Sequence record: OM728297.1
Length of the DNA: 64,000 nucleotides
Strand: one strand, 5' to 3'
In this document: in pieces, positions 1 to 64,000 of the stretch
How positions within the stretch are numbered: position 1 is the first letter of the stretch
How the letters are laid out: each line of letters begins with the position of its first letter
The notes under the pieces: model-generated
What the model was told of the DNA's origin: nothing
What the model saw: only the letters and a program-made list of their open reading frames with translations
Databases searched by the model: none
Position numbers and translations under genes: made by a program

Positions 1-2
1 TG

Positions 3-647
3 TTAAATGATTCAATTACTCGTTACCTGTATAATTCTATCGTTATTGCTATTATTCAAGGAACTTCCTATTTGGTTTCAGAGACTGTCCAGCTAACAAA
101 AGATAATCTAAATTTGTATAATGTCACTTATAGAGATTCCAAAGAAATCTTTAATAACAATCACATTAAATCAATCTCAGTATTTAATCAATTGGAACGA
201 AAAGGTCAGCTGGTTAAGTTATTTAAAGAATCACATAACTTGGCTGAAAATACTTTAATCAACATTGGTAAAGATGTATTGAAGCGCCTATCTGATCTTG
301 GTGGAGTTACTAAGTGGATTGCAATTCTTGGTTTAATTGGATTTTCTTTGACCTTTATTAGAAGTATTATTTTCTTGTATTTCAATTCAAGAGTTAAATT
401 ATCTCAGTATCTTACACATTTAAAAGATTTTGTTGAAATGAATTCATCAACTCTTGAACATGATGCTAAAAAAGTAAGAGAACGTCAAGAAAAAATTGCT
501 CAAGCTCTTGGGAAATTATCTGATCGAATTCGAGTTGACCAAAACGTAGCAAATGATAGAGCAAATAGTCAAATTGAAGAATCAAATAAAATTATTGCTA
601 TTGATAACAGCCCATCTAATAATAGCACTAGTTTAGATTTATATTAA
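3..647 (+). CDS. 5'-truncated gene, probable virion/inner-head protein (C-terminal part)
   Basis: Frame of the 72..647 ORF has no stop back to position 3 (LNDSITRYLYNSIV...), so the gene starts left of the window; lies upstream of head-like genes. Confidence 0.6.
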   Translation, partial: LNDSITRYLYNSIVIAIIQGTSYLVSETVQLTKDNLNLYNVTYRDSKEIFNNNHIKSISVFNQLERKGQLVKLFKESHNLAENTLINIGKDVLKRLSDLGGVTKWIAILGLIGFSLTFIRSIIFLYFNSRVKLSQYLTHLKDFVEMNSSTLEHDAKKVRERQEKIAQALGKLSDRIRVDQNVANDRANSQIEESNKIIAIDNSPSNNSTSLDLY

Positions 648-665
648 AATTATAAATACAAATAA

Positions 666-677
666 ACATATAATTAG
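666..677 (+). promoter_or_regulatory. Late (nvRNAP) promoter AACA-N6-TA
   Basis: AACA TATAAT TA, 44 nt upstream of ATG 721; matches the published AR9 late consensus. Confidence 0.7.
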
Positions 678-720
678 TAAAATTAAATAATAACCTAATT
701 CCGAAGGGAGAAAATAAATA

Positions 721-1839
721 ATGAAAAATCTGTTTCTATTAGAAGATGTTGAGTTGGATGAAACAAAAGAAGAGGAAAAAGAAGTTGTAACTGAAGCAGT
801 TATTGAAGATAAAACTGGTCTTATTGCTCTTACTCTTGAGGCTGAAATGAGCTGGAATAACCTTCATACTGAAATCGTCAAAGAAGAATTTCAAGCAATC
901 ATGAAAGAAGATGAAGAACAGGCAACTAAAAGTCGTTCAGAATTCTTCAAGAAAGCAATTGCTTTCTTCCAAGAATTATGGAAAAAATTTGTACAAGTTA
1001 TTCGGAATCTAGTATCTCGTCTCCAAGTACAGTTTACTAATGGGGAAAAATTCTTAGCTTCTCGTAAGGAAAAATTAGCTCGTTATCAAGGTGATAAAAC
1101 TGTTTCTATCTACAATTGGAAAGTTAAAGGAATGCTTGGAATTGCTAAAGAATTCCCAACTAATCGTTTAGGTGGCAGTCTTGTAGGAGCTATTAATCAA
1201 GCCGCTAAGAGTGGAAAAGCTGTTTCAGCTGATGAAATTGCTAAAGGATTAGGTTTTGAATCCTTCTCTGCTATTGATAAAGGTGTAGTTGCTAAAGCTC
1301 GTGGAAATGAAAAAGTTGAAGTTAAAGTTAGTCCACAAGTTCTTTCATCTGCGGCTAATGATGTCAAATCTGCTAAACAAATTCTAGGTATTGTTAACCA
1401 ACTTGGAAAACAATCTCAAGGAATCATCCAAGAAGGACGTAAAGCGGCTACAGCTGGCTTAAATGCAAAAGATCCTCAAGATCAACAAAAACAAAGTGCG
1501 GCTGTTCAAACTGCAAAAGCGGCTCAATCAGTTCTTAACAAAGTACTAAATGTATTTGTTAAACTTGAAGTTGAGTGTTATGGAGATTCTATGCGTATTG
1601 TTTCTGCGGCTACTTCTGGTGGAAGTGCAGGAATGAAAGCTGATAAAAAGGCTTCTAAAAATGCGGCTAAAGGAAAACGTGGAAACGAACTAGCAGTAAG
1701 TGAAGATGTTGAACTTGATGAAGAACAACCAATTCTTACTCTTGAAGATTTTGAAGAAGATGAAGAAACAAAGGAAGAAGAGATTGCACTAGAAGATCTA
1801 GAGGATCTTAATCTTGAAGATCTAGAAGAAATTGAATAA
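721..1839 (+). CDS. Putative inner-head protein with acidic, LE-rich termini
   Basis: RBS GGGAG; strongly biased codons; N- and C-terminal acidic segments with repeated xLE motifs; LEAEMSWNNL shared with the next gene; amphipathic helix FFKKAIAFFQELWKKF. Confidence 0.65.
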   Translation: MKNLFLLEDVELDETKEEEKEVVTEAVIEDKTGLIALTLEAEMSWNNLHTEIVKEEFQAIMKEDEEQATKSRSEFFKKAIAFFQELWKKFVQVIRNLVSRLQVQFTNGEKFLASRKEKLARYQGDKTVSIYNWKVKGMLGIAKEFPTNRLGGSLVGAINQAAKSGKAVSADEIAKGLGFESFSAIDKGVVAKARGNEKVEVKVSPQVLSSAANDVKSAKQILGIVNQLGKQSQGIIQEGRKAATAGLNAKDPQDQQKQSAAVQTAKAAQSVLNKVLNVFVKLEVECYGDSMRIVSAATSGGSAGMKADKKASKNAAKGKRGNELAVSEDVELDEEQPILTLEDFEEDEETKEEEIALEDLEDLNLEDLEEIE

Positions 1840-1846
1840 TATAAAT

Positions 1847-1881
1847 AAGGATACGATTCTAATATGAATCGTATCCTTTTT
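1847..1881 (+). terminator. Intrinsic terminator
   Basis: 13-bp stem AAGGATACGATTC/GAATCGTATCCTT, 6-nt loop, T tract. Confidence 0.75.
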
Positions 1882-1906
1882 AATAAAGTATAAGGGGGAA
1901 TTATTA

Positions 1907-2797
1907 ATGGAATTTTTAAATGAATCAATAATGACAACAGATATATTAGAAGCAGAAATGAATTTTAATAATATCTATCATGAACTTTTATCTGAGGAAA
2001 TTAGTTTATTTCTAAATGAAGATGACCCTATTGATCACAATCCAAATCCTACTGACTATAAAATGAGGATAAAAGAAGTTGCAAATAAATTGTTGCAAGC
2101 CATAATAGATATTTGGATTGCTTTTATATCTAGAATTAAAGATGTAGTAAATAAAGTTATTATCCATATGAAATTAGCAGATAAATTTATGGATCAAAAT
2201 AGAAAATATCTTCAAGAATTTGAAAAGACAAATATGTATTTTTCAGATACAAAGATTAAAGTAAGTCCACTATTACTTGATCAACGAAGAGTTGATACTG
2301 TAATGAATGCTGTTAGATCAGTTAAGATTGTTTCTGATGATATTATGAAGGTAAAAATTAGACCAGAGGATATTAGTAAGGATACCATTCAGAAAGAATT
2401 AAGTATGAAATTAAGTAATGCTAAAAAAGAAATAAATAAAATGATTGTTGAAAAAGAAGAAGTAACACCAAATAAAGATTTATATGAAAAAAGTAAATTA
2501 TTCTTACTCAAAGGTTATGATAGTTTAGTAGCTGAATTTAGTAAAATGTATAAGACTACAGATTCAATTATTAGAGCTAGTAAAAATAATTTTATAAGTA
2601 AATTTAATGTTGATACTTCTACAAGAGATGGAAAATTAGCTGTTAATGGTTATATTGAAATCTCAAGAATGTGTGTTTCAACTGTTATTGAATGTTATTC
2701 TAGAATGCTTAGTCTCTTAAATCAATTATATACTGATTCATTTACAGTATGTAGGATGACAGTAGCTGAAGTTAAAAAAAGAAGAAATAATGACTAA
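1907..2797 (+). CDS. Putative inner-head protein, paralog of 721..1839
   Basis: LEAEMNFNNIYHELLSEE vs LEAEMSWNNLHTEIVKEE, followed by a similar amphipathic helix; RBS GGGGG. Confidence 0.65.
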   Translation: MEFLNESIMTTDILEAEMNFNNIYHELLSEEISLFLNEDDPIDHNPNPTDYKMRIKEVANKLLQAIIDIWIAFISRIKDVVNKVIIHMKLADKFMDQNRKYLQEFEKTNMYFSDTKIKVSPLLLDQRRVDTVMNAVRSVKIVSDDIMKVKIRPEDISKDTIQKELSMKLSNAKKEINKMIVEKEEVTPNKDLYEKSKLFLLKGYDSLVAEFSKMYKTTDSIIRASKNNFISKFNVDTSTRDGKLAVNGYIEISRMCVSTVIECYSRMLSLLNQLYTDSFTVCRMTVAEVKKRRNND

Positions 2798-2802
2798 TGT
2801 CA

Positions 2803-3993
2803 TTATTTCTTTTTAAAGTATAATTTAGCTTGTAAGTCTGAATACCCATTACTTCCTACATTAAATATAGAACTAGATTTTAGAATATGATATTCCCCAC
2901 TATAGTTACTGTAGTTATTAGCGGCAAAATTAAAATAAAATTGGTTATTACATGATATAGCATCTATATCAATAGCATCTAAAGTGCATGTCAAAAAAAT
3001 TCCTTTTTTAGAATTTGTTACAATTTCCTTTTCTTTATGCTTATTATTATACCTATTATAATAAACTCTTGTTTTAATTTCATTAGTACCATAGTCATTT
3101 CTCACAATATCGCTGTTACTTTGAGAAATAATAATATTATGAGTACCAAGGAATTCTTTTCTAGAATCAGAATAGTTTATAAATTTTATATTAGAAATAT
3201 GAACTTTAGCTGAGTAGAAATTTCCAGATTCTGTTACTGTATCATTATAGAATAATGAATCTCCTTCAGCAGTATCACTAACAACCTTTATATGAGTATT
3301 TTTATATTTACCTTCTAATACAGGTAAATTAGAATTATCATGTTTATTAATAATATAATATGCATTAAAATCTAGGAATATTCTTAGTCCATAATTATAT
3401 ATTCCATAAACAGTATCAAGATATTTCATTGATCTAATAATATTATTAGGAGGTAGTATAATTTGATCATATATAATTTGATTATCTGGTTTTTCAAATA
3501 TAATTGGTTTTGATGGAAATTTTTGTGCAAGATATAAAATTGTACTCTCAATATCAGAGTCTTTTAAAACTGTGTTAACTAGTCTTTTATTATTCGATAA
3601 ATCTTCTTCACTCATTAATAAAAAAGTAGTTCTTAAACTAGGAATCTGATCAGTAACACTATTTAAACCTTCAGGCATATTAATTGGAGAAATATCCTTA
3701 TCAACTGGTATAAAAATTTTATTTTTCATATAATACGTAAAGATAGTTGTATCATTACTCTCCAAATTCTCATGTTTGTATTTTTTAATAGTTATTGAGA
3801 ATTTACATGAATCATTTTTCTGAATTAGATAATAACTTTCAAAATCTAATTCTACATTTAATCTTAAAATAGGAAATACATTATTATCATAATCATTAAT
3901 TATTTCTATGCTCCTAAACATACTGTCTAATACTATTGGATTATCAATTCCGTCAATAGCAACAAATCCTTCTATTAAATAAGAAGCATCCAT
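2803..3993 (-). CDS. Hypothetical protein, possibly baseplate hub-like virion protein
   Basis: Long ORF; start moved to ATG 3993 (MDASY) behind AAGGAGG; beta-rich composition; hub assignment is only a guess. Confidence 0.55.
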   Translation of the reverse strand: MDASYLIEGFVAIDGIDNPIVLDSMFRSIEIINDYDNNVFPILRLNVELDFESYYLIQKNDSCKFSITIKKYKHENLESNDTTIFTYYMKNKIFIPVDKDISPINMPEGLNSVTDQIPSLRTTFLLMSEEDLSNNKRLVNTVLKDSDIESTILYLAQKFPSKPIIFEKPDNQIIYDQIILPPNNIIRSMKYLDTVYGIYNYGLRIFLDFNAYYIINKHDNSNLPVLEGKYKNTHIKVVSDTAEGDSLFYNDTVTESGNFYSAKVHISNIKFINYSDSRKEFLGTHNIIISQSNSDIVRNDYGTNEIKTRVYYNRYNNKHKEKEIVTNSKKGIFLTCTLDAIDIDAISCNNQFYFNFAANNYSNYSGEYHILKSSSIFNVGSNGYSDLQAKLYFKKK

Positions 3994-4015
3994 TATAATT
4001 ACCTCCTTATAAAAA

Positions 4016-4041
4016 AAAAAGATAGCAAACGCTATCTTTTT
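4016..4041. terminator. Hairpin terminator flanked by A/T tracts
   Basis: AAAAAGATAGC AAAC GCTATCTTTTT. Confidence 0.6.
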
Positions 4042-4220
4042 AAACATTTACAATCTTTATCACATAGTGAATGTAAACTATGATTTTCTTCTCTTAATTT
4101 ATCTCTCTCTTTTTTAATATTAGAAAAATGAAATAAATGAAGAAATATTAACATTAAAATCAGGATTGTAATAAAACGAATTACAATATATTTCATAATA
4201 CTATTATTATTATTATTCAT
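4032..4220 (-). CDS. Small single-pass membrane protein (about 62 aa)
   Basis: ATG 4220 after GAAGGGG, overlapping the upstream stop; hydrophobic IVIRFITILILMLIFLHLFHF then short coiled coil. Confidence 0.5.
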   Translation of the reverse strand: MNNNNNSIMKYIVIRFITILILMLIFLHLFHFSNIKKERDKLREENHSLHSLCDKDCKCLKR

Positions 4221-5346
4221 ACTTTTCCCCTTCAAAAACATACTCCAATAAGATTGGATATCTGTCAAAATATTTACTATTTACAAATTTAACTGATTCT
4301 GCATCTATACGATCGAATAATTGTGATTCAATATTGATTATATCTTTGTTACTAAAATTATAAAGATTATTATTTAATAGTTGCATATTCTTATATAATT
4401 CTTTTAAATTTTCCTCACCTAATTCATCTCTTAGACCATTCAATAGGTCTGTATTATTATATTCAATATTCTTTAATATATTATTATCAATACATTTTTG
4501 AATAAAATTAAGAGCCTTAATATTTCCCATTTTCTTAATACTACTGATATCATAATCTTTATATCCTGTAAGAGAAACCAATAATGAATACATATCTGGG
4601 AAAATAGAGAAATAATAATCCCTTTTACTTTTTTCTAGGAGAATATCAATAATATCTTCTGATGCTACAAATCTTGATTTTTCTTTTCCTCTAAGTTCTA
4701 ATTGAAGAATTCTGTCTTGTAAGTTTAAATCTTGATAATGAATTTTTTCATTTGAAATAATTATATTCATATCATTTTTATTAATAATATTTTGTTTAAG
4801 TCTTGAATTTTCAGATAAGAATAAATGTGGTACTAATCTTGGATCCATTTCATCCGTTTTGATAAAGTAGGCATGTGGTACATATTCACAAAATAATTTA
4901 ATAATATGAACATTCTTCTTAACCATATTATTAAATAAGCCAAAGGTCTGATTTTTATCATCTAATCTTTTTTCATAAAAAGAACTTCTATAGTTTTTAT
5001 CAATATTAGTTAATCTCGTATCTCTTTTATCTGAATAATAGAAAACAAAGTTAGTATACATTTTTAATCTTGAATAGAAGAAATGTCTATAATGTCCAAT
5101 AATATTAATAACTTCTGAAGCAATCATAAAACGTTCTCTCTGTTTTAATGAATTCATTGTTTCTAAAGTTTGTGGATTGTATAATGACTTAACTATATCC
5201 CAAAAATCAATAAAAATATTAACAGTATTATACTCTCTATCATTACCAGTTATAATCGTTTTATTATTAATATATGGTTTGACTAAAGGCATTAATGTAT
5301 CATAACTTAATTTTTTGGAATGAAGGATTTTTTCTAATAATAACAT
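4213..5346 (-). CDS. Divergent 5'-3' exonuclease/FEN (T4 RNase H-like) fold protein, catalytic acids degenerate
   Basis: Motif order NIFIDF...FVFYYSD...EMDP...IISNEKIHYQ...SLTGYKDYDISSIKKMGNIKA parallels FEN motifs and the H3TH loop. Confidence 0.55.
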   Translation of the reverse strand: MLLLEKILHSKKLSYDTLMPLVKPYINNKTIITGNDREYNTVNIFIDFWDIVKSLYNPQTLETMNSLKQRERFMIASEVINIIGHYRHFFYSRLKMYTNFVFYYSDKRDTRLTNIDKNYRSSFYEKRLDDKNQTFGLFNNMVKKNVHIIKLFCEYVPHAYFIKTDEMDPRLVPHLFLSENSRLKQNIINKNDMNIIISNEKIHYQDLNLQDRILQLELRGKEKSRFVASEDIIDILLEKSKRDYYFSIFPDMYSLLVSLTGYKDYDISSIKKMGNIKALNFIQKCIDNNILKNIEYNNTDLLNGLRDELGEENLKELYKNMQLLNNNLYNFSNKDIINIESQLFDRIDAESVKFVNSKYFDRYPILLEYVFEGEKYE

Positions 5347-5348
5347 TT

Positions 5349-5879
5349 TTATTCTCCCTTATTGTTAATATTAACTACTTCTATGCTATGACTTTCTAAT
5401 AATTTCTTTGTTTCTTCAAAACTATCATATTCTTTATCAAATACAATTCGTTTAATACCATGAGTTATTAATTGTTTAGTACAATTAAAACAAGGTGAAT
5501 ATGTAATATATGCAGTAGCACCTTCAACTGAAACACCATTCTTATGCGCTTTTGCAATGGCATTCATCTCAGCGTGAATTTCATGAATCAAAGACCACTT
5601 ATGATGTTCTTCTTGATCTTCACATAATTCCCAGCCCCAAGGATCAAATATATTTTTCATCCCTTTACCTAAAGTGGAATGTTTTTTATACCATTTTCCA
5701 TCTCTTTTCATAAATTTATCACAACAATTATCTTTTTTAGAAGCAGTTCCATTTATACCTACTGCCAAAATATTAGTATCTTTTTCAATAATACATCCAA
5801 CTTGTTTAGCCGCACATTTAGATTCAATTGAAACTCTTTTTGCTATGTCCATATACATTAAATCCCATTTGTTTACCAT
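5349..5879 (-). CDS. dCMP deaminase family Zn-dependent deaminase
   Basis: KQVGCII, GING, HAEMNAI and SPCFNC motifs. Confidence 0.9.
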   Translation of the reverse strand: MVNKWDLMYMDIAKRVSIESKCAAKQVGCIIEKDTNILAVGINGTASKKDNCCDKFMKRDGKWYKKHSTLGKGMKNIFDPWGWELCEDQEEHHKWSLIHEIHAEMNAIAKAHKNGVSVEGATAYITYSPCFNCTKQLITHGIKRIVFDKEYDSFEETKKLLESHSIEVVNINNKGE

Positions 5880-5902
5880 CTCATTTCCTCCATATTAAAA
5901 TA

Positions 5903-5914
5903 TACTTGTTTGTT
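5903..5914 (-). promoter_or_regulatory. Possible late promoter AACA-N6-TA
   Basis: AACA AACAAG TA on minus strand, 24 nt upstream of the deaminase start. Confidence 0.45.
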
Positions 5915-5934
5915 TTTAATTCTTTAAAATATAT

Positions 5935-5966
5935 AAGGAAAACCAGAAATTATTCTGGTTTTCCTT
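5935..5966 (-). terminator. Terminator after nrdF
   Basis: 14-bp stem AAGGAAAACCAGAA/TTCTGGTTTTCCTT. Confidence 0.7.
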
Positions 5967-5971
5967 TTTAA

Positions 5972-7021
5972 TTAATTTTCAGAGAGTTCATTAAGTTCAG
6001 ACATTAAGTCTACATCTAAGCGATCAATTTTAAATGTTTCTTTTGTAATAGGAGTTACATTTAGTGCTTTAGTATAACCATTTCCTTTTACTGAGAAGAA
6101 GTCATGGTTTTTAGTAGTAGTATTAAGACCATTTTCTACAACTGGGTTAATGTCTTCATCTTCGAATAAATGATCAAAACCTAAGTTGTCAAATGCATTA
6201 TTAGCATTATAACGTAGGAATGCATTTACTTCTTCAACTAGTCCTATTTTAGAATAGATTTCTTCAGTATATTCTAGTTCATTTTTATAAAGATCCATTA
6301 ATAGTTCATTTGCCCATTGAACTAATTCTTTTTGTTTAGTAGTATCAAATTTTTCAAATAGTTCCTGAGCTAATAATCCCATATATTGACCATGAACTGA
6401 TTCATCACGGATAATTAAGTTAATAATTTCTCCACTGGCTACCATTTTACCTTGACCAGCTAGGTATAACGGATAGAAGAATCCAGAATAGAATAAGAAT
6501 GATTCTAGCATTACACTGGCTACCATTGCTTTATATAACATTTCATCTGTAATATCTTTAGTAAAAATAGCATCATAATATTTAACAATTTTTTCAGCTT
6601 TATACTGAAGGTTCTTTTGTTCTTCTCCCCATTTAAAAATCTCATCAATTAGACTCATAGAACAAAGTGTTGAGAAAATAGCTGAATACGACTTAGCATG
6701 TACATGTTCCATTGCACCACTAAAAGCAATAACGGCACTCTTTTGTTCATCTTTAATATGAAGAGAAATTAATGGCATTCCTGCGTTTCCTTGTTCAGTA
6801 TCCAATTTTGTTAAACCAACAAGTACTTTGTAGTATGCTTCTTGTTCATCCTTACTAAGTACTTTATTCCAAGTAACAATATCTCCAGTTAAATCAATCT
6901 CTTTTTCTAACCAAAATTGGGAAGTATTAATATCCCAGAAATCAATAGTATATTCATCAGTAAGGCGGTTCCAGTTAACCGCCTTATGAACGATGGGTAC
7001 AATTTTACTCTCTGTTGTCAT
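5972..7021 (-). CDS. nrdF: Ribonucleotide reductase class Ib beta subunit
   Basis: VNWN, LTKLDTEQ, MEHVHAKSYS, LESFLFYSGF, IRDESVHG, HDFFSVKGNGY. Confidence 0.97.
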   Translation of the reverse strand: MTTESKIVPIVHKAVNWNRLTDEYTIDFWDINTSQFWLEKEIDLTGDIVTWNKVLSKDEQEAYYKVLVGLTKLDTEQGNAGMPLISLHIKDEQKSAVIAFSGAMEHVHAKSYSAIFSTLCSMSLIDEIFKWGEEQKNLQYKAEKIVKYYDAIFTKDITDEMLYKAMVASVMLESFLFYSGFFYPLYLAGQGKMVASGEIINLIIRDESVHGQYMGLLAQELFEKFDTTKQKELVQWANELLMDLYKNELEYTEEIYSKIGLVEEVNAFLRYNANNAFDNLGFDHLFEDEDINPVVENGLNTTTKNHDFFSVKGNGYTKALNVTPITKETFKIDRLDVDLMSELNELSEN

Positions 7022-7047
7022 TTTATCTAGTCCTCTCCTCTTTTAAA

Positions 7048-9144
7048 TCAAACTGCACAAGATTCGCAGATGTCATCTCCTGATTTACTTCTATTACGTA
7101 CATAGTAAAGACTCTTTAAACCACGTTTATTGGCATAATACATATGACCAACTAATTGGTCCGTAGGGATATCGCTATTAACAAATAAAGTAGTGGAAAT
7201 ACCCTGATCAATATGTTGTTGGATTACTGCAACCATGTCAATAATTTTATTTTGATCCATATCATATGCTGATTTGTAAGACCATTGAGTTCTACCATCT
7301 AAATATGGCATTGGATAGTATGTTGTAGAATCATGGTAAGTTCTATTTTCAATTCGACTCACAACAGGCATAATGGATTGAGTTGAGTTCTGTACATAGC
7401 TAATTGATTGTGTAGGTGCAATAGCAAGTCTATAAGCATGATATAAACCATTCTCTTTTACTTGTTTTGCTAATTCTGCCCAATCTTCTTTTGTTGGTAC
7501 AAAGATTCCTTCAAATAAATCTTTTACTTTTTGACTCTTAGGTGTATAATCATTTTCAATATAACGCTTGAAATAATTACCATTAGCATATTCAGAATCT
7601 TCAAAACGATGGAATTTCTTGTTTTTCTCAATAGCAGTTTCCATACTACGTCTAATACTATGGAAATTCATAATTGCAAAGAATACATTAGCAAAGTCTC
7701 TTGCTACAGCACTTTCATATGAAATACTATTTTTAGCAAGGAAGCCATGTAAGTTCATTGCTCCCAAACCAACTGAATGGAATAGCGCATTTGCTTTTCT
7801 TATAGATGGTGCGTTTTTGATATCACTCTTATCTGTTACAGATGTTAAAATATCCATTGCAATATCAACAGAATCTTTAAATTTTTTAGTCTCCATTACA
7901 TTAACGATATTTAATGATGCAAGGTTACAACTGATTCCCAATCCTAATTCATCTTCTTCTCCATAATCATTAATTGCTGATACTGAACTTAACTGCATAA
8001 TTTCAGTACAAAGGTTAGAGAATTTAATTTCACCAATTGCTTTTAAAGCATGTTCTTTATTAGCATTTGTTTTGAAGAACAGATAAGGGTATCCTGATTC
8101 TAATTGAGTCATTGCAATTTGATTCATTAGTTTCATTGGTGATAATTCACATACAAATTTCTTAATATTTGGATTATTAACTAATTCATCATACATTACA
8201 TCTAAATCCATCTCATCTAAAGGAATTCCATATTCTTTTTCGACACTATAAGGAGAGAATGTATAGAACTCTTCTTCTCCTGATTCTAGCAATTGAATAA
8301 ATTTATCAGGAACAATAATTCCAGTTGAAAGTGTTTTCATACGAATGCTATCGTCAGCATTGATTTTTTTAGTATTTAGGAAATGAATAATATCCCCATG
8401 AAAAATATTAAGATAAACAGCTCCTGAGCCTTTGCGTTGACCCATCTGATCAGCATAAGAGAAACTTTGTTCCAATAATTTCATTACAGGAATGACACCT
8501 TTAGCGGCATTTTCTTCACCATTTACTGGATCTCCAAGCATTCTTAATTTAGAAACATTTGTTGAAACCCCTCCACCAATTTTAGAGAGATACTTTGATT
8601 GTCCTTCAATATGACTAATTGAGTTTAGAGTATCATCAACTTCATCTAAGAAACAAGATACAAGTTCCCCTCTTCTTGCTTTACCAGCATTAAGGAAAGT
8701 AGGAGTAGCAGGTTGAACTCTTTGTTCTATCATTGCAACAGCGGCTTGAATTGCTTTGTCTAGATTCCCATCAAATAGATAGAGAGCAACAATAGCAATT
8801 CTATCTTGGTAAGTTTCTAAGTAATGTTTTTTATCTGTAGTTTTCAAGGCATAAGTACTATAAAATTTGGAGATAGCCATAAATGATTGGAAACTGAATG
8901 GTACTTTATTGATCGCTTTATAAACTTCTTCAATTTGTGATAAACTATAATCTTGAAATACATTATAGTAATAGTTATTTCCAATCAACCAATTAAGACG
9001 TTCAAGTAAATTTGGAAACTTAATAGAATATTCATTAATTTCTTCTGCAAAAGAAGAAATAGCTAATTTGTCATTTTCTAACTGCCAAAAACCATTGTCA
9101 CCTTTTTTAGTGATACTGTTGTTGTATTTGAGATAATCCTTCAT
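7048..9144 (-). CDS. nrdE: Ribonucleotide reductase class Ib alpha subunit
   Basis: PATPTFLNAG, LVSCFL, QRKGSG, SNLCTEI, SCNLASLN, APTQSISY, LKSLYYVR, terminal CESC; uninterrupted. Confidence 0.97.
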   Translation of the reverse strand: MKDYLKYNNSITKKGDNGFWQLENDKLAISSFAEEINEYSIKFPNLLERLNWLIGNNYYYNVFQDYSLSQIEEVYKAINKVPFSFQSFMAISKFYSTYALKTTDKKHYLETYQDRIAIVALYLFDGNLDKAIQAAVAMIEQRVQPATPTFLNAGKARRGELVSCFLDEVDDTLNSISHIEGQSKYLSKIGGGVSTNVSKLRMLGDPVNGEENAAKGVIPVMKLLEQSFSYADQMGQRKGSGAVYLNIFHGDIIHFLNTKKINADDSIRMKTLSTGIIVPDKFIQLLESGEEEFYTFSPYSVEKEYGIPLDEMDLDVMYDELVNNPNIKKFVCELSPMKLMNQIAMTQLESGYPYLFFKTNANKEHALKAIGEIKFSNLCTEIMQLSSVSAINDYGEEDELGLGISCNLASLNIVNVMETKKFKDSVDIAMDILTSVTDKSDIKNAPSIRKANALFHSVGLGAMNLHGFLAKNSISYESAVARDFANVFFAIMNFHSIRRSMETAIEKNKKFHRFEDSEYANGNYFKRYIENDYTPKSQKVKDLFEGIFVPTKEDWAELAKQVKENGLYHAYRLAIAPTQSISYVQNSTQSIMPVVSRIENRTYHDSTTYYPMPYLDGRTQWSYKSAYDMDQNKIIDMVAVIQQHIDQGISTTLFVNSDIPTDQLVGHMYYANKRGLKSLYYVRNRSKSGDDICESCAV

Positions 9145-9526
9145 CTAATAATTCCACTCCTTTTATAAATACACTTCTATCTCTCTCTGTTCCTCGTTTT
9201 TGGAATTTACATATAAGCTTTGCGTTATTATACCTTTCACATATATAATCAGCGCTTTTAGCAAAATTTTCTTTTCCCCAGTTTCTATCACCACTTGCGG
9301 CAACTCCTACAAGGTATTCACCATTATGCTTTAGAAATTCCATAGTTGAGGTTGGAGGTAGTCCGTTTTGTTTTACTCCATCAATCCTTAAGGTAGTTGT
9401 ATAAGTTACTAATACAAATGGCTCTTCTACAATTAGATCCTTACTTATACGTTTAGCGTTAGTAAAACCACAATCCTTTACAAAAGATCTGGTACTACCA
9501 GTTCTGGTATCATATATGATTAACAT
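9107..9526 (-). CDS. nrdI: Flavodoxin NrdI
   Basis: YDTRTGST, FVLVTYT, GVAASGDRNWG, FAKSAD; immediately upstream of nrdE. Confidence 0.93.
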   Translation of the reverse strand: MLIIYDTRTGSTRSFVKDCGFTNAKRISKDLIVEEPFVLVTYTTTLRIDGVKQNGLPPTSTMEFLKHNGEYLVGVAASGDRNWGKENFAKSADYICERYNNAKLICKFQKRGTERDRSVFIKGVELLDEGLSQIQQQYH

Positions 9527-9539
9527 ATAATTCCCCCTA

Positions 9540-10580
9540 TTAAGGAAGTGTTATTCCTTTTGTTAATTCAATTTTAGATTTTTCTACCCCATAATCTTTT
9601 ACTATCTTATTGTAAAAGATATTAAGACCATTAAATCTTGCAAGCCTATTATTCTTAATAATATACTTATAAAAATCTAAGGTAACATCTTTATCTGAAT
9701 ATATTTCAATATCTACATTCAAGAGTGATAATGATGCTAGGTGATCTAAAACAAGTAAAAAGGATGTTCCATTACCAGAAACGTATAAAGGTTTGTCGTC
9801 TTTGTTATAGATATGATTGTTTACCCCAATCAAATCTATGATTCCCTCAGTCATGATAATTTTATGTTCTGATTCAGACAAGTCTAATTTTTTCTTTAAA
9901 GCATATAGCTTTTTTGATTCTACCATATCAGGAAACAACGAAAAATTATGATAACGAAATCCAGTAATTTTTGGATCAAGACTTCTACAGATGATAGTAT
10001 TCTTATCTGCCGTTAGAAAACCTATAGAATGTTCTTGTACCTTTTTAAATAAATTCTTTTGTTTATCATTTTTAATTCTCTTTGTAATATCGATATTATT
10101 ATTCTTGAAGAAATCAATTGGATTTAAGACAATTTTATACTTCTCTAGATCACTCTCAACAAAATCAATTTTTAATCTATCGGATAGGTATCTTATTTTC
10201 TTATTCTCCAATTCTGTATACTGATTAGGATAGAAATTTATTATCCTATCATTATTAAAATAATTAATTTCACTACCATATTTATATGATAATTTCTTTT
10301 TATAAGATATATTAGCTTCATTAATGTGACTTATTAAATTATAGTCAGCAATTTTAAGTCTGCTTAGGAAATTTGATGTTATAATTCCACTAGAATGACA
10401 CTTCTGACAGTAATATTTATATGGCGCTCTATTCATTATGTAAAAGTGAGCACTATTTGGATCTTTAGTACTGTCTCCACAGAAAATACACCTAATAAAA
10501 ATCTCATCTTTTTTTCCTGATAATCCACAAACACGTAGTTTAGATTTTAGATGTGAATACAAGAGGTTATTGTTCATCAA
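9540..10580 (-). CDS. DNA primase (Zn ribbon + TOPRIM)
   Basis: CIFCGDS...HFYI...YYCQKC Zn ribbon; TEGIIDLIG and YSDKD TOPRIM acids. Confidence 0.85.
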   Translation of the reverse strand: MMNNNLLYSHLKSKLRVCGLSGKKDEIFIRCIFCGDSTKDPNSAHFYIMNRAPYKYYCQKCHSSGIITSNFLSRLKIADYNLISHINEANISYKKKLSYKYGSEINYFNNDRIINFYPNQYTELENKKIRYLSDRLKIDFVESDLEKYKIVLNPIDFFKNNNIDITKRIKNDKQKNLFKKVQEHSIGFLTADKNTIICRSLDPKITGFRYHNFSLFPDMVESKKLYALKKKLDLSESEHKIIMTEGIIDLIGVNNHIYNKDDKPLYVSGNGTSFLLVLDHLASLSLLNVDIEIYSDKDVTLDFYKYIIKNNRLARFNGLNIFYNKIVKDYGVEKSKIELTKGITLP

Positions 10581-10653
10581 ATCCTTCTCCCATAGTTTAG
10601 TACTAAAAAACTGTTAAATTATCTCTTTAAAAGATCTTCAAAATAAAAAATTT

Positions 10654-10688
10654 AAAAGGACAATACCTTTAGTTGGTATTGTCCTTTT
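10654..10688 (-). terminator. Terminator after gp226-like gene
   Basis: 14-bp stem AAAAGGACAATACC/GGTATTGTCCTTTT. Confidence 0.7.
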
Positions 10689-10690
10689 TA

Positions 10691-12085
10691 TTAGATACAC
10701 AATAACATATCAAGAACTTCTTCTGCTAAATGATCCGTAGAGAAATCTACTTCTTTATTTTCTTTATTCATAAACTTAGCATTTTTAATTGTCATTAACT
10801 GAAGGATAACATTATTTTTGTCCAAGATATTTTTAATAGGAAGATAACTCTTAAGAAGATAAGAATATTTATCAGAATGAATAATTTTATCAACAAGCTT
10901 TTTACGATTATTCATTTTTCTAACATTTGGTGCAATAGCACAACTTAAAATCTCTGGAATAATACTAAAATTCATTTCCCCAAGTTCTCTCGTCATTCCA
11001 TATAATAAATAAAAGATATCATTTTTATTAGAATTTACTTTAAACTTATTAGAATAATAAATCTTAACTAAATAAATCTGAATGGAGTTTAATTCTCTTC
11101 CATTAATAAATTCTTTCATTACTTCATCAGTTACATTATATTTCTTTTTAATTTTTGCAATTTCCTGTTTAATACTACATTCGTTAATTATGGAATTACC
11201 TTGGTCATTTCTAAGCAAGTTAATTTCCATACGTTCTTGTTCTGATAGCTCCTCATCATCAGTTGTTTCTGCTTTAAGAGGTTTATAACTAATTGGATAT
11301 TTAAATGTAAATAAGTATTTTAGTTTTTGTTTAATAACTACATCAAGATATGATATAACAGAACTATTATGTTTTAATTTAGGGAAGATTTTCTTAATAA
11401 TTACTTTAAAATAATCTTTTACAATGATCATTAAGTCAGTAGACATATTCTTTAAGTAAGTCCAAATAACTACATCTGAATATTTAGTTTCAAATACTCG
11501 ACTGTAGATAATCTTATATAATTTATTGAGTGCATTCTTTTTACCATCATCAAAACTTTTAATGACTTCTTTAAAAATATCATAAACCAAAACTTCGTTA
11601 ATATCATCATCACAATTAAAGTCACAGAGTATTGGTATTAAAATTCTCATCAATACTGAACTCTTAAGATAAATCTTATTAAGGTTATCTGTTACCTGAA
11701 GTTCAATATTAATTTTCTTTCCTTTACTTGCTTGGTTGAGATCAAGATCATATTCTTCTTCTACAATATCTGAGATGACATTTAATAATTTCTCATTCTT
11801 AATAAATAATCTTTCAATGTCACTATAGAATTCCATATGAGTATAATTTTCTTTTGTAGCCATATTATACCGAATTTCTAATAATGAATATGCTAAGTCA
11901 TTATATTTATTAAGTACTAAATTTAGATCATCACTAATCTGGTCTAAACAGTTATAGTATGATCTCTTATTAATTGAGAAATTATTCATGTGAGAGATGT
12001 CATCCCTCCCAAATAATTTATCAAACGCAATATTAATGTCTCTTGCTTGTTCATCAAAGCTTACATAATTCTCCAAAATGTCCAT
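10691..12085 (-). CDS. g226: Non-virion RNAP promoter-specificity subunit (AR9 gp226-like)
   Basis: 464 aa, sequence recalled as AR9 gp226 (MDILENYVSFDEQARD...EVLDMLLCI); early promoter upstream; two genes from the chaperonin as in AR9. Confidence 0.85.
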   Translation of the reverse strand: MDILENYVSFDEQARDINIAFDKLFGRDDISHMNNFSINKRSYYNCLDQISDDLNLVLNKYNDLAYSLLEIRYNMATKENYTHMEFYSDIERLFIKNEKLLNVISDIVEEEYDLDLNQASKGKKINIELQVTDNLNKIYLKSSVLMRILIPILCDFNCDDDINEVLVYDIFKEVIKSFDDGKKNALNKLYKIIYSRVFETKYSDVVIWTYLKNMSTDLMIIVKDYFKVIIKKIFPKLKHNSSVISYLDVVIKQKLKYLFTFKYPISYKPLKAETTDDEELSEQERMEINLLRNDQGNSIINECSIKQEIAKIKKKYNVTDEVMKEFINGRELNSIQIYLVKIYYSNKFKVNSNKNDIFYLLYGMTRELGEMNFSIIPEILSCAIAPNVRKMNNRKKLVDKIIHSDKYSYLLKSYLPIKNILDKNNVILQLMTIKNAKFMNKENKEVDFSTDHLAEEVLDMLLCI

Positions 12086-12122
12086 ACCTCCTATATTATT
12101 TCATGATGTGAGAATCTTTTTT

Positions 12123-12135
12123 ATAATATATATTT
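12123..12135 (-). promoter_or_regulatory. Early (vRNAP) promoter motif AAATATATATTAT
   Basis: Exact 13-mer, 38 nt upstream of the gp226-like start; 9 copies in the window, all intergenic. Confidence 0.75.
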
Positions 12136-12146
12136 AAAGTGTTATA

Positions 12147-12971
12147 TTACTTTTTCTTCTTTCTAACACTCATATTTTTCTTCATGTCTCTTTTCATGTT
12201 AGGACGTTTATTTCTTTCTTGAGGATTTTTCTTAAGAGACTTTCTAGTTGTAGGACGACTATTAGATTTCTGAGAGTCTTCCTTCAAAGTTTTTCTCACT
12301 TCTCCATTATAACTATTTTTCTCTTTCTTCGCAACTCTTTTTTGAGATTTCTTCTTAGACATTTCATTGTTCTTAACTCTATTATATTGCTTTAACTTTT
12401 CGTCAGTTGAATCAACTGCTTTAAGTAAAAGATTCTTAGAGAATTTTTTAATACTATTAGCGTTAATAACAGACTTAACATTAAATCTTCTATGCTTGAT
12501 ATATAATAATGCAAAATAAACACTTTTTTCAAATCCATAAGATTGAATTGGATTTCGTGTATTAGGAGGTTCATTCAAAGCTTTATCAGATATTTTTTTC
12601 TTAAGGAAATCAATTAGAATTCCATCTTGATTATACACATATGCATACGTAAATAGAAAGTTAGGTGCATTACTAAATAATCTTACACTATAGTTATTGA
12701 ATGTAAAATCTGAGTTAGCTTGATCGTTTATTGGAGAAAATTGTAATACAACATCATAAAATAATTTTTCATAAGTTTCTGATGGTATTTTAAAATAAAA
12801 ATAATAAATATCTTTATCTTTCATTATTTCTAATTTAAAGTCTTTATGTTGCTTCATCATTTCATAAAATCTATCTTTTAGGTTTTGAATAGTAATATCC
12901 CTTCTTGCAAAGTAAGCTGAATATTTACCAGAAGGATTTTGTAATAATTGATTCATTGTTACAATTGCCAC
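12147..12971 (-). CDS. Hypothetical protein with very basic C-terminal tail
   Basis: GTG start after AAAGGAGG; globular N-domain (YDVVLQF...LFSNAPNFLFTYAYVY) plus about 70 K/R-rich residues; possible nucleic-acid binder. Confidence 0.7.
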   Translation of the reverse strand: MAIVTMNQLLQNPSGKYSAYFARRDITIQNLKDRFYEMMKQHKDFKLEIMKDKDIYYFYFKIPSETYEKLFYDVVLQFSPINDQANSDFTFNNYSVRLFSNAPNFLFTYAYVYNQDGILIDFLKKKISDKALNEPPNTRNPIQSYGFEKSVYFALLYIKHRRFNVKSVINANSIKKFSKNLLLKAVDSTDEKLKQYNRVKNNEMSKKKSQKRVAKKEKNSYNGEVRKTLKEDSQKSNSRPTTRKSLKKNPQERNKRPNMKRDMKKNMSVRKKKK

Positions 12972-13042
12972 TATATTTCCTCCTTTAGAAAATATATTGA
13001 TTAGACATTATAAATGTTTTATAATGTCTAATCATTTTAAGA

Positions 13043-14734
13043 TTATTGCTGATACTGAACGGAAACGAATTGATTACTAGTAACTAGAAGACCAATGATA
13101 CTAAAAGTAGCTTTCATTATTTCAATATCAGTTTGTGTTGAGTTAATAATTTTAGTATTACTAATATCTTCAAATTCATCAGTCTTAAGATTGTAAATTT
13201 TATCATTAACAATACACTCTGAAATAATATCATCAATTAGATTTTCATTATCTTCAAACTTATTCATTAAAACAGTCTCAAAAGAATTTCTGAATGCTTG
13301 TTTGATCTTAATACTAAATTCTTTGATAAAATTATATTTCTCATCATCATTGAAATATCTAAATAGGGATTTATCGGAAATAATTTTTTCAATAATATCA
13401 TCTAAATTCTTATCAATAATTCTAGGAATAATTAAATTTCCACCAGAGATATAACCATTACGTAAAGCCGAACGACACGCAAAAACTGCATCTTCCATAA
13501 GAAATTTACGAGTTTCTTTTTCTAACTCTGTACTTCCTCCGATAAAGAGGTTAGCAATAGAACAATTCAAATCTGCAATTCTTTTTTTAATTTTGTACTC
13601 ATCTTCTGTAGTGTCAATATATTTTTCACGTTTACTAATTTCTTCTAATCGTGTATTTAAATACTCAATTCGCTCTTTGATTGCTTCAGGATCCCCTTGA
13701 CCTTCAATAAGCTTTGATGTATTTTCATTAACTGTTACTTTATTACATTTTCCTAGTTTATCAATATCAAACTTTTGTAATTGTCCCATTTCAAATTTAT
13801 CATAGATAGTAGCACCCAAATAAATAGCAAGATCCTCAAATGATTCACGATGATGATCAGTAGCAAGAGCATAATCAATTGCTACCATTCTACCTTTTAA
13901 TTCATCTCTTCTATGATTAATTCTTAGCATATTAGCTATTTCTGAAGAGTAACCTTTAGATATGATAACTAATGGTTTATTTCTATCAAAAATAACTTCT
14001 CCCATTAAATCAGCAAGGATTTTTTGATCTTCTAAGTCTAAAGTTTGATTAGACATAAATACTAAAGCATCTTTAAATTCTCCAGTTACTTTATCTACCT
14101 GATTTGCAAAATCATTGGTAATATAACCTCTATTTAATTCAATTCCTTTTGTTACAGTATAACTATCTACTACATCATCAGATAATTCTAAGCTAATGAA
14201 TCCATCAGCACCAATCTCTTTGTATATATTATAAATAATTTGACCTGCTTTTTCATCATTATTATTGGATACGGTAGCAATCTCTTTAATAATATCAAAA
14301 TTTTCTTCTGTAATTTCAGTTGCTTCCTTTTTAATAAATTCTACTAATACTTCTTCAAATTTAGCCAGCGTATCAATAATATCTTTACGAGGTACTTTAA
14401 ATTCAGAGATCAATGAGTCTAATTCCTTAAATAGAGAGTTTGATACTACAATAGCAGAAGTTGAACCATCTCCAACTTCACGTACTAAGCTTCTACTAAT
14501 TTTCTTTACAATATCTAAAATTGTTGAAGCAATTTCATTATCGAATTTAATTTTATTTAAGATACTATAACCATCTTTTGTAATTGCATGGTTTACTGTT
14601 AATTTATCTTGAATAATAGAAGTTGAACCATACGGTCCAAGACTATTAGAGAGAATGGTTGTAAGTGTATTTAAGGTTTCTGTAATTACTTCTTTTGTTT
14701 TACTTTGATTTGCTACATTTGAATTTACTGACAT
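13043..14734 (-). CDS. g228: GroEL-like phage chaperonin (AR9 gp228-like)
   Basis: SLGPYG, TKDGYSIL, VGDGSTSA, EDAVFACRSALRNGYISGG; no GroES gene nearby. Confidence 0.93.
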   Translation of the reverse strand: MSVNSNVANQSKTKEVITETLNTLTTILSNSLGPYGSTSIIQDKLTVNHAITKDGYSILNKIKFDNEIASTILDIVKKISRSLVREVGDGSTSAIVVSNSLFKELDSLISEFKVPRKDIIDTLAKFEEVLVEFIKKEATEITEENFDIIKEIATVSNNNDEKAGQIIYNIYKEIGADGFISLELSDDVVDSYTVTKGIELNRGYITNDFANQVDKVTGEFKDALVFMSNQTLDLEDQKILADLMGEVIFDRNKPLVIISKGYSSEIANMLRINHRRDELKGRMVAIDYALATDHHRESFEDLAIYLGATIYDKFEMGQLQKFDIDKLGKCNKVTVNENTSKLIEGQGDPEAIKERIEYLNTRLEEISKREKYIDTTEDEYKIKKRIADLNCSIANLFIGGSTELEKETRKFLMEDAVFACRSALRNGYISGGNLIIPRIIDKNLDDIIEKIISDKSLFRYFNDDEKYNFIKEFSIKIKQAFRNSFETVLMNKFEDNENLIDDIISECIVNDKIYNLKTDEFEDISNTKIINSTQTDIEIMKATFSIIGLLVTSNQFVSVQYQQ

Positions 14735-14787
14735 AACATATTTCCTCCTGATTTTCTTTCTTTTTGGCTTGGAACATAGAAAAATTA

Positions 14788-15120
14788 TTATTTTATTAAG
14801 AATACTATTTCATTTTCTGATAAAACTTTTACTTCATCTACATATTTATGATTATTAATAACTTCTATGGCTTTTTCTTTATTTTTATCTGATAATAATT
14901 TAATATGACAATTTTTAAAGGTATTAATTGCGTTATCATCAGAGAGGTTCTCGCATAGAAAACCTCTTACAATTTTATAAAATTCTATATTGCTTAGTAT
15001 TTCAATAATTTTTAAAGCATTTTCTCTATATTCTAAACCTTTAAAAAAATTTTCTGATTTATACTCTTCATTATCTGTTTTAGTTAATTCACCATAGATG
15101 ATATAATTTTCATTGTTCAT
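14788..15120 (-). CDS. Hypothetical protein
   Basis: 110 aa ORF, RBS AGAGGG. Confidence 0.6.
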   Translation of the reverse strand: MNNENYIIYGELTKTDNEEYKSENFFKGLEYRENALKIIEILSNIEFYKIVRGFLCENLSDDNAINTFKNCHIKLLSDKNKEKAIEVINNHKYVDEVKVLSENEIVFLIK

Positions 15121-15172
15121 CTTTCCCTCTACCTTTCTTTCCCCTCATGAGAGTAAAAGAAGAACATACTTA

Positions 15173-15475
15173 CTATTTCTTATTAGTAATAGTTTTAGGT
15201 TTTTCTTTTGAATCTTGTTGAGCCTTCATTATTTTTTTAGCTTCTTTTTCAACTTGTTTTGCTTTTTCCTTCTCCAGACTGATTAGCATTGATAGATCCA
15301 TATTGATCATTTCGCTGATACTTATTTTACCATCAAATAAGTCCAAAAGGTATAACTGGTATTTAGCATCCAGTTCAGTCTTTCGTTTAAGACCACCTTT
15401 TAATCCTCCTGAAGAAGACGATGAAAAAGCATTTCTTCCATATCGATCTCGATATCTCCTAACTGTTCTCCGCAA
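15173..15475 (-). CDS. Tail/baseplate chaperone C-terminal segment, possibly reached by -1 frameshift
   Basis: LLDLFDGKISISEMINMD plus charged helix; no start with RBS; overlaps the upstream gene in the -1 frame; true start uncertain. Confidence 0.5.
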   Translation of the reverse strand: MRRTVRRYRDRYGRNAFSSSSSGGLKGGLKRKTELDAKYQLYLLDLFDGKISISEMINMDLSMLISLEKEKAKQVEKEAKKIMKAQQDSKEKPKTITNKK

Positions 15476-16614
15476 TTACTACATTTATGAGTTTTAATTT
15501 TATAATCAATAGCATATTTTTCTGAACGATCAGAAATTGCTTGTGCTAATGCTTTAACATCTTCCACTTCTAAATTCTTAATAATTTGGAAGATTGACTC
15601 TTTATCATCAATTTTTACATATTTTACTTTATTATTAGCTTTAAGTTGTTGAATGTCGATTACATAAAGATTCTTAATAAACATCATTGTTGTTAAGATT
15701 TGCTCATTTTCTTGTAGCATCTCTGGATTTACTGAGCCGATCAATTCTAAATGATCATACAATGAAGGTGTTTGAATATCCAACAAAATCTTATCATGTG
15801 GTAATACAACACGGTTAAATTTATTAACAAGTGATTTTTCTAGCAACTCATTTACATTACTAACATTCCCAATAATCTCATGTAATTTAGCAAAAGTTTC
15901 TTCATCTTTTACGTCAACTAGTGTTTCATTATTAACGATAACAGTATTTGTTCCTTGGCAATGACCACAACTAATTTCAAAAGTACTATCAGTTGGATAA
16001 GTTTGACAATAAATGCCATAGAGTAAAGTATTAAAATCATAGAATGAAGTAATTCTTAACCAATCTTTATAACTAATTTTTCCTAAAGATGTTGCATTAA
16101 TTTTACTATATACAATCTTATAAAGTTTTTGTCTAGAAGCAGAAGGAGACATAGTGGAATTTACAATAGAATTAATATCAGCCATTCTAATTGATTCCAT
16201 ATGTGCGATATATGCCGATTGGTTGGCAACAACTTGGAAAGTAGGTTTTCCATTTAGAATAAAATCAATATCAGATGTACTTTCTAATGGACTCTTTTCA
16301 GAAAATTCAATATTTGATACATCAATAGTAATACCACTAAGAATATCTCTTATATCTGAATTATCTGATGTTTTCTTTTTAGTACTTTTCTTTTTCGTTT
16401 GTGTTGATGTTTTCTTTTTAGAAACAGCTTTCTTTTTAGGTTTTTCTTCTACAATTTCTTCTTCAATATTTTCTTCCTCATCTTCAACAATACCTAGTTC
16501 TTCATGTAGATCTTCAATTTCCTCTTCACTTTTTAAACCAAAATCTTTAATCTCTTTTTCAGAAAGTTTTTTCATAACTTCTTGTCTTTTACTCATTATT
16601 TTGTCCTCCGTCAT
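15400..16614 (-). CDS. Baseplate hub assembly/tail chaperone-like protein with two CxxC pairs
   Basis: CGHC and CSNC; acidic/basic low-complexity N-terminus; adjacent to a gp25-like gene. Confidence 0.55.
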   Translation of the reverse strand: MTEDKIMSKRQEVMKKLSEKEIKDFGLKSEEEIEDLHEELGIVEDEEENIEEEIVEEKPKKKAVSKKKTSTQTKKKSTKKKTSDNSDIRDILSGITIDVSNIEFSEKSPLESTSDIDFILNGKPTFQVVANQSAYIAHMESIRMADINSIVNSTMSPSASRQKLYKIVYSKINATSLGKISYKDWLRITSFYDFNTLLYGIYCQTYPTDSTFEISCGHCQGTNTVIVNNETLVDVKDEETFAKLHEIIGNVSNVNELLEKSLVNKFNRVVLPHDKILLDIQTPSLYDHLELIGSVNPEMLQENEQILTTMMFIKNLYVIDIQQLKANNKVKYVKIDDKESIFQIIKNLEVEDVKALAQAISDRSEKYAIDYKIKTHKCSNCGEQLGDIEIDMEEMLFHRLLQED

Positions 16615-17036
16615 AAAATAATTTTAGATATAACTTTTTTATTACTTTGCCTACCAAATATAATAGTAATTTGATCAGGATCATTAGTAGTCTGAATATC
16701 TCTTGAAACAATAAAGGTAAAAACAAGTATTTTAGATCCTCTATCATTATCTACTGTATCCAAATCAAATTGTATTCCTATATTGGTTGGTATAAATTTA
16801 CTTATTTGATTATCAACTTTTTCTTTTAATTCTTGTTTTAATTGATCATCAATAAATTCAAATTGATAATTTTCGATACCTACACCTAATTCTGGTTGAT
16901 TAGGATATGTACCTTGTTCAATTATCATTAAATTTTGAATAGTCTGTGCTAATGCTTCTAAATCTTTCCTCTCAGCATTAGTGTTATATATACTCTTTTC
17001 CAAAAGGAGTTCACTCTTAAATATATCATCAGCCAC
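16611..17036 (-). CDS. Baseplate wedge gp25/GPW-like protein
   Basis: IQNLMIIEQGTYPNQPELGVGI matches the gp25 pattern (L.T..GE....P.FG). Confidence 0.75.
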   Translation of the reverse strand: MADDIFKSELLLEKSIYNTNAERKDLEALAQTIQNLMIIEQGTYPNQPELGVGIENYQFEFIDDQLKQELKEKVDNQISKFIPTNIGIQFDLDTVDNDRGSKILVFTFIVSRDIQTTNDPDQITIIFGRQSNKKVISKIIL

Positions 17037-17071
17037 TATAGTTCTAAGACCTCCTCCATTATTTCAGGTAA

Positions 17072-17083
17072 TATTGAAATGTT
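17072..17083 (-). promoter_or_regulatory. Late promoter AACA-N6-TA
   Basis: AACA TTTCAA TA upstream of the gp25-like operon. Confidence 0.65.
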
Positions 17084-17112
17084 AACAATTCTCCAAATTA
17101 TAAAAAATAATA

Positions 17113-17124
17113 AACAATATTTTA
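17113..17124 (+). promoter_or_regulatory. Late promoter AACA-N6-TA
   Basis: AACA ATATTT TA upstream of 17159. Confidence 0.55.
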
Positions 17125-17158
17125 TAAGACATAATAATGGGAAAGACGGTGAAAAATA

Positions 17159-17875
17159 ATGAAAATAGAAAAATGTCCATTTTGTTCTAATAAGTATAAA
17201 GACAAATCTTTTCTTTGTAATCATTTAGAAAATAAACATAAAGAACAGTTGAATGGTCTTTCCCCAGCACAGGTATATTTTAATTTTAAATATAATAAAA
17301 CTGGTGGAAAATGTATTATATGTAGAAAGTCTACTAAATGGAATGAAAGTACCAATAGATATGAGAGAATTTGTGATCGTAAAGAGACTAATTGTAGAGA
17401 GAAATATAGAGAAATGTTTAAAAAACGTATGATGGGTAAGTATGGTAAGACTACTTTACTTGATGAACCAGAAATGCAAAAGAAGATGCTTGATTCTAGA
17501 AAGATATCTGGTGAATATACTTGGACAAATAAAAAAGGTAAGACTAAATATACTGGTACTTATGAAAAAGATTTTTTAGAATTTTTAGATGTATTTTTAC
17601 ATTTTGAACCAAGTGATGTTATTAGTCCTGCCCCACAAGTTTTTTACTATGAATTTAATGGTAAAAAACACTTTTATATGCCAGATTTTTATATTACATC
17701 AATTAATACCATCATAGAGATAAAAGCTTTTGATAATAAACATTATAGAGCTAGAGATATAGAACAAGAAAAAGCAAAGGATAAAGCAGTATTAAAAAGT
17801 AATTTTAATTATATTAAAATTCATGATAAAGAATATGATGAATTTTTTGATTATCTTTTAAAATTTAAAGAATAA
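17159..17875 (+). CDS. C2H2 Zn finger + PD-(D/E)xK nuclease (free-standing homing endonuclease-like)
   Basis: CPFC-x12-H-x4-H; CIIC; YMPDFYI...IIEIK. Confidence 0.7.
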   Translation: MKIEKCPFCSNKYKDKSFLCNHLENKHKEQLNGLSPAQVYFNFKYNKTGGKCIICRKSTKWNESTNRYERICDRKETNCREKYREMFKKRMMGKYGKTTLLDEPEMQKKMLDSRKISGEYTWTNKKGKTKYTGTYEKDFLEFLDVFLHFEPSDVISPAPQVFYYEFNGKKHFYMPDFYITSINTIIEIKAFDNKHYRARDIEQEKAKDKAVLKSNFNYIKIHDKEYDEFFDYLLKFKE

Positions 17876-17906
17876 AGAAATAATAAATTAATAGGGTAAG
17901 TTAAAA

Positions 17907-17948
17907 AATAAAGATAACTTTTTCTTAATAGAATTAGTTATCTTTATT
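17907..17948 (+). terminator. Hairpin after the nuclease gene
   Basis: 13-bp arms AATAAAGATAACT/AGTTATCTTTATT. Confidence 0.5.
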
Positions 17949-17988
17949 AAATTTATTATTTTTAATAACCGTATTAAAATATTAAAAG

Positions 17989-18001
17989 AAATATATATTA
18001 T
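17989..18001 (+). promoter_or_regulatory. Early promoter motif
   Basis: AAATATATATTAT, 40 nt upstream of 18041. Confidence 0.75.
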
Positions 18002-18040
18002 ATAATTGAATAAATAGGAGAACTAGGAGGTTCAATTATT

Positions 18041-18823
18041 ATGAGAATTATACTGGGGAATTATAATAAAGATAGGGGTACTACTATTTCATCTACTGAA
18101 GGAAAGTATTTCTACCAAGATGTTTCGAATGATCAACAAGTATTTGAGGTTTATAAGAAATTTATAGATGTAGCTGAAATTGTTGGATTTGATGTATTAC
18201 AGGCACATACACATTTTAAAGATACTAGTGATATTTGGGAAATTATACAGATTGAATTAATTAGAGATGGTATTATTGAGGAATTTAATTATGATGAAGA
18301 GAATTATTGTACTTTTCCTGAGATACGAGACATTATTGATGTATCAAAAATGCTTATTATGGATAAGCTAGTAAAATTACCTATGTATCATTATTGGGAA
18401 GGACAAGTACATATTGGGAAAACCATAGAAGAAGATCCAAGTAGACTTAAATTAGCTATTAATGAAATTCTTATTAAACCAAAAACAAGAATACTTGAGA
18501 TGAGTGTATATATTTACATTTATATTGATGGACAAAGGAAAATTATCGACCTCCTAGAAGATTTTACATTAGATTTTAATTATATTAGAGATAAAAATAG
18601 AAAATTATTTAATTATATTAATAGAGTTATTGATTATGCAAGAAATAATGTTGATTTCCCAGTGAACTTTGTGAGATTTCAAATTTCTAATGATAACATT
18701 ATACGCAATATGAAAATTAGTGATCGAAATGCTGAAATGCTTGAATGTCTTTATATGAAAGTACAAAATGACAAATATGAAAATAAATATATACTACCTC
18801 TGTATAATATAAAAGGAGAATAA
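18041..18823 (+). CDS. Hypothetical early protein
   Basis: RBS GGAGG; shares R..NR.LFN.I.R motif with the next gene. Confidence 0.7.
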   Translation: MRIILGNYNKDRGTTISSTEGKYFYQDVSNDQQVFEVYKKFIDVAEIVGFDVLQAHTHFKDTSDIWEIIQIELIRDGIIEEFNYDEENYCTFPEIRDIIDVSKMLIMDKLVKLPMYHYWEGQVHIGKTIEEDPSRLKLAINEILIKPKTRILEMSVYIYIYIDGQRKIIDLLEDFTLDFNYIRDKNRKLFNYINRVIDYARNNVDFPVNFVRFQISNDNIIRNMKISDRNAEMLECLYMKVQNDKYENKYILPLYNIKGE

Positions 18824-18828
18824 TAACA

Positions 18829-19554
18829 ATGCATCATTCTTTATTCCAAATAAAATCTAAAGAAAATAATAAGATTTATAATGTACTAAAGATCATCAAG
18901 AATCAATACATAGTTATGGAAGTTAGCCTATCAAATATTAATGATATAAGTATGAATTATTTTAAAAAATTTATTGATTTAATAGATTATTTAGGTATTG
19001 AAAATATATCTAAATTGGATAACGATAATGGATTAGTGTTTATTCAAGAGATAATCAATAATAACTATTTTAAAGTCATTAATAAAGGAGACTATTCCTA
19101 TATTACTTTGCCTTTTATTAATGAATTGGAAGTTGTAATGTATAAGCTGTTATCTACAAATAAGAATATAAAAGATCCAAGTAGTTATACTATAAATAGA
19201 TTTCAAGTTAATAAAAATCCTAAACAAACAGCAATTCAAGGAGTATTATCATGTGAATTATATTCTTTTAATGAGAAAGTAAGTGAGATAGTCGTTCATA
19301 TTGAAATGAGAGATCTAAGAAAAGAAAATAGGGAGTTATTTAATGATATTAAACGGTTAATTTTATTTACAGAAAGAAAATTGAATTATAGATTAACAGA
19401 AATGAGCCTAGAAATTATGCTAGGTTCATTTCTAACTACCATTTCTAAAAATAATAATCGTCTTGAGTTTAGGGATATTATTGATACTATATTTCTTGAA
19501 GTAAAAGGTGCTACTTCTACACAGTTTAATAGTATATTGCCTATTTCAAAATAA
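18829..19554 (+). CDS. Hypothetical early protein, paralog of 18041
   Basis: RBS AAAGGAG; RKENRELFNDIKRLI. Confidence 0.7.
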   Translation: MHHSLFQIKSKENNKIYNVLKIIKNQYIVMEVSLSNINDISMNYFKKFIDLIDYLGIENISKLDNDNGLVFIQEIINNNYFKVINKGDYSYITLPFINELEVVMYKLLSTNKNIKDPSSYTINRFQVNKNPKQTAIQGVLSCELYSFNEKVSEIVVHIEMRDLRKENRELFNDIKRLILFTERKLNYRLTEMSLEIMLGSFLTTISKNNNRLEFRDIIDTIFLEVKGATSTQFNSILPISK

Positions 19555-19570
19555 TATTGGAGGAATAAAA

Positions 19571-20293
19571 ATGTTTAGAGGAAATGTATTTTTAACTGAT
19601 ATTTTATATGTAAAACATACAGGTTATGAAGAAAAAATTGAATATCATTTCAAAGAAAATGAGTCAATTTTTGATTTTGCTCGTATACTACCTATGACTG
19701 TAATTGTTGAAAGAGCTACTAATGTTTTAATTCGTCATGAAGTAAAAGATGGTTTTATTTATATTCCATCAGTTATAAAAGAACAGAATAATATATTTGA
19801 TCTATCTAAATATGAGCTATTTAATATTCCATTGAATGACAAAAAATTAGATATAGAAATACCTAGCTATACAATGATCGACAGTTCAAGGGTTAAAAAG
19901 AATGGAATAAAACTCATTGAAAAAGTCACTAAACAGATTTTTTCTAATAGAAATAATTATATAAGTAATGAAGAGTTAAAAGTCATCTTAGACGGAATTA
20001 AACAGGAAGAATTTAATCGTATATGCAATTTCTCTAATGAAGAGAGTCGTTATGAATTAATATTTGGTAGTTTAAAGTCTACAACTGGAAAAGATGAATA
20101 TATTAACATGAAAAGTAGTTTTGGAAACTTTATTTTCCCATCTATTGATAAAGAAACTATTAATATTATTAAAAAAGAATTTTCTAATAAAATTTTAATA
20201 ATAGATAGCGAAAGAATTAATAAAGTAATCAATAATATAATAGACTTTAAACTACTTATCAATTTAAAAAAACAAATAAATAGCTCCCTTTAG
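19571..20293 (+). CDS. Hypothetical early protein
   Basis: Start moved to ATG 19571 behind GGAGG. Confidence 0.65.
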   Translation: MFRGNVFLTDILYVKHTGYEEKIEYHFKENESIFDFARILPMTVIVERATNVLIRHEVKDGFIYIPSVIKEQNNIFDLSKYELFNIPLNDKKLDIEIPSYTMIDSSRVKKNGIKLIEKVTKQIFSNRNNYISNEELKVILDGIKQEEFNRICNFSNEESRYELIFGSLKSTTGKDEYINMKSSFGNFIFPSIDKETINIIKKEFSNKILIIDSERINKVINNIIDFKLLINLKKQINSSL

Positions 20294-20309
20294 GGAGTTA
20301 TTTTTTTTT
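20278..20309 (+). terminator. Intrinsic terminator
   Basis: AAATAGCTCCC TTTA GGGAGTTATTT plus long T tract. Confidence 0.8.
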
Positions 20310-20338
20310 ATATTTTTTAAGTAAAATTAAAATATTAT

Positions 20339-20354
20339 AACAAATATATATTAT
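20339..20354 (+). promoter_or_regulatory. Overlapping late (AACA-N6-TA) and early (AAATATATATTAT) promoter
   Basis: AACAAATATATATTAT contains both motifs. Confidence 0.65.
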
Positions 20355-20377
20355 ATAATTGATGGAGGTTTAAGAAA

Positions 20378-20758
20378 ATGAGTGAAGAAAAAGTTTTAGA
20401 AAATCAAGAAGAAGTAGTAGAAAAAGAGGAAGTTGGAGAAAGTGAACAACCTCAATTAGAAGGTGATATTGTACAATTTACAGTTGGAATTAATTCTAAT
20501 CAAATGTATAATGTTAGATCAACAGTTGAAACTGGATTAGACCTAAGAGAATATATGCAAGCTATCGCAACTATTAAACTTAATACAATTATTAGCATCT
20601 TAAGTGGAAATGAAAAGAAATATGATAATTTGAAAATTTTTAAAGAATTTGAGAAAGAAACTTTATCAATGGCTATTGATAAAATCTTGGAAGGTTTCTC
20701 TGAAAAAGAAATTTCTGATATTGAGAAAAACCAAATTAAAAAATTATTTGCTGAATAA
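20378..20758 (+). CDS. Hypothetical acidic protein
   Basis: RBS GGAGG; 126 aa. Confidence 0.7.
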   Translation: MSEEKVLENQEEVVEKEEVGESEQPQLEGDIVQFTVGINSNQMYNVRSTVETGLDLREYMQAIATIKLNTIISILSGNEKKYDNLKIFKEFEKETLSMAIDKILEGFSEKEISDIEKNQIKKLFAE

Positions 20759-20764
20759 TATAAT

Positions 20765-20798
20765 ATATCAAGTATGAACAATTGTTCATACTTGATAT
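20765..20798. repeat. Perfect 34-bp palindrome
   Basis: ATATCAAGTATGAACAA|TTGTTCATACTTGATAT, checked base by base. Confidence 0.9.
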
Positions 20799-20938
20799 TA
20801 ATTAAACCTCCATTAAAATAAGTATAGTGGATATACTTATTTTATCTTTGTTAATTTCCAATACATCTGTCACTAATTATCTAAAATTTTTAGTAAATTA
20901 GTAACAAAAGATTGACTTATACTCAGGAGGTTAACATA

Positions 20939-21460
20939 ATGAAAAAGAGATTATTAGTTATTGCTGGACCATCAGGCTGTGGAAAGAATTATATCACTGA
21001 TTTATTAATTGGTACTTATCCAGAATTATTTCAACAGCTTCCACAATATACTACTAGGGAGAAGAGAACACCAGATGAGAATACTTATCACTTTATTAGT
21101 AAGTCTCATTATGATGTAATTGAACATGCATTAATTGCTAAAACTGAAATTAATGGATATCATTACGGGACAGTTCCAAGCTTTGAAGAAAATAAAATCG
21201 GTATTATTATTGCTAATAAAAAAGGAATTGAGAGTTTGAGAGAATACCTTTCTAATAACACTGATAATGTAGAGGTATTTTATTTGGGAATTGATTCGGA
21301 GCAACCAAAAGAGAGAGATGAAAGAACTAAAGAATATGTCGCAAATGAAAGAAAAGAATTAAAACCAATTATTAATGATTGGTTAGTCAATATTCCACCC
21401 TATAATTATATTACTGCGGAAGATGTTTATCAATACTTAGAGAATAAAAAGTTTATTTAA
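20939..21460 (+). CDS. Guanylate kinase-like nucleoside monophosphate kinase
   Basis: GPSGCGK P-loop, YTTREKR, YHFIS, YHYGT; start moved to ATG 20939 behind GGAGG. Confidence 0.85.
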   Translation: MKKRLLVIAGPSGCGKNYITDLLIGTYPELFQQLPQYTTREKRTPDENTYHFISKSHYDVIEHALIAKTEINGYHYGTVPSFEENKIGIIIANKKGIESLREYLSNNTDNVEVFYLGIDSEQPKERDERTKEYVANERKELKPIINDWLVNIPPYNYITAEDVYQYLENKKFI

Positions 21461-21465
21461 ACATA

Positions 21466-21477
21466 AACAATCGATTA
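21466..21477 (+). promoter_or_regulatory. Late promoter inside a hairpin arm
   Basis: AACA ATCGAT TA overlapping the 13-bp inverted repeat 21469-21500. Confidence 0.55.
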
Positions 21478-21527
21478 TAGGTTTATTCCTATAATCGATT
21501 TAGTTTGTCATAGGGGGAGGTTGAATT

Positions 21528-22295
21528 ATGACAAACAATTTATACCAAAAACATAATTATCTAAATAAAAGAATTAGTTATCTCAAGAATAATATTATAA
21601 GAGAATATGATATGACCAATGCTGGCGTCAATATTCTACGGAAAAATAATGTTATTACAGAAGAAGAATATCGACATTTAAATTCAATGGAAAAATTAAA
21701 AAAGAATAAAACAGTTGGCTTGTTCTTAAAAAAGAATCCTGATATTAGTGAAGCATTGATCAATGAGTTTGTTTTAATTAGGAAAGAGTTATTTGAGAAG
21801 AATAATATTGATGATGATGATATCTTATCAATTAAAAAAGATGCAGTTTTTATCATTAATAAAAAGTTAACCAATTTAGAATTAAACGAATATTATAAAT
21901 TCCAAGAAAAGAATAGGTATATTAGTTATATTAATATTGATAATAAAGAGTTTTATTATAAATCAGATAGAACTCTAGATATTAAGGGTTATAGTAAGGA
22001 AATAAAGGAATTCCATAAGGATTACTTATTTAAAGATTTAGAAGAACTTCTTTTCCTAGATACACATAATGAAGAAAATGCACTATTTGAGAAATTAATA
22101 CAACTTAAATATAATTTCGTAACCAGAGAATTACCTTATCAGTACTATCTAGATTTAATTTATGGTAAATATTTATATGGTATTTTAAATCATATGTATT
22201 ACTTGGACGAAATAACAGAAGATTTAAAAAAATATGTTCTAATCAATAACAACCTTAATTTCTTACTTAGAGTGATAAATATTCTATTAAAATGA
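21528..22295 (+). CDS. Minimal family-B DNA polymerase-like palm protein
   Basis: IREYDMTNAG (motif A-like), LSIKKDAVFI (motif C-like), LDIKG (thumb entry); only 255 aa, no exonuclease domain. Confidence 0.55.
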   Translation: MTNNLYQKHNYLNKRISYLKNNIIREYDMTNAGVNILRKNNVITEEEYRHLNSMEKLKKNKTVGLFLKKNPDISEALINEFVLIRKELFEKNNIDDDDILSIKKDAVFIINKKLTNLELNEYYKFQEKNRYISYINIDNKEFYYKSDRTLDIKGYSKEIKEFHKDYLFKDLEELLFLDTHNEENALFEKLIQLKYNFVTRELPYQYYLDLIYGKYLYGILNHMYYLDEITEDLKKYVLINNNLNFLLRVINILLK

Positions 22296-22330
22296 TTAAA
22301 ACAGTAGAGTTTCAGTCTACTGTTTTAATC
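22294..22330. terminator. Bidirectional terminator between convergent genes
   Basis: GATTAAAACAGTAGA/TCTACTGTTTTAATC, 7-nt loop. Confidence 0.7.
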
Positions 22331-22336
22331 GTTATA

Positions 22337-22792
22337 TTATTTTACTTTTTTTATAGTTGTTCTATTAAGTTCCACTGTAATCTCAGCAATTCGATTATAT
22401 ACCAAAACAGTAACAAAATCAGTTAAATCCCGAATATAGACACTTAAACTTTCTTTATAAGGTTCTGATAGTTGTTGCATTACACTATGAGTAGTCTCAG
22501 CAGTTATTTTTATAAGAATATCATCATTTAATAAAGATAGACTAGTAGATCTTCTTTGATATGGAATTAATTTCAAATCTCTAGATTTGTTACAAAAATA
22601 ATCTACTAAAAACATTAGATATTTAGTATCTGACTCAAAATCTTTATTAGCTAATTTTTTTTCTATGTTCCCATTAATAGAATTTAATCCCTTACTTTTA
22701 TCTAAAGTACCTACAATCTTGATCATAAATTTAGCGAAAAAAAGAATAACAAAAAGGTTTAATAGTACAATTAAAGCAATTAATAGTTCCAT
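22337..22792 (-). CDS. N-terminally membrane-anchored hypothetical protein
   Basis: ATG 22792 behind GGAGG; MELLIALIVLLNLFVILFFAKF transmembrane segment. Confidence 0.65.
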   Translation of the reverse strand: MELLIALIVLLNLFVILFFAKFMIKIVGTLDKSKGLNSINGNIEKKLANKDFESDTKYLMFLVDYFCNKSRDLKLIPYQRRSTSLSLLNDDILIKITAETTHSVMQQLSEPYKESLSVYIRDLTDFVTVLVYNRIAEITVELNRTTIKKVK

Positions 22793-22833
22793 TGATATTC
22801 CTCCTATAAAAAAAGAAGGACTCAATGTCCTTC

Positions 22834-23367
22834 TTATTCTCCATTTCTTATTTTTAAAGCACGTTCTTTATATTCAACAGCAAGACTATCTGCCATTTCT
22901 TGGTAGTAAGTATATGGATCATCTTTTAATGTAATGTTCTTTCCTTTGTGACCTCTTAACCAATTAAACTGTAATATGATACGTTTCCTAGCAAAATAAA
23001 TTTTATATTCATTTAATAATTTCCATAAATCTAGATTTTTTATTTCCCCAGAAGAATTTCTCCATCCATTTTTAATCCATTTATTTAATCTATCTCTAGC
23101 CCCTAGTATAGTATATTCTGAATCTGATATAATTTCAATGACTCCTATTTCATTAGGATTCTTTTCAACAAAATCTTTCATTTCTTTTAACCCTAAAATT
23201 ACACCCATTAATTCATTATAATTATTTGTTGATTTATCAAAAGCTTTTAATCGTTTACCTATTAATTGAAATTCTTCATTTACAAATAATGTTGCACATG
23301 TACCAAGAGCATCTGGTTTACCATTATGAAATGAAGCGGCATCTGAGAAAATATAAATCTTTTTCAT
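22834..23367 (-). CDS. rnhA: Ribonuclease HI
   Basis: FSDAA, TNNYNEL, ISDSEY, WIKNGW, NLDLW, WLRGH, MADSLA: D-E-D-D set intact. Confidence 0.93.
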   Translation of the reverse strand: MKKIYIFSDAASFHNGKPDALGTCATLFVNEEFQLIGKRLKAFDKSTNNYNELMGVILGLKEMKDFVEKNPNEIGVIEIISDSEYTILGARDRLNKWIKNGWRNSSGEIKNLDLWKLLNEYKIYFARKRIILQFNWLRGHKGKNITLKDDPYTYYQEMADSLAVEYKERALKIRNGE

Positions 23368-23402
23368 ATGAATCTCCTCCTAAAAAATATGTATTCATTA
23401 TA

Positions 23403-23415
23403 ATAATATATATTT
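23403..23415 (-). promoter_or_regulatory. Early promoter motif
   Basis: AAATATATATTAT upstream of RNase H. Confidence 0.75.
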
Positions 23416-23450
23416 GAAACATGTATATGTTATTAATAATAATTAAAATA

Positions 23451-23462
23451 AACAATATAATA
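23451..23462 (+). promoter_or_regulatory. Late promoter AACA-N6-TA
   Basis: AACA ATATAA TA upstream of 23494. Confidence 0.7.
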
Positions 23463-23493
23463 TTTCATAATACTATAAGGATGGTGAGAAAAA

Positions 23494-24198
23494 ATGTTAG
23501 TACCAAAGATGAATAATCCAAGTCTTATAAATGAAGATGAGTCTTATGAAGTTGTAATTGATTCTATTGATGATCGTGCAGACTTTTTTAATTTTGAAAT
23601 TACTTCTAATGAGAAGGAAAGACTAAAATTTATCAAACGAATTGAAAAGATAATTAGACGTTCATTTGAATATAAAACTTATATTGGCTTTTTAAAAAAT
23701 GAACTAGATTTGACAAAATGTACTTTCCTTCCAATGGTAGATACAAAGGAAATTAAAAAAGTTGGTTTAGAATTCCATCACTACCCTTTTACTCTTTTTG
23801 ATATTGTAAGCATAGTACTAGATGAACATATTCTTGTTAATGGAGAAAAAAGAATTAATCCATTTGATATTGCTGAAGAAGTCATGGAATTACATTATCA
23901 GAATTATATAGGGTTAGTTCCACTTACAAAAACTGTTCATGAGCTAGTACACTCTGGAAAGATTTTTGTAAACCTTAACTATGTATTTGGTAACTATACA
24001 AAGTTTATTAATAAGTATGAGTCAGCTAATACTGAAAATTTCCAAGTATTATTAGGTAATTTAGAACAGCTTAGTCAGAAAGAAGATAGAGAAGGAAGTA
24101 TTAATGGTGATATCCTAGACAAGAGTCTATTAAAACTTAATATTAAAGATATTGAAAATCCTAATAAGATTGAAGTAGAAGATGAACTTCTTGCATAA
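23494..24198 (+). CDS. Divergent HNH-like (His-Me finger) protein, paralog of 35674
   Basis: C...EFHHYPFT...GLVPLTKTVHELVHSG. Confidence 0.6.
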   Translation: MLVPKMNNPSLINEDESYEVVIDSIDDRADFFNFEITSNEKERLKFIKRIEKIIRRSFEYKTYIGFLKNELDLTKCTFLPMVDTKEIKKVGLEFHHYPFTLFDIVSIVLDEHILVNGEKRINPFDIAEEVMELHYQNYIGLVPLTKTVHELVHSGKIFVNLNYVFGNYTKFINKYESANTENFQVLLGNLEQLSQKEDREGSINGDILDKSLLKLNIKDIENPNKIEVEDELLA

Positions 24199-24257
24199 AT
24201 ATTAAGTTTTAAAAAATTTATTTCTCTTTTTTATTTTAAAAATTACCCTGCATTTCA

Positions 24258-24269
24258 AACAATTTAATA
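24258..24269 (+). promoter_or_regulatory. Late promoter AACA-N6-TA driving the structured RNA
   Basis: AACA ATTTAA TA; predicted +1 at 24269, directly before the first helix. Confidence 0.65.
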
Positions 24270-24525
24270 CGTGTGAGAGTAGCATCCTTTCACGATGTTC
24301 ACACGGAAGGAGATAGTGAGAGGTCTCCTTCTTACTCAACTGTTCGCAATGTGATTTCTCCATTTAGTACTCTGTGCATACCTCTATAGGTAAACTATGG
24401 GATGATCTTTGTCATTGGTTTTTGTTTCACCTCCGCATTAGTCACTGAGAGGTTTACCGATCCTCTTGGTGACAATGTGACTGTTCTAGTTGTTAATGTT
24501 GGTGCAATTCCAACAACAGTCACCA
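24269..24525 (+). ncRNA. Candidate structured non-coding RNA ending in a tRNA-like minihelix with CCA
   Basis: ORF-free, GC-richer island; at least five helices, a possible pseudoknot, acceptor stem + T-arm + ACCA at the 3' end. Confidence 0.65.
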
Positions 24526-24754
24526 AATCTAAAATATAAAATTAGCTTTTCATTGGCGGAAAACACTTTTTTATATTTAAGAAAATATAACCATCAAACG
24601 TTTCTATTCCCTATTAATAGTTAGATGATAACGATCTTTCTATTACATCCAATCCGATACTCCTTCTAATTTTTATTGGTCTAATCAATTCTGTTCGCCA
24701 TTGATTTAACTAATAAGATTTAGAAGGGGTAAATTATTGAAAGGAATGATTTAA

Positions 24755-25114
24755 ATGAATATAGTACTTGAAGCTTTGCTTCTAAAAAAGTATGAAAAAG
24801 AAATTGATGCATTACATACACATTTAAAAGCTGAAATAGAAAGAGCTATTAATATTTATAAAAATTTAGCTATTGAAGAACTCTTAGATTATAATAAAAA
24901 TTATGAACTACAAGAAGAATTCTCTTCTCCGTTTAAAAGCAAGTGGATTAAGAGTATTGAATATCTTACACATTTAAAAAGATCTATGAATCTTGGTCAA
25001 TTTAATATTCTTAAAGCAGATTTAGATGAGTTAGATAACCATCTTTCCCATCCAAAATTAAATAGAGACAAGACTATTATTCGTTCTTTAATTGATGAAA
25101 TATTAAAATTTTAA
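24755..25114 (+). CDS. Hypothetical protein
   Basis: RBS GAAAGGA; N-terminal VLE resembles the head-protein cleavage motif. Confidence 0.65.
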   Translation: MNIVLEALLLKKYEKEIDALHTHLKAEIERAINIYKNLAIEELLDYNKNYELQEEFSSPFKSKWIKSIEYLTHLKRSMNLGQFNILKADLDELDNHLSHPKLNRDKTIIRSLIDEILKF

Positions 25115-25148
25115 TTTCATCATTTTTTATAAAAATAATCTTACATTT

Positions 25149-25160
25149 AACATATAAATA
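25149..25160 (+). promoter_or_regulatory. Late promoter for tRNA-Asn
   Basis: AACA TATAAA TA, 30 nt upstream of the tRNA. Confidence 0.6.
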
Positions 25161-25190
25161 TGGAATAAATTTTACTCTTCTAGATTTTAT

Positions 25191-25262
25191 TCCCCTTTAG
25201 CTCAATGGTAGAGCATCTCACTGTTAATGAGATGGTTGCAAGTTCGAGTCTTGCAGGGGGAG
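25191..25262 (+). tRNA. trnN: tRNA-Asn(GTT), CCA not encoded
   Basis: Cloverleaf: TCCCCTT/AGGGGGA, GCTC/GAGC, TCTCA-CTGTTAA-TGAGA, GCAAG-TTCGAGT-CTTGC, G73. Confidence 0.95.
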
Positions 25263-25305
25263 TAAAGTCTAGAAGGGTTTTTACTGCCTATTTAGGAGGT
25301 CTATA

Positions 25306-25443
25306 ATGTTTAACTTCTTAATAATCTTATTTGATATATTTATAATATTATGTATGTTACCGTTTCTATTTATATTTAATTCAATGGGAAAAATAATCCT
25401 GCTAAAAAATAGGGAGAAGAATATAGATGTTAAAAAAGATTAG
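25306..25443 (+). CDS. Small membrane protein (45 aa, not in ORF track)
   Basis: RBS AGGAGG; MFNFLIILFDIFIILCMLPFLFIFNSMG... Confidence 0.5.
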   Translation: MFNFLIILFDIFIILCMLPFLFIFNSMGKIILLKNREKNIDVKKD

Positions 25444-25762
25444 ATATTTTATTAAATCAGATGTAGAGTTACATTGTCGTAATATTTGGGAAGATGGAGT
25501 TAAAAGGATTGATGGTTTTAATTTTATAAGTAAGAAACCATTTTCTAATAGTTATCAGTATCATGCACCTCTAACTCTTGAATGTACCTATAGAATGTTA
25601 AAACTGATTCAAAGATCTATAAAAGAAAATAAGAGATCATTAACTTTTAAAATTAATCATGGTATGTCATGTAGTGAATCTATTACTATATGGAAAGGTA
25701 GTTTTAAAAAAGCTGAAAAATTAATGTTTGATTTAATAGAAAATATTCAAAAACAATATTAA
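25427..25762 (+). CDS. Hypothetical protein
   Basis: RBS GGGAG; 111 aa. Confidence 0.6.
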   Translation: MLKKIRYFIKSDVELHCRNIWEDGVKRIDGFNFISKKPFSNSYQYHAPLTLECTYRMLKLIQRSIKENKRSLTFKINHGMSCSESITIWKGSFKKAEKLMFDLIENIQKQY

Positions 25763-25781
25763 TTTTCAAATTAAAAACTAA

Positions 25782-25821
25782 AATAAGTAAACTAGATATT
25801 AGATAATCTAGTTTACTTATT
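25782..25821. terminator. Long hairpin
   Basis: 16-bp arms AATAAGTAAACTAGAT/ATCTAGTTTACTTATT. Confidence 0.55.
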
Positions 25822-25839
25822 AAATAATGGAGTGATATT

Positions 25840-26076
25840 ATGAAAGAAAAAGTTAAAGAATATGTTAAACAAGAATTAGACAAGCTATTAAATGGAGAAG
25901 CAAAAGAAATTAATTTAAGTGGTGTTTATCCACAAGCGCTATATGAGATACTGGGAGATTTTGAAATATCTGAAATGGAAACTAACGGTTGGCAAGCTGA
26001 TTATTGGATTACTACAGAAAAATATGAAATTGAAGGTTCAATGTTCTATGGTAATGCAAAAATTACATTAGTATAA
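25840..26076 (+). CDS. Hypothetical protein
   Basis: RBS GGAGTG; 78 aa; GWQADYW motif. Confidence 0.65.
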   Translation: MKEKVKEYVKQELDKLLNGEAKEINLSGVYPQALYEILGDFEISEMETNGWQADYWITTEKYEIEGSMFYGNAKITLV

Positions 26077-26102
26077 TTTGACTTAAATTTGGAGGAGTAT
26101 AA

Positions 26103-26873
26103 ATGTCAATGTTAACGGTTAAACAGAGAATCGGAAATCTACATGATAATATCAATAATGCAAGAAGTAATATAGTAAGTCTCTCAGACAATATTAATGA
26201 AATTAAAGAAATCTACAAGGAAATAAATTCTTCTAAATCATTTTTACAAGATGTTGAACAATTATTGGCTACAAAATATAATAATGAGATTAAGAAGATT
26301 TTAGAAAGTATTTTTGATAATAAAACTTTAACAGGTTTCCATGAAAATACTGAAACTAATGTAGTTAATGTAAGTCTAAATTTATTTGATAAAATAACAA
26401 AAGATGTTGATGAAGAATTTTTTGATATTAATATATTGGAAATTTTATCTTCACAGAGAATTGAGATTGATTTTGATTCTAGAATTATTGAGAATGTTTC
26501 AATGAAATCAACTTTGGAATTCATATCTAGTATTATTAGACAGAAGATAGAATCAAAAGAAGTATTAAATATTAGACTAAATCATAATTTAAAACGACTG
26601 GATAAGAGTATTAAGATCACAAAAAAATCAAGAGAAATCAATCAAGAATCTAAGAATAAAATAAATGAGCAAATTATTGCCAATGAAATTTATACTACAA
26701 AGGCGAATAACTTTATTAAAGAGCCAAAGTTAAATATTTATATCCAAAAACTAGAGAAAGAGATAGAATCTAGTATGGAAAAAATGAAGAACTACTTAGA
26801 TAGTTATTTTGGAATTGAATTTTTTATTCAAAGTAAAAATAATAGATTAAGTGAGTCATTATCCTCTAATTAG
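26103..26873 (+). CDS. Hypothetical coiled-coil protein
   Basis: RBS GGAGGAG; heptad-rich N- and C-termini. Confidence 0.65.
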   Translation: MSMLTVKQRIGNLHDNINNARSNIVSLSDNINEIKEIYKEINSSKSFLQDVEQLLATKYNNEIKKILESIFDNKTLTGFHENTETNVVNVSLNLFDKITKDVDEEFFDINILEILSSQRIEIDFDSRIIENVSMKSTLEFISSIIRQKIESKEVLNIRLNHNLKRLDKSIKITKKSREINQESKNKINEQIIANEIYTTKANNFIKEPKLNIYIQKLEKEIESSMEKMKNYLDSYFGIEFFIQSKNNRLSESLSSN

Positions 26874-26878
26874 TTTAT

Positions 26879-26890
26879 AACAATAAATTA
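26879..26890 (+). promoter_or_regulatory. Late promoter AACA-N6-TA
   Basis: AACA ATAAAT TA upstream of the holin-like gene. Confidence 0.65.
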
Positions 26891-26912
26891 AATAAATAAA
26901 GGAGGGTTATTA

Positions 26913-27332
26913 ATGACACCTGAACTTATGAATTTAATTTATTGTGTTATTCTAGCAGTAGTTGTATTAGCTGGAGGTTTTGGAGTTAGTGTCTTCCTAA
27001 AAAGACATAAAGAACTAGCTCCAGTCCTTCAAGAAGTAACTAATGCTCTCCCAACTGTATTAGGGGTACTAAAGGCTATTGTGACTAAGGGTGTTTCACA
27101 ACATCCTGCGGCTCATGCTTTTGATGTTTTACAAAAAGTGGCTGAAGTTGCCGCTAAAGGTGTAGAGCAAGTGAGTCAAGGTACAGAGTTGCAATCTGAA
27201 GAAAAATTAAAGTTGGCTAAAGAAAACTTCCATGCTATTGCTGAAGGTGTTGGTCTTAAGCCATCTGAACTTGATGAGAAGGCTGTTGAAACTCTCATTG
27301 AGAATGTAGTATTTCATTTCAACAAAAAATAA
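26913..27332 (+). CDS. Holin-like protein (LL-H family pattern)
   Basis: One N-terminal TM helix then VAAKGVEQ...EEKLKLAK...GL...VETLIENVV; late promoter and terminator. Confidence 0.6.
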   Translation: MTPELMNLIYCVILAVVVLAGGFGVSVFLKRHKELAPVLQEVTNALPTVLGVLKAIVTKGVSQHPAAHAFDVLQKVAEVAAKGVEQVSQGTELQSEEKLKLAKENFHAIAEGVGLKPSELDEKAVETLIENVVFHFNKK

Positions 27333-27339
27333 TAAATTG

Positions 27340-27372
27340 CTCCTATAATCCTAAAAGATTATAGGAGTTTTT
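27340..27372 (+). terminator. Intrinsic terminator
   Basis: CTCCTATAATC/GATTATAGGAG plus T tract. Confidence 0.75.
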
Positions 27373-27385
27373 AAATATATATTAT
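27373..27385 (+). promoter_or_regulatory. Early promoter motif
   Basis: AAATATATATTAT. Confidence 0.75.
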
Positions 27386-27424
27386 TTCTTTGTAATTAGA
27401 TAACAAAAATTAAGGGGGAATAAT

Positions 27425-27571
27425 ATGAATTATTCAGTACATATTGCGTATAAAGAGTATGGAACATTCTACACTCAAATACCTGCAAAAGATTATAATG
27501 ATGCTATTTCAAAAATGATCAATAATGCAGTTATGGAAGGAAAGCAAATACTATCTATCAAAGTTTATTAA
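27425..27571 (+). CDS. Small hypothetical protein (48 aa, not in ORF track)
   Basis: RBS AAGGGGG; MNYSVHIAYKEYGTFYTQIPAKDY... Confidence 0.55.
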   Translation: MNYSVHIAYKEYGTFYTQIPAKDYNDAISKMINNAVMEGKQILSIKVY

Positions 27572-27583
27572 GGAGTAAAGTTA

Positions 27584-27763
27584 ATGGCTGTTAATGATAC
27601 TTTAGGAATGATTATGGGTGTATTATTCATATTCATATTTACTTATGGACTAGTTACTGTTAAAACTAAATTAGAGAAAGCTATATTCTCAATATTTGCA
27701 TTGTTATTTATTGGATTCTTTATTTTTAATATTACTATGTTAGTATTGGAAACAACAAGATAA
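27584..27763 (+). CDS. Small two-TM membrane protein (59 aa, not in ORF track)
   Basis: RBS AAGGAG; two hydrophobic helices. Confidence 0.55.
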   Translation: MAVNDTLGMIMGVLFIFIFTYGLVTVKTKLEKAIFSIFALLFIGFFIFNITMLVLETTR

Positions 27764-27782
27764 AATAAAGGAGTGATTAATA

Positions 27783-28151
27783 ATGGAACATTCATTTTGT
27801 CCAGAGTGTTATGAGATGAGAGATTTTAATGAAGTTTTTAAAAGTGATACATTTAATTTCTATGGACAAGAAATTGAAATTACTAGTCGTTTTCTAGAAT
27901 GTACAATATGTGGGGAAGAGATTACTGATCCAAAGAGAATTGATGAAAATTTTATTAAAGCTTATACTAAGTATAGGAATGAAAATAACCTTCTTCATTC
28001 AGAAGAGATAAAAAATATTAGAGAAAAGAAAAACTTATCTCAAGAAGAATTTGCAGAAATACTTGGTTGCTCTAAAAGAACTATTCAAAGAATTGAAACA
28101 GGAGCTTTACAAACTAAAGAACAAGATAAAAAAATAAGAGAATTAGTTTAA
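27783..28151 (+). CDS. MqsA-like Zn ribbon + XRE HTH protein
   Basis: CPEC...CTICGE; EEIKNIREKKNLSQEEFAEILGCSKRTIQRIETG. Confidence 0.8.
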   Translation: MEHSFCPECYEMRDFNEVFKSDTFNFYGQEIEITSRFLECTICGEEITDPKRIDENFIKAYTKYRNENNLLHSEEIKNIREKKNLSQEEFAEILGCSKRTIQRIETGALQTKEQDKKIRELV

Positions 28152-28179
28152 ATAACTAATTAATTGGGAGAGAAAACAA

Positions 28180-28668
28180 ATGGCAATGACAGCGCAAACA
28201 GAGGAATTAATGAAAATGAGAAATTTACGTTCTAGAGACATTCAAGGTAGAAAGGCAATCCTAACTGAAGATGTTGCATTCTTTACTTCTGTTTCTAGAA
28301 ATGATAATAGTCTTGTTGTATTTGAAAAAGGAACAGAGGTTACTGGTGTTTATAGAATGACCAATACTGATTTATATATCTTTAGATTCAATGGTTTATA
28401 TAATTTTCCTATTAGATCATATAAATTTGAATGGAAAGACGAAAGAGAAGATGATAATTTATATAATGGGGGAAAAGACTTTACCTACTGTACTGAATGT
28501 AATGAAGTTCTTAATAGTGAAGATGACTTATACCCAGATATGTGTAATGAATGTGGTACAGAAAAATCATATAATTTTAGAAAACCAATGAAATTTAGTA
28601 ATGATAATGATGAATTTTACGAAATTACCAATTATGAACCAGTAGGATATTCAACTGATAATGACTAA
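28180..28668 (+). CDS. Hypothetical protein with C-terminal Zn ribbon
   Basis: CTEC...CNECG. Confidence 0.65.
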   Translation: MAMTAQTEELMKMRNLRSRDIQGRKAILTEDVAFFTSVSRNDNSLVVFEKGTEVTGVYRMTNTDLYIFRFNGLYNFPIRSYKFEWKDEREDDNLYNGGKDFTYCTECNEVLNSEDDLYPDMCNECGTEKSYNFRKPMKFSNDNDEFYEITNYEPVGYSTDND

Positions 28669-28690
28669 GTAGATAATTCATGGGGAATTT

Positions 28691-28734
28691 AAAATAAGAA
28701 CAATCTTATATAGAGGTTGTTCTTATTTTTTTTT
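28691..28734 (+). terminator. Terminator with embedded late promoter (AACA-N6-TA at 28699-28710)
   Basis: AAAATAAGAACAATCT/AGGTTGTTCTTATTTT plus T tract. Confidence 0.7.
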
Positions 28735-28775
28735 TATTATATGTTTAAAAATTATTTAAATGGGGAGAATTATAA

Positions 28776-30026
28776 ATGAGAGAATCTAGAATAGTGGCGT
28801 GTAAAATATCAACATCTATTTCTTCTTTAATTGGAAATATTACTGGTTATGCTAGATATTTTTTATCTACAAAGTTTCCTCCTGATTTTTTTAAAGATAC
28901 TCATATTAGTGGTGCTTTAAATGAAATAAGAATGGAAAATGTAGATATTACAAAATTAAGAAAACCTACTCTAATTATGACACCTGAATATAACGGTGAA
29001 ACCGGATTTATGGAATTGTTACCAAATTGGCACACAACACAATATTTTACCTTTAAGAATCCAAGGAAGAAATATAATGGTGTACTATACGATAATAAAA
29101 ATGATATTTATATATACTCAATACCTGATAGAATTAAGGTAAACTTCAATATTAAAATAAAGTTACCATCTGAATTGTATGCTTATGATGTACTACATTA
29201 TGTAAAACAAACATTTGAAACTGGTGGATATTTCTATTTAAATGATGTAAGTTTACAAACAGAATTACCAAAGATGTATACTAAAATTATAGAGAAAAAA
29301 TTAAATCTAGATCCAACTAAACCAGATGATAGGGAGAAGTTAGAGGAATACTACTTGGCTAATTCTTATAATGCGATCACAGAAAAAATCAATCAATCTT
29401 CAGGTAATAGCCAGTATGCATATACTTATAAAACTAATATTCTTGTAAATATTCCTGATTTACCTACTTATGAAAAAAATGAAAATGGTTTAATTACTGA
29501 TAGTACAACAGTAAACTTTCCTTTTTCCTTTGAACTATGGTCTCATTCAAATTATATAATGGAAACTAAAGACGATCCAATAATAGACACAATTAGTAAT
29601 GAGCCAAGTATTGAAGGAAGAACTATGAAATATGACTTTTTTCTTCCTACCCATTTTATAAAAGAACAATATGATAGTATGCATCTAATTGTGCATAAAC
29701 AATTCCTTCCAGATATTAATACAGAAGTTGACATATTAGATTTTAGTCCACTCATTAACTCCGAGTTAAGAGGAGTTATAGAGGAAGCACTAAAGCAAAA
29801 ATTAGATATGTCAAAACTCTTGAAAGCCAGAGTATTAGTAGATAACAAAGAGATATATGAGGAACTCTTTAATGTGGATTGGAAGACTCTCAACTTAATA
29901 ACGAAAGAACCTATGTATAACATGACTTATACGCTAATGATTTATGGTGATTTAAAAATTTTAAACCTCATAAGTAAGTATATTGCGGAGGGCACAAAGG
30001 AGAAGATATCTGAAATAGAACTATAA
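28776..30026 (+). CDS. Hypothetical late protein, probably virion structural
   Basis: 416 aa; RBS GGGGAG; late promoter upstream. Confidence 0.7.
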   Translation: MRESRIVACKISTSISSLIGNITGYARYFLSTKFPPDFFKDTHISGALNEIRMENVDITKLRKPTLIMTPEYNGETGFMELLPNWHTTQYFTFKNPRKKYNGVLYDNKNDIYIYSIPDRIKVNFNIKIKLPSELYAYDVLHYVKQTFETGGYFYLNDVSLQTELPKMYTKIIEKKLNLDPTKPDDREKLEEYYLANSYNAITEKINQSSGNSQYAYTYKTNILVNIPDLPTYEKNENGLITDSTTVNFPFSFELWSHSNYIMETKDDPIIDTISNEPSIEGRTMKYDFFLPTHFIKEQYDSMHLIVHKQFLPDINTEVDILDFSPLINSELRGVIEEALKQKLDMSKLLKARVLVDNKEIYEELFNVDWKTLNLITKEPMYNMTYTLMIYGDLKILNLISKYIAEGTKEKISEIEL

Positions 30027-30048
30027 AAATTAGAAAGATGGGATTCAC

Positions 30049-30333
30049 ATGAAATTAGAAGAGCTTTATCAGACACTTAAAAATGAGTATCTTTCAGGTA
30101 AATTTTATATTGAAGATAATAAAATTAATTGGATTTACAGTACTGAAGGTGTAAAAAGTGCTGAAGAAGCTGAAGACAGATGGCTTTCCTTTCTAGGTGC
30201 AAAAATTACCGCCGAGAATATCATTGAGGGAACAAACTTTGAAATTATTCAAAAGTTTGAAAGTAATAATAAGATTGGTTTTTCAATTAGAGAAAAACTA
30301 GTCAAAAAGAAACAAGAATGTTTCTATTATTAA
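30049..30333 (+). CDS. Hypothetical protein
   Basis: 94 aa ORF followed by a terminator. Confidence 0.6.
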   Translation: MKLEELYQTLKNEYLSGKFYIEDNKINWIYSTEGVKSAEEAEDRWLSFLGAKITAENIIEGTNFEIIQKFESNNKIGFSIREKLVKKKQECFYY

Positions 30334-30334
30334 A

Positions 30335-30371
30335 AAGATAAAATATCTCCTATCTGGAGATATTTTATCTT
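30335..30371 (+). terminator. Hairpin terminator
   Basis: 16-bp arms AAGATAAAATATCTCC/GGAGATATTTTATCTT. Confidence 0.65.
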
Positions 30372-30395
30372 CATACCGTATTATAGTAATATTTC

Positions 30396-30408
30396 AAATA
30401 TATATTAT
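30396..30408 (+). promoter_or_regulatory. Early promoter motif
   Basis: AAATATATATTAT. Confidence 0.75.
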
Positions 30409-30533
30409 ATTAATGTTAATAATAGGGATTAGCTAAGAGAAAGGAGAAACAGTATTAATGAATAAATTATATTTAAAATTACATAATATTAAAACATAAA
30501 ATATGGAAAAGAAGTGCATAAGGAGAGAATAAA

Positions 30534-30770
30534 ATGAGATCACAACTATTTAAAGATTTATTAAAAAAGTATAAAGAAGATAATGAGAATTTTAAATTAA
30601 GTGTTTGTGGTAGAGAGTATAGAATAACAGATGTTGTTAATGCTATTGAGATTTTTAGAGATGTTATTTTGGGAACTAAGTTTGATTGTAATTTTAGTGT
30701 ATCACAAGATGGAAGTATAATTACTGCTGAAATTTCTATATTTAAGATTGAAGACAAGGAAGTAATCTAA
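30534..30770 (+). CDS. Hypothetical early protein
   Basis: RBS AAGGAG. Confidence 0.6.
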   Translation: MRSQLFKDLLKKYKEDNENFKLSVCGREYRITDVVNAIEIFRDVILGTKFDCNFSVSQDGSIITAEISIFKIEDKEVI

Positions 30771-30796
30771 AGAGATAATATTGGGGGAATATAATA

Positions 30797-31252
30797 ATGT
30801 ACAGAGCAGATAAAGAATTCTATTCAAAGAAAATCGATAAAATGATATCTAATGTAATTGATGATTATACTGATGAGCCGTATTATGAATTCTTTGATAA
30901 AGGAATTAGTATTGAAAGTCTAATAAGAGAAGAGAATAGAAATAATCCTGTTGAAAAATCATTTTTAGAAGCATTAAAAGAGTTCAATATTAAATTAGAT
31001 GTTCCAATGTTTGCTCATCTAAAAGATAGAAATGATCCTTTTGATTTACTTAATGTATTTCTATTAAAAGAATATGTAGTGATATTGAGTTATTATTCAA
31101 TCGGAAGTGTAGTTGATACAGCATCAATTTATAAACTAAATGATCCTAAAGGTTATTTTAAAGAAGAACCCTTGGATGTTGAGCCTGAATCAATTGATAT
31201 TCTATTTGAAAGAAAAAGAAATGAAGAATCAAAATTAATTAATGTGAAATAA
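30797..31252 (+). CDS. Hypothetical early protein
   Basis: RBS GGGGG. Confidence 0.65.
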   Translation: MYRADKEFYSKKIDKMISNVIDDYTDEPYYEFFDKGISIESLIREENRNNPVEKSFLEALKEFNIKLDVPMFAHLKDRNDPFDLLNVFLLKEYVVILSYYSIGSVVDTASIYKLNDPKGYFKEEPLDVEPESIDILFERKRNEESKLINVK

Positions 31253-31254
31253 TA

Positions 31255-31288
31255 ATGGATAAGTAAGGAATATTCCTTACTTATCCAT
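31255..31288. repeat. Perfect 34-bp palindrome
   Basis: ATGGATAAGTAAGGAAT|ATTCCTTACTTATCCAT. Confidence 0.9.
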
Positions 31289-31312
31289 CCTATTCTATTT
31301 GGAGGTATAGTA

Positions 31313-31639
31313 ATGATAAAAATAGAAACAAAAAATGATACTGCAATGATTAAAGATGAATCTCTTAGGAAATCAACTGAAGAAGTATTAAATTATTATT
31401 TAAGTGCTCTAGGAGTAGAAGACCTAAAGAATAATGAAACAGTTACTATCTATGCTATTAGAGAATCGGGTAAACTAGAAGATCATGTTGTTGCAATGGA
31501 AATTGAATATATTGAGAGACAAATTGGGAATGTTGTTTCAATAAATGTTATAGACCATGATAAAGATCATAATATCATCTATATAATCGATTATAACAAT
31601 ATTGTAGATCCAGAAATTAAATCAATAAGAATAGAATAG
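31313..31639 (+). CDS. Hypothetical protein
   Basis: RBS GGAGG. Confidence 0.65.
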   Translation: MIKIETKNDTAMIKDESLRKSTEEVLNYYLSALGVEDLKNNETVTIYAIRESGKLEDHVVAMEIEYIERQIGNVVSINVIDHDKDHNIIYIIDYNNIVDPEIKSIRIE

Positions 31640-31651
31640 GAGTTACTATAA

Positions 31652-32152
31652 ATGGTACAAATCCTTAATTTAAGTGAAGGATCAGCAAATGATAAAATAA
31701 AAGAAGTTGAAAGATTAAGAGATGAATTTGATAATAATAGTTTTACTTTATATACTATGGAAACTAAGATAATGGGAGTTGAAGATAGAATAACGAGAAT
31801 CTATCTAGGTGACTTATTATTAATGCATGCATCTAATCACCTTATTGTACCTGATAAAATGGGAAATCCTATGCAATCCAGCAGTGGTGTAACAGTATTT
31901 AATGGTTCTAGAGAACAACAAAGAATATTAGAAGTTGGTATTGGTGGATGGGATGCATTTAAATTTTGGATTTCTAATACTACTTTCTTATATGCATTTA
32001 GATGCAAAAATTTTAGAGATTTATTAAATGGTTCAAAGCAAATTGACCCAATGATTAATAGTATCTTTTATAAATTCTTTAAAAATCCAGATGTTAGAGA
32101 ACAATTTACTCGTGTTTTAAATGAAGCTAGAATTGATATTAAGGGGAATTAA
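31652..32152 (+). CDS. Hypothetical protein
   Basis: RBS AGGAG. Confidence 0.65.
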   Translation: MVQILNLSEGSANDKIKEVERLRDEFDNNSFTLYTMETKIMGVEDRITRIYLGDLLLMHASNHLIVPDKMGNPMQSSSGVTVFNGSREQQRILEVGIGGWDAFKFWISNTTFLYAFRCKNFRDLLNGSKQIDPMINSIFYKFFKNPDVREQFTRVLNEARIDIKGN

Positions 32153-32155
32153 TAA

Positions 32156-32395
32156 ATGTTAGATAATAGTATAGATGAGCGTATGATGACAGCTAAACTA
32201 AATATCTCTTTTAAAATAAAAAAAGAGTTACAAAAAAGAAAAATATCTATACGTCAGTTAGCAGAAAATATAGGATTAAAACATCCTCAAATAGTAAGAA
32301 TAACTAATGCTGATAATTATAATATCAATACATTATTAAAAATTTTAGATGGTCTAGATTTAGAAGTTACGATTCAAAATAAAAATAAGCAGTAA
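32156..32395 (+). CDS. XRE-family HTH protein
   Basis: LQKRKISIRQLAENIGLKHPQIVRIT...INTLLKILDGLDLEV. Confidence 0.8.
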   Translation: MLDNSIDERMMTAKLNISFKIKKELQKRKISIRQLAENIGLKHPQIVRITNADNYNINTLLKILDGLDLEVTIQNKNKQ

Positions 32396-32411
32396 ATAAG
32401 AGGTAAAATAG

Positions 32412-32573
32412 ATGATCAAAGATTTAAAAACTATTGCTCTATGTTTAGTTGGGTTTATTATTATATTCTTCATAATTAAAACATTTATGTATTCTAATGA
32501 GGAAGAAGAATGTCTAAAAAGAGATCATTATGTAGATGATTCTAAATGGGAAGAATATTGTAAAAATAAATAG
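32412..32573 (+). CDS. Small membrane protein (53 aa, not in ORF track)
   Basis: RBS GAGGT; TM helix then Cys pair. Confidence 0.55.
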   Translation: MIKDLKTIALCLVGFIIIFFIIKTFMYSNEEEECLKRDHYVDDSKWEEYCKNK

Positions 32574-32615
32574 AGAGAATAATCCTATATCATGTGATAT
32601 AGGATTATTTTTTTT

Positions 32616-33350
32616 TTATGCATAAATAAGATATTCAATTAATACTGTTTTAGTAAGAGATGTGAGTGACTCTGAATCAAAAGTTACTCTTGAAAATAGC
32701 TCAGTATCTTTATAAGTATTATTAGCTTCATCATACTCAGCAAATACTAAGCCTAGTTCATTAATGAGATATCCTCTAGTTTCATCTGCATTAATTTTAA
32801 GCATAATCTTTTGATAAACTTCATTATTTTCTTTACTGAATACCCATTGAGGTTCTACTTCAAAAACTTTACCATAATATTCAGTAGTTCCATCAGATCT
32901 TACTTCAGGCAGATAATAACGTTTTCTTTGTTCTTCTGAAAGTTCCTCAATAATAGAAGGATTATTTTCTTTTTCAGGAGTTTCATGCTTTGCTGGATCC
33001 TGAACAACAAATGGAACTGGCTTTGCTAGATCTTCGTCACTATACAATGGTGCAAAAGGTTGGAAAGGTGCAGATTCAATATCAGCGCCACCTGAACCTA
33101 CTTTAAATAAGCAAATACTTCTATTTAAGTTAACTCTATAACCTGAAGCTTCTGCATCAATCGGTTTACCAAATAAACGCTCCAAAGCATATGTTCTTCC
33201 ACGTAGTACAATTAGATTATCTTTTTCTAAAATTGTATTTCCAAATTCATCCATTACTTTTACTTTACCTTTTAATCCCATGCCAGAACTTGGCTGAGAA
33301 GTTTTATCTCCAATATTAATCCCATCATTGAATTTCAATTTTTCAGTCAT
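32616..33350 (-). CDS. Baseplate/tail-fibre attachment-type protein
   Basis: NLIVLRGR, FKVGSGG, INELGL, LFSRVTF...VLIEYLIY pattern typical of myophage baseplate proteins; start moved to ATG 33350 behind GGAGG. Confidence 0.6.
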   Translation of the reverse strand: MTEKLKFNDGINIGDKTSQPSSGMGLKGKVKVMDEFGNTILEKDNLIVLRGRTYALERLFGKPIDAEASGYRVNLNRSICLFKVGSGGADIESAPFQPFAPLYSDEDLAKPVPFVVQDPAKHETPEKENNPSIIEELSEEQRKRYYLPEVRSDGTTEYYGKVFEVEPQWVFSKENNEVYQKIMLKINADETRGYLINELGLVFAEYDEANNTYKDTELFSRVTFDSESLTSLTKTVLIEYLIYA

Positions 33351-33399
33351 TATTGAAACCTCCAATTTATTATATTTACAAATAAATGTTTACTATTCT

Positions 33400-35616
33400 T
33401 TAAACTTCCTCATAAATAACCTTATCTTCTTGATTCTCTTCAGATACAGTTATTTTTACTGACTCTTTCAATAACATAGTATCATTATTGTTTAAACTAG
33501 ACTCATAATTAAAGCGATCAGATAATTTATAGATATCATGTTGATTTATTTGAATATCTGAAATTTTATATTGATCATGATAACCTATACCTTCTATTGG
33601 TGAGTGAATTGTATGAACTATTCGATCATCATTGAGAACCATATTAGAATCATCTTTATACAATTGAGATTGCCACCACATTACATCTCTTATATTTAAT
33701 GGTACTTTGATATTAAGATTAGTATCTAAGATATTAGAAATATCTAATAGATCGATAGTGCTTGCAAAACTATGATCTGTTGTTGCACTAAAATCATCAA
33801 ATAATTTAAGAGTATTAAATGTTTTATCATCAAATGAAAATACAATATTAGCTGATAAAAGATCAATAGTGTATGATTTAAAAATACTAATAATTGTATA
33901 AAGATATTTTTCTATATATGAACTTAGTCCAATAAAATTATTATTTGTAAAATATCTTCTTACTTTCGGATCACTAATATAGTTTCCAATTGATTCAGTT
34001 AATTCAAATACTCTGTCTTTATAAAAATTAGCTAATAATTTCTCACTATCTTTAATAGTATCTGGTACTTGAATATATTTATATAGATCATAATTTCTTG
34101 TTTTAATGTAATCACTAAATGTTTCACTATCACCATAAATAGAATTGCTGATTTTAGTCCTCATTTCAATATCCCATATCTCTTGAAGTTTTCTATAGAT
34201 ATGATAGTTATCAGTTTCTATAATCATATCTTCTAGATATTTTCGCATTTTCTCATTTGTATTAAAAACCTCTAAGAAATCTTCGATAGAATATTTTTCT
34301 TTCTCAAAACCTGTCATTTTAAAATTCTCAGTAAATTCAATAATTTCTTTATAATTATTGATTCTAGAAGCATTTTTAATAGCTATCTCTTTAATTTCAC
34401 TCATTATACTACTAATATCTATACTATTTTCTATGTCCCGATAGCCATAGATATAATTAATAACATCTGGATTCTTACTTATAGTATCCCTATAACCATG
34501 ACTTCTAATAACTAAAGATTGCAGAGCTACTATAGCATCATATATCTTGACTATATTTTCAGAAATACTTCCGTTAATAAATCCAAAGTCAATGCCTTCT
34601 TTTTGACTATAATCTAATTGAAACTTATTTAATATTGACATGAAATAAGCTAACCCAATTGTTTCATTCATAGCATCTATTGTAGTATCAACACTCATAT
34701 ATTTTGAATTAATAAAATTAAAAGGAATGCTCTTTACTTCATCTTCTGATGCTTGCCAATAAGGATCATTTGAAACAATTGAATTATAATCTAGAATAAT
34801 ATCTTTTTTAAAATCAACTTCTTTATCAGCAGGTGTTTTAAAAAACATTAGATAAGGATCATTATAGTTTAATTTCCCAGTTCTTGGATCTGTACTATAA
34901 CCCTTTGCCAATACATATCTATATATCTCTATATTATCAAAACCAAATAAATTGATAATTTCAAGAATAGCCTGATTAGTTCCTTTATGAGATAATAATG
35001 TATTAATCATTTTTAATAATCTTCTTTGATAGTTAATTGGCATATCCTCAAAATAATCAAGACCAACTGAAATAAATGCATTTTTAAGAGTCCTCATATC
35101 ATAAACATCTATATTAAAGAAATTTTCCATCTTTCTAGTTAGATATCTCTGGACGGTAGAGAATATTAAGAACAATTTAATAAATCCTCTATACATATCT
35201 TGGTTTTTAAATGCCTTAGTAGAGGTAACTTTATTATGATAATTTAGTACTTCATAGTAGCACTCATAAAATAGATTCATTTCTTCTCTTGATAAAGTAG
35301 GTCTTGTAGCTAATAAAATATGAAGATCTTTGGCAGTTCTAGAAGTTAAATAGTCTATACCCCAGTTATCATACAATTCTTTATAGTAACTATTTAACTC
35401 AGTATAACCATCAATTATTTTTTTCTTAGTTTCTTCATCTACATCATATAAACCTAAACGTATATTTATGAATTCATTAGACAAACGATAAGAATTTGTA
35501 GTTTCCAAGGAATCAGCTAATTCAGTATCTTTTAGAATGAGACCATTGGCGAACTCAAGGACGCTTTCAATCTCATTTATATCCCCTTGTGAGAGGACAC
35601 TATAATTGCTTCCCAA
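33400..35616 (-). CDS. Baseplate wedge protein (gp7/P2 gpI-like)
   Basis: RRLLKMINTLLSHKGTNQAILEIINLFG motif. Confidence 0.6.
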   Translation of the reverse strand: MGSNYSVLSQGDINEIESVLEFANGLILKDTELADSLETTNSYRLSNEFINIRLGLYDVDEETKKKIIDGYTELNSYYKELYDNWGIDYLTSRTAKDLHILLATRPTLSREEMNLFYECYYEVLNYHNKVTSTKAFKNQDMYRGFIKLFLIFSTVQRYLTRKMENFFNIDVYDMRTLKNAFISVGLDYFEDMPINYQRRLLKMINTLLSHKGTNQAILEIINLFGFDNIEIYRYVLAKGYSTDPRTGKLNYNDPYLMFFKTPADKEVDFKKDIILDYNSIVSNDPYWQASEDEVKSIPFNFINSKYMSVDTTIDAMNETIGLAYFMSILNKFQLDYSQKEGIDFGFINGSISENIVKIYDAIVALQSLVIRSHGYRDTISKNPDVINYIYGYRDIENSIDISSIMSEIKEIAIKNASRINNYKEIIEFTENFKMTGFEKEKYSIEDFLEVFNTNEKMRKYLEDMIIETDNYHIYRKLQEIWDIEMRTKISNSIYGDSETFSDYIKTRNYDLYKYIQVPDTIKDSEKLLANFYKDRVFELTESIGNYISDPKVRRYFTNNNFIGLSSYIEKYLYTIISIFKSYTIDLLSANIVFSFDDKTFNTLKLFDDFSATTDHSFASTIDLLDISNILDTNLNIKVPLNIRDVMWWQSQLYKDDSNMVLNDDRIVHTIHSPIEGIGYHDQYKISDIQINQHDIYKLSDRFNYESSLNNNDTMLLKESVKITVSEENQEDKVIYEEV

Positions 35617-35639
35617 TCGTGTTCACCTCGCTTATTATT

Positions 35640-35651
35640 TATCTTTATGTT
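35640..35651 (-). promoter_or_regulatory. Late promoter AACA-N6-TA
   Basis: AACA TAAAGA TA upstream of the wedge gene. Confidence 0.65.
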
Positions 35652-35673
35652 CAGAAATGGAGGAAATGTGAAA

Positions 35674-36339
35674 ATGATAAAAAAAATTAATAGTCCTGCT
35701 AAAGTCAATAATATTGTAAATATTCAGAGTGTACAGAATAATGATAATATTTTATTAAAAAATATGGATGGTTACTTCCAAGAAAAATTTTATTTTACTG
35801 ATATCTATGATGATACTAAAATGAAAAAATTAGTTGGATCTATTAAAAGTCAAATTAGATCGAGTGATGAGTATTCCCATTATATTGGTTTCCTTAAGAA
35901 TGAATTAGGTTTATCTCATTGTGCTGTTTTAGGAAATGTATCAGCAGAAGATGCGTCATTAGAGTTTCACCATTATCCTTTTACTATACATGACATAATT
36001 AATCTTTCAATTAGTAGAAATATCCTTTTAGGAAAAAAATTTAATTCTTTTACTATTATAAAGGAAGTATTAGATGATCATTATAATAATATAATAGGTC
36101 TAGTACCATTATCACTAACAGTTCATGAACTGGTTCATGCTGGTGAAATATTTGTTAATTTAAATCAAGTTTATGGTGATATAAATGAATTTAATAAAAA
36201 ATATTCATTTGCTATGACTGATGATATGATTGAAAAATTTAATAAATTAATAGAACTAAGTGAGAGTAATGCACCATATAGTGAAACTAATATTCTCAAA
36301 AAAATATATGATAAAATTGAAGATAACGATAGAACTTAA
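35674..36339 (+). CDS. Divergent HNH-like protein, paralog of 23494
   Basis: HCAVLG...EFHHYPFT...GLVPLSLTVHELVHAG; start moved behind GGAGG. Confidence 0.6.
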   Translation: MIKKINSPAKVNNIVNIQSVQNNDNILLKNMDGYFQEKFYFTDIYDDTKMKKLVGSIKSQIRSSDEYSHYIGFLKNELGLSHCAVLGNVSAEDASLEFHHYPFTIHDIINLSISRNILLGKKFNSFTIIKEVLDDHYNNIIGLVPLSLTVHELVHAGEIFVNLNQVYGDINEFNKKYSFAMTDDMIEKFNKLIELSESNAPYSETNILKKIYDKIEDNDRT

Positions 36340-36362
36340 TCTATCGTTATCTTCACTATTTA

Positions 36363-36635
36363 TTAACTAATGAACGGCTCCCATTCATTATTCTTGTCAT
36401 TTAGAATTTTACTTTCTGTTGTTCCACTATCATACATTGACCAATCGTGAAACCTTTCAGCTGATTCATGAGAATCTTTATCACATAATGCTTCATAATA
36501 TAAAGTTTTATCATCATCATATACACGTACTCTTTCTACGTTTTTACCTTTATAATCATCTGTGACTTTTTCCAAAACATCTGATTCTCTATTTCTTTTT
36601 TCTGATAGAAAGTCTCTTACTACTTTAAATCCCAT
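36363..36635 (-). CDS. Hypothetical early protein
   Basis: RBS GGAG; 90 aa. Confidence 0.6.
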   Translation of the reverse strand: MGFKVVRDFLSEKRNRESDVLEKVTDDYKGKNVERVRVYDDDKTLYYEALCDKDSHESAERFHDWSMYDSGTTESKILNDKNNEWEPFIS

Positions 36636-36661
36636 TTTAAATCATCTCCATAATAATATTA

Positions 36662-37216
36662 TTACTTTACTTTCTCCTTAGCAAGTGTTTTAAGTTTCAA
36701 TAGACATTTTTCTTTCCTTCTTTGCTCTTTTAACATTTCATCAATAATTCGTTTTTCACGTTCAAGATAAATTTCATAATATTCATTAATTAAATCAAAA
36801 CTAAAATTAACTTGTGGATAATATTGATTTATTTCTCTCTCAAAGATTACAGCTGGAACAGTAGTATTTCTAAATCCTTCAAGAGCTTTCCCAATCGCCT
36901 TTAGACTATCACAATCACCATCTACTCTTTCAAAATTAACATAATCCATTTCTTGTCCAAACTCTTCTGCTAGATTACTAGTAAAACCAATAAGTATTTC
37001 AATATCTCTTTTTAATTCCCTAATATCAATATAACACGAATCATCTTTTTCTTGATTCCCCAATCGATAATTACTACCCTCATGTTTTAATGCCCTATTG
37101 GTATCATCAATAACAATAGGTCTTAACTTACCAAATATGTTTGCATCATTTAACTCCTTTACTAAGTTCTCCAATGCTACTAATGTCATATCTTTTCCCA
37201 AATGAAAAACCTCCAT
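36662..37216 (-). CDS. Hypothetical early protein
   Basis: 184 aa, early promoter upstream. Confidence 0.65.
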   Translation of the reverse strand: MEVFHLGKDMTLVALENLVKELNDANIFGKLRPIVIDDTNRALKHEGSNYRLGNQEKDDSCYIDIRELKRDIEILIGFTSNLAEEFGQEMDYVNFERVDGDCDSLKAIGKALEGFRNTTVPAVIFEREINQYYPQVNFSFDLINEYYEIYLEREKRIIDEMLKEQRRKEKCLLKLKTLAKEKVK

Positions 37217-37240
37217 ATTAATAAAACTTTTATCATTAAT

Positions 37241-37253
37241 ATAATATATATTT
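37241..37253 (-). promoter_or_regulatory. Early promoter motif
   Basis: AAATATATATTAT. Confidence 0.75.
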
Positions 37254-37272
37254 AAAATTTACATTTACTATG

Positions 37273-37284
37273 AACAATAGAATA
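37273..37284 (+). promoter_or_regulatory. Late promoter AACA-N6-TA
   Basis: AACA ATAGAA TA upstream of the vRNAP subunit gene. Confidence 0.7.
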
Positions 37285-37315
37285 GAGACATATAGAGATA
37301 TGGAGGTTGAAATAA

Positions 37316-38521
37316 TTGGAAAAAGTACAAAAACCAATATCTATTTCAGAAAAGGATAAAGACTTTTTATTTTCTCTTTCTGAGGAAGATATTACATTAG
37401 AAATGCTAGAAAAACTTTTCGCTAATAAAAAGAATACAAAAGCTATGTTCAAGCCAAATGATATATTTGTATTACCAAAGGGTAGATTATATAATGATAA
37501 AAGTATGACAACAACTGTTGGAAGATATATTTTTAATTTATTTATGTTATCCCCTAAGATTATTCAATTAGTAGGATATCAAAATATTTCATTTGATGAT
37601 GGTAATATTGGTGGATTGGAAAATACTCTCTCTGAATATTTGATTGAGGATAAAATTACAGTGCAAGAATTTGCAGATTATATTGACAAATTACAATGGC
37701 TTGGATTTATTACTGCAAAATTCTTAAATGCGTCACTAACTTATGATCTATTAGAGATACCTAAAGAAACGGATGCTCTGAAAAAGAAATTAATTCAAGA
37801 GCATAAAAAAGCATTGGAATCTGGTGATTTAATTGCTATTAATAAAATTGAAAAACAGTTAGTAGCTGATGCAAAAGGAAGAGTATCTGATATTCCTGAC
37901 TATCAAATTTATGCTAGTGGTGCTCGTGGAAGTTTTGGTAACAACTATAAGAATACTACATTACTTCGTGGAGCTATTAAAAATTTAGCAAATCCTGATC
38001 AAGTTCATATTTCAGATGCGTCATTAATGGAAGGAATACCACCAGAAGAAATTCAATACTATTCAGATATTATCACCCAAGCATCATACAGTCGTGCTGT
38101 TGGTACTAGGGAAGGTGGATATGAATCCAAGAAGCTTAGTGCTGCTTTCCAAAACATTGTTTTAGATGATGAAGGTTCTGATTGTCATACTAAAAAGACT
38201 GTAACAGTTGAACTTAATAAGGGTAATGCAAATATGTTTATGTATAGATATATTGTAGAAAATAATAAACTAGTATTATTAACTTCGGATAATATCAATA
38301 ATTATATAGGAAAAATAGTAAATGTTAGAAGTCCTCTATACTGCTTAAGTAAACAATACTGTAGTAAATGTGCTGGCGAACTCTATTATCGTCTAGGTAT
38401 TAGGAACGTTGGAATTATTTCCAACCGTATTGGGACTTCTTTATTAAACGCATCTTTAAAAGCATTTCACGATATGACATTAAAGGTTGTAAATCTTGAT
38501 ATAGATAAATATATTGAATAA
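37316..38521 (+). CDS. g264: Virion RNA polymerase beta-prime fragment (bridge helix/trigger loop; AR9 gp264-like)
   Basis: SGARGS, GGYESKKL...QNIVLDDEGSDC, RSPLYC...CSKCAG Zn site, IGTSLLNASLKAFH; TTG start behind GGAGG; late promoter. Confidence 0.85.
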   Translation: MEKVQKPISISEKDKDFLFSLSEEDITLEMLEKLFANKKNTKAMFKPNDIFVLPKGRLYNDKSMTTTVGRYIFNLFMLSPKIIQLVGYQNISFDDGNIGGLENTLSEYLIEDKITVQEFADYIDKLQWLGFITAKFLNASLTYDLLEIPKETDALKKKLIQEHKKALESGDLIAINKIEKQLVADAKGRVSDIPDYQIYASGARGSFGNNYKNTTLLRGAIKNLANPDQVHISDASLMEGIPPEEIQYYSDIITQASYSRAVGTREGGYESKKLSAAFQNIVLDDEGSDCHTKKTVTVELNKGNANMFMYRYIVENNKLVLLTSDNINNYIGKIVNVRSPLYCLSKQYCSKCAGELYYRLGIRNVGIISNRIGTSLLNASLKAFHDMTLKVVNLDIDKYIE

Positions 38522-38527
38522 AATAAA

Positions 38528-38566
38528 AAAAAATAAAGACTGACAAAGAATCAGTCTTTATTTTTT
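38528..38566. terminator. Bidirectional terminator
   Basis: AAAAAATAAAGACTGA/TCAGTCTTTATTTTTT between convergent genes. Confidence 0.75.
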
Positions 38567-38819
38567 AGTCATACATTCCCTCATTAACAATCTCTAACAT
38601 TTCATATTTTGTAAGTGGTCTTCCTAACCCATTAATATTAGGTATTTTGTAATTCTTTTCCCAACCCTTAAATCTCGCTCTTATTCTAGCAATGAATTGT
38701 ATTTTCTTTTTAGTCTTTTCTGAACTATCTTTAATCATCAATTCAGCAATCATAAAATCCATATCAATAATAGATTTTGCACGCAACAATTTTAATATGT
38801 CTAATGTCTTAGTTGTCAT
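38565..38819 (-). CDS. Hypothetical protein
   Basis: RBS AGGAG. Confidence 0.6.
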   Translation of the reverse strand: MTTKTLDILKLLRAKSIIDMDFMIAELMIKDSSEKTKKKIQFIARIRARFKGWEKNYKIPNINGLGRPLTKYEMLEIVNEGMYD

Positions 38820-38831
38820 AACTTCTCCTAA

Positions 38832-39167
38832 TTAATTTAAGAATTTTATTTCTCTAATATAATTTTCCTCATCATAAGATACATTAATTTTGTCGCCCTT
38901 CTTGAGTGATTTAAAAACCTCTTCACTTCCTGCATATAATTCTCTATTATCTCCTGAATCAGATAAAATAATCTTAAATGTATCTCTTGAATTTTTTCCT
39001 TTTCTTTCTATTTTTACCTTATCAATTATTGTTGAATTATCTATAGTTGAATATTCTTTATATGTGTTAGTTGATGGTTTTTTATTATCTATCGTAGTAT
39101 TGGTGTTTACTTGATTGCATCCTACTAATAAGACTGATAATAATCCCACAATAACTAATTTTTTCAA
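38832..39167 (-). CDS. Lipoprotein
   Basis: MKK + hydrophobic core + LVGC lipobox; TTG start. Confidence 0.7.
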   Translation of the reverse strand: MKKLVIVGLLSVLLVGCNQVNTNTTIDNKKPSTNTYKEYSTIDNSTIIDKVKIERKGKNSRDTFKIILSDSGDNRELYAGSEEVFKSLKKGDKINVSYDEENYIREIKFLN

Positions 39168-39197
39168 AAGAATTACCTCACAATCATTAAGTATCTC

Positions 39198-39380
39198 TTA
39201 TTTATTTTCTGACTTACTTAATTCATACATCTCATCAAGTAAGTTCATAGAATAATCAAACATTTCACTATATATACTATAGCTTATTTCCCCTGTTGAG
39301 TTTAAACCATTTAGAAAATCAGCCATTTCAGCTTTTAGTTTTTCTTTTTTTGTTGCATTAGGTGATATCCCCCACGCCAT
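39198..39380 (-). CDS. Hypothetical protein
   Basis: RBS GAGGTG; 60 aa. Confidence 0.6.
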   Translation of the reverse strand: MAWGISPNATKKEKLKAEMADFLNGLNSTGEISYSIYSEMFDYSMNLLDEMYELSKSENK

Positions 39381-39392
39381 TTATTTCACCTC

Positions 39393-39716
39393 TTAAATTT
39401 TATTTGGATTCCATCTTAAATAATTATCTTCTATAACTTCGGCTCTACTTTTTTCGTAGCTTCTTATTAATTCTGTCACTGCATGAATCAAATGATTATT
39501 GTCTGTTAAACGATAATCTCCTATTTCATAGTATTTATTTGTCTCTGTACTTACTAAAACCTTATATTTTCTAAATATCTTACCTTCTACTTTTTTGTAT
39601 AAAGTGATCCTCCATTTAAATTGATCTCCTGACGTCTTCCTAACTACATTAATATAATAAGTACCTTTATCTGTTTTAATTTCCTTTAAATCCTTTTTAT
39701 TAATCAATTTTACCAT
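39393..39716 (-). CDS. Hypothetical protein, paralog of 39700
   Basis: KWRITLY...TETNKY...DNYLRW. Confidence 0.6.
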   Translation of the reverse strand: MVKLINKKDLKEIKTDKGTYYINVVRKTSGDQFKWRITLYKKVEGKIFRKYKVLVSTETNKYYEIGDYRLTDNNHLIHAVTELIRSYEKSRAEVIEDNYLRWNPNKI

Positions 39717-40041
39717 CCCACTTATTGTAATTTTCTTTTATCTTTTTAACCTTAGTACTATTTTTTTCCTTTTTGAATTCTATAGATTCAATATGTTCAA
39801 TTTCATCTTTTATAAATTCAATAAGCATGTTGTCTGACTCTAAACTTGGTGTGAACCAATCTGTTTCAACTTCTCTAATATGCTTAAGATTGTATCCAAA
39901 CCACCATCTTCTTTTATCTGCAATATATAAATTGACTAACCATTTATGCTGAAGTTCATTAAATGGAGGAGAATATCTTGATGTTTTTGTTACTATAACA
40001 CCATATTTTCTTAGTTTTGATTCAACTATTTTAATATCCAT
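39700..40041 (-). CDS. Hypothetical protein
   Basis: RBS AAGGGG; KWLVNLY...VETDWF...ENYNKW. Confidence 0.6.
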   Translation of the reverse strand: MDIKIVESKLRKYGVIVTKTSRYSPPFNELQHKWLVNLYIADKRRWWFGYNLKHIREVETDWFTPSLESDNMLIEFIKDEIEHIESIEFKKEKNSTKVKKIKENYNKWDGKID

Positions 40042-40106
40042 TTTTAATCCCCTTTAATAAATATAAAGGATAATAATATTATCCTTTATATTTATTTTTC
40101 TTCTAT

Positions 40107-41387
40107 TTAATTATTTAGAATAAAGATTCCCAAAATTTGATCTTTCTGTAGATCAAAATCTCCATTAAACCGCCCGTTATTTCTGTCTACTAAGAAATTC
40201 TGTGGTGATAATAATGAGAAATGTTCTTTCATCTTATTATCAAATACTGGAATGATATTCAATACGTCACCATCATAGTCACCTGATAGTGCAGACAATA
40301 AGTTATTACTAATTCCCAGTGTTAAGTCTTTATAATCTTTTTTAATAAGACCAATCTTTAGGTATAAAATACTACCAATACTAATAGTAGGGTTACGGTT
40401 AAGTAAAAATGTACAACCACCTTTAGTTTTTGTAATTAGTTCTTCCATATAGTTATATAACTCTTGATTAAATCCTAGTATGCCTTTTTCCCAAAATTTT
40501 AGTGCTTCATTATAATTTATACCTTTTACTTTACTGATAAGATTGATAAGCTGAAACTTATAAAGTTCTGCGAACGTTTTATAAGGCATAGCAACTTCAT
40601 CAATAGGATGACCAATTAATGGTGTAATAACATTTCTGGCACTAAAATTGATTCTAGAACCCATAATATTCTTTCTTAGAAATCCTTTTTTACCTCGAAG
40701 GTATTCACTAATAATTCTTGTTAGGATATTATTGGCATAGAATTGCATATTATAAAGTAATGGTAATAATAGTAAATCAATGCTGTCATCAGATACTACA
40801 CCCTCATTAATCTGGTTTATGTACTCAATAACAAAGTTGTAGTAATTATTAATCTCATCAAATGCCAATACTTTTCCTTTACTCCCAGTTAATAATGTAG
40901 CTGGTCTAAGCTTGTGTGAAAATACTGGTAGTTTATTAATAAAAATCTTATCATGATTTTCAATTAAGAAATCATATTCTTTTTGATATTTCTTTTTATC
41001 AGTGTATTTTTCAAGGAGATCATCAAAATTATCCTTAAACTTTACTAACCCGATATAATCATCTTCCCCAATTTCTTCTGTTAGATCAATATTCTCACCG
41101 TTTTGATCAATAGACTGTTGGTAGTTAATAATTTTATTAATACTTGGAATACATTTTTTGATGATAGTAAATAAGATTGGATTGATAATATAATAAGGTT
41201 CAATATTAATCCATCCAATAGTATCTATATCCTTATCATCATCGTCTTCATTATAACTACCAAATATCCTTTCTGAGTAAATACCATCATCAGAGAATTC
41301 ATGATTTTCAATTGGATTAGCTCTTGTAATTAAATTCTCCTCATTGTAAATCTCATTAAAATCGATTAAGGATAGTTTCTTCCCCAT
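40107..41387 (-). CDS. g270: Non-virion RNA polymerase beta-prime N-terminal catalytic subunit (AR9 gp270-like)
   Basis: GIYSERIFG, GKKGFLRKNIMGSRINFSARNVI, LLNRNPTI, catalytic GDYDGD; 426 aa; early promoter. Confidence 0.92.
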   Translation of the reverse strand: MGKKLSLIDFNEIYNEENLITRANPIENHEFSDDGIYSERIFGSYNEDDDDKDIDTIGWINIEPYYIINPILFTIIKKCIPSINKIINYQQSIDQNGENIDLTEEIGEDDYIGLVKFKDNFDDLLEKYTDKKKYQKEYDFLIENHDKIFINKLPVFSHKLRPATLLTGSKGKVLAFDEINNYYNFVIEYINQINEGVVSDDSIDLLLLPLLYNMQFYANNILTRIISEYLRGKKGFLRKNIMGSRINFSARNVITPLIGHPIDEVAMPYKTFAELYKFQLINLISKVKGINYNEALKFWEKGILGFNQELYNYMEELITKTKGGCTFLLNRNPTISIGSILYLKIGLIKKDYKDLTLGISNNLLSALSGDYDGDVLNIIPVFDNKMKEHFSLLSPQNFLVDRNNGRFNGDFDLQKDQILGIFILNN

Positions 41388-41554
41388 ATTCTGTTTTCCC
41401 CCTATTTTATCTTTCTAATACACTTGAAAATTTTCTTTTTTGTAAATCTAAAATACACTATCTCTATTATAACTGTTTTCTATTCTCTGCGCAAGTAAAA
41501 TTTTTTAAATTTTGCCAACAATCTTCTCCCCTTTCTAAAACTATAATCATAAAA

Positions 41555-41567
41555 ATAATATATATTT
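41555..41567 (-). promoter_or_regulatory. Early promoter motif
   Basis: AAATATATATTAT, about 170 nt upstream of the gp270-like start. Confidence 0.75.
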
Positions 41568-41581
41568 AATTTTTATAATAG

Positions 41582-41616
41582 AATAAGCAAAGACTTTCTT
41601 ATAGTCTTTGCTTATT
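41582..41616 (-). terminator. Terminator ending the fibre operon
   Basis: AATAAGCAAAGACT/AGTCTTTGCTTATT overlapping the stop codon. Confidence 0.7.
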
Positions 41617-42826
41617 TAAATAATTGCTTCGCTGTAGAATCATTTATAATCCCATCAGCTTTCATTCCCTTAGATGATTGAAATTTAATAACTGCTTGCA
41701 TAGTAGTCTCATCAAACCATCCGGTAGGTTCTAATATATAGCCTAAGTCATTTAAACGTTGCTGTACTAAACGAACATCATCACCAAATAACATAGGAGT
41801 AGTATACATAAGTGTCCTTTTTATAAAAGTAAAACTTGTGTCAGTAATTTGACTCCATGTAATTGGTCCAACTTTTCCATCTACAGTTAATGAATGTGAT
41901 TCCTGAAAATTTTTAACTGCTGATTCAGTACTACTATCATAAAAACCATTAGAGTTACATTCATAACCTAAAAGCTGTAATCTATTCTGTAATCGCTTAA
42001 TATCATTTCCATATAACTGATTATTGTTATCAAAGTATAATATTCTAGAAAAGGTCATTCTATTTTCAAAAAATTTTAATGATAATTTCTTTATAAGACT
42101 AAAAGTCTCGTCATTAACTATTCCATCTGGAATTAAGTTATAGCTTTTTTGGAAATTAAGTACTGCTAACATGGTAGTATTGTCAAAATATCCATTAGTA
42201 TCACAGTTGAATCCAAATAGATTTAACATTGTTTGTAATTCTGTTACATCATTACCAGTGACAGGTTTTTTTGAATCAAAGTATAGTGTTCTGTTACCAA
42301 ATGCATATCTCAATAACCCATTAGGTGCTTTTCTTACAGGCTCAATTGACACATTAAGTACATTGGCTATAATCTCATTCAATGGAAAGAATATTCCTGG
42401 ATTGCTTTTATCAGTAATAATCTCATCTAAAGCGTATATAGTTTTTAGAGTAGAATTATTATTTCTTAAGTATTGTATGAGTAAAACAATTGAATTCTTT
42501 TGTATAGTTGGCATTAATTCGGATGTATAATCACCTTCTACGCAAATTCCAATACTATTTCTATTGAAGTCCATTCCTGTTTGATCATCATGAGCAAATT
42601 CGCCAATTGTATCTAAAGATCTTCCTCTAAAAATAACACCTTCTTTTGAGATAAAAAAATGACCTCTAAACATAGTCTTTCCATTCTTATATTTATCTTC
42701 TCTATCTAAATCATAAATGGAACAACCCGATCTTTCAGAACTAAAAAGAATGAGGAACAGTGGTCTGTTCCCCTTTCTTGGCTCTCCATTAGGAGTTAGA
42801 TATGTCTCTATGATATTTAATGACAT
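41612..42826 (-). CDS. Amidase_2/PGRP-fold protein lacking catalytic residues + 3 peptidoglycan-binding domains
   Basis: GHFFISKEG.I.RGR, NRNSIGICVEG; three G.DV..LQ..L..LG....G.FD..T..AV..FQ....L..DG.V repeats. Confidence 0.8.
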   Translation of the reverse strand: MSLNIIETYLTPNGEPRKGNRPLFLILFSSERSGCSIYDLDREDKYKNGKTMFRGHFFISKEGVIFRGRSLDTIGEFAHDDQTGMDFNRNSIGICVEGDYTSELMPTIQKNSIVLLIQYLRNNNSTLKTIYALDEIITDKSNPGIFFPLNEIIANVLNVSIEPVRKAPNGLLRYAFGNRTLYFDSKKPVTGNDVTELQTMLNLFGFNCDTNGYFDNTTMLAVLNFQKSYNLIPDGIVNDETFSLIKKLSLKFFENRMTFSRILYFDNNNQLYGNDIKRLQNRLQLLGYECNSNGFYDSSTESAVKNFQESHSLTVDGKVGPITWSQITDTSFTFIKRTLMYTTPMLFGDDVRLVQQRLNDLGYILEPTGWFDETTMQAVIKFQSSKGMKADGIINDSTAKQLFK

Positions 42827-42832
42827 ATTATC

Positions 42833-43375
42833 CTAACCTTCCTTTTTGTAGGTATTATAAAGAGATGTTATAATATTAAATTCATTATCAACATAAGCTA
42901 AATCACCTATATCATCTATTGCTTTTTTAGCATCAACTTCATAATCATCCATCCAACCAACTTGAAGGTCATTGGCTTTTTCTAAATTAAGAATTATTTT
43001 CTTAATTCTTTCAATTTTCTTTGCAGTACCTTTATCTAGTTGGTCAAGATATTTTATTTTTAAAAGTATCTTTTTACCAAACTCATAGGTTTTATTTTGA
43101 GCCTCAACTGCATCCTCAAAATCCCCTTTTAAGAATGTTTCAATATCTTCTAATAAGTTAAGAATAACATCTGTTTGTTCATCAACGTCATGTTTTAATT
43201 CATTAATATCTTCAAGTTTGTCTTCTATTTCTTTAGTTTTACTAACAATTATACCATTCTTATTGGCAGATATATGACCATCAAATCGATTCATTATCAA
43301 CTGTCCGGGCTGAGAGTCTTTTGCAAATTCTTCAGAAAGAGGTTGATATGCGAATCTTCCATTATAAGCCATCAA
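42833..43375 (-). CDS. GH-SKTKE module + coiled-coil protein
   Basis: GQLIMNRFDGHISANKNGIIVSKTKEIE then heptads. Confidence 0.7.
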   Translation of the reverse strand: MMAYNGRFAYQPLSEEFAKDSQPGQLIMNRFDGHISANKNGIIVSKTKEIEDKLEDINELKHDVDEQTDVILNLLEDIETFLKGDFEDAVEAQNKTYEFGKKILLKIKYLDQLDKGTAKKIERIKKIILNLEKANDLQVGWMDDYEVDAKKAIDDIGDLAYVDNEFNIITSLYNTYKKEG

Positions 43376-43908
43376 TATCCACCTCCAATTTGATCTAAAC
43401 CAGATTTGTTACTTATTTTTTGATTAGTTATATCATTAGCCAAGAATTTCATTTCATCTATAGTTGCTTTTAGTTTAAGAATATCTTTCAGATTATCAAC
43501 TATAGGATCAAGAAAAGGACGAATTTCTTTATATTGAAAATCCTTCAATTCTTTACAAAAATTATCTATTAATGTCATTAAACTCTCAACATCTGCATCC
43601 AACTCTGTTAAACTGACATATAATTCTTCTGCCCTATCTCTAACTTTTTTAGTATCATCTTTTAATACATCTATAGAGTTTAGTAATCTTTCAATTTCTT
43701 CAGCTAATTCAATAAACTTTTTAACAAGCTTATTTTTATAACTGAGGAGGGCATTTGCCCTAGCCTCAAGTTCTTTTGTTTTACTTTTATACTTACCATT
43801 ATGCTTAATTGTTACATGCCCAGTCTTCTTATCAAGAATGATTTCTCCTTCTTTAGCATTAAACATATTTTTCTCAAGCAATGGTCTTATTACAATTCTC
43901 CAATCCAT
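43372..43908 (-). CDS. GH-SKTKE module + coiled-coil protein
   Basis: GEIILDKKTGHVTIKHNGKYKSKTKELE then heptads. Confidence 0.7.
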   Translation of the reverse strand: MDWRIVIRPLLEKNMFNAKEGEIILDKKTGHVTIKHNGKYKSKTKELEARANALLSYKNKLVKKFIELAEEIERLLNSIDVLKDDTKKVRDRAEELYVSLTELDADVESLMTLIDNFCKELKDFQYKEIRPFLDPIVDNLKDILKLKATIDEMKFLANDITNQKISNKSGLDQIGGGY

Positions 43909-43922
43909 TGATTATCACCCAA

Positions 43923-46900
43923 TCAAGTGTTATTTTTATACCAAATTGTCTCACCAATAAGGCTTGAGTTGTTCTGAAGACCATCCATTATTTGAAGAGC
44001 TAATTCTGTCTTTCCAGTGGTAGTATTTCTAAGTTCTTCAATTCTAACTCGTATACCACTAGTAACAGTACCAATTTCTTCTAATGAATTTTTAAATTGG
44101 TCGATAACGCTTAAATCAGTAAAGTCTAAATAAGATAAGATGGATTTAATTGTATTTACATCATTTTCAATTTCATAATTTCTTTTTTGTAGATCAGTTA
44201 CTTTTTCCCTTAATACATCTTTCATAATTTTAAGGTCATTGATTCTCTGTTCATTATTTTGCAGAGAGATATCAATTGCAACTGCTCTTTTTTCTGACAA
44301 TGCTAGTAATTCCTCTAATTCCTTAGTTTTACTAATTAGATATCCATCATCATAAATTGAAATATGTCCTGTATCACGATCAACTACCATCTCACCATCA
44401 ATTGCCTTTACTTTGTTTTGTTCAGTTAATGGTTCTAAGCTGATTCTTAGCGGTCCAATTGGTTCTGGTATCTTATCAATAATTGTAAATACTACATATG
44501 AAGTGGCTCTTAGACCATTAATCTTCTTAATTGCTGTTACTGATAATTGATAACTATTAGGATCATTTAACAGAGTACCTAATTTAAATGATCTACCGTT
44601 AAGTTTAGCTTCAAATTCATTATCTTCTTTATAAGATGGATTATCCTCATAAGAATCAATATCTGGTCTTGCTGATTCTTGAATAACTTCAGGTAATACA
44701 CCGACAATTTTTGGAGGTTCAGGAGGAACTGAATCTAATGTAAATTTAACTATAGTTGTAGCAGTTAAACCATTAAGACGTTTTTTAGCAGTAACAACTA
44801 AAGTATAATCTCTTATCTCAGCTACTTCATTATATATTGGGCTCCCAATTTCATATGGTTCTCCATTTAAGGTTGCAGTAAATTCGACACCATAAACATA
44901 CTGGACAGTTGGTGAAACTGTTAAATATGTTGATACACCTTCTTTAAAGCCCATAACAACAGGTGGTTCTGGTGGTAATTTATCAATATTTGTTATTGCT
45001 TTAGTGTCTTCAACAAAATAACCATTAGGATCTTTGTATCTAGCATGAATAATACAGTTATCAGTTACATCAAACGGCTCACTATATGATTGCCATTCTT
45101 CAGCACTATCAATTTTATATTCAAATTCTGAGCCATAATTTGGATACCTAATTGTAATAGTATCCTTAATACTCGGTATATACTCTGGGTCTGCCAATAT
45201 TAATGGTTTTTGTTCTTCATTAGGATTAAATACGATAAAATTAACATCAGACATTGAAACCATAAAATTAGATTTCTTTCTCCGAACAACAAGTAAATTA
45301 TAATCTCCTGAATCTATAATAGGTGTTCCCATAACATATGGAAGACCATTTAAATATGCATCCTCATTTTCATTACCATCAACATCGAGATCATTTGTTA
45401 ACGAAAATGTAAGAGATATTTCAATTTTATTTTCAGGATAGTTTGGATCGGTAGCTGTTACAACTAATCTATATGCGCCCTTGTCTCTAATTGTATCTTC
45501 ACGTTTAAAAGAACTTAGAAGGGTTCCATTTAAATATAATTTATGCTCATACTTTAACCCTGCAAAAATATCCCAAGTAGGTTGAACTGCCACATCTTTT
45601 CCTCTAAAGACTTGTCCTTCTTCAATAATAGAACCTGTTAATTTATTCTTGATAATAAGCTCTTTTCCAGTTATATCAATAGATCCCGGCATTAATTTAA
45701 AGTTTCTAACTACCATTTTATAATTTGTCGGAAAGTTATGATCTGAAATTTTAACTTCTACTACATAATCTCCGTATTCAGTTAGAATATCTTCGTCATC
45801 TGTTGGATCATATGACCGTCTAGTACCATTATAAGTAATCCATGACTCATAATCTAGATTAGATGGAAGTTGCCCTGTATACCAAAATGGTTTAACTTGA
45901 ATCCCTTTATAGACATCGTTATTTTGAATAGGTATATCTGTAATAGCGTTAACAATTACAAGAGCAATTTCATTCATATCAACTTTTTTATCAACAATTG
46001 AGAAGTGTCTCACTACAGTTGTAGTGTTGGTAGGATTATCTATCTCTGTGATAATCAATTCTAACTCATAGTCACCCTTATTTGATAACACTGTGAGATC
46101 TTTCATAAAATCAAAATCTTCTCCATCATATCGCAATGTATAATCTACATCACAATCTTCTGGCTCATCCCAAGTTGGTAATACTAATTCATCTTCGAAG
46201 ATTCGTCCTTCATTGATTTCAGTCTCATCAAAATCATTATAAATTTCAATATCAAGATTAGTGTTAATTGGAGCTATAATAAAATTACGAATAAAAGTCT
46301 TATTCTCTCCAGCACCATTTTCTAAGACAACAGTAATAGAATAATTACCATAATCTGTATAAACATCATTATTTGGTGTAAAAGGAACTGTAGATTCATC
46401 TCGCTCTAATGTATAACTTATTATAGTACAATCCGCTGGAATTGGTTGCCAATATGGTTTAACTTCTTGATCTTTAAATATTTTTCCTTCAGAAATGATA
46501 GTGTTTGGTGCTTCAGGAAGATTTACATCAATAAATTCCATTTCATAAGTATCAAGATCAGTTATCTTTTCTATAATCTCGAAATTTACGCTAATTTCCT
46601 TTTTATTATCTGGATAATTCTTATCAGTCAGATTAAATTTAATTGTATATTGACCGATATTAGTTAATGTATCACCCTTTTTATATGAAATTAAACTATT
46701 ATTGTACGTAACAGTTATTCCATATGTTATATTAGAATCTTCTTTCCAAGTTGGTTGAACTTTAGCCTCAAATTGAGATCCTTCACTAATAGGTTTAGTA
46801 GTAATTGCATCTCTGAGATCTAAGACAAGATCATTCCAGTCTTCAGGAGCGGCAGTAACTTCAAAGTTTATAATACCTGTAGCTTGGTTGTCTGGATAAT

Positions 46901-48239
46901 TCTTATCAGTAATAAGATAGCTAACTTGATAAAGACCGGCTTGACTATAGGTATTAGATTTAACTAAAGATCCCTTGGGAGCATTATTAACATTGTAGTT
47001 AACAGTAATATTTGTACCGTCTATTTCTTCCCAATAAGGTTGAAATTTACCAACAAATTTAGAACCTTCAACTATTTGAGAGGATGTTAATAAATCCTTC
47101 AGAGTAAAGCTAATATTATCTAAATCTTTTTTAGGAGGAAGTACATAGAATGTAAATTCATTCGAATCTCTAGTATTAGTCGGATAAGCTTTATCTTTTG
47201 CTGTAATAATAGCTGAATATTTACCATTTTCAGATAAAGATTGAAGCCTACTGTAAGGTATTTCAATTCCATCTTTTTTTAATTTAATAGTATAAGCAAT
47301 AGAACTATCATCTGCATTCCAATCTAACTTAACTGAATTTGAAAATCTATTTTCAGTTGTAATATTAATATTAGTATTTTTATCAATAAGTGTAAATTTT
47401 ATACCACTTAAATCTTTAGGAGATGAACCTTCAAAAGCAAGAACATAAACTCCATCTGTATCTTGATGGGAGATAGTAGAGTTGGAGTCCAAGTTAAGTG
47501 CTGGTGCAACACCAATTGTATCATTATCCGCAACAGACTGAGCAAATGCGCCATTTATGTTAATACGATACACAATATGACCAAAATCAGGATAAGCAGA
47601 GCGTAACCAGTAATAATAGTTTGAACTAGAATTTAATGATGAATGCTGATATTTACTTTGTGTAACGGCTTCATCAGTTGGTTTAAGAATACGATTAGAT
47701 GAAGAATTTAAATATGGAATTGTTGTTCCTTCTTTTCCACTTGAGCCTGCTAATCCCATTTCTGTCATACTAAATAGGAATACATTATCTTGAACAGTCT
47801 CTACTCCACCACCGTCAACTGATGGAACAATTGTTTTCAAATCAGTCTTTAAAATTCTATTTGCAAAATCACTACTAAAATTAGTTAAGAATCCATCTTC
47901 TGTATCATAGCTATTTCCATTAGAACCAGAAGAAGGAGGTGTATCAGAAGAATTAGTTGCTGTAAACCAAGGTGATGGTTTTGTTGAATTCAACCATTGA
48001 CGCATATTGGAATAAAGCCATCTGTTGTTTCCTGATGTTTGCCTATTTGTATTACTATTACTAGGTTCCTTAGCATCAAATGTCTTAATAGAGATGATAT
48101 TATTAGTCATCAAAGTAGCACTATTTGCTGGATAACCTGCTAAATCTTTACCAACCAATTTCCAAACAATTGGTTTTCCATTATATTTAGTATTAGGATC
48201 CTTTACTAAGGATCCTAACGGTAAGTCTTTAATTATCAT
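43923..48239 (-). CDS. Large fibre/receptor-binding-like protein: N-terminal DUF6273-like (C-type lectin fold) domain, tandem Ig-like repeats, C-terminal GH-SKTKE + coiled coil
   Basis: IVWKLVG, GNNRWLYSNMRQWLN, VFLFSMTE, YYWLRS...GVAPAL; about ten P.W/G.Y.....T repeats. Confidence 0.75.
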   Translation of the reverse strand: MIIKDLPLGSLVKDPNTKYNGKPIVWKLVGKDLAGYPANSATLMTNNIISIKTFDAKEPSNSNTNRQTSGNNRWLYSNMRQWLNSTKPSPWFTATNSSDTPPSSGSNGNSYDTEDGFLTNFSSDFANRILKTDLKTIVPSVDGGGVETVQDNVFLFSMTEMGLAGSSGKEGTTIPYLNSSSNRILKPTDEAVTQSKYQHSSLNSSSNYYYWLRSAYPDFGHIVYRININGAFAQSVADNDTIGVAPALNLDSNSTISHQDTDGVYVLAFEGSSPKDLSGIKFTLIDKNTNINITTENRFSNSVKLDWNADDSSIAYTIKLKKDGIEIPYSRLQSLSENGKYSAIITAKDKAYPTNTRDSNEFTFYVLPPKKDLDNISFTLKDLLTSSQIVEGSKFVGKFQPYWEEIDGTNITVNYNVNNAPKGSLVKSNTYSQAGLYQVSYLITDKNYPDNQATGIINFEVTAAPEDWNDLVLDLRDAITTKPISEGSQFEAKVQPTWKEDSNITYGITVTYNNSLISYKKGDTLTNIGQYTIKFNLTDKNYPDNKKEISVNFEIIEKITDLDTYEMEFIDVNLPEAPNTIISEGKIFKDQEVKPYWQPIPADCTIISYTLERDESTVPFTPNNDVYTDYGNYSITVVLENGAGENKTFIRNFIIAPINTNLDIEIYNDFDETEINEGRIFEDELVLPTWDEPEDCDVDYTLRYDGEDFDFMKDLTVLSNKGDYELELIITEIDNPTNTTTVVRHFSIVDKKVDMNEIALVIVNAITDIPIQNNDVYKGIQVKPFWYTGQLPSNLDYESWITYNGTRRSYDPTDDEDILTEYGDYVVEVKISDHNFPTNYKMVVRNFKLMPGSIDITGKELIIKNKLTGSIIEEGQVFRGKDVAVQPTWDIFAGLKYEHKLYLNGTLLSSFKREDTIRDKGAYRLVVTATDPNYPENKIEISLTFSLTNDLDVDGNENEDAYLNGLPYVMGTPIIDSGDYNLLVVRRKKSNFMVSMSDVNFIVFNPNEEQKPLILADPEYIPSIKDTITIRYPNYGSEFEYKIDSAEEWQSYSEPFDVTDNCIIHARYKDPNGYFVEDTKAITNIDKLPPEPPVVMGFKEGVSTYLTVSPTVQYVYGVEFTATLNGEPYEIGSPIYNEVAEIRDYTLVVTAKKRLNGLTATTIVKFTLDSVPPEPPKIVGVLPEVIQESARPDIDSYEDNPSYKEDNEFEAKLNGRSFKLGTLLNDPNSYQLSVTAIKKINGLRATSYVVFTIIDKIPEPIGPLRISLEPLTEQNKVKAIDGEMVVDRDTGHISIYDDGYLISKTKELEELLALSEKRAVAIDISLQNNEQRINDLKIMKDVLREKVTDLQKRNYEIENDVNTIKSILSYLDFTDLSVIDQFKNSLEEIGTVTSGIRVRIEELRNTTTGKTELALQIMDGLQNNSSLIGETIWYKNNT

Positions 48240-48257
48240 AATTTCACTCCCTTATTA

Positions 48258-50057
48258 TTAACCTTCAATAGTTGGGATAACTGTTGATTTAGCATCTCCT
48301 TCAGATACTCCTCCAATAACTGGAGTGTCAGGTGGTGTAGTATCAATAATATCAACTATTTTGGATGTAATATAGCTTTCATAGTCATCATCACCATCTA
48401 GACTTCGTACATAGATTATACAATTTTTATAGATTTTAACTGGATCTCTGTACCAACGCCAATCACCATCATTAATCCGATATTGAAATTTCATTGTAGG
48501 ATCTTTCGGGAAATTAACAGTGGCTATAGTTCTATAGCATAATTCATTTGGATCCAAAGTGATCGTATATCTATATTTTATTTTCTTATAGAATTCTACA
48601 GTCGTATATTCTGAATATAGACCATTTGAAAGTTTATGTGCTTTAGATTCAATACGATATATGCCCTTTTTAGAGTATGTTTGTTCCTCTGGTATTTGCA
48701 CCCATTGAGTATCATTTAAATCTTTTTTATAATAAACTTTTGTTACAGGTACACAACCAGATTGTACAATTATTCTTGGTGAAACAGGGTTAGGGAATCT
48801 ACCTATGAGTCCGTAATCTTTACCTTGATAATCTTTATCAATTCTAATAATTGGTGGATCAGGTGGATCATTGTCAATGGTAAATACACCTTTTTTAGTA
48901 AGTGTTTTATGGTTAGTATTTTTTCTAATTGTAACAACAATTGTATAAGTACCATTTTCTACTAATGGAGTGCCTAGAGTATATGCTTTACCATTAATCT
49001 TTGCTTCATATAACGTGCAACCACTAGGAACGTTAATAGTTGGATAACACGCCGCTAAATATACTTTGTTATATTCATCATATATCCTTGATGTAACAGC
49101 TTTATCAAAGATCTTAAAATCAGGAGCAGGTGTTGGATCTTCATATATAATTCTTGAAGTTGCAAAATCCATTAATGATGGTGTATCTTTATTAGTACAT
49201 CTTACTGCAACTTCATAAGTGCCATACTTATTAATTTTATAATAATTAGTAAAAGTAAAGTTACTAGTATTACCATCAATATCAGTGTATCTTTGAGCAG
49301 TTATATCATATTTAAATTTAGATGTATCTTCTTTCCAAAAAACAGTAATAGGTTTGTAAACTGTATAAGTTTCTGGTGTATTCGGAATTAAGATATTCTT
49401 ATTAGATCTCTTGTCATACAGATCAATATTAGGTTTTGTTTTATCTGCAATAGATCTAATACCTGTAATATTTACTGTTGCAGATCTAGAGATTTTGTCT
49501 GGTGTTTTTAATTTTACTTTAAATTTAATTGGTCTTCTATAAGTATTATGAACAGCTAGATACCAAGAACCTTTATACCAGCCACTCCAATCTCCATTAC
49601 TAGTACTATTAGCCCACTGATATGTTCCAGGAATAGAAACCCATTTCTTTGGTGTCCATTTTTTAGATAAGTCAGTAGCATCAAATAATTGTGCATTGGT
49701 TTGAGACTTAGGAGCCGCTTTAGATCCTTTTGATATTTTGGTATAAGGTCTTGTACCATAGTTCATGACACCATCATACTTATTCCCATACCAATACCAT
49801 GCCGGATTAATCCATTGCTCTTTGTAGTCATATTTTACTGTAGTTAGAGTCACTTTCATATTTTTCTTAATTGTAACATAACTACTTCCAATAGAGGTTC
49901 TTTTTCCTCCTGCAAGTGTATAGTATTTTTCATTTCCCTTTGGAACTACACATTGAACTTTTATATCTCCATTGGAAAGAACTTGTTTTACAATTAAATA
50001 GAAACCGGATTTAGAACCCTTAATTCTATCTCCAACTTTATAACTAGTTGTAGCCAT
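48258..50057 (-). CDS. Ig-like repeat virion protein
   Basis: Repeats shared with the 1438-aa protein (AKINGKAYTLGTPLVENGTYTIVVT; DNDPPDPP); RBS AGGAGG. Confidence 0.7.
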   Translation of the reverse strand: MATTSYKVGDRIKGSKSGFYLIVKQVLSNGDIKVQCVVPKGNEKYYTLAGGKRTSIGSSYVTIKKNMKVTLTTVKYDYKEQWINPAWYWYGNKYDGVMNYGTRPYTKISKGSKAAPKSQTNAQLFDATDLSKKWTPKKWVSIPGTYQWANSTSNGDWSGWYKGSWYLAVHNTYRRPIKFKVKLKTPDKISRSATVNITGIRSIADKTKPNIDLYDKRSNKNILIPNTPETYTVYKPITVFWKEDTSKFKYDITAQRYTDIDGNTSNFTFTNYYKINKYGTYEVAVRCTNKDTPSLMDFATSRIIYEDPTPAPDFKIFDKAVTSRIYDEYNKVYLAACYPTINVPSGCTLYEAKINGKAYTLGTPLVENGTYTIVVTIRKNTNHKTLTKKGVFTIDNDPPDPPIIRIDKDYQGKDYGLIGRFPNPVSPRIIVQSGCVPVTKVYYKKDLNDTQWVQIPEEQTYSKKGIYRIESKAHKLSNGLYSEYTTVEFYKKIKYRYTITLDPNELCYRTIATVNFPKDPTMKFQYRINDGDWRWYRDPVKIYKNCIIYVRSLDGDDDYESYITSKIVDIIDTTPPDTPVIGGVSEGDAKSTVIPTIEG

Positions 50058-50068
50058 TTATTTACCTC

Positions 50069-50668
50069 CTAACCTATAACTATTACTTTGTATTGATTTG
50101 GTGATGGCGCAGATAAGAAATTTATTCTTATTGTGTTTGCATCCTCAATAGAAACATTAGTCATAACTAAATCTTTTGTTTCTTCATCCCATACACTTAC
50201 ATTAATGTCATCAGTTCCCAAATTATGTCTTATAACAAAGCTATGGTTACTACTATTACCAATTAGTTCTGAATATTTTAAGACTCCAATTAAGCTACCA
50301 TCTTCACTTTCTCTTATATCATTTAGCTTTCTACGAACATCCCCATCTAAATCACTTTCGGGAATCCCATTAATAGGTTTAGAATATTTAGAATCCCAAT
50401 CTAATACTTTAATATCGTTTAAGTGACGTTTACTATCTTCTACATGATTTTTTACATATTCAATGTTTGCCTTACTCTGAATATCTTTTATTAAATTAGT
50501 TAATTGAGACAACTCTATTCCTGAAGAATTTATGACAGAAAGGAGGTTAAATAACTGTTCCATATTCTTTTCCATATATGACAATCTATTATTTAATTCT
50601 TTATAAATGTAACCATTCTGTACATCATTTGATTCTATCCGCATCTCGTTAGGCATAATAACTCTCAC
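50069..50668 (-). CDS. Short fibre-type protein with one His repeat and HNLG beta domain
   Basis: HVEDSKRHL...WDSKYSKPINGIPESDL; VIRHNLGTDDINVSVW. Confidence 0.7.
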   Translation of the reverse strand: MRVIMPNEMRIESNDVQNGYIYKELNNRLSYMEKNMEQLFNLLSVINSSGIELSQLTNLIKDIQSKANIEYVKNHVEDSKRHLNDIKVLDWDSKYSKPINGIPESDLDGDVRRKLNDIRESEDGSLIGVLKYSELIGNSSNHSFVIRHNLGTDDINVSVWDEETKDLVMTNVSIEDANTIRINFLSAPSPNQYKVIVIG

Positions 50669-50689
50669 CTTCTTTAATAATTTTCTACT

Positions 50690-50701
50690 TATCTATATGT
50701 T
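50690..50701 (-). promoter_or_regulatory. Late promoter AACA-N6-TA
   Basis: AACA TATAGA TA upstream of 50668. Confidence 0.7.
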
Positions 50702-50728
50702 CTTTTCCTCTTAAGAACTAGAAATAAT

Positions 50729-50771
50729 AATGTAAATGAAGATAGACAAATAGCCTATCTTCATTTACATT
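50729..50771 (-). terminator. Terminator after the 943-aa gene
   Basis: AATGTAAATGAAGATAG/CTATCTTCATTTACATT. Confidence 0.7.
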
Positions 50772-50778
50772 TATTTTA

Positions 50779-53610
50779 TTAGCGGATCACTACTTTACCA
50801 ATAAAGGCAGTAGGAAATTGTACTTCAATATCTTTTGTTGTATCATTGACACGAACAAGAGATGGTTGAACAGTTTCCCAGAATTCTGCATTTTGTGTAT
50901 AAGCCACAACAGAATATTCAAATGGCTCTTTAGTGATTCCATGCTCAGTAGCAAGAATTGAAACAGTAGTAGCTTCTTCAGTTACCGTTTTAGTGTAAGG
51001 CATAGAAACACTATTAAGTTTGTTTTGCAATTCCACTACTAGATCAGTTGCTGGAATACCTTCAGCTGGTTTAGCATACTTAGCAGACCACTCAGTTTTT
51101 TGTTCATCAGTTACGTGAACAGTTTCATCAGCGATATGATTTGCACTATTAGTAAGAGCTGTAGATACAGACGCTTCAAGGTCAGTAACAGGAATACCTT
51201 CAGCTGGTTTAGCATACTTAGCAGACCACTCAGTTTTTTGTGCCGCTGTTACATGGATAGTACCATCAGCAACATGGTCAGCAAAGCCATCTACAGTTGT
51301 AACAAAACCACTTTCGAGGTCAGTTGCTGGAATACCTTCAGCTGGTTTATCATATTTGGCATTCCATTTAGAGCGTTCAGCATCTGTAATGTGAACAGTA
51401 GTATCACCAGTATGATTAGAAAGATCAGCAACAGAAGCCGCACCATCAATCTTACCTTTAAGAGCATCGGACAGATCAGTTTCTGGAATACCAGTATTAG
51501 GTTTAGCATACTTAGCGTTCCAGCTAGCTCTTTCTGAAGCAGTTACGTGTTTAACTGTATCAGTAGCATGAGCATTAAAGTCTGTGTTTGATACCATACC
51601 ATTTACTTTAGAAATAAATGACTGTGCCATATCAGACTCAGGAATACCAGTTGATGGTTTAGCATACTTGCCATTCCAGATAGTACGCTCTTCAGCAGTA
51701 ATGTGAACAGTAGTATCATCTACATGGGTAGTTAGATCTGCCGCAGAAGCTGAACCATTGATTTTAGCCTCAAGTCCTGCTTCCAAATCTGCCGCCGGAA
51801 TACCTTCTTCTGGTTTAGCATACTTGCCATTCCAAGCAATTCTTTCGTCAGCAGTGATGTGTTTAACAGCATCAGTAGCATGTGCATTTAGATTTGCCTG
51901 TGTTGCCATTCCAGCTACTTTATCACGGAAAGCAAGAGTAAGATCAGTTTCAGGGATACCATCAGTTGGTTTGACATATTTGGCATTCCAGTTACTACGC
52001 TCAACAGTTGTAATATGTTTAACAGTATCATTGGTATGAGCCGCAAGATCAGCAGAAGTAGCCGCACTATTAATTTTAGTTTTGAGATCTTTTTCAAGAT
52101 CTTCTTCAGGAATTCCTGTTAATGGTTTATCATACTTAGCATTCCATTTATCACGTTCTGATTGAGCTAAGTGACGTACACTATCAGTTTCGTGTTCTAA
52201 GAAATCTGCATTAGTAACCATTCCATTAATCTTTGTCTGTAAGCCAGAAGCAAGATCAGTTTCAGGGATACCAGTTGATGGTTTGTCATATTTAACGTTC
52301 CATTTAGAACGTTCTGTTTCTGTAATATGGATTGTACCATCAGCCTTGTGGTTATTCCAATTTTCACGTTCTTTTTCACTAATATGGACAGTAGTATTTG
52401 AAGCATGATCAGTAAGTTCTTGCTTAGTAGCCGCACTACCAATTTTACTCTGTACACTAGAATCCAAATCAGCCATTGGAACACCAGTTGATGGTTTTAC
52501 ATATTTTCCATTCCAAGAAAGACGTTCAGCATTAGTAATGTGAGCAACTGAATCATTTTTGTGATCGGTTAGAGCTGTAGCTGTAGCCGCACCATTAATT
52601 TTATCTTGGACAGGTAATTCTAGATCTTTCATTGGAACGCCGTTAGCTGGTTTATCATACTTAGCATTCCATTTATCACGTTCTTCGCCTGTGATATGTT
52701 TAATAACATCATCTTCATGATCTTGAAGATCAACTGCTTTAGCCGCACTATTGATACTATTTTGAACAATTTCAGAGAAATCAGTCATTGGAATACCAGT
52801 AGCAGGTTTATCATACTTAGCATTCCATTTAGCACGCTCAGTAGATGATGTATGAATATCAAGATTATTAGTATGATTAGAAAGATCGGAATTTAAAGCA
52901 GATGCTTTAATACGATCAGAAACAACTGGATCTAGATCTTTCATTGGAATACCAGTAGCAGGTTTATCATACTTATTATTCCATGCTCCACGTTCAGTTC
53001 CAGTAATGTGTCGAACTGAATCATTGAAGTGAGGATCAAACTCAGTATGACGAACAATATCTTTATCAATGAATTCAGAATAAATTTTTTTATCTGCATT
53101 GAAAAGATCAGACTTTGCAATTTTTGCAGATAATAGACTATCTACTTCTGATTTAATATAAAAACGAGAAGTATCTAGTGTTAATTTATTAAGATCTTCA
53201 ATGTTTTCCAATTTAATTTTACCAGTAAAGTGTCCATCTTCAGTAATAAGAGCCTTAATAACACCTTGAGAAACAAAAGCAGCAATATTACCAGTGCTTG
53301 TATTTTCCAATACAGTACTACCAATATTTTTAAGCATAGAGTCAGTGTTTCTAGCATGCTTTTTCTCAATAGCATCTTTAAGTTCGTCATTCATAGTGAC
53401 TCCAACACTGGATTCATAAATTGGGCGTCCTGTTTCTGTGTAGCCAATAGGGTCAGTATTAGCATTACCAGAAGAATAGTTAGTACCATTCAAGGTAATT
53501 TTGGAGACAGAACTAAAGCGATTATCAGCCATTAATTGGTCAATAATTGTCTTACTCAAGCTATTTGAGCTTAATGTGTTTGTATAGAAAGAACTCAAAT
53601 CATAAGCCAT
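50779..53610 (-). CDS. Tandem-repeat fibre protein (about 13 His-pair repeats of 46-52 aa)
   Basis: Consensus H-x6-H(I/V)-x3-ER-x2-WN-x-KY-x-KP-x2-G(I/V)P-x2-DL; strongly biased codons suggest high expression. Confidence 0.8.
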   Translation of the reverse strand: MAYDLSSFYTNTLSSNSLSKTIIDQLMADNRFSSVSKITLNGTNYSSGNANTDPIGYTETGRPIYESSVGVTMNDELKDAIEKKHARNTDSMLKNIGSTVLENTSTGNIAAFVSQGVIKALITEDGHFTGKIKLENIEDLNKLTLDTSRFYIKSEVDSLLSAKIAKSDLFNADKKIYSEFIDKDIVRHTEFDPHFNDSVRHITGTERGAWNNKYDKPATGIPMKDLDPVVSDRIKASALNSDLSNHTNNLDIHTSSTERAKWNAKYDKPATGIPMTDFSEIVQNSINSAAKAVDLQDHEDDVIKHITGEERDKWNAKYDKPANGVPMKDLELPVQDKINGAATATALTDHKNDSVAHITNAERLSWNGKYVKPSTGVPMADLDSSVQSKIGSAATKQELTDHASNTTVHISEKERENWNNHKADGTIHITETERSKWNVKYDKPSTGIPETDLASGLQTKINGMVTNADFLEHETDSVRHLAQSERDKWNAKYDKPLTGIPEEDLEKDLKTKINSAATSADLAAHTNDTVKHITTVERSNWNAKYVKPTDGIPETDLTLAFRDKVAGMATQANLNAHATDAVKHITADERIAWNGKYAKPEEGIPAADLEAGLEAKINGSASAADLTTHVDDTTVHITAEERTIWNGKYAKPSTGIPESDMAQSFISKVNGMVSNTDFNAHATDTVKHVTASERASWNAKYAKPNTGIPETDLSDALKGKIDGAASVADLSNHTGDTTVHITDAERSKWNAKYDKPAEGIPATDLESGFVTTVDGFADHVADGTIHVTAAQKTEWSAKYAKPAEGIPVTDLEASVSTALTNSANHIADETVHVTDEQKTEWSAKYAKPAEGIPATDLVVELQNKLNSVSMPYTKTVTEEATTVSILATEHGITKEPFEYSVVAYTQNAEFWETVQPSLVRVNDTTKDIEVQFPTAFIGKVVIR
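51010..53031 (-). repeat. Coding tandem repeat array (156-bp and 138-bp units)
   Basis: Ten 52-aa units, three shorter (about 46-aa) units and one 19-aa half unit counted in the translation. Confidence 0.85.
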
Positions 53611-53633
53611 TAGAGTCTACACATCCTTTTCTG

Positions 53634-55967
53634 TTATTTTAATCCTTTGTAATTTACCTTATCATACGGTTCATTACAATCGATTAATATATTGTTATTT
53701 AAGTAAGGTAACACTAGTGATAAATTTTCGTTCAAATAAGTTAAAAACTCAATACTACCAATTTCATTGCAGTCAAAATCACAATCTTTATCCTGTATAA
53801 ATTGTCTATCTACTTTTGTATTAATAAGATAAGACCTGCCGGGATTAAATAAGGAAATATTATCCTCAAATCTCCGTTCATTATAGGATCTGTTACAGTT
53901 AACACTTATATCATGATTGAAATAGGTAGGTAATTTTTTCATATAATCCATAACTACTGGACTTTCTTTTAAACCAGTAAAAAGATTGTTGTTATTTGAA
54001 TCTAATTCGGGAGCAATATTATTTTTAATCATATTAAATAGTTGCTCAAAATATTGATATTTATCTTTCAATTGATAAATATATTTAAGTCCAATATATT
54101 TATCTTGATCAGTTTCTTCTATAGCTTCACTTGAATGAGTTTTTAACCATTCTTCAATAAATTTATCTTGACCAATTCTCTTTGACTTGATATCATCTTT
54201 TGAGGGATATTTTTTATAGAGTTCAATTAGTCTTTTAAGAAGATCATCTTCTTGATAATGAAAAGTAATCATTATATTTTTTCTGGTTCCAATATTTTTT
54301 AAAATAAGTGATTTAGAGTTTATGATATCGTATTGTGTACTATTTAGCTTCTTATTGTTGGCATAAATAGTAAAAGTTCCATCTATTAAAGGATAAGAAT
54401 CATCTTGTAGAGTTATTATTGCCCTGTTATCCTCTCTCTTTGGAACTTCACTAAAGAAAAAATATGAGTTTTTCATATAATCTCTAAAAGTTAATTCAAT
54501 TTTAGAACCAAAATGAGTCATATCTTTAAAAAGAATCATACTTGGAATTTGATTATGAAGTTGCATATTAATTAATGCAAAATCATCATTGGGAGTTAAC
54601 CGATATCCATTAACAAATACCTCTACATTTTCTATATCTTCCATAAATTCTGTAACTACTTCACCATTACTTGTCACATGAGAAACAGGAACAAAATAAC
54701 ATGGAACTTGATAGTAATTTGCCATTAAGTTAAAAGCATCAGTCTTAAAGAACATTGATTCAGTGATATTATTGGAAACTACCATAATCTCATTTCCAAT
54801 TTTCGGAATGTAATTATCTTTTATAATTACCTCTAGAGAAAAACGATCTTCTGTAAAGTAATTAACAATAATTTTAGTTCTTTTAGGATTAACACGTTTC
54901 CATGAGTTACTATTCTTGAATCTAACATAAACTGAAAAATCTCTATGAGAGAAATATTTTCCAATTCCATCTGTTTTAACAGTAATTCCCTTTGTATATA
55001 GATTCTCAACATCTTCTTTTGTTTGAATAATATAAGTACATTTAATTTCTTCATAATCAATTAATGGGTTTCTAAAAGTTTCCAATTCTATAGTTGAATC
55101 ATCTTTTATATCACCCTCTTTTAAATACGAACGACTTATTCCATCTAACTTATTTTGAGAATTATTGTCTCGGTGAAATATCTTTTTACCATCAACATAC
55201 GCATTTAATTTATGTCTATCAGATATAAAATGATTTATATCTTTCATAGTAAATTGATACTTTTCACCATTTACCCCAAAATTAGCCTCTTCGCCATAAG
55301 CATCAAACTTATTAGTTAATAGATATTTTCCTTTAGTACCAGTAGTTAATTTAAATACTCTATTATTTACTGGATTACAAATAAGATTTATTAATTTTTT
55401 AATATAACTAGGATCAATATAATTTTTATTTGTTAATTTATCCATTAAAAATTTATTCATATAACGAATATCGCCATTGATAGTTATTTCTCTTAGTTCT
55501 TTATAATCTTTATCAATTTTAAATAATATCCCATCTCTATTTGGAAAATAACTGTCCCAAGCTTCATCAACACACCATACTCTTAAACGATAAAAATATT
55601 CATCATTCTTATAAGTGACAGAAGGTAAATTATCTGTAAATAGTGTATCTGTAATACTGAGAGATTTTTTAAATTTTTCTCCTCTAGTGATTACATCGCC
55701 GTTATTATCTATAATTTCTATTTGCATGTAGATCTCTAGTTTAGAATAGTTTTTAAAATTCCAAGAGAATTGATTTTTTTGTTTATCTAATTCTCCAATA
55801 TAGAAAAGAGGGATTTCCTCATCTTTCTCAGTTGTTGCACCATTATCATCTCTCGCAGTTATAGAAAGGGTCAGATGGGTACTATCGAACCCATCTGTGT
55901 TATAACTGAGAAGTTCATCAATGTCAATAGGTGAATTTAAGAATTCGGATTGAAATCTAATTGACAT
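53634..55967 (-). CDS. Virion structural protein; begins with the second half of the repeat found in the upstream gene
   Basis: FSWNFKNYS...EYFYRLRVW...WDSYFP; later V.VNG..L repeats. Confidence 0.7.
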   Translation of the reverse strand: MSIRFQSEFLNSPIDIDELLSYNTDGFDSTHLTLSITARDDNGATTEKDEEIPLFYIGELDKQKNQFSWNFKNYSKLEIYMQIEIIDNNGDVITRGEKFKKSLSITDTLFTDNLPSVTYKNDEYFYRLRVWCVDEAWDSYFPNRDGILFKIDKDYKELREITINGDIRYMNKFLMDKLTNKNYIDPSYIKKLINLICNPVNNRVFKLTTGTKGKYLLTNKFDAYGEEANFGVNGEKYQFTMKDINHFISDRHKLNAYVDGKKIFHRDNNSQNKLDGISRSYLKEGDIKDDSTIELETFRNPLIDYEEIKCTYIIQTKEDVENLYTKGITVKTDGIGKYFSHRDFSVYVRFKNSNSWKRVNPKRTKIIVNYFTEDRFSLEVIIKDNYIPKIGNEIMVVSNNITESMFFKTDAFNLMANYYQVPCYFVPVSHVTSNGEVVTEFMEDIENVEVFVNGYRLTPNDDFALINMQLHNQIPSMILFKDMTHFGSKIELTFRDYMKNSYFFFSEVPKREDNRAIITLQDDSYPLIDGTFTIYANNKKLNSTQYDIINSKSLILKNIGTRKNIMITFHYQEDDLLKRLIELYKKYPSKDDIKSKRIGQDKFIEEWLKTHSSEAIEETDQDKYIGLKYIYQLKDKYQYFEQLFNMIKNNIAPELDSNNNNLFTGLKESPVVMDYMKKLPTYFNHDISVNCNRSYNERRFEDNISLFNPGRSYLINTKVDRQFIQDKDCDFDCNEIGSIEFLTYLNENLSLVLPYLNNNILIDCNEPYDKVNYKGLK

Positions 55968-55974
55968 AAATTTA

Positions 55975-58527
55975 TCACTCCTTGATATCGTCCCTTATTG
56001 TATAATAAACCTTATTTCCATCTTTATCAGTTATAGTAGCTTTTATTGATACATCATAGTGGCTACTTCCAATTCTTTTAACATTGGTTGAATCTACATT
56101 TATTATAGGGGTATTATTCTTAATCATTTCAAATGGTAAACCATTTATATTAGGATAGAAGGATGTCCACGTTTCTGAGGGCGTAGAAAGTCTAATCCTA
56201 AAGAAATAATTACCTTCATCATAATCATCAAATTTGATACTCTCTAAGTATTCTCTATATTCTCTTTGATTTCCAACACTTATTTCTTTTCCTGCACCCT
56301 CTAAATTACCTTCATTGTCAAGTATTTCAACCTGCATTATAATTGGAATATTCGTGAAATTTCTAAATAACCAATAAAAATTATCATAATCTCTATATAA
56401 ATTTTGAATATCAAAAAGATTGATAATTTCAGTTCTAGTATTTAATGCATCTCCTTCATCTAATGCATCCATATAAACTATTAATCTAGGTGATAATAAC
56501 TGTGACACATTGTAACCATAATTTATAGAAAAATCTAAAGGTGTTTTTTGAAAATCATTATCAAGTAATTTATTACCATATTGATCTTTTGCAGTTAATT
56601 TAACGAGATCTTCGTCAATATCTGTAACAGTTCCATTAATTGAAAGACCAAATTTATTATCTTCCTCTTTTTTTAGCTCTATCGAATGTACTTCAATTTC
56701 TGGTTTATTATTCTTTAATGCTGAAAATGCATATCCCTTTTCATTTGGATAATACGTAGTCCAGTCCTCATGTTCAGAATAAATCTTTAAACGATAACGA
56801 TAGGAGCCTTCAGGAAGTTTTGGATATAGTCGTTGTTCAACAAATCTTGGTCTCACAGTACTTCCGATAGTTTGATAGTCACTCTCTCTATAGACGATAT
56901 AATCTTCTTCAGTTGTTTCTTCATTTTCTTTTAATATTTCAATGGAAAATTTTAAATTTTGAATTGAATAATTATCTACATACCATGAGAATATATGACC
57001 TTTATCTTGTTTTAATCCGTTAATTTGAAATGCAGGTGCTAAAACAGTTTGAATATTTTCTCCATTGTTATCATCTTGTATGGCTAGAGTAATATTAACA
57101 TGTGTTCTATCTATTATATTATATACGGCTTTTATATCTAAATCATATGGTGTATCAATAAAATCTCTTGCTTTTCGTATAATATTACCATCTTCATCAG
57201 ATATGGTGAATAAGAATTGATCATTCTCTGGATCATCTTTAATATTTGCTTTTAGTAATAAATATTTTATATTATCTAAATCTCGGTATATACGGCATTC
57301 ATTAATAGTAACTATGGGGTCTTTATGTTTTCTTACTGTAAATTGAATGCCATCTTCTAATCTTCTATCAAATGGATAGTATTCTTCCCAATCCTCTTCA
57401 TCACACCATACTTTTAGGTGGTATTTATAGTAATCTCTATCAAGAATGAATTTAGTTTCATCTTCTAAGTCAATATAATTATTACTATTTCTATATCTAA
57501 TAACCTGACCAGATTTAATAATTTTACCATCAAAATCAGTTACTTCTACTTGCATTGCTATACTTTTGTTTGAGTAATTTCGAAATTTCCATTTAAACAT
57601 ATTTCTTTCACGATAAAAATCATATAGATCATAAAGCTTAATAGTATCTTGTTGTTGACTTTTACCGTATAATTTATCATTAACATCAACTGTTAGAGTG
57701 AGTTTACTTACATTAAAATAACTAAATGGATATTCATAATAGAGATGCTCTAATTTTGGACTATAAGTATAGCTTCTTAGATTAACAATAGAACTCCCAA
57801 TATTATCAGTTATCGTATAGATTATATCGTCTTCTTCATCATCACTAATCAATATTCTTGATGATAAAACAAAATGATCAGTTTCTCTTCTTATCTTGGT
57901 ATCCTTTATCCTCAACCGAGGATTAGTATTATCTCTTAATGTTAATTTAAGACCAGATTCACTAGGATAAAACCTATTCCAATTTTCTTCTTTACTATAA
58001 TATTTTACTCTATAGTAATATTCACCTTCGGATGTATTTAAAAGATCATTACATACATACTTGTATAGTGTATAATCAATACCATAAATTTTTTTATACT
58101 CATTACTATTATAAATTATTTCACCTTCATTATTCAATACTTGAATAATTGAATAAATAGGAACCGTAGAGAAATTCCTTACACTCCATTGGAATTCCTC
58201 TACAGCTGATCTTGAAAGATTTTCTATATTAAATGTATCAATTTTTTTAGATACAGAGGATGTTGCACCACTCTCATCTTCCATATATAAAATAAATTCA
58301 GTTTCAGTTCCTTGAAAATAATCCTTACTAATATAAAAAAATTTAGAGATATTGATTGGAGTAGCTACAAAGTTATCTATTCCATCTAGCACATTTCCTT
58401 TTTCATCTAAAATCTTAAATTTAACAGGATAGCCAGAATCATTGATAATTTCAGCAATAATTTGAACACTAATTGAATCTAAAGAACTCTTATTTAATGA
58501 AATACTCTTTAGAGTAGCATTCAACAT
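55975..58527 (-). CDS. Ig/FN3-like tandem repeat virion protein (about 4.5 units)
   Basis: Four copies of F.W...N(F/Y)S...Y.Y(R/H)...W..(F/Y)YP; ends mid-repeat. Confidence 0.7.
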   Translation of the reverse strand: MLNATLKSISLNKSSLDSISVQIIAEIINDSGYPVKFKILDEKGNVLDGIDNFVATPINISKFFYISKDYFQGTETEFILYMEDESGATSSVSKKIDTFNIENLSRSAVEEFQWSVRNFSTVPIYSIIQVLNNEGEIIYNSNEYKKIYGIDYTLYKYVCNDLLNTSEGEYYYRVKYYSKEENWNRFYPSESGLKLTLRDNTNPRLRIKDTKIRRETDHFVLSSRILISDDEEDDIIYTITDNIGSSIVNLRSYTYSPKLEHLYYEYPFSYFNVSKLTLTVDVNDKLYGKSQQQDTIKLYDLYDFYRERNMFKWKFRNYSNKSIAMQVEVTDFDGKIIKSGQVIRYRNSNNYIDLEDETKFILDRDYYKYHLKVWCDEEDWEEYYPFDRRLEDGIQFTVRKHKDPIVTINECRIYRDLDNIKYLLLKANIKDDPENDQFLFTISDEDGNIIRKARDFIDTPYDLDIKAVYNIIDRTHVNITLAIQDDNNGENIQTVLAPAFQINGLKQDKGHIFSWYVDNYSIQNLKFSIEILKENEETTEEDYIVYRESDYQTIGSTVRPRFVEQRLYPKLPEGSYRYRLKIYSEHEDWTTYYPNEKGYAFSALKNNKPEIEVHSIELKKEEDNKFGLSINGTVTDIDEDLVKLTAKDQYGNKLLDNDFQKTPLDFSINYGYNVSQLLSPRLIVYMDALDEGDALNTRTEIINLFDIQNLYRDYDNFYWLFRNFTNIPIIMQVEILDNEGNLEGAGKEISVGNQREYREYLESIKFDDYDEGNYFFRIRLSTPSETWTSFYPNINGLPFEMIKNNTPIINVDSTNVKRIGSSHYDVSIKATITDKDGNKVYYTIRDDIKE

Positions 58528-58543
58528 TCCAAATCACCTCTCT

Positions 58544-59476
58544 TTATTTTAGTAGTTTACTAAATTCTGTATAAATACTATTAATAAATTTTCCAGCAAC
58601 ACTTTCAATAATATAATCTTTGGAGATATTACCATTTACTACAGCTCCAAAAATAGTTGAAAGGAAAGAAGGAAGATAGTCCAAGCCTAATAATGTAGTC
58701 TCACCATACATTCTTGCCCAGTTCTCTACAAAACTTCTAACATTTAAATCTTTCATTCCTTTGATATCTCTTAAATTATCAAATAATTTAAAAATATCTT
58801 CATACGCATTATTATCAAAACGCATTTCTTCCTCTTTAATAAGTTTAAGAGATGACTTATTAAAACAAGCATGATAAGCAATATTATCTACAGTATCATT
58901 ATTAGTTTTTCCACATAAATTAATAAGGAAGAATTTAGCTAAAAAGAAGTTAATGAGATCTAATTTATAATCATCAATATTAATAGCAAATAGTTTATCC
59001 ATTACTTTACCAACTAGTTTTGAATAGACAATTGCTCCATTTTTAAGGATTGTCATATTGTTAGTAAAACGATTCCAGTTGTTGACTAATTCTAACAATA
59101 TAGTTCCATTCTGCATAAGGTTAAAAAGTGTTTTTGGGTAGATATCATACATTCCTGTTGTTTTATTCACAGTTGAATAATAACCAATGTCAACTAAAGC
59201 AACAATTTTTCCACCTTCAACTTTACCAAAGGTACTTAGATATTTTGGTAATTTAATAGTTGGATTATTGATAAGAATGATATCTCCTTTATTTACATAT
59301 TGCATAGTCTTTCCTTTAGTTGGAAAAGTAATTCTTCGACTAATAATGTTTAATGATTCATCTAATTTAGTTATATCCACTCTATCTCTAGACACATGAA
59401 TATTTTTAATACTTTTTACAACACTTTCATTGGCAACTACTTGTCTAAACAGCGCACTATCAGTAATTTTTTTCAT
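58544..59476 (-). CDS. Hypothetical late protein
   Basis: RBS AGGAGG; first gene after the late promoter. Confidence 0.7.
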   Translation of the reverse strand: MKKITDSALFRQVVANESVVKSIKNIHVSRDRVDITKLDESLNIISRRITFPTKGKTMQYVNKGDIILINNPTIKLPKYLSTFGKVEGGKIVALVDIGYYSTVNKTTGMYDIYPKTLFNLMQNGTILLELVNNWNRFTNNMTILKNGAIVYSKLVGKVMDKLFAINIDDYKLDLINFFLAKFFLINLCGKTNNDTVDNIAYHACFNKSSLKLIKEEEMRFDNNAYEDIFKLFDNLRDIKGMKDLNVRSFVENWARMYGETTLLGLDYLPSFLSTIFGAVVNGNISKDYIIESVAGKFINSIYTEFSKLLK

Positions 59477-59501
59477 ATTAATCCTCCTAAATTAAGTATC
59501 T

Positions 59502-59513
59502 TATTTATTTGTT
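59502..59513 (-). promoter_or_regulatory. Late promoter AACA-N6-TA
   Basis: AACA AATAAA TA heading the fibre operon. Confidence 0.7.
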
Positions 59514-59537
59514 CAGGATTACCATAATATATTCATG

Positions 59538-59915
59538 TTATGATAATAATGATGAAAGTAACCCTTTTTTAGTTTCAGTATTATAAATATTTGTATTTAT
59601 TTTTTCACTGCTATTGCTTACACCACTGTTATTACTTACATATCTTATGAAAACATGGTATGTAATGCATCCAGCTCGTAATAATACTGAATCCAAATAA
59701 CGATATTTAGAAACATCAATATCAATATTTTCCTCATCACTATATAATTTTACTTCTATTTCCTCTAATTTATCCTCATTGGGATTAACTAATGCAAATA
59801 AGGCTATATTATCCTGTTGACTCTTTACAGATACTATATCACAGTTTTTTGGCATCAATACTATTTGTTCACTTTGAAGATATATTGGAAATCGTCTAAT
59901 TTGCTTTGTAGACAT
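59538..59915 (-). CDS. Small phage protein (DUF7352-like pattern)
   Basis: IRRFPI...IVLMP...IVSVKSQ....LFALVN...YHVF. Confidence 0.6.
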   Translation of the reverse strand: MSTKQIRRFPIYLQSEQIVLMPKNCDIVSVKSQQDNIALFALVNPNEDKLEEIEVKLYSDEENIDIDVSKYRYLDSVLLRAGCITYHVFIRYVSNNSGVSNSSEKINTNIYNTETKKGLLSSLLS

Positions 59916-59986
59916 AATAAACCACCGTCCTATTCTATATCTATAGCTATTTGTTTTGGAAAAAATAGAAAAAAAAATAAGGGCTA

Positions 59987-60172
59987 TTAAGCCCCTTTAT
60001 TCATAGTTAAACCAGTAATTGCATCTGGTTTAACTATGAATTTTCTTCCTTTCTTATCACATAAAGCAATAAGATTTCCATAAATATCCATAATTTCTGC
60101 GTCAACATATTCTTGATGAAATCCTTTAATTACATGGATTACCACCCACTGTCCAATTTTATAATTATTCAT
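59987..60172 (-). CDS. Small SH3-like hypothetical protein
   Basis: YKIGQWVVI...AEIMDIYGN; RBS GGTG. Confidence 0.55.
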   Translation of the reverse strand: MNNYKIGQWVVIHVIKGFHQEYVDAEIMDIYGNLIALCDKKGRKFIVKPDAITGLTMNKGA

Positions 60173-60263
60173 AATTCAGCACCATCCTAATTTTTATTTT
60201 TTACTATTCGTATTCGATTGAAATTTTAAATACCTTAATCATTTAGTAATGTCCTCCTAAAGA

Positions 60264-60704
60264 TTAACTTATTTCATCTATTATATCCCTCGTCTTAAAT
60301 ACAGATTTTTCAATGGCAATTAAATCATTTATATATCTATTTGGTAATAGTTTTGATGAAATTATTTTATATAGCTTTCTGGCATCAGCTATACCTATAA
60401 GTTCATTGTAATCCTGTATTTTAGAATATATACCTAGATTAAAACTTTTCATAAGACTCTTACCTTCTACTGGTATATAAATCTTTCTATTTTCTTTATT
60501 GTTTTCATACTCAATTAATACGTTATCTGATGAATTTATACACATTGAAATAATGGTATTACGTCTAAGATTACTAATATTCTTTTGTATGGTATCATCA
60601 GTAACAAGTATCACTTTTCTTATTCCATCTCTTTCAGTCAACATATATGGAATATGACTCAACATAGAATTAAGCCTGTGACTGAAGGATACCTTTTTCA
60701 TCAT
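60264..60704 (-). CDS. Hypothetical protein
   Basis: 146 aa; overlaps the upstream gene. Confidence 0.6.
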   Translation of the reverse strand: MMKKVSFSHRLNSMLSHIPYMLTERDGIRKVILVTDDTIQKNISNLRRNTIISMCINSSDNVLIEYENNKENRKIYIPVEGKSLMKSFNLGIYSKIQDYNELIGIADARKLYKIISSKLLPNRYINDLIAIEKSVFKTRDIIDEIS

Positions 60705-61071
60705 TGGTAAGTAAATCCTCCACTACATCCTTTATAGTTGTATAGAATAGATTTCTTCCTTTTGGTAATAGCAATTTACTGTCAATTATAGTATTTTCAT
60801 GATTTAAATCAATAGTTAAAGCCTCTCTATAATCAAGAGGCTTTTCAATTATTGTGGTATAACATGCAAGATCTAAATAATCCGCATTACAGACTTTTAT
60901 TGGCATATATAAACTAATATTATTAACTGAATATCTAATCATTAAATTACTGGAAGTCTTTACAAGCCTGTAAGAAGGAAGATTTAAAATCAATACATCT
61001 TTTAGGTCTTTCCAGTTATTTCTTAATCCAAGAATAAACTGGTCATTGAACAGTTGAACAAGTATATTCAT
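60670..61071 (-). CDS. Hypothetical protein
   Basis: RBS AAGGAAGG. Confidence 0.6.
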   Translation of the reverse strand: MNILVQLFNDQFILGLRNNWKDLKDVLILNLPSYRLVKTSSNLMIRYSVNNISLYMPIKVCNADYLDLACYTTIIEKPLDYREALTIDLNHENTIIDSKLLLPKGRNLFYTTIKDVVEDLLTNDEKGILQSQA

Positions 61072-61099
61072 CTTAAATTTCCTTCCTTTCTTTAGATTT

Positions 61100-61495
61100 T
61101 TATTCTAAATGTTGAAAATACTTTTTTACTATGGTATTTGCAAATGATTCAATTCTATTTTTTGCAAATGATTCAGTGAGAGAATTAGTATTAAATATAA
61201 TACTCTCTCCTTCAACCATTTGTGTCCATTCAATAGGATTTTTTGCAATTGGGGCACTAACCATTCTATCATAATAATTTATATTTTGACTGTTAGGACT
61301 AGTTATTCGAATAGGTATAAATATTAAACCTCTTCCCTCCGTAGAATGACTAATCATAATAGAACTAATTCTACCAGCAGTAAAATGACCTCCGGGAATA
61401 GTTTGAAAAACATCTTCCATTAGTTCTTTACTAATTTCTACTGTTACAGCACTTTGGATATCCCCATTAGTATAAGTTAATTTTCTCTTTAGCAT
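61100..61495 (-). CDS. Hypothetical protein
   Basis: RBS GAGGAG. Confidence 0.6.
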   Translation of the reverse strand: MLKRKLTYTNGDIQSAVTVEISKELMEDVFQTIPGGHFTAGRISSIMISHSTEGRGLIFIPIRITSPNSQNINYYDRMVSAPIAKNPIEWTQMVEGESIIFNTNSLTESFAKNRIESFANTIVKKYFQHLE

Positions 61496-61507
61496 TATTA
61501 TTTCTCC

Positions 61508-62182
61508 TCACGACATAAATGTATTTACAATAAATTCTCTTAAACTGTCATCCTTTTTATGTGTCTGCCTTTTGATATAAGATACAATATAATCTAAGGC
61601 TTCTGTTGCAGTAATTTCTTTTATAACTCCACCTGTATTTAAACAGAAAGAATTTTCTTCAATTCTAAGACTAGATTTAGGGATTAGCTCATCTCCTCTG
61701 TGAACAACTTCTACTATGATTTCTTCTCCTTTTTGAAGGGATTCAATAATAGAGGTTACATCATGAATCTTTTTAAATTTCTTCCAGAATCGTCTACGTT
61801 CAATTTTGATAATTTCTTTTCTTACTCTTTTGAAGAAGTCAGATTTGGAAATAACGATGAGGGTTTTACCAAATATGTCCTCTAGATCTTTATTACTAAC
61901 ACTCTTTTGATTTAATCCTAGAGCTTGGTAAAACTTACTTTCGGGGAGAGACATTGGTTTACCATTTTTTAACGTTGTAATAGAAAATGTATTTTCTTCT
62001 CCTTTATTATTAATTACATAATATGCATCTCTAAATTTTTCTTTACTAATTAGATCAAAGAATGCAAGACTCTTTTCACGATATTTTTGATCAAAAACAT
62101 TTTCATTAACGCTAATTACCTTCACCTTTTCAACAATCCTTTCAGTTTTCAAAATGAAGGAGATAAAGAATATCTCCTTCAT
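61508..62182 (-). CDS. Hypothetical protein (start uncertain)
   Basis: 224 aa ORF; annotated ATG sits inside a hairpin at about 62154-62182. Confidence 0.6.
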   Translation of the reverse strand: MKEIFFISFILKTERIVEKVKVISVNENVFDQKYREKSLAFFDLISKEKFRDAYYVINNKGEENTFSITTLKNGKPMSLPESKFYQALGLNQKSVSNKDLEDIFGKTLIVISKSDFFKRVRKEIIKIERRRFWKKFKKIHDVTSIIESLQKGEEIIVEVVHRGDELIPKSSLRIEENSFCLNTGGVIKEITATEALDYIVSYIKRQTHKKDDSLREFIVNTFMS

Positions 62183-62203
62183 CCTCCCTATTTATATTAA
62201 ATA

Positions 62204-62959
62204 TTACTTTTCAGCTTTTTCCTTTTCTTTTTTCTTATTCTTACCTTCAGTCTTTTCTTTTTTCTTATTCTTACCTTCAGTCTTTTCTTTCTTTGTTGTT
62301 TTTGTTTCTTTATCTTTACTTGCAATTTCTTCATAAAATGGTTTTTTATTTTCTTTACTAGAAGCAATTTCTTTTGCCTTATCAGCATTAGATTTCTTGT
62401 CAGATTTTTTATCTTCTTTTAATGCTTCTAAAGTTTCCTCAGCTTTTTCAAGTAATTCTTCCGTCTCTCCAACTTCTTCATCAAAGAAACTATTCATTTC
62501 TTCTTCACTAACTTCAATGTCTTCCTCATCTTCAATTTCAATATTAGATTGAAAGTTAATTTCCTCATCTTCATTTATTTTAACAGTATCACGTACCAAT
62601 GTCTCTCTATTAGGGTCAATAGCTTCTCTCATACCAACATTTTGGGAAGAATATACGCCATTATCCTTTTCAAATCTTTCCGTTTCTGGTAGATGTACTT
62701 TCATTTCAGATTCAGTATATTCTTCATTACTATTTTTACTAAATTTATCTTTAACAAATCCTACTGGATTTACTTTCTTAATATTACCCATTTTCACATA
62801 ATTACTCGGAGACAATTTAGTTTTTACACTTTCAGGTAATTTTTCAGAGAGTTTCTTACCAATAATAGCACTTGCAATTCCCCCACCAACAATAGCCGCT
62901 CCATAAGTAATAGCCTTCTTAGTTCCCTCTTTAACTGCGTTTTCTACGATTAATCTCAT
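62204..62959 (-). CDS. Membrane-anchored acidic/basic low-complexity protein
   Basis: ATG 62959 behind GGAGGAG; glycine-rich TM AITYGAAIVGGGIASAIIG; K/E-rich tail. Confidence 0.7.
   Translation of the reverse strand: MRLIVENAVKEGTKKAITYGAAIVGGGIASAIIGKKLSEKLPESVKTKLSPSNYVKMGNIKKVNPVGFVKDKFSKNSNEEYTESEMKVHLPETERFEKDNGVYSSQNVGMREAIDPNRETLVRDTVKINEDEEINFQSNIEIEDEEDIEVSEEEMNSFFDEEVGETEELLEKAEETLEALKEDKKSDKKSNADKAKEIASSKENKKPFYEEIASKDKETKTTKKEKTEGKNKKKEKTEGKNKKKEKEKAEK
62222..62290. repeat. 30-bp tandem duplication (KKEKTEGKNK x2)
   Basis: Two exact 30-bp units plus a partial third. Confidence 0.85.
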
Positions 62960-62991
62960 TTTATTCTCCTCCAAATTTTCTTTTTTTATTT

Positions 62992-63324
62992 TTATTTTAA
63001 ATATTCATCAATATCATGTGTTTCAACATTCTCAAAATACCATTCATCTTTGTCTGGATCGTATCTAGCATCGATACTATACATTATCGTTGCTATTTTT
63101 CTAGGTTCTCTTACTTTGAACATTCCTAATACTCTAAACATATTTTCTTTAAGTTCTTTGACTTCAACATTTTCTTTATTAAATTCTAAAAGGTCATCTC
63201 CATAATATTCTGTAATAAATGATTCTACCTGCTTATGTGCTTCTTCCTCATTTGGTTTCCCACAAGCTGAAAGTAAAAAGAGTAAATTAATTGTGATAAA
63301 TAATGCTATAATTTTATTAGTCAT
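62992..63324 (-). CDS. Lipoprotein
   Basis: Signal peptide with LSAC lipobox; RBS AAAGGTG. Confidence 0.7.
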   Translation of the reverse strand: MTNKIIALFITINLLFLLSACGKPNEEEAHKQVESFITEYYGDDLLEFNKENVEVKELKENMFRVLGMFKVREPRKIATIMYSIDARYDPDKDEWYFENVETHDIDEYLK

Positions 63325-63336
63325 TATTTATCACCT

Positions 63337-63897
63337 TTATATTGCCTTTAATTTTACATCCATATCATCAAAATATATTGTAGACGATACTTTAGTGTTT
63401 ACCCATTCAATATATGGTCTTCCTTGATCATCAAAACCATACGATTTAACAACTACATCTTCATTGTAATCATTTGTATACTTAATAAGAAGCTGAATGG
63501 CATTTTCAATTTCTTTCTTTTTAATGTCATCAAGTACATTTAGATTTGGTACTTTCTCTTTAACCAAAACATTAAGAGACTTTATTAATTGATTAATTTT
63601 TTCTTTTGGTATTCCATAGTCATAATTGGATAAGATTTCCATAAAGGAATTAAAAACCTCACTTTCTCTATAAATCTTCATAAAGTCAGATAAATATTTA
63701 TTAATAAATTCTAATTCCTCATGTGTAATCTCTTCTAAAGAATCAATATTTCCCAGTTTTATGATCATATTAGTATTTTTATCATCTTGTAACAAATTAT
63801 CAAGATGACTGCCAATCTTAGATGAAAATACACTTACAGTATGATCCTCATCTAATTCATCATTAATGTGTGCTAAAATGTCCATAAAAATATTCAT
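63337..63897 (-). CDS. Hypothetical early protein
   Basis: RBS GGGGG; early promoter upstream. Confidence 0.65.
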   Translation of the reverse strand: MNIFMDILAHINDELDEDHTVSVFSSKIGSHLDNLLQDDKNTNMIIKLGNIDSLEEITHEELEFINKYLSDFMKIYRESEVFNSFMEILSNYDYGIPKEKINQLIKSLNVLVKEKVPNLNVLDDIKKKEIENAIQLLIKYTNDYNEDVVVKSYGFDDQGRPYIEWVNTKVSSTIYFDDMDVKLKAI

Positions 63898-63986
63898 TTT
63901 TATTCCCCCAATTTTTCATCTCTTGGATCATAGAAATATTCATTTTAAATATATCTAGATCCTAAATGTTCTTATTTATCACAATT

Positions 63987-63999
63987 ATAATATATATTT
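63987..63999 (-). promoter_or_regulatory. Early promoter motif
   Basis: AAATATATATTAT. Confidence 0.7.
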
Positions 64000-64000
64000 G

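Follow-up and report, generated by a model that had tools for sequence, protein, structure and literature searches.

A predicted 255-residue family-B-type polymerase core in Bacillus phage AR9 and its relatives in jumbo phages

The DNA analysed here (the window) is a stretch of 64,000 nucleotides from sequence record OM728297.1. Positions 21528..22295 of its plus strand hold a program-listed ORF that starts with ATG and encodes a protein of 255 amino acids, with a ribosome-binding site, GGGGGAGG, 8 nt 5' of the start codon. The protein is 100% identical to gp239 of Bacillus phage AR9, where it is termed a "hypothetical protein", and the same protein occurs in phages PBS1 and Goe21. All three belong to the genus Takahashivirus and are jumbo phages with uracil-DNA. 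For the g239 gene and its upstream region, AR9 coordinates equal the window coordinates plus 183708. On the basis of the ORF, the identity to AR9 gp239 and the predicted fold described below, we annotate this CDS as a putative mini family-B-type polymerase (mini-PolB).

Existing annotation offers little guide to the function of the protein. It matches the profile phrog_21037 over its full length (E 3e-127, residues 1-255 on profile positions 1-257), an entry that has no annotated function in PHROGs. A Pfam search with gp239 and 150 family members at E<=10 gave no match to PF00136, PF03175 or PF20286; scattered chance matches were all that appeared among the 150 members, and gp239 itself had none. 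The family thus escapes Pfam at present and is without annotation in PHROGs and GenBank. Literature searches, whose coverage is incomplete and which leave novelty unproven, returned no account of gp239, nor any of a family of mini-PolB proteins.

Upstream of gp239, and in a common transcription unit with it, lies a guanylate kinase gene (AR9 gp238; 20912..21460, plus strand; PF00625). A terminator scan placed a 13-bp hairpin after this gene (21469..21500, plus strand; -19.7 kcal/mol, z -7.2) and a bidirectional terminator, with stems of 15-18 bp on both strands, between the convergent genes for gp239 and gp240 (22291..22333). Beyond these, on the minus strand, is the gene for RNase HI (AR9 gp241; 22834..23367; PF00075, E 1.4e-20), a recurrent neighbour of the gp239 family. 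A preliminary description of this DNA had pointed to the late promoter motif AACA-N6-TA at 21466. The motif is present (21466..21477, plus strand; a late, nvRNAP-type promoter of AR9 whose published sequence agrees with the window letter for letter) and it coincides with a published start site: dRNA-seq places the primary late TSS of g239 at AR9 205185, which is position 21477 of the window, giving a 5' UTR of 51 nt ahead of the ATG (Lavysh et al. 2017, Table S3; PMC5312081). The signal is weak, with a step height of 24 and a step factor of 1.44 (PMC5312081). The bare motif occurs 77 times across the window against 84 expected, which is not above chance; because it is not enriched, the g239 late promoter is validated by the published TSS mapping and not by sequence. 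Both the promoter and the TSS lie within the 5' arm of the g238 terminator, and a transcript that starts at 21477 retains a stem of 5 bp only.

The published transcriptome of AR9 gives FPKM values for g239 of 60.7, 308.8 and 1533 at 5, 20 and 40 min, compared with 323, 725 and 1580 for RNase H gp241 and 33, 301 and 662 for the ligase (PMC5312081). This pattern is termed "continuously expressed", and replication and nucleotide-metabolism genes are assigned to it by the authors of that study (PMC5312081). The time course of g239 has the same pattern as those of the AR9 RNase H, ligase, helicase and replicative polymerase genes. In phage phiR1-37 the ortholog, g276, is expressed constitutively, and a promoter of its own has been verified. 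Expression of gp239 had previously been described as late and therefore odd for replication. The late promoter is indeed real, but it is weak, and the transcript is present from 5 min, as are those of the AR9 replication genes. The AR9 helicase (g007) and primase (g225) genes also have a late promoter, so that such a promoter is not odd for AR9 replication genes.

The structure of gp239 was modelled with AlphaFold2 from an alignment of 20 sequences. The mean pLDDT was 94.5 and the pTM 0.86, and all five models had a pLDDT of at least 93.6. A long strand (residues 18-29) is followed by four helices within residues 32-91, a beta-hairpin (99-103/106-110), three strands within residues 124-153 and a mainly helical C-terminal part (157-254). 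In the model these elements appear to form a palm (7-45 and 71-155), a fingers stub of two helices (about 45-70) and a thumb of about 100 residues. A Foldseek search of the PDB with this model, a test proposed in the preliminary description, placed PolB-type proteins on top: all 24 matches at E<=1e-3 were PolB enzymes or the herpesvirus protein UL8, at a probability of 1.00, and they included KOD, Tgo, Pfu, Pol alpha and Pol epsilon (in replisomes). In VIA-align comparisons KOD scored highest, with Z 12.3 and an rmsd of 3.9 A for 239 residues of model 7..255 superposed on KOD 386..746; Pol alpha (Z 11.5), RB69 gp43 (11.1) and E. coli Pol II (10.9) also matched. A match to phi29 polymerase reached Z 8.0. 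Chains of UL8 matched the model as well as active PolB enzymes did, with Z 11.5-11.9 over residues 2..255.

A scan of 48,161 representative chains, made independently of Foldseek, gave the same picture. Its best 19 chains were PolB-type, with Z falling from 11.5 to 6.5. For family-A polymerases, which matched gp239 residues 1-145, Z was no more than 5.5-5.9, and the CARD domains that came next, at Z of 6.5 or less, tie with the weakest PolB rows and match a helical sub-segment of about 66 residues only. A Y-family polymerase had been considered as a candidate on account of the segment SI..DA, which resembles SIDEA, and of a similar core size; it was rejected when no Y-family chain was found among the best 50 rows of the scan. 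Language-model features placed PF00136 and PF03175 as the nearest named clusters to gp239, an observation that we treat as a lead only. The whole of gp239 aligns to the polymerase half of these enzymes alone (KOD 386..746), in agreement with the earlier remark that an exonuclease domain is missing, and an N-terminal domain is missing as well. We therefore predict from the model that gp239 is a complete PolB-type palm-fingers-thumb unit without an N-terminal or exonuclease domain.

Comparisons of sequence did not reveal this kinship. PDB sequence and profile searches with gp239 gave RB69 at a non-significant E of 0.3-0.6 and one chance match to a Toxin B repeat, and hhalign comparisons of the gp239 family with alignments of T4-like gp43 and of the C-terminal polymerase half of jumbo phages, DNAP-C, gave probabilities below 1%; the run against DNAP-C misplaced motif C and was left out of the residue mapping. 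Pfam, PDB profiles and hhalign thus yield no significant link between the gp239 family and PolB, and for this reason the motif equivalences given below are drawn from the predicted fold, from spacing and from short matches. The lack of a sequence-level link would be expected if the PolB resemblance were an artefact of structure prediction, or a convergence of folds without polymerase kinship. We consider this highly improbable in view of the agreement of the five models, a match that covers 239 of the 255 residues, the exclusively PolB-type identity of the 19 best chains of 48,161, the next unrelated matches being confined to the short helical sub-segment shared with CARD domains, and the occurrence of five collinear motifs on the right secondary-structure elements.

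Conservation was examined in an alignment of 174 family members, most of which are 25-35% identical to gp239, and in a separate alignment of 150 sequences at about 30% identity. Residues D28, G64, D105, K153 and Y207 are invariant in the 150-sequence alignment, and the two aspartates are found in 172 (D28) and 173 (D105) of the 174 sequences of the other. Conserved at 96-100% among the 174 are E26, D28, G33, K56, G64, N92, K103, D105, F125, E141, K153, Y207 and N242, with A106 at 95%; residues conserved in at least 90% of the 150 sequences include E26, G33, K56, K103, K128, Y131 and E141. The preliminary description had recognised the segments IREYDMTNAG, LSIKKDAVFI and LDIKG in the order of PolB motif A, motif C and thumb entry, with one Asp kept in each of motifs A and C. 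These segments are found in that order at residues 24-33, 100-109 and 150-154, the aspartates are D28 and D105, and both are retained in homologs at the frequencies just given.

The motif A region (residues 26-33, E-Y-D28-M-T-N-A32-G33; 21603..21626, plus strand) would close strand 18-29 and open a helix (32-39). Its conservation is 98% for E26, 99-100% for D28, 89% for A32 and 97% for G33, and the family consensus reads E-Y-D28-x-x-x-A32-G33-x-[SN]-I-[LI]-[KR]. The motif B-like segment (residues 56-65, K56-x2-[RK]59-N60-x3-G64-K65; 21693..21722, plus strand; K56 97%, R/K59 95%, N60 58%, G64 100%) falls, in the model, on the second short fingers helix (56-69). Its K-x3-N-x3-G spacing is identical to that of the Kx3NSxYG motif (T4 K557/N561/G565), with Ile/Val in place of Ser and Tyr. 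The fingers had been described earlier as very short, which is borne out, but this recognisable motif B (K56-x3-N60-x3-G64) had been overlooked. Motif C (residues 99-108, I-L-S-I-K103-K104-D105-A-V-F; 21822..21851, plus strand) forms the beta-hairpin of strands 99-103 and 106-110, with K103 conserved at 96%, D105 at 99-100% and A106 at 95%. Further along are a KNxY segment (residues 125-131, F125..K128-N-R-Y131; 21900..21920, plus strand; F125 97%, K128 91%, Y131 87%), which we read as the probable counterpart of the PolB motif KKRY, and LDIKG (residues 150-154; 21975..21989, plus strand; K153 99-100%, G154 91%) at the palm-to-thumb junction. The thumb itself is short and mainly helical (residues 157-255; 21996..22292, plus strand), contains the conserved Y207 and N242, and in the model aligns to PolB thumbs up to residue 255.

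Short matches and spacing lend support to the last two segments of this series. LDIKG was aligned to RB69 KIMG, in a non-significant alignment, and the identical LDIKG stands at residues 437-441 of AR9 gp152, a DNAP-C. Four of the five DNAP-C relatives having that region carry [LV]DxKG, and the remaining one has LGVSG. The distance from the Tyr of KNxY to the Gly of LDxKG is 23 residues in gp239 (Y131-G154), 21 in T4 gp43 (Y705-G726) and 21 in AR9 gp152 (Y420-G441). The model thus places five collinear segments (A, B, C, KNxY and LDxKG) in canonical PolB order on the expected secondary-structure elements. Fold search, conservation and motif order together support the original proposal of a PolB-like palm with short fingers, a motif C and a thumb entry. 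The residues named are probably equivalent to those of PolB enzymes, and D28 and D105 would be juxtaposed. E26, two residues ahead of D28 on the same strand face and 98% conserved, could be a third acidic ligand beside them.

Two of these segments depart from the canonical form. PolB motif A normally reads SLYPS; this sequence is missing in gp239, and A32-G33 stand where Leu-Tyr would be expected, as mapped by spacing and by an alignment that is non-significant alone. This sub-alignment, to RB69 406-427, sets D28 on D411 and G33 on the steric-gate residue Y416, and the S-I-I-R that comes next also matches. The position of the steric-gate Tyr (D+5) is therefore probably occupied by a conserved Gly, G33, a feature likewise overlooked in the preliminary description. 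Small residues at the PolB steric-gate position strongly raise the use of rNTPs, and the conserved Gly leads us to predict weak discrimination against ribonucleotides. A further step would be to regard gp239 as a ribonucleotide-using PolB derivative that makes RNA or mixed primers, or extends with rNTPs, in the manner of Pol alpha beside the phage primase. The Gly at D+5 in 97% of members, preceded by Ala, and the place of Pol alpha among the best structural matches (Z 11.5) speak for this tentative and, in our judgement, unlikely reading; the steric-gate assignment on which it depends comes from spacing and a non-significant alignment, and no known feature of de novo initiation was found in gp239.

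The second departure is in motif C, where a single Asp lies at the hairpin turn and KKD takes the place of the PolB DTD, with K103 at the position of the first Asp. The DxD of motif C has been taken as diagnostic of PolB (PMC7824862). The corresponding sequence in gp239, S-I-K-K-D-A, lacks this signature. The reduction of DTD to one Asp beside two Lys counts against an active PolB, as do the very short fingers, which have no basic residues on the first helix.

The place of gp239 in AR9 depends in part on what other replication proteins this phage encodes. AR9 gp132 (553 aa) has a PolB exonuclease domain and a canonical motif A, F-D-L-S-S-L-Y-P-S; it aligns to RB69 106-434 and then ends. In AR9 gp152 (640 aa) a PF00136 match runs from the motif B region on; the protein also matches PF20286 (divergent PolB) and contains VVDTDS. 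The replicative PolB of AR9 is thus split between gp132 and gp152 and is separate from gp239, which is therefore the third PolB-derived protein of AR9. A DNAP-N/DNAP-C split polymerase of this kind is the chimallivirus replicase, together with an RNase H-clamp protein (PMC13648698). We considered gp239 as the missing C-terminal half of gp132 and rejected this, since motifs B and C come from gp152 and a motif A strand is already part of gp239. Five complete metagenomic genomes of jumbo phages that carry a gp239 homolog were examined, and each encodes a PF20286 protein at another locus.

AR9 also encodes a gp61/DnaG-type primase (gp225; 9555-10592, minus strand), with an N-terminal Zn ribbon, the Toprim motifs EGxxD and DxD, and a profile match to T4 gp61 (E 5.7e-4). 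A primase of this type is present in four of the five metagenomic genomes with a mini-PolB and was not found in the four chimalliviruses searched, phiKZ, Goslar, SPN3US and 201phi2-1. Since AR9 already has a conventional primase, a primase role for gp239 becomes less likely, which weighs against primer synthesis with ribonucleotides, and primer extension or gap filling fits better. Of the roles proposed in the preliminary description, primer synthesis is thereby made less necessary; gap filling, or else primer extension, remains our best guess.

The co-occurrence with this primase, in AR9 and in four of the five metagenomic genomes, and the absence of both proteins from phiKZ, Goslar, SPN3US and 201phi2-1 invite a comparison with herpesvirus UL8. 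UL8 is a helicase-primase accessory subunit that has been described as a catalytically inactive PolB relic. By analogy, gp239 might be a non-catalytic PolB relic that serves as a scaffold for the primase-helicase or the replisome, its charged residues binding DNA or partners. The high rank of UL8 chains among the structural matches and the degraded DTD motif are in keeping with such a role, and the fact that an inactive relic, HSV UL8 (Z 11.9), scores like active enzymes counts against reading activity from the fold. The pattern of conservation argues the other way: invariance falls exactly at the catalytic and substrate positions of PolB (both Asp, the motif B Lys and Gly, KNxY and KG), inactivated relics typically do not retain such residues, and the carboxylates D28 and D105, which a UL8-like relic would be expected to have lost, are invariant. 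Because these invariant residues match the metal-, nucleotide- and primer-template-binding positions of PolB enzymes, we favour an active polymerase, and regard a UL8-like scaffold as rather improbable.

Gene neighbourhoods were examined at 80 IMG/VR loci carrying gp239 relatives, mainly on contigs of 100-330 kb. An RNase H gene lies within 6 kb of the gp239 homolog at 37 of the 80 loci; 35 of these 37 copies are upstream in the same orientation, and 7 immediately adjoin the gp239 homolog. Genes for a multisubunit RNA polymerase beta-like subunit, a virion protein, phrog_12252 (AR9 gp242) and a kinase-like protein also recur nearby. The last of these is the commonest upstream neighbour in the uncultured relatives; it resembles a kinase and not a replication protein, and it is unmatched in the isolated phages. 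As the kinase-like protein and virion genes recur along with RNase H, the neighbourhood is best regarded as largely phage-clade synteny and not as a dedicated operon. In Firmicutes phages the gp239-family gene is adjoined by guanylate kinase, dCMP deaminase and RNase H genes; Staphylococcus phage MarsHill has its mini-PolB between a guanylate kinase gene and a convergent dCMP deaminase-RNase H pair, and the arrangement in AR9 is similar. Clade L012 has, in this order, genes for an nvRNAP subunit and a primase homolog, two unassigned ORFs, and then the genes for RNase H, mini-PolB and an endonuclease. The recurrent proximity to RNase H, and the grouping of the mini-PolB with both a primase homolog and RNase H in clade L012, are further points in favour of a ribonucleotide-using enzyme.

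No defence or signalling genes were found near gp239-family genes, in AR9 or in the fetched loci. This bears on the suggestion, also made in the preliminary description, of a signalling enzyme or terminal transferase, for which we found no support. The small size of gp239, its lack of a proofreading domain and the unusual pair of Lys residues beside the catalytic Asp might point to a template-independent terminal transferase or a signalling nucleotidyltransferase. Known enzymes of both kinds have a Pol-beta fold, whereas gp239 has a PolB palm and keeps a full thumb and the segments that hold primer-template, and we consider this alternative very improbable.

The gp239 family is large. Searching 1.84 billion representatives with a profile brought up at least 1,130 family clusters, defined at 50% identity, at E<=1e-3, and 516 at E<=1e-30. 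The 150 members listed in that search are 226-280 aa in length, and the more than 250 homologs observed all have lengths of about 225-297 aa. Two word-based searches returned 26 and 232 members, none with a Pfam domain or an informative name. Among isolates, tblastn detected the family in AR9, PBS1 and BpSp, the Staphylococcus S6/MarsHill group, Listeria LPJP1, Yersinia phiR1-37 (g276) and the Fusobacterium JD-Fnp phages; phiR1-37 g276 is also the top structural match of gp239 in BFVD (TM 0.80). The profile of 150 family sequences had no match in the chimalliviruses phiKZ, SPN3US and 201phi2-1, and a weak match in Goslar (E 0.009) was dismissed as chance. The family is thus carried by a large, mostly uncultured clade of AR9/phiR1-37-type jumbo phages. 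It takes in the three lineages of uracil-DNA jumbo phages from which isolates exist (PBS1/AR9, S6-like and phiR1-37). Weak matches to dCMP/dCTP deaminase occur in three of the five metagenomic genomes, a result that speaks neither for nor against a link to uracil-DNA.

Comparison with known systems places gp239 closest to the polymerase half of family-B enzymes (KOD/Tgo, RB69/T4 gp43, Pol alpha and E. coli Pol II), on which the whole protein superposes (Z 10-12). They appear to share a first palm strand that ends in Asp, an Asp at the hairpin turn, and K-x3-N-x3-G, K-x-x-Y and KG in order. Palm, fingers and thumb occupy about 360-500 aa in these enzymes (about 360 in KOD), as against 255 aa in gp239. 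The distance from motif A to motif B is 28 residues in gp239 and 149 in T4, and that from motif C to KxxY is 23 and about 82, respectively. Unlike the family-B enzymes, gp239 has x-A-G for SLYPS, K-K-D for DTD and two short helices for fingers, and does not match PF00136. With the AR9 DNAP-C, gp152, it shares the identical LDIKG, a KKxY-type motif and a catalytic part without a fused exonuclease. DNAP-C proteins differ from gp239 in their size (640-760 aa), their insert of about 190 residues between motifs B and C, which gp239 lacks, and their canonical DTDS; moreover, DNAP-C depends on DNAP-N for motif A, whereas gp239 stands alone with its own motif A strand. Chimalliviruses have DNAP-N and DNAP-C (PMC13648698), and gp239 is absent from the four tested.

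UL8 resembles gp239 in its C-terminal half (Z 11.5-11.9) and in being an extra PolB-like protein beside the replicase of a virus with a primase. It differs in its length of about 750 aa, with degenerate N-terminal and exonuclease-like domains, while gp239 retains invariant carboxylates and substrate-binding residues. The piPolB enzymes of pipolins and the protein-primed PolB of phi29 are PolB enzymes with unusual initiation; they are full-size, with an active exonuclease, canonical motifs and TPR insertions, none of which are present in gp239. Similar in concept are ASFV Pol X and the split minimal Pol III alpha, the latter described from group 2.2 jumbo phages (PMC7824862); each is an additional, very small polymerase that accompanies the replicase and has been proposed to act in gap filling, repair or one-strand synthesis. 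Their Pol-beta-type folds are unrelated to that of gp239, and the analogy is functional only.

The reading that we prefer, with a probability of about 0.6, is that gp239 is an active accessory polymerase core, derived from family-B DNA polymerases, that functions in primer extension or gap filling. Such an enzyme would keep a two-carboxylate active site, with D28 closing the first palm strand, D105 at the hairpin turn and E26 as a likely third ligand. The KNxY and LDxKG segments would hold primer-template, as in PolB enzymes, and the motif-B-type Lys, Asn and Gly would lie on a fingers helix. The protein would most likely be an active, non-proofreading, template-directed nucleotidyl transferase, working as an accessory polymerase beside the split replicative PolB of gp132 and gp152 and sharing its expression class, and often its gene block, with RNase H. 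It may extend primers or fill short gaps during lagging-strand maturation or repair. The absence of proofreading, the small thumb, the presence of a replicase and a primase in the same phage, the linkage to RNase H and the shared expression suggest a distributive accessory polymerase. More speculatively, gp239 may found a class of PolB-derived polymerases of about 255 residues without the steric gate (Tyr to Gly) and without DTD; in jumbo phages of the AR9/phiR1-37 (uracil-DNA) type, these would be ribonucleotide-tolerant or RNA-synthesising primer extenders with RNase H and a gp61-type primase as partners. If this doubtful proposal were true, the class would contain the smallest known self-contained PolB-type polymerase and would give phages a counterpart to the Pol alpha step in lagging-strand synthesis.

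Whatever its activity, gp239 defines a large, so far unnamed family of jumbo-phage proteins. The phi29 polymerase has about 570 aa and most other PolBs have at least 750; if active, gp239, with about 255 aa, would be more compact than any PolB-type polymerase core described so far. It would reveal which elements of the PolB scaffold a polymerase can do without, and would represent a natural experiment on removal of the steric gate. The distribution of the family also provides a testable difference from the nucleus-forming chimalliviruses, the four tested being without both a gp239-type protein and a gp61-type primase. With an active gp239, the jumbo-phage clade that carries the family (1,130 or more clusters at 50% identity) would have a second polymerase among its replication and repair proteins.

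The replicative family-B polymerase of AR9 is divided after motif A, and its two parts, which lie outside the window on the minus strand of the AR9 locus L003, are the counterparts of DNAP-N and DNAP-C of the chimalliviruses. The exonuclease and FDLSSLYPS are found on gp132 (L003:8408-10072), and gp152 (L003:25148-27073) bears motif B, an insert of about 190 residues, DTDS, KKSY and LDIKG.

In window 21466-21500 (plus strand), the late promoter of the mini-PolB gene, gp239, and its transcription start (21477) lie within the 5' arm of the 13-bp terminator hairpin of the upstream guanylate kinase gene, gp238. Read-through transcripts include the full terminator; transcripts initiated at the late promoter are unable to form this hairpin. 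Downstream, a strong bidirectional terminator (22291-22333), with stems of 15-18 bp on each strand, separates gp239 from the convergent membrane protein gene gp240. From gp239 to the RNase H gene, which occupies 22834-23367 in the window and 206544-207077 in AR9, the offset between window and AR9 coordinates changes by 2 nt. The genome sampled here is thus not letter-for-letter AR9 KU878088, although its gp239 is 100% identical to the AR9 protein.

The AR9 RNase H has just 177 amino acids, whereas those encoded directly upstream of mini-PolB in some uncultured jumbo phages have 275-299 (plus-strand genes at L012:5122-5982, L009:5112-5936 and L016:4753-5649). In these long proteins the RNase H domain occupies the C-terminal half (residues 133-284 in L012), preceded by an N-terminal extension of some 130 uncharacterised residues. 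The commonest upstream neighbor of mini-PolB in uncultured relatives is cluster C1, found at L047 (2794-4359, plus strand) and 63 other related loci. These proteins of about 500 amino acids carry motifs resembling those of protein kinases (G-T-N-R, V-x-K-V-A, D...N and D-F-P), followed by a four-cysteine ribbon and a variable C-terminus. No match to C1 was found in Pfam or among isolated phages.

AR9 gp225 (9555-10592, minus strand) combines a zinc ribbon (CPYCG...H...C.KC) with the Toprim motifs EGxxD and DxD, and its profile matches T4 gp61 (E = 5.7e-4). Its designation as a DNA primase is borne out. AR9-type jumbo phages have a primase of this type, but searches in phiKZ, Goslar, SPN3US and 201phi2-1 found none. 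The claim that primases are missing from the phiKZ group therefore does not apply to the AR9 branch.

Follow-up and report, generated by a model that had tools for sequence, protein, structure and literature searches.

Between the conserved gene gp242 and the late gene g243 of a Bacillus jumbo phage lies a stretch in which an earlier note, made from the sequence alone, had recognized a candidate late-expressed non-coding RNA of an undescribed class. The question raised by this locus is whether the stretch encodes such an RNA, a leader that controls the following gene, one or more small proteins, or the remnant of an older arrangement. We refer throughout to the window, which is the whole 64-kb stretch of DNA that was analysed, and to the segment, which comprises positions 24258-24525 of the window (Table 1). 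The window is that of Bacillus phage vB_BsuM-Goe21, a member of the AR9/PBS1 group: as judged by blastn, 651 nt around the segment are 100% identical to this phage, and AR9, PBS1 and Internexus share 98.9-99.4% identity with them. The search covered 50,697 phage records, and the seven that matched all belong to the AR9 group.

The gap between the two genes had been described as about 550 bp long, lacking a credible ORF and GC-richer in its first half, and this description holds. The gap measures 556 nt (24199-24754) and its longest internal ORFs encode 38-53 aa. The records of AR9, PBS1 (two) and Internexus, four in all, show no annotated CDS in it, and in the blastn table for all seven records the flanking genes alone are annotated under the match. 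The GC content is 0.39-0.42 over 24250-24500 compared with ~0.25 in the flanks, and the 150-nt GC value of the segment is the highest among the ORF-free gaps of the window.

Table 1. Features of the region from gp242 to tRNA-Asn, in window coordinates.
Feature	Position	Strand	Description
gp242	23494..24198	+	conserved jumbo-phage protein; synteny anchor; 214 homologues
AR9-type late promoter AACAATTTAATA	24258..24269	+	motif and published dRNA-seq TSS; start at A24269
Helix 1	24270..24305	+	7-bp stem CGUGUGA/UCACACG (24270-76/24299-305), pair probability 0.87
Helix 2	24306..24331	+	9-bp hairpin GAAGGAGAU/GUCUCCUUC, 8-nt loop
Middle part	24332..24435	+	no robust fold; MFE and centroid structures disagree
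Long hairpin	24436..24477	+	12-bp core 24441-52/24462-73, 9-nt loop UUUACCGAU
Truncated tRNA (minihelix)	24479..24525	+	end-to-end match to array-derived tRNA model R1
AT-rich remainder of leader	24526..24754	+	imperfect hairpin 24658-24731; g243 ribosome-binding site GAAAGGAA, 24739-46
g243	24755..25114	+	119-aa late gene; AR9/PBS1 group only
tRNA-Asn(GUU)	25190..25263	+	ARAGORN; Rfam 71.8 bits; only intact tRNA left in region

Two ORFs, 24273-24389 (38 aa, GTG start) and 24402-24539 (45 aa, hydrophobic N-terminus), could encode small proteins. Relative to AR9, PBS1 and Internexus, Goe21 lacks 4 nt (TCTT) after 24396, a site that is not robustly folded, and this difference falls in the 12-nt gap between both ORFs; the coding score of the second ORF is at the 5th percentile of real genes and not below it. 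However, the coding score of the first is below that of every 40-codon window of 33 training genes, GC3 is 0.31-0.32 compared with a mean of 0.17, and there is no good ribosome-binding site. Neither a Pfam match nor an annotated CDS is found here, and a search of 1.84 billion representatives assigned the second ORF to no small-protein family, returning two repeat-protein matches only. We therefore set both ORFs aside on coding score, GC3 and lack of homologues, and consider a protein-coding function very improbable.

The 5′ end of the transcript is known from published data. A late primary transcription start site (TSS) has been mapped to AR9 position 207979 on the + strand, with a TEX enrichment of 2.02 and a step height of 73, compared with 2101 at the next promoter (Lavysh 2017, Table S3, PMC5312081). 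The upstream sequence given in the same table, ...aaattaccctgcatttcaaacaatttaatA, is the same as that of Goe21 (PMC5312081), and by alignment AR9 207979 corresponds to window position 24269. The mapped 5′ end thus coincides with the last base of the AACA-N6-T-A/G motif that marks late units, and the promoter and +1 position proposed in the earlier note are correct to the base. It is the published dRNA-seq TSS that validates the site and not the motif, since AACA-N6-TA by itself does not occur above chance (77 matches in the window versus 84 expected).

In Table S3 the row of this TSS carries the label 'tRNA' and no UTR length (PMC5312081), a label that can now be corrected. The tRNA-Asn gene lies 921 nt downstream, behind g243, and has a late promoter of its own at 25149-25160, from which AR9 TSS 208874 (window position 25160) starts 30 nt upstream of the tRNA. 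A 12-mer identical to the promoter of the segment also precedes tRNA-Asn in a relative (L008, 8371-8382). Within the window, the same 12-mer precedes 35182-35646, which had been suspected to encode a paralogous RNA; this stretch is not a non-coding gap, since a gene of 738 aa that begins with TTG occupies its opposite strand.

No established RNA family accounts for the segment. At gathering score, tRNA-Asn is the sole Rfam match in the whole window and none lies in the segment. When matches with E up to 10 were considered over 24150-24800, nothing on the + strand overlapped 24258-24490 and no tRNA match appeared; the weak matches lie downstream or on the - strand, far below gathering. ROOL, GOLLD, ribozymes, riboswitches, 6S, RNase P, SRP, Y RNA and HEARO/omega RNA all gave no gathering-level Rfam match, and ARAGORN found no tRNA or tmRNA in the segment. 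Together with the negative Rfam and ARAGORN results for tmRNA, the acceptor pair 3-70 of the tRNA-like 3′ end described below is C-G.

More was learned from the genomic position of the segment. Homologues of gp242 are also present in BpSp and in Staphylococcus, Listeria and Yersinia jumbo phages, and we fetched nine distinct loci around relatives of gp242 with 66-73% identity on metagenomic contigs of jumbo-phage size. Downstream of the gp242 homologue, 8-9 tRNA genes are present in four of the nine (L008, L009, L010 and L013) and a single tRNA in L022. The array tRNAs are those for Ser, Asp, Thr, Trp, Tyr, Asn, Arg, Leu, Cys and Met, most of which encode CCA, and they are interspersed with genes for 2H-phosphoesterase/LigT-like and PD-(D/E)XK proteins. 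No tRNA follows the gp242 homologue in L011, L012 (which ends 187 nt after the gene) or L014, nor within 5 kb downstream of it in BpSp, a 56% relative; contigs L024 and L025 end too soon after the gene to be scored. Thus not every relative carries a tRNA array here.

By synteny downstream of gp242, the Goe21 segment thus lies at the place taken in relatives by the front of a tRNA array. At the position of the Goe21 promoter, L013, L014 and L022 share a late-promoter motif followed by a short hairpin leader, and in L013 and L022 these elements head the tRNAs. A minus-strand mini-ORF in the conserved leader of L013 and L014 was dismissed, as it is reduced to two codons in L022. Goe21 and L013 also have homologous sequence on either side of tRNA-Asn (75% over 108 nt). 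A 33-mer from tRNA-Asn, used as an anchor in viral contigs, gave no matches, because AR9 differs from it by one base and PBS1 has a different tRNA-Asn.

The arrays of the relatives also contain tRNA-shaped debris. In L010, two truncated tRNAs lack an anticodon arm (7934-7992 and 7996-8058; 33 and 26 bits), L013 carries a tRNA-like piece with an oversized anticodon loop (4504-4586), and orphan T arms are found in L009 and L013. Conserved structured spacers that are not tRNAs are likewise present, for example downstream of tRNA-Tyr in L008, L010 and L013.

A covariance model built from 16 array tRNAs of these relatives (R1) aligns with the 3′ end of the Goe21 segment from model position 1 to 76, including the ACCA, which bears out the earlier claim of a tRNA-like 3′ end. 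The match scores 19.2 bits, with an E value of 1.6e-4 when 1.1 kb was searched and of 0.009 for the 64-kb window, where it ranks behind tRNA-Asn (82 bits) and ahead of the next match (13.6 bits). In the alignment, 5 nt stand where the model has 34 positions for the D and anticodon arms. The resulting minihelix consists of an acceptor stem of 7 bp (GACUGUU/AACAGUC, 24479-85/24515-21, pair probability 0.60), a 12-nt linker where the D and anticodon arms would be, and a T stem of 5 bp (GUUGG/CCAAC, 24498-502/24510-14, pair probability 0.75) closed by the 7-nt T loop UGCAAUU (24503-09). A U at position -1, the discriminator A24522 and an encoded CCA at 24523-25 complete it. Of the features that define a tRNA in RF00005, the stacked acceptor and T stems, the discriminator and CCA are thus present at 24479-24525, and the four-arm cloverleaf with D and anticodon arms is absent.

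The geometry by itself is not rare: 7 bp, 5 bp with a 7-nt loop, and NCCA, with G-U pairs allowed, occurred in 66 of 200 shuffled windows. All 12 pairs of the minihelix are Watson-Crick, however, and this stricter arrangement arose in only 8 of 400 shuffles; once the T-loop letters U..C.A were added, none of the 400 contained it. The consensus of tRNA T loops is U54-U55-C56-R57-A58. The minihelix keeps U54, C56, A57 and A58 and has G at position 55, where U (TTC[AG]A) is found in all 27 of the intact array tRNAs conforming to the T-arm pattern. From the R1 match, 24479-24525 is evidently a tRNA-derived module from which the D and anticodon arms have been deleted. As far as we could find, neither the tRNA-derived nature of this module nor its synteny with tRNA arrays had been described before.

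Upstream of the minihelix, the body of the transcript (24270-24478) also has a propensity to fold. The transcript from 24269 to 24526 has an MFE of -77.7 kcal/mol (z = -3.05), and none of 200 shuffles was as good; over 24258-24540 the + strand (z = -3.39) is more structured than the - strand (z = -2.00). The segment is accordingly predicted to be structured. Helix 1 carries a 5-nt bulge (GAGUA) and an inner stem of 5 bp (GCAUC/GAUGU) with the 7-nt loop CUUUCAC (pair probability 0.93). This inner hairpin has the geometry of an anticodon arm, and its score with R1 is not significant (3.5 bits, E 2.3). Helix 2, which appears alike in the MFE, centroid and MEA structures, has a pair probability of 0.60, and the fold favours the 9-bp register 24306-14/24323-31. 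The core of the long hairpin is extended by CAUU/AAUG, has a pair probability of 1.00 and is present in all predicted structures.

Thus, of the helices that had been read by eye, helices 1 and 2, the inner stem of helix 1, the 12-bp hairpin and the minihelix are found in the thermodynamic ensemble (0.60-1.00). The middle part (24332-24435) has no robust fold. It includes a second copy of ACTGTTC (24341-48), which could compete for the acceptor strand at the 3′ end by pairing with it, and at 24428-34 a CACCUCC of anti-Shine-Dalgarno type. The pseudoknot GAGUA/UACUC proposed in the earlier note is a candidate of a kind that a nested-fold ensemble does not represent. The earlier note had also pointed to many G-U pairs, which overstates the case: there are 4 in ~45 robust pairs.

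Relatives of the body were sought with several methods. Neither R1 nor a class-II tRNA model (R2) matches 24270-24478 significantly, and R2 was abandoned as it revealed nothing beyond the T arm already found. Blastn and nhmmer comparisons of 24258-24760 with L004 and L008-L014, the syntenic loci, yielded nothing but a 29-nt match to the T arm. A scan of metagenome and genome collections with a 22-mer of the minihelix gave five matches, none with flank similarity and all attributable to chance. A third covariance model (R3), built from helix 1 and helix 2 and run against the relatives' loci, had its best match at L008 8264-8334 (15 bits, E 0.11), in which helix 2 weakly resembles the hairpin 8299-8329.

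In Smith-Waterman comparisons with ten array spacers, only L008 8142-8345 stood out (z 3.3, p 0.007, uncorrected for ten tests); this spacer, just upstream of the tRNA-Asn promoter of L008, aligns with Goe21 24449-24525. The alignment is suggestive of common descent and is not proof of it. Because the R3 match and the Smith-Waterman alignment place different parts of the Goe21 RNA on the same stretch, we claim no homology for the L008 spacer.

Homologues of the body outside the ~99%-identical group were not found by blastn, nhmmer, covariance model or 22-mer scan. Within the RNA, the five genomes differ at two places, the 4-nt indel noted above and A24516G in PBS1, the sole substitution, which changes an acceptor-stem U-A pair to U-G and so keeps the pair. 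With a background divergence of ~0.75%, these two differences carry no statistical weight. A conserved non-coding RNA would be recognized by diverged homologues with compensatory changes, and only ~99%-identical copies are available here. The proposal of an undescribed class of non-coding RNA is therefore not sustained: the TSS was already published, no homologues were found outside the group of ~99%-identical genomes, whose copies are too alike to show conservation or covariation, and the synteny with tRNA arrays indicates an ordinary origin.

The transcript most simply extends into the next gene. No terminator-like site is present in 23300-25500 and Table S3 lists no TSS for g243 itself (PMC5312081), so the simplest reading is that the RNA forms a 486-nt leader of g243, which is probably the gene served by the start at 24269. 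Expression values for g243 are 1.5, 572 and 2326 at 5, 20 and 40 min (Lavysh 2017, PMC5312081), and it is 3-10 times more abundant than gp242. The sole homologue of its product among 5.8 billion proteins is Internexus_124; as it is confined to the AR9/PBS1 lineage, the g243 protein was rejected as an anchor for synteny.

If the RNA is a leader, its structure could be a cis-regulatory one. The 5′ structure and the hairpin 24658-24731 might control the stability or translation of g243 mRNA, for instance by protecting the 5′ end or by providing an entry site for RNase III or RNase Y. Such a role accords with the long 5′ UTRs of AR9, which reach 491 nt and some of which have been suggested to control translation (Lavysh 2017, PMC5312081). 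It also accords with a stable stem that begins 1 nt past +1 and a long hairpin just before the ribosome-binding site. Nevertheless, no known riboswitch or leader family matches, the ribosome-binding site is unsequestered in the predicted folds, and the confinement of g243 to this lineage leaves no comparison to be made. The hairpin itself has only weak, sub-threshold miRNA-like Rfam matches. Taking both sides together, we think that a regulatory leader is unlikely.

The explanation we favour, at about even confidence, is that the segment is a decayed piece of a tRNA array that includes a truncated tRNA and today makes up the 5′ leader of g243. In favour of this reading are the late TSS, the late and abundant expression of g243 with no other TSS listed, the lack of a terminator-like site between 24526 and 24755, the synteny, the promoter and leader that head the tRNAs in L013 and L022, the R1 match, the homologous flanks of tRNA-Asn, the comparable debris in the arrays of the relatives, and the negative searches for Rfam families and for homologues of the body. 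In the AR9/PBS1 lineage the ancestral array would have shrunk to one intact tRNA, that for Asn, while the late promoter of the array would still be fired by the phage non-virion RNA polymerase, with A24269 as the start. The lineage-specific g243 would now stand between the remnant and tRNA-Asn, with the remnant contributing the first 258 nt of the 486-nt leader through read-through into the gene and having no independent function.

The truncated tRNA may also direct processing of this transcript. Bacterial RNase P, 3′ trimming enzymes and CCA enzymes recognize the acceptor/T stack, a U at -1, the discriminator A and CCA. Because the minihelix retains the 12-bp stack and ACCA and has a U at -1, cleavage by RNase P at the 5′ side of the truncated tRNA is predicted. 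The products would probably be a 5′ piece of ~210 nt, a minihelix of ~47 nt, and g243 mRNA with a processed 5′ end.

The derivation from an array applies to the two parts of the RNA in different ways: the 210-nt body is assigned to the array by its position, since it gives no significant tRNA signal. Other observations also speak against a relic. The 12 Watson-Crick pairs and ACCA have been kept and the body folds with a z value of -3.05; without selection such features should decay, if the deletion is old enough to have permitted it. The one substitution in the RNA preserves a pair, which at ~0.75% divergence counts for almost nothing. Furthermore, in L011, L012, L014 and BpSp no tRNA follows the gp242 homologue.

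An alternative is a discrete functional late RNA, either of ~258 nt or, after RNase P cleavage, of ~210 nt with a separate 47-nt minihelix. As a mimic of the top half of tRNA, its 3′ end could act as a decoy for RNase P, the CCA-adding enzyme, EF-Tu or a tRNA-directed defence nuclease, or could stabilize the 3′ end. A discrete RNA would have a precedent in phage T4, whose tRNA region yields two late small RNAs of unknown function, RNAC and RNAD (stable RNA species 1 and 2; PMC3014915, PMC9697503), and the Goe21 RNA would be their analogue. A TEX-enriched late TSS of its own, a fold that is better than that of shuffles and stronger on the + strand, an intact minihelix with encoded ACCA, a PBS1 substitution that preserves the pair, and the conserved non-tRNA structured spacers in the relatives' arrays are all in agreement with this possibility.

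Against these stand the lack of a defined 3′ end and of a terminator-like site, the modest TSS signal (73 compared with 2101 at the next promoter), the lack of any homolog or covariation, and a T loop with G55 where all 27 intact array tRNAs with the T-arm pattern have U. There is also no anticodon arm on which anticodon nucleases could act. On balance, a discrete functional RNA appears unlikely. A more specific version, in which a discrete late RNA ends in the top half of a tRNA and either the minihelix or the 210-nt body released by RNase P acts in trans, we regard as doubtful. Such an RNA might titrate a host tRNA-processing protein or a tRNA-targeting defence protein, or might be a factor like T4 RNAC and RNAD; in that case it would be selection, and not the recency of decay, that has kept the minihelix perfect. 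The roles put forward in the earlier note, a tRNA decoy, a packaged RNA or a guide, are speculative.

Returning to the decayed array, the segment most likely belongs with the tRNA-derived elements of phage tRNA regions and does not represent a new RNA class. The locus illustrates the decay of a tRNA array in a jumbo phage: relatives carry 8-9 tRNAs together with tRNA-shaped pieces, and what is left in the AR9/PBS1 lineage is a single intact tRNA, along with a promoter and, within a gene leader, a truncated tRNA. Among the closest known counterparts are the pseudo-tRNAs of phage tRNA clusters, which the Goe21 element resembles in the array position seen in relatives, in its match to a tRNA model and in the occurrence of internally deleted tRNAs in those relatives. 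It differs from them in having lost both the D and the anticodon arms to leave a clean 12-bp minihelix, and in that this minihelix ends a 210-nt structured body within the leader of a protein gene.

RNAC and RNAD of T4 are stable species that are matured together with tRNAs. The Goe21 RNA is like them in its association with a tRNA region, which is evident from the synteny of relatives, and in its late start, which is given by the published TSS. It shares no sequence similarity with them (blastn, 50,697 phage records), differs in size and fold, and is known from its TSS and predicted structure. If it proves to be a stable trans-acting RNA, it would join RNAC and RNAD as an unexplained phage RNA, and it would be more tractable than these, since Bacillus subtilis 168 is a host of AR9 and RNA-seq data exist (GSE87573).

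Two further comparisons concern tRNA mimics joined to other RNAs. In tmRNA, the tRNA-like domain is closed by the 5′ and 3′ ends of the molecule, has a G3-U70 pair and is accompanied by a tag reading frame. Both tmRNA and YrlA, a bacterial Y RNA, resemble the Goe21 RNA in that a mimic of the acceptor and T arms, lacking an anticodon arm, is joined to another structured domain. Unlike them, the Goe21 RNA has no G3-U70 pair, tag reading frame or Ro-binding stem, and its acceptor stem is closed locally and not by the 5′ end of the transcript.

The MALAT1-mascRNA type and the tRNA-like elements of viruses offer a parallel in architecture, as in these a longer structured RNA is followed by an element that resembles a tRNA. 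In Goe21 such an arrangement would allow RNase P to set the 3′ end of the upstream RNA and free a small tRNA-like piece, as the geometry of the transcript (12-bp stack, ACCA and U at -1) suggests. Those elements are eukaryotic or viral and mimic the full cloverleaf, whereas in Goe21 the minihelix is truncated and its cleavage is a prediction. If RNase P does cleave at the minihelix, the AR9-group phages would provide a simple case, from a bacterial virus, of a tRNA-like element that processes a longer transcript.

The RNA encoded by window 24258-24525 of the Goe21 genome carries two copies of the 8-mer ACTGTTC, located at 24341-24348 and 24480-24487. In the minimum free energy structure the far copy closes a 186-nt multibranch loop onto the T arm, and in the centroid structure the near copy is used and the minihelix forms. 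The doubled sequence may reflect a conformational alternative or may be the trace of a duplication. A second AACA-N6-TA motif lies at 24562-24573 and is absent from the transcription start sites reported for AR9 (Lavysh 2017, PMC5312081). For the long imperfect hairpin that follows, just 5′ of the ribosome-binding site of g243, searches of Rfam returned only sub-threshold miRNA-like matches. Further downstream, about 235 nt (25857-26091) are specific to Goe21 relative to AR9 and PBS1, and this stretch includes most of a 78-aa ORF (25840-26076).

Locations of features in Goe21 (window) and in loci fetched around gp242 homologs of related phages (L numbers)
Feature	Location	Remark
Long imperfect hairpin	window 24658-24731	
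gp242 paralog (AR9 g261)	window 35647-36339	common motifs EFHHYPFT and TVHELVH
Promoter-leader unit, conserved	L013 3697-3790; L014 6743-6830; L022 1264-1345	downstream of gp242 homolog
Structured non-tRNA spacers	L008 8151-8212; L013 4191-4326; L010 7707-7840	3′ of tRNA-Tyr
tRNA-like RNAs	L009 5853-5960, 6157-6328; L013 3921-4097	canonical T arm, apparent acceptor stem
2H-phosphoesterase/LigT-like (2′-5′ RNA ligase family) gene	L008 6098-6649; L009 6520-7071; L010 10202-10728; L024 1296-1850	adjoining tRNA array

The tRNA-Asn(GUU) of PBS1 (L002 4010-4240) is quite different from the version shared by AR9 and Goe21 (window 25100-25320), although the directly flanking DNA is identical. The difference looks like a cassette swap. 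When compared by eye, the PBS1 tRNA is similar to the tRNA-Asn of locus L008, and the AR9/Goe21 tRNA to that of L013; AR9 and Goe21 themselves differ beside the anticodon by an A to C change. This variation among the three phages suggests that strong, recurrent selection acts on this single tRNA.

The arrays of the relatives also hold structured stretches that are not ordinary tRNA genes. None of the three spacers that follow tRNA-Tyr matches an Rfam family, and they may represent, in their own right, conserved RNAs of the tRNA arrays; the L008 representative (62 nt) adopts a cloverleaf-shaped fold without tRNA sequence signatures. The tRNA-like RNAs, called neither by ARAGORN nor by Rfam, have a canonical T arm (GGUUCGAUUCC), but where a tRNA has its D and anticodon arms they carry 75-130 nt; one of them contains a G3-U70 pair. 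Among the protein genes beside the arrays, L008 additionally has PD-(D/E)XK genes. Neither these nor a 2H-phosphoesterase/LigT-like gene is annotated in AR9 203,860-212,514.

The gp242 family, in which no Pfam domain was found, is kept in jumbo phages of Bacillus, Staphylococcus, Listeria and Yersinia. The gp242 paralog g261 has a published late start site whose promoter 12-mer, AACAATTTAATA (35171-35182), is the same as that at 24258-24269, and its 491-nt UTR is antisense to a 738-aa gene.

The promoter-leader unit consists of a late-promoter motif followed in order by GUUCAUUA, (A)CCUCCUUUC and a perfect hairpin, and it heads the tRNA array in L013 and L022. Goe21 carries CAUCCUUUCAC at a distance from +1 similar to that of CCUCCUUUC in these loci and L014. 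In L013 and L014, 9-10 nt of the CCUCCUUUC stretch resemble the anti-Shine-Dalgarno 3′ end of 16S rRNA.

Follow-up and report, generated by a model that had tools for sequence, protein, structure and literature searches.

A tRNA-like acceptor/T-arm minihelix in a late transcript of a Bacillus subtilis jumbo phage, a candidate module for RNA processing

What does the top half of a tRNA, with an encoded CCA and with no D-arm or anticodon arm, do in an unannotated gap of a jumbo phage genome? The question is raised by a 47-nt element (24479–24525, + strand), referred to here as the minihelix, in the window, i.e., the whole 64-kb stretch of DNA analyzed. The window represents the final 64 kb of the record of Bacillus phage vB_BsuM-Goe21, which belongs to the AR9/PBS1 group; the 561 nt that span the element are 100% identical to Goe21 and 98.9–99.3% identical to AR9, PBS1, and Internexus. 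AR9-group phages are uracil-DNA jumbo phages that infect B. subtilis. The minihelix sits in a 556-nt gap without annotation between the homologs of AR9 g242 (23494–24198, + strand) and g243 (24755–25114, + strand), and is followed by an A+T-rich spacer (24526–24754, + strand) that may equally be described as the rest of a g243 leader. This spacer contains a long imperfect hairpin (24642–24747) that reaches the g243 ribosome-binding site. An intrinsic terminator 3′ of the CCA was sought, and none is present. Further downstream lies tRNA-Asn(GTT) (25190–25263, + strand), the sole canonical tRNA of the phage, which is served by a separate late promoter (start at 25160; AR9 208874). This tRNA gene differs in allele between Goe21/AR9 and PBS1/Internexus.

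The g243 homolog encodes a protein of 119 aa (phrog_30317) and is expressed late, with FPKM values of 1.5, 572, and 2326 at 5, 20, and 40 min. Its relatives were found in the AR9 clade alone. The structure model has a pLDDT of 50 and is unusable. A match to the Pfam coiled-coil “tRNA-binding arm” family is weak and sub-threshold (E = 0.0098; 16 bits, cut-off 27), as is typical of coiled coils. A phage gene annotated as “rbn” was considered as an RNase Z gene; it encodes an MBL-fold protein that scores equally as anti-Pycsar Apyc1 and was excluded from the evidence.

By direct reading, the minihelix has an acceptor-like stem with the 5′ strand GACTGTT (GACUGUU; 24479–24485) and the 3′ strand AACAGTC (AACAGUC; 24515–24521), a 12-nt linker (CTAGTTGTTAAT; RNA CUAGUUGUUAAU; 24486–24497) that stands in for the D-arm, anticodon arm, and variable loop, a T-arm of GUUGG-UGCAAUU-CCAAC (24498–24514; GTTGG at 24498–24502, the loop TGCAATT at 24503–24509, and CCAAC at 24510–24514), and a discriminator A (24522) with an encoded CCA (24523–24525), all on the + strand. 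Every base quoted for these parts in the preliminary description was found in place. The arrangement is that of a tRNA top half: the acceptor stem (7 bp) is stacked on the T stem (5 bp), the 7-nt loop retains U54, C56, and A58, and the discriminator is followed by CCA. Position 55 of the T-loop is G instead of U, as it also is in called phage tRNAs with the identical T-arm. The third acceptor pair is C3-G70, and neither G3-U70 nor any other recognizable minihelix identity element was found. The earlier remark that the minihelix encodes its CCA and the tRNA-Asn does not was borne out by the sequence of both, the 3′ end of the tRNA reading ...AGGGGGA-G-TAA.

The flanks of the minihelix allow a competing structure. 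Two copies each of GTGAC (24469 and 24477) and GTCAC (24441 and 24519) had been pointed out previously, together with an alternative pairing that could bury the discriminator and the first C, and all were located as claimed. We found that this pairing corresponds to a perfect 9-bp inverted repeat, GTGACTGTT/AACAGTCAC (24477–24485 and 24515–24523), the only two copies in the window, such that A24522 and C24523 can pair with U24478 and G24477. The preliminary description gave little weight to this 9-bp pairing that hides A73 and C74, to the view of the whole region as a 486-nt g243 leader, and to an inert relic, all of which are considered here. When the whole transcript is folded, a 17-bp hairpin (24435–24478) competes for U24478 and G24477 and leaves the ACCA free. 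In these transcript folds, the minihelix (7+5 bp, or 6+6 bp in the MFE structure) starts exactly at G24479 with a single-stranded ACCA, and the pair probabilities are 0.63–0.97 for the acceptor stem and 0.65–0.75 for the T stem. The features of an RNase P minihelix substrate are thus all present, i.e., a 12-bp stack with a T-loop, an ACCA, a G24479-C24521 pair (G1-C72), and U24478 at position −1, with the caveat that the bases at −1 and −2 are able to pair with positions 73 and 74.

Could such an element arise by chance? A strict Watson-Crick scan (7 bp, a 0–25-nt linker, 5 bp, a 7-nt loop, and NCCA; a pattern defined after the site had been seen) returned a single site in the window, namely, the minihelix, compared with 0.02 sites on both strands of random 64-kb windows. 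With G-U pairs allowed, this value increases to 0.42 sites per random window, and about a third of random windows contain the pattern. The 47-mer by itself is unremarkable (z = −1.95), the 257-nt RNA from the transcription start site (TSS) to the CCA has z = −3.15, and the hairpin plus minihelix (24435–24525) has z = −4.86, with none of 200 shuffles as stable. Judged from the sequence, the strongest case against chance is the 17-nt identity of the T-arm to real tRNAs, rather than the fold. By our own arithmetic, the chance of finding this 17-mer within 128 kb is approximately 1e-5 or less.

Of the 100 matches to the T-arm (GTTGGTGCAATTCCAAC) in 99 IMG/VR stretches, 25 fall within tRNAs called by ARAGORN (Met-CAT 15, Cys 3, Tyr 2, Phe 2, Asn, Ile). 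An encoded NCCA is seen in many of the tRNAs that carry this T-arm, and long-range acceptor pairing was found in 38 of 66 unique T-arm contexts. In bacterial genomes, all 22 matches to the T-arm followed by N8 and CCA are tRNAs or tRNA-like, and the identical T-arm is also found in tRNAs of the Patescibacteria group (CPR). Relaxing the stem to GGTGCAATTCC with N11 and CCA (GG-UGCAAUU-CC) retrieved mainly tRNA-Met and tmRNA genes. The 251-kb phage genome has no other such hairpin besides the T-arm of tRNA-Asn. These results support the earlier reading of a genuine tRNA-type top half, i.e., a 12-layer acceptor/T-arm stack, a loop with U54, C56, and A58, an encoded ACCA, and a T-arm that recurs exactly in phage tRNAs. 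It is thus very likely that a late transcript carries a tRNA top half here, either derived from a tRNA or mimicking one.

The evidence for transcription comes from published data. The AR9 late consensus is AACA-(6N)-TA/G (Lavysh et al., 2017; PMC5312081), and AACAATTTAATA (24258–24269, + strand; AACA-(N6)-TA, start at A24269) fits it perfectly. Table S3 of the same study lists a late TSS at AR9 207979 (+), and its 51-nt sequence corresponds to positions 24219–24269 of the window. The island is therefore transcribed late from the + strand, with the minihelix ending 257 nt downstream of this start. The existence of an upstream RNA of about 210 nt, proposed in the preliminary description, agrees with this start, which lies 210 nt upstream of the minihelix on the same strand. 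Lavysh et al. (PMC5312081) label the 24269 start “tRNA” and the start 30 nt upstream of tRNA-Asn “g244”; the step heights are 73 at 24269 and 2101 at the tRNA-Asn promoter. No separate TSS for g243 appears in Table S3, which contains primary starts only, and the abundance of g243 is about 3-fold that of g242; for these two reasons, the 24269 transcript probably runs through the minihelix into g243. No minus-strand TSS was found inside the island, and the sole nearby one (24196) is directed away from it. The minihelix may then be the 3′ module of a structured RNA of about 257 nt or a part of the g243 leader.

The approximately 210 nt between the start and the minihelix (24269–24478, + strand) form a G+C-rich structured RNA, with hairpins at 24270–24304 and 24306–24331 and with the 17-bp hairpin at 24435–24478 abutting G24479. 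The GC content is 0.40–0.41 in this stretch and about 0.25 in the surroundings. The fold z-score is −3.2 for the + strand vs. −2.1 for the − strand, and several helices contain G-U pairs that would become A-C mismatches on the − strand. The first hairpin (GCATC-CTTTCAC-GATG) shares 11 nt with two of the loci compared (L022 and L077), which is within chance for 2.1 Mb, and a reading of this hairpin as an armless tRNA-Glu was dropped.

Several identities for the region were tested and rejected. A canonical tRNA (RF00005) has no match in 24255–24560 at E ≤ 10, ARAGORN reports only the tRNA-Asn, and the minihelix has no room for D- and anticodon arms. For a tmRNA, both ARAGORN and Rfam were negative, the third pair is C3-G70, and the acceptor strands are local. 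GOLLD (RF02032) and ROOL have no match in the window at E ≤ 10. More broadly, Rfam searches of the whole window at gathering scores, and of 1.5 kb and 306 nt at E ≤ 10, returned the tRNA-Asn alone, with no match to any riboswitch, T-box, or leader family. Six-frame translation and Pfam searches of the small ORFs in the gap were empty, and a minus-strand “VGIAPTLTT” peptide is unsupported as a methyltransferase motif. An attP-type tRNA 3′ fragment was discarded, as the complementary 5′ strand is present and phages of the AR9 type are not known to integrate.

The locus differs among relatives. Many relatives of g242 exist; ten loci were fetched, with g242 proteins 56–73% identical. Five of these (L251, L252, L253, L256, and L260) have three to nine tRNA genes downstream of the g242 homolog on the same strand. 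A tRNA-Asn gene lies at or near the end of the cluster in all of the five but L256, with tRNA-Arg after it in three, and a LigT-like 2H phosphoesterase gene is often present. As AR9 has one tRNA where these relatives hold three to nine, the AR9 island is therefore best read as reduced, and consists of a late promoter, the 210-nt structured RNA, the minihelix, the spacer, g243, a second late promoter, and tRNA-Asn. In L253, a GOLLD RNA (RF02032, 227 bits) lies between the g242 homolog and the first tRNA, is preceded by the late-promoter-like AACATATAAATA, and ends 6 nt ahead of tRNA-Ser, such that processing at the 5′ end of the tRNA would define the 3′ end of the GOLLD RNA.

Similarity to the AR9 island itself was not found downstream of g242 in the ten relatives (blastn with word size 7; Smith-Waterman alignment vs. 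shuffles), and none of the tRNAs in their islands has the UGCAAUU loop, all reading GGTTCRA. Compared with all 239 loci, similarity of the island is confined to the T-arm. A blastn search of 50,697 phage records found no homolog of the 257-nt RNA outside the AR9 clade, the members of which are 98.9–100% identical over the gap. Within this clade, the 262-nt island (24269–24530) has one 4-nt indel and one substitution (A24516G in PBS1). On the + strand, this substitution gives a U-G pair and retains the helix, and on the − strand, it would give C-A; against a background of about 1–2% variable sites, it is uninformative for selection. With no diverged homolog of the AR9 RNA, covariation and selection are not demonstrable for this particular copy.

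Similar minihelices were found in other genomes. Minihelices of the same build with a short linker, counted as a lower stem of at least 6 pairs directly adjacent to the T-arm and a 5′ linker of 8–20 nt, occur in 15 of 66 non-tRNA T-arm contexts vs. 4.4% in shuffled controls. The comparison set was fetched with the AR9 T-arm or its loop, and likeness in that arm is thus partly circular, whereas the flanking stems, linkers, and positions are observations independent of the query. The clearest set (L018, L091, L101, L228, and L161) lies in the 5′ UTRs of homologous phage genes, whose products (about 104–133 aa) have diverged to 22–45% identity. Every member folds into the shape of the AR9 minihelix, and the lower stem shows compensatory changes (CGUGUU/AACGCG, CACGUU/AACGUG, and CGUGUU/AACACG). 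The minihelix follows a terminator-like hairpin by 6–8 nt in this set, and in the L018 branch (L018 and L091), its 3′ strand abuts the Shine-Dalgarno sequence and the CCA is absent. AR9 and the L018 family share 22 contiguous nt.

A further arrangement, shared by L140, L112, and L182, consists of a hairpin, GUAU, a 6-bp stem, a 10-nt linker, the T-arm, and ACCA, and additional instances were found in L090, L041, L098, and L027. Members that end in NCCA are L140 (ACCA), L161 (ACCA), and L228 (GCCA). The set of UGCAAUU-loop minihelix leaders was assembled in this work and is not a curated family; its build is a GG-UGCAAUU-CC hairpin with an adjacent lower stem of 6–8 pairs (0–1 nt on the 3′ side) and a 5′ linker of 9–12 nt, and the AR9 minihelix has this build. 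The linker motif is CUAGUU in AR9 and UUAGUG in L161, and most others have AAAGU or AAAGC. The AR9 minihelix also has the upstream hairpin (24435–24478), but the g243 start codon is 229 nt away, compared with 7–36 nt in the others. In six Bacillaceae chromosomes, we found an element of 60–73 nt that combines this T-arm and an NCCA with a middle part that varies, located 28–36 nt upstream of an alpha/beta-type SASP gene and with two compensatory pairs in its 7-bp acceptor stem. No Rfam family matched these recurrent minihelices, and literature searches on phage minihelices and on tRNA-like leaders of SASP genes yielded no specific report. The AR9 minihelix would thus belong to a recurrent set in Bacilli phages and Bacillaceae that appears to be undescribed.

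Acceptor/T minihelices are substrates of bacterial RNase P, as in the model substrates of the pAT1 type. The explanation that we consider best, at a probability of roughly 0.4, is that the minihelix is a tRNA-derived module for processing and end protection that is read by RNase P, with the cleavage being a prediction. The host RNase P would recognize the 12-layer acceptor/T-arm stack with the ACCA and cut between U24478 and G24479. The upstream 210-nt RNA would thereby end in the 17-bp hairpin with a protected 3′ end, and the downstream g243 leader or mRNA would gain a flush, base-paired 5′ end that should resist the 5′-to-3′ decay of B. subtilis. Additional 3′ trimming could free a 47-nt species ending in CCA. 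We favor this processing module because the hairpin, the U|G junction, and the 12-layer stack with ACCA are what bacterial RNase P requires, and because the layout parallels both the GOLLD-tRNA junction of L253 and the hairpin-minihelix-RBS order in Bacilli phages. For the RNase P-cleaved tag of the preliminary description, this support is circumstantial. Against it, the 9-bp stem (U24478 and G24477 with A24522 and C24523) would impede RNase P and hide the CCA, the 229 nt to the g243 start codon exceed the approximately 35 nt of comparable leaders, and the linker of AR9 reads UAGU, whereas AAGU is more common. A generalization, which we regard as tentative and somewhat unlikely as a whole, is that UGCAAUU-loop top halves with a 12-layer acceptor/T stack, a short linker resembling a D-loop, and often NCCA form an undescribed class of modules put into transcripts of Bacilli phages and Bacillaceae, as ahead of the SASP genes; these would recruit tRNA-processing enzymes, chiefly RNase P, for cleavage of leader or polycistronic RNAs and leave decay-resistant paired 5′ ends, and in jumbo phages would also set the 3′ end of a neighboring structured ncRNA.

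The processing module has to be weighed against an inert relic, i.e., a tRNA gene of the UGCAAUU-loop class that lost its D-stem, anticodon arm, and variable loop by deletion as the AR9/PBS1 island shrank, and that is transcribed only by virtue of lying in the g243 leader. The shrinkage from three to nine tRNAs to one and the high variability of the island among relatives, tRNA-Asn allele included, agree with this scenario; one internal deletion trivially spares the acceptor and T arms, and a conservation signal is unobtainable for this copy. The relic is less likely in our judgment than the processing module, but it is a serious alternative and the closest one. The GGTTCRA loops of all tRNAs in the relatives' islands imply that it is not a decayed copy of those, all 12 of its pairs are perfect, and the neighboring 210 nt are G+C-rich and significantly structured, which is unexpected for junk in a genome of 27% GC. 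Moreover, the architecture with a 9–12-nt linker recurs far above shuffles in unrelated phages, with compensatory changes upstream of a diverged gene family. A purely accidental origin, as a chance hairpin or as part of a small gene (a 45-aa ORF at 24402–24539 on the + strand or a 43-aa ORF at 24395–24526 on the − strand), fares far worse. Such ORFs do span the minihelix, and the z-score of the 47-mer and the G-U-tolerant scan are compatible with chance; the exact 17-nt identity to a widespread tRNA T-arm argues strongly against coincidence. The ORFs have no Pfam match and no convincing Shine-Dalgarno sequence, and their 40% GC compares with about 25–29% in phage genes. The PBS1 substitution is non-synonymous in both (codons examined by hand) and keeps the RNA pair, and the − strand ORF further suffers from the absence of a minus-strand TSS within the island. 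We therefore consider this origin highly improbable.

Two other readings accept the structure as functional and assign it a different role. In the first, the 486-nt 5′ UTR is an uncut cis-regulatory leader that binds a protein or RNA and controls the translation or stability of g243. The position of the minihelix between the only mapped promoter and g243, the hairpin at 24642–24747 that reaches the ribosome-binding site, the comparable minihelices in other 5′ UTRs, and the “tRNA-binding arm” match of g243 all point in this direction. That match is below threshold, the g243 model is unusable, no riboswitch, T-box, or leader family was matched, and 229 nt separate the minihelix from the start codon; we consider an uncut leader improbable. 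Slightly less probable still is a stand-alone mini-tRNA mimic, one of the two possibilities raised in the preliminary description, in which a 47-nt CCA-ending RNA acts in trans, either as a decoy or competitor (for the CCA-adding enzyme, a synthetase, EF-Tu, a T-box, or a tRNA-targeting defense nuclease) or after aminoacylation. The CCA-adding enzyme and some synthetases are able to act on minihelices, and the full top-half geometry with ACCA and the NCCA ends of other members are as such a mimic would need. On the other side, no 3′ processing signal or terminator was found beyond the CCA, the C3-G70 pair comes with no recognizable identity element, and the TSS is of modest strength (73 vs. 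2101 at the tRNA-Asn promoter). The best-conserved L018 family lacks the CCA and runs straight into the Shine-Dalgarno sequence, which suggests a role in cis.

The proposed processing module has precedents. A stacked 7-bp acceptor and 5-bp T stem with a T-loop and a 3′ RCCA suffices for recognition by bacterial RNase P, and the precursor of the P1/P7 C4 antisense RNA is a natural phage case, in which the 5′ end of an RNA other than a tRNA is defined by a mimic of this kind. The AR9 minihelix resembles both the model substrates and the C4 precursor in its stack, T-loop, and RCCA. It differs in that cleavage is predicted, positions −1 and −2 can pair with A73 and C74, the RNase P of Bacillus is of type B, and the loop is UGCAAUU. 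The AR9 layout also fits that of MALAT1/mascRNA, MEN-beta, and the t-elements of plant mitochondria, where a tRNA-like module lies beside a functional RNA and tRNA enzymes make the ends, a logic already invoked in the preliminary description. Those systems, however, are eukaryotic or organellar, and mascRNA, which lacks an encoded CCA, mimics a full cloverleaf and is released by RNase P and RNase Z, whereas the CCA is encoded in AR9. An encoded CCA blocks RNase Z in B. subtilis. The borrowing of RNase P or RNase Z by tRNA-like modules to shape other RNAs is familiar from eukaryotic nuclei and organelles, and only isolated cases are known in bacteria and phages. Processing tags of a tRNA-like kind are as such already known (mascRNA, t-elements, and the P1 C4 precursor), and it is the minihelix form, the variant T-loop, the setting in a late RNA of a jumbo phage, and the look-alikes that appear to be undescribed.

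Other tRNA-like or island RNAs share some of these features. The 3′ tRNA-like structures of plant RNA viruses (“genomic tags”) are, as in AR9, CCA-ending tRNA mimics on a viral RNA, but they occupy the 3′ ends of viral genomes, usually form pseudoknots, and become aminoacylated, whereas the AR9 element is internal in a transcript of a DNA phage and shows no sign of charging. GOLLD and ROOL are large structured phage ncRNAs found beside tRNA islands (bioRxiv 10.1101/2024.12.08.627333). The AR9 RNA is likewise structured and lies in a tRNA island, with GOLLD at the syntenic position in L253; however, it is only about 257 nt long, matches neither family, and has no sequence similarity to the L253 RNA. 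If the minihelix is processed, it would provide a simple and portable device for making and stabilizing RNA ends in Bacillus and its phages, and a clue to how island RNAs such as GOLLD, ROOL, and the 210-nt RNA acquire their ends. If it is only a relic, it still records the decay of a tRNA island in a jumbo phage. Since AR9, PBS1, and B. subtilis 168 are in established laboratory use, the idea is directly testable.

The tRNA-like domain of tmRNA is built along similar lines: it combines an acceptor stem with a T-arm and ACCA, its D-loop lacks a D-stem, and it too is without an anticodon arm, with GG-UGCAAUU-CC in many of the tmRNAs found. This domain and the minihelix differ in that the acceptor strands of tmRNA are the ends of a 260–400-nt RNA with an mRNA-like body before the T-arm, a G3-U70 pair, a tag frame, and pseudoknots, whereas the AR9 strands are 29 nt apart. 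The linker of the minihelix reads CU-AGUUGUUA-AU; among tRNAs with the UGCAAUU T-loop, the D-loops are sequences such as AGUAGUA or, in a phage tRNA-Cys that shares the T-arm, AGUAGUUA, and these are without the usual GG. From this comparison, the linker is possibly a remnant of a D-loop that has lost its stem, a state also seen in the tRNA-like domain of tmRNA.

Among the loci fetched for comparison from phages, prophages and bacterial chromosomes, tRNA-like elements were found upstream of genes for alpha/beta-type small acid-soluble spore proteins (SASPs) in six Bacillaceae chromosomes, namely two of Rossellomorea and one each of B. coahuilensis, Niallia, Schinkia and Metabacillus. These elements are located at L232:1599-1671 (+), L233:6798-6864 (-), L225:6135-6202 (-), L227:4825-4888 (-), L231:1722-1781 (-), and L234:1165-1235 (+), and in each case the SASP gene starts 28-36 nt downstream. 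The UGCAAUU T-arm is exact and NCCA is present; the acceptor stem has 7 bp, with two compensatory pairs among the six chromosomes, and the middle region varies from 19 to 36 nt. None of the six elements was called by any tool used or matched an Rfam family, and our literature search on them found no paper.

A minihelix with the same T-loop as the phage element is also conserved at five loci of Bacilli phages and prophages, where it lies within the 5' UTR of homologous genes (~104-133 aa): L018:7355-7405 (+), L091:3658-3708 (+), L101:554-604 (+), L228:722-772 (-), and L161:2652-2702 (-). The encoded proteins share 22-45% identity and have no PHROG match. In this set, a terminator-like hairpin lies immediately 5' of the minihelix and the lower stem has compensatory changes; in the L018 branch (L018 and L091), the Shine-Dalgarno sequence directly continues the minihelix.

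In the phage, a long imperfect hairpin (24642-24747; 48-nt arms, 73% complementary) is located immediately upstream of the g243 ribosome-binding site and extends into it. Its near-match to mir-576 was dismissed as meaningless. The g243 product (24755-25114; 119 aa) is all-helical in a low-confidence structure model. It matches a "tRNA-binding arm" family of coiled coils in Pfam below the threshold (E = 0.0098), which is probably an artefact of coiled-coil sequence. A further match to the late-promoter consensus, AACACTTTTTTA (24562-24573), is located between the element and g243; no TSS has been reported at this site.

In an AR9-like relative, a GOLLD RNA (RF02032, 227 bits; L253:5325-5769) occupies the position of the AR9 island (region L253:4926-5776), with the late-promoter-like AACATATAAATA upstream and a tRNA-Ser that begins 6 nt past the GOLLD end. 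In four other relatives, a LigT-like 2H phosphoesterase of the 2'-5' RNA ligase family is encoded within the tRNA island or next to it (L251:5098-5649, L252:5520-6071, L254:5221-5784, and L256 from 9751); this gene is absent from the AR9/Goe21 locus. Of these, the L252 contig has 51% GC, compared with 27% in Goe21; its g242 homologue is 67% identical. It also has several T-arm-like hairpins (at 4932, 5129, and 5295), which ARAGORN did not call as tRNAs; the one at 5129 was called by the Rfam tRNA model.

The tRNA-Asn(GTT) gene of Goe21/AR9 is quite unlike the PBS1/Internexus copy (region 25164-25263, with L003:3470-3640), and PBS1/Internexus have an additional ~60-nt insertion upstream. Because the gene sequences differ so widely yet the flanks are ~99% identical, this tRNA has been exchanged as a cassette. 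An inverted repeat, CTCTTCTAGA...TCTAGAAGGG, is found on both sides of the gene. The AR9 GenBank record has no tRNA feature in the island/tRNA-Asn region; Lavysh et al. (2017; PMC5312081; Table S3) give the label "tRNA" to the late TSS at the island start (sequence 24219-24269) and the label "g244" to the strong TSS (sequence 25110-25160) that precedes the real tRNA-Asn by 30 nt. Within the island, Goe21 lacks four nucleotides (TCTT) at 24395/24396 that are present in AR9, PBS1, and Internexus; this gap is in a weakly structured part, just upstream of a small ORF at 24402.

Outside the window, the Goe21 gene annotated as "ribonuclease BN" (16815-17537 of the record; L247) encodes a metallo-beta-lactamase-fold protein. 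In Pfam, it scores 49.3 bits for Anti-Pycsar Apyc1 (cut-off 50), the same as for Lactamase_B_2. Instead of a tRNA 3' nuclease, the protein may be a phosphodiesterase with an anti-defence role.
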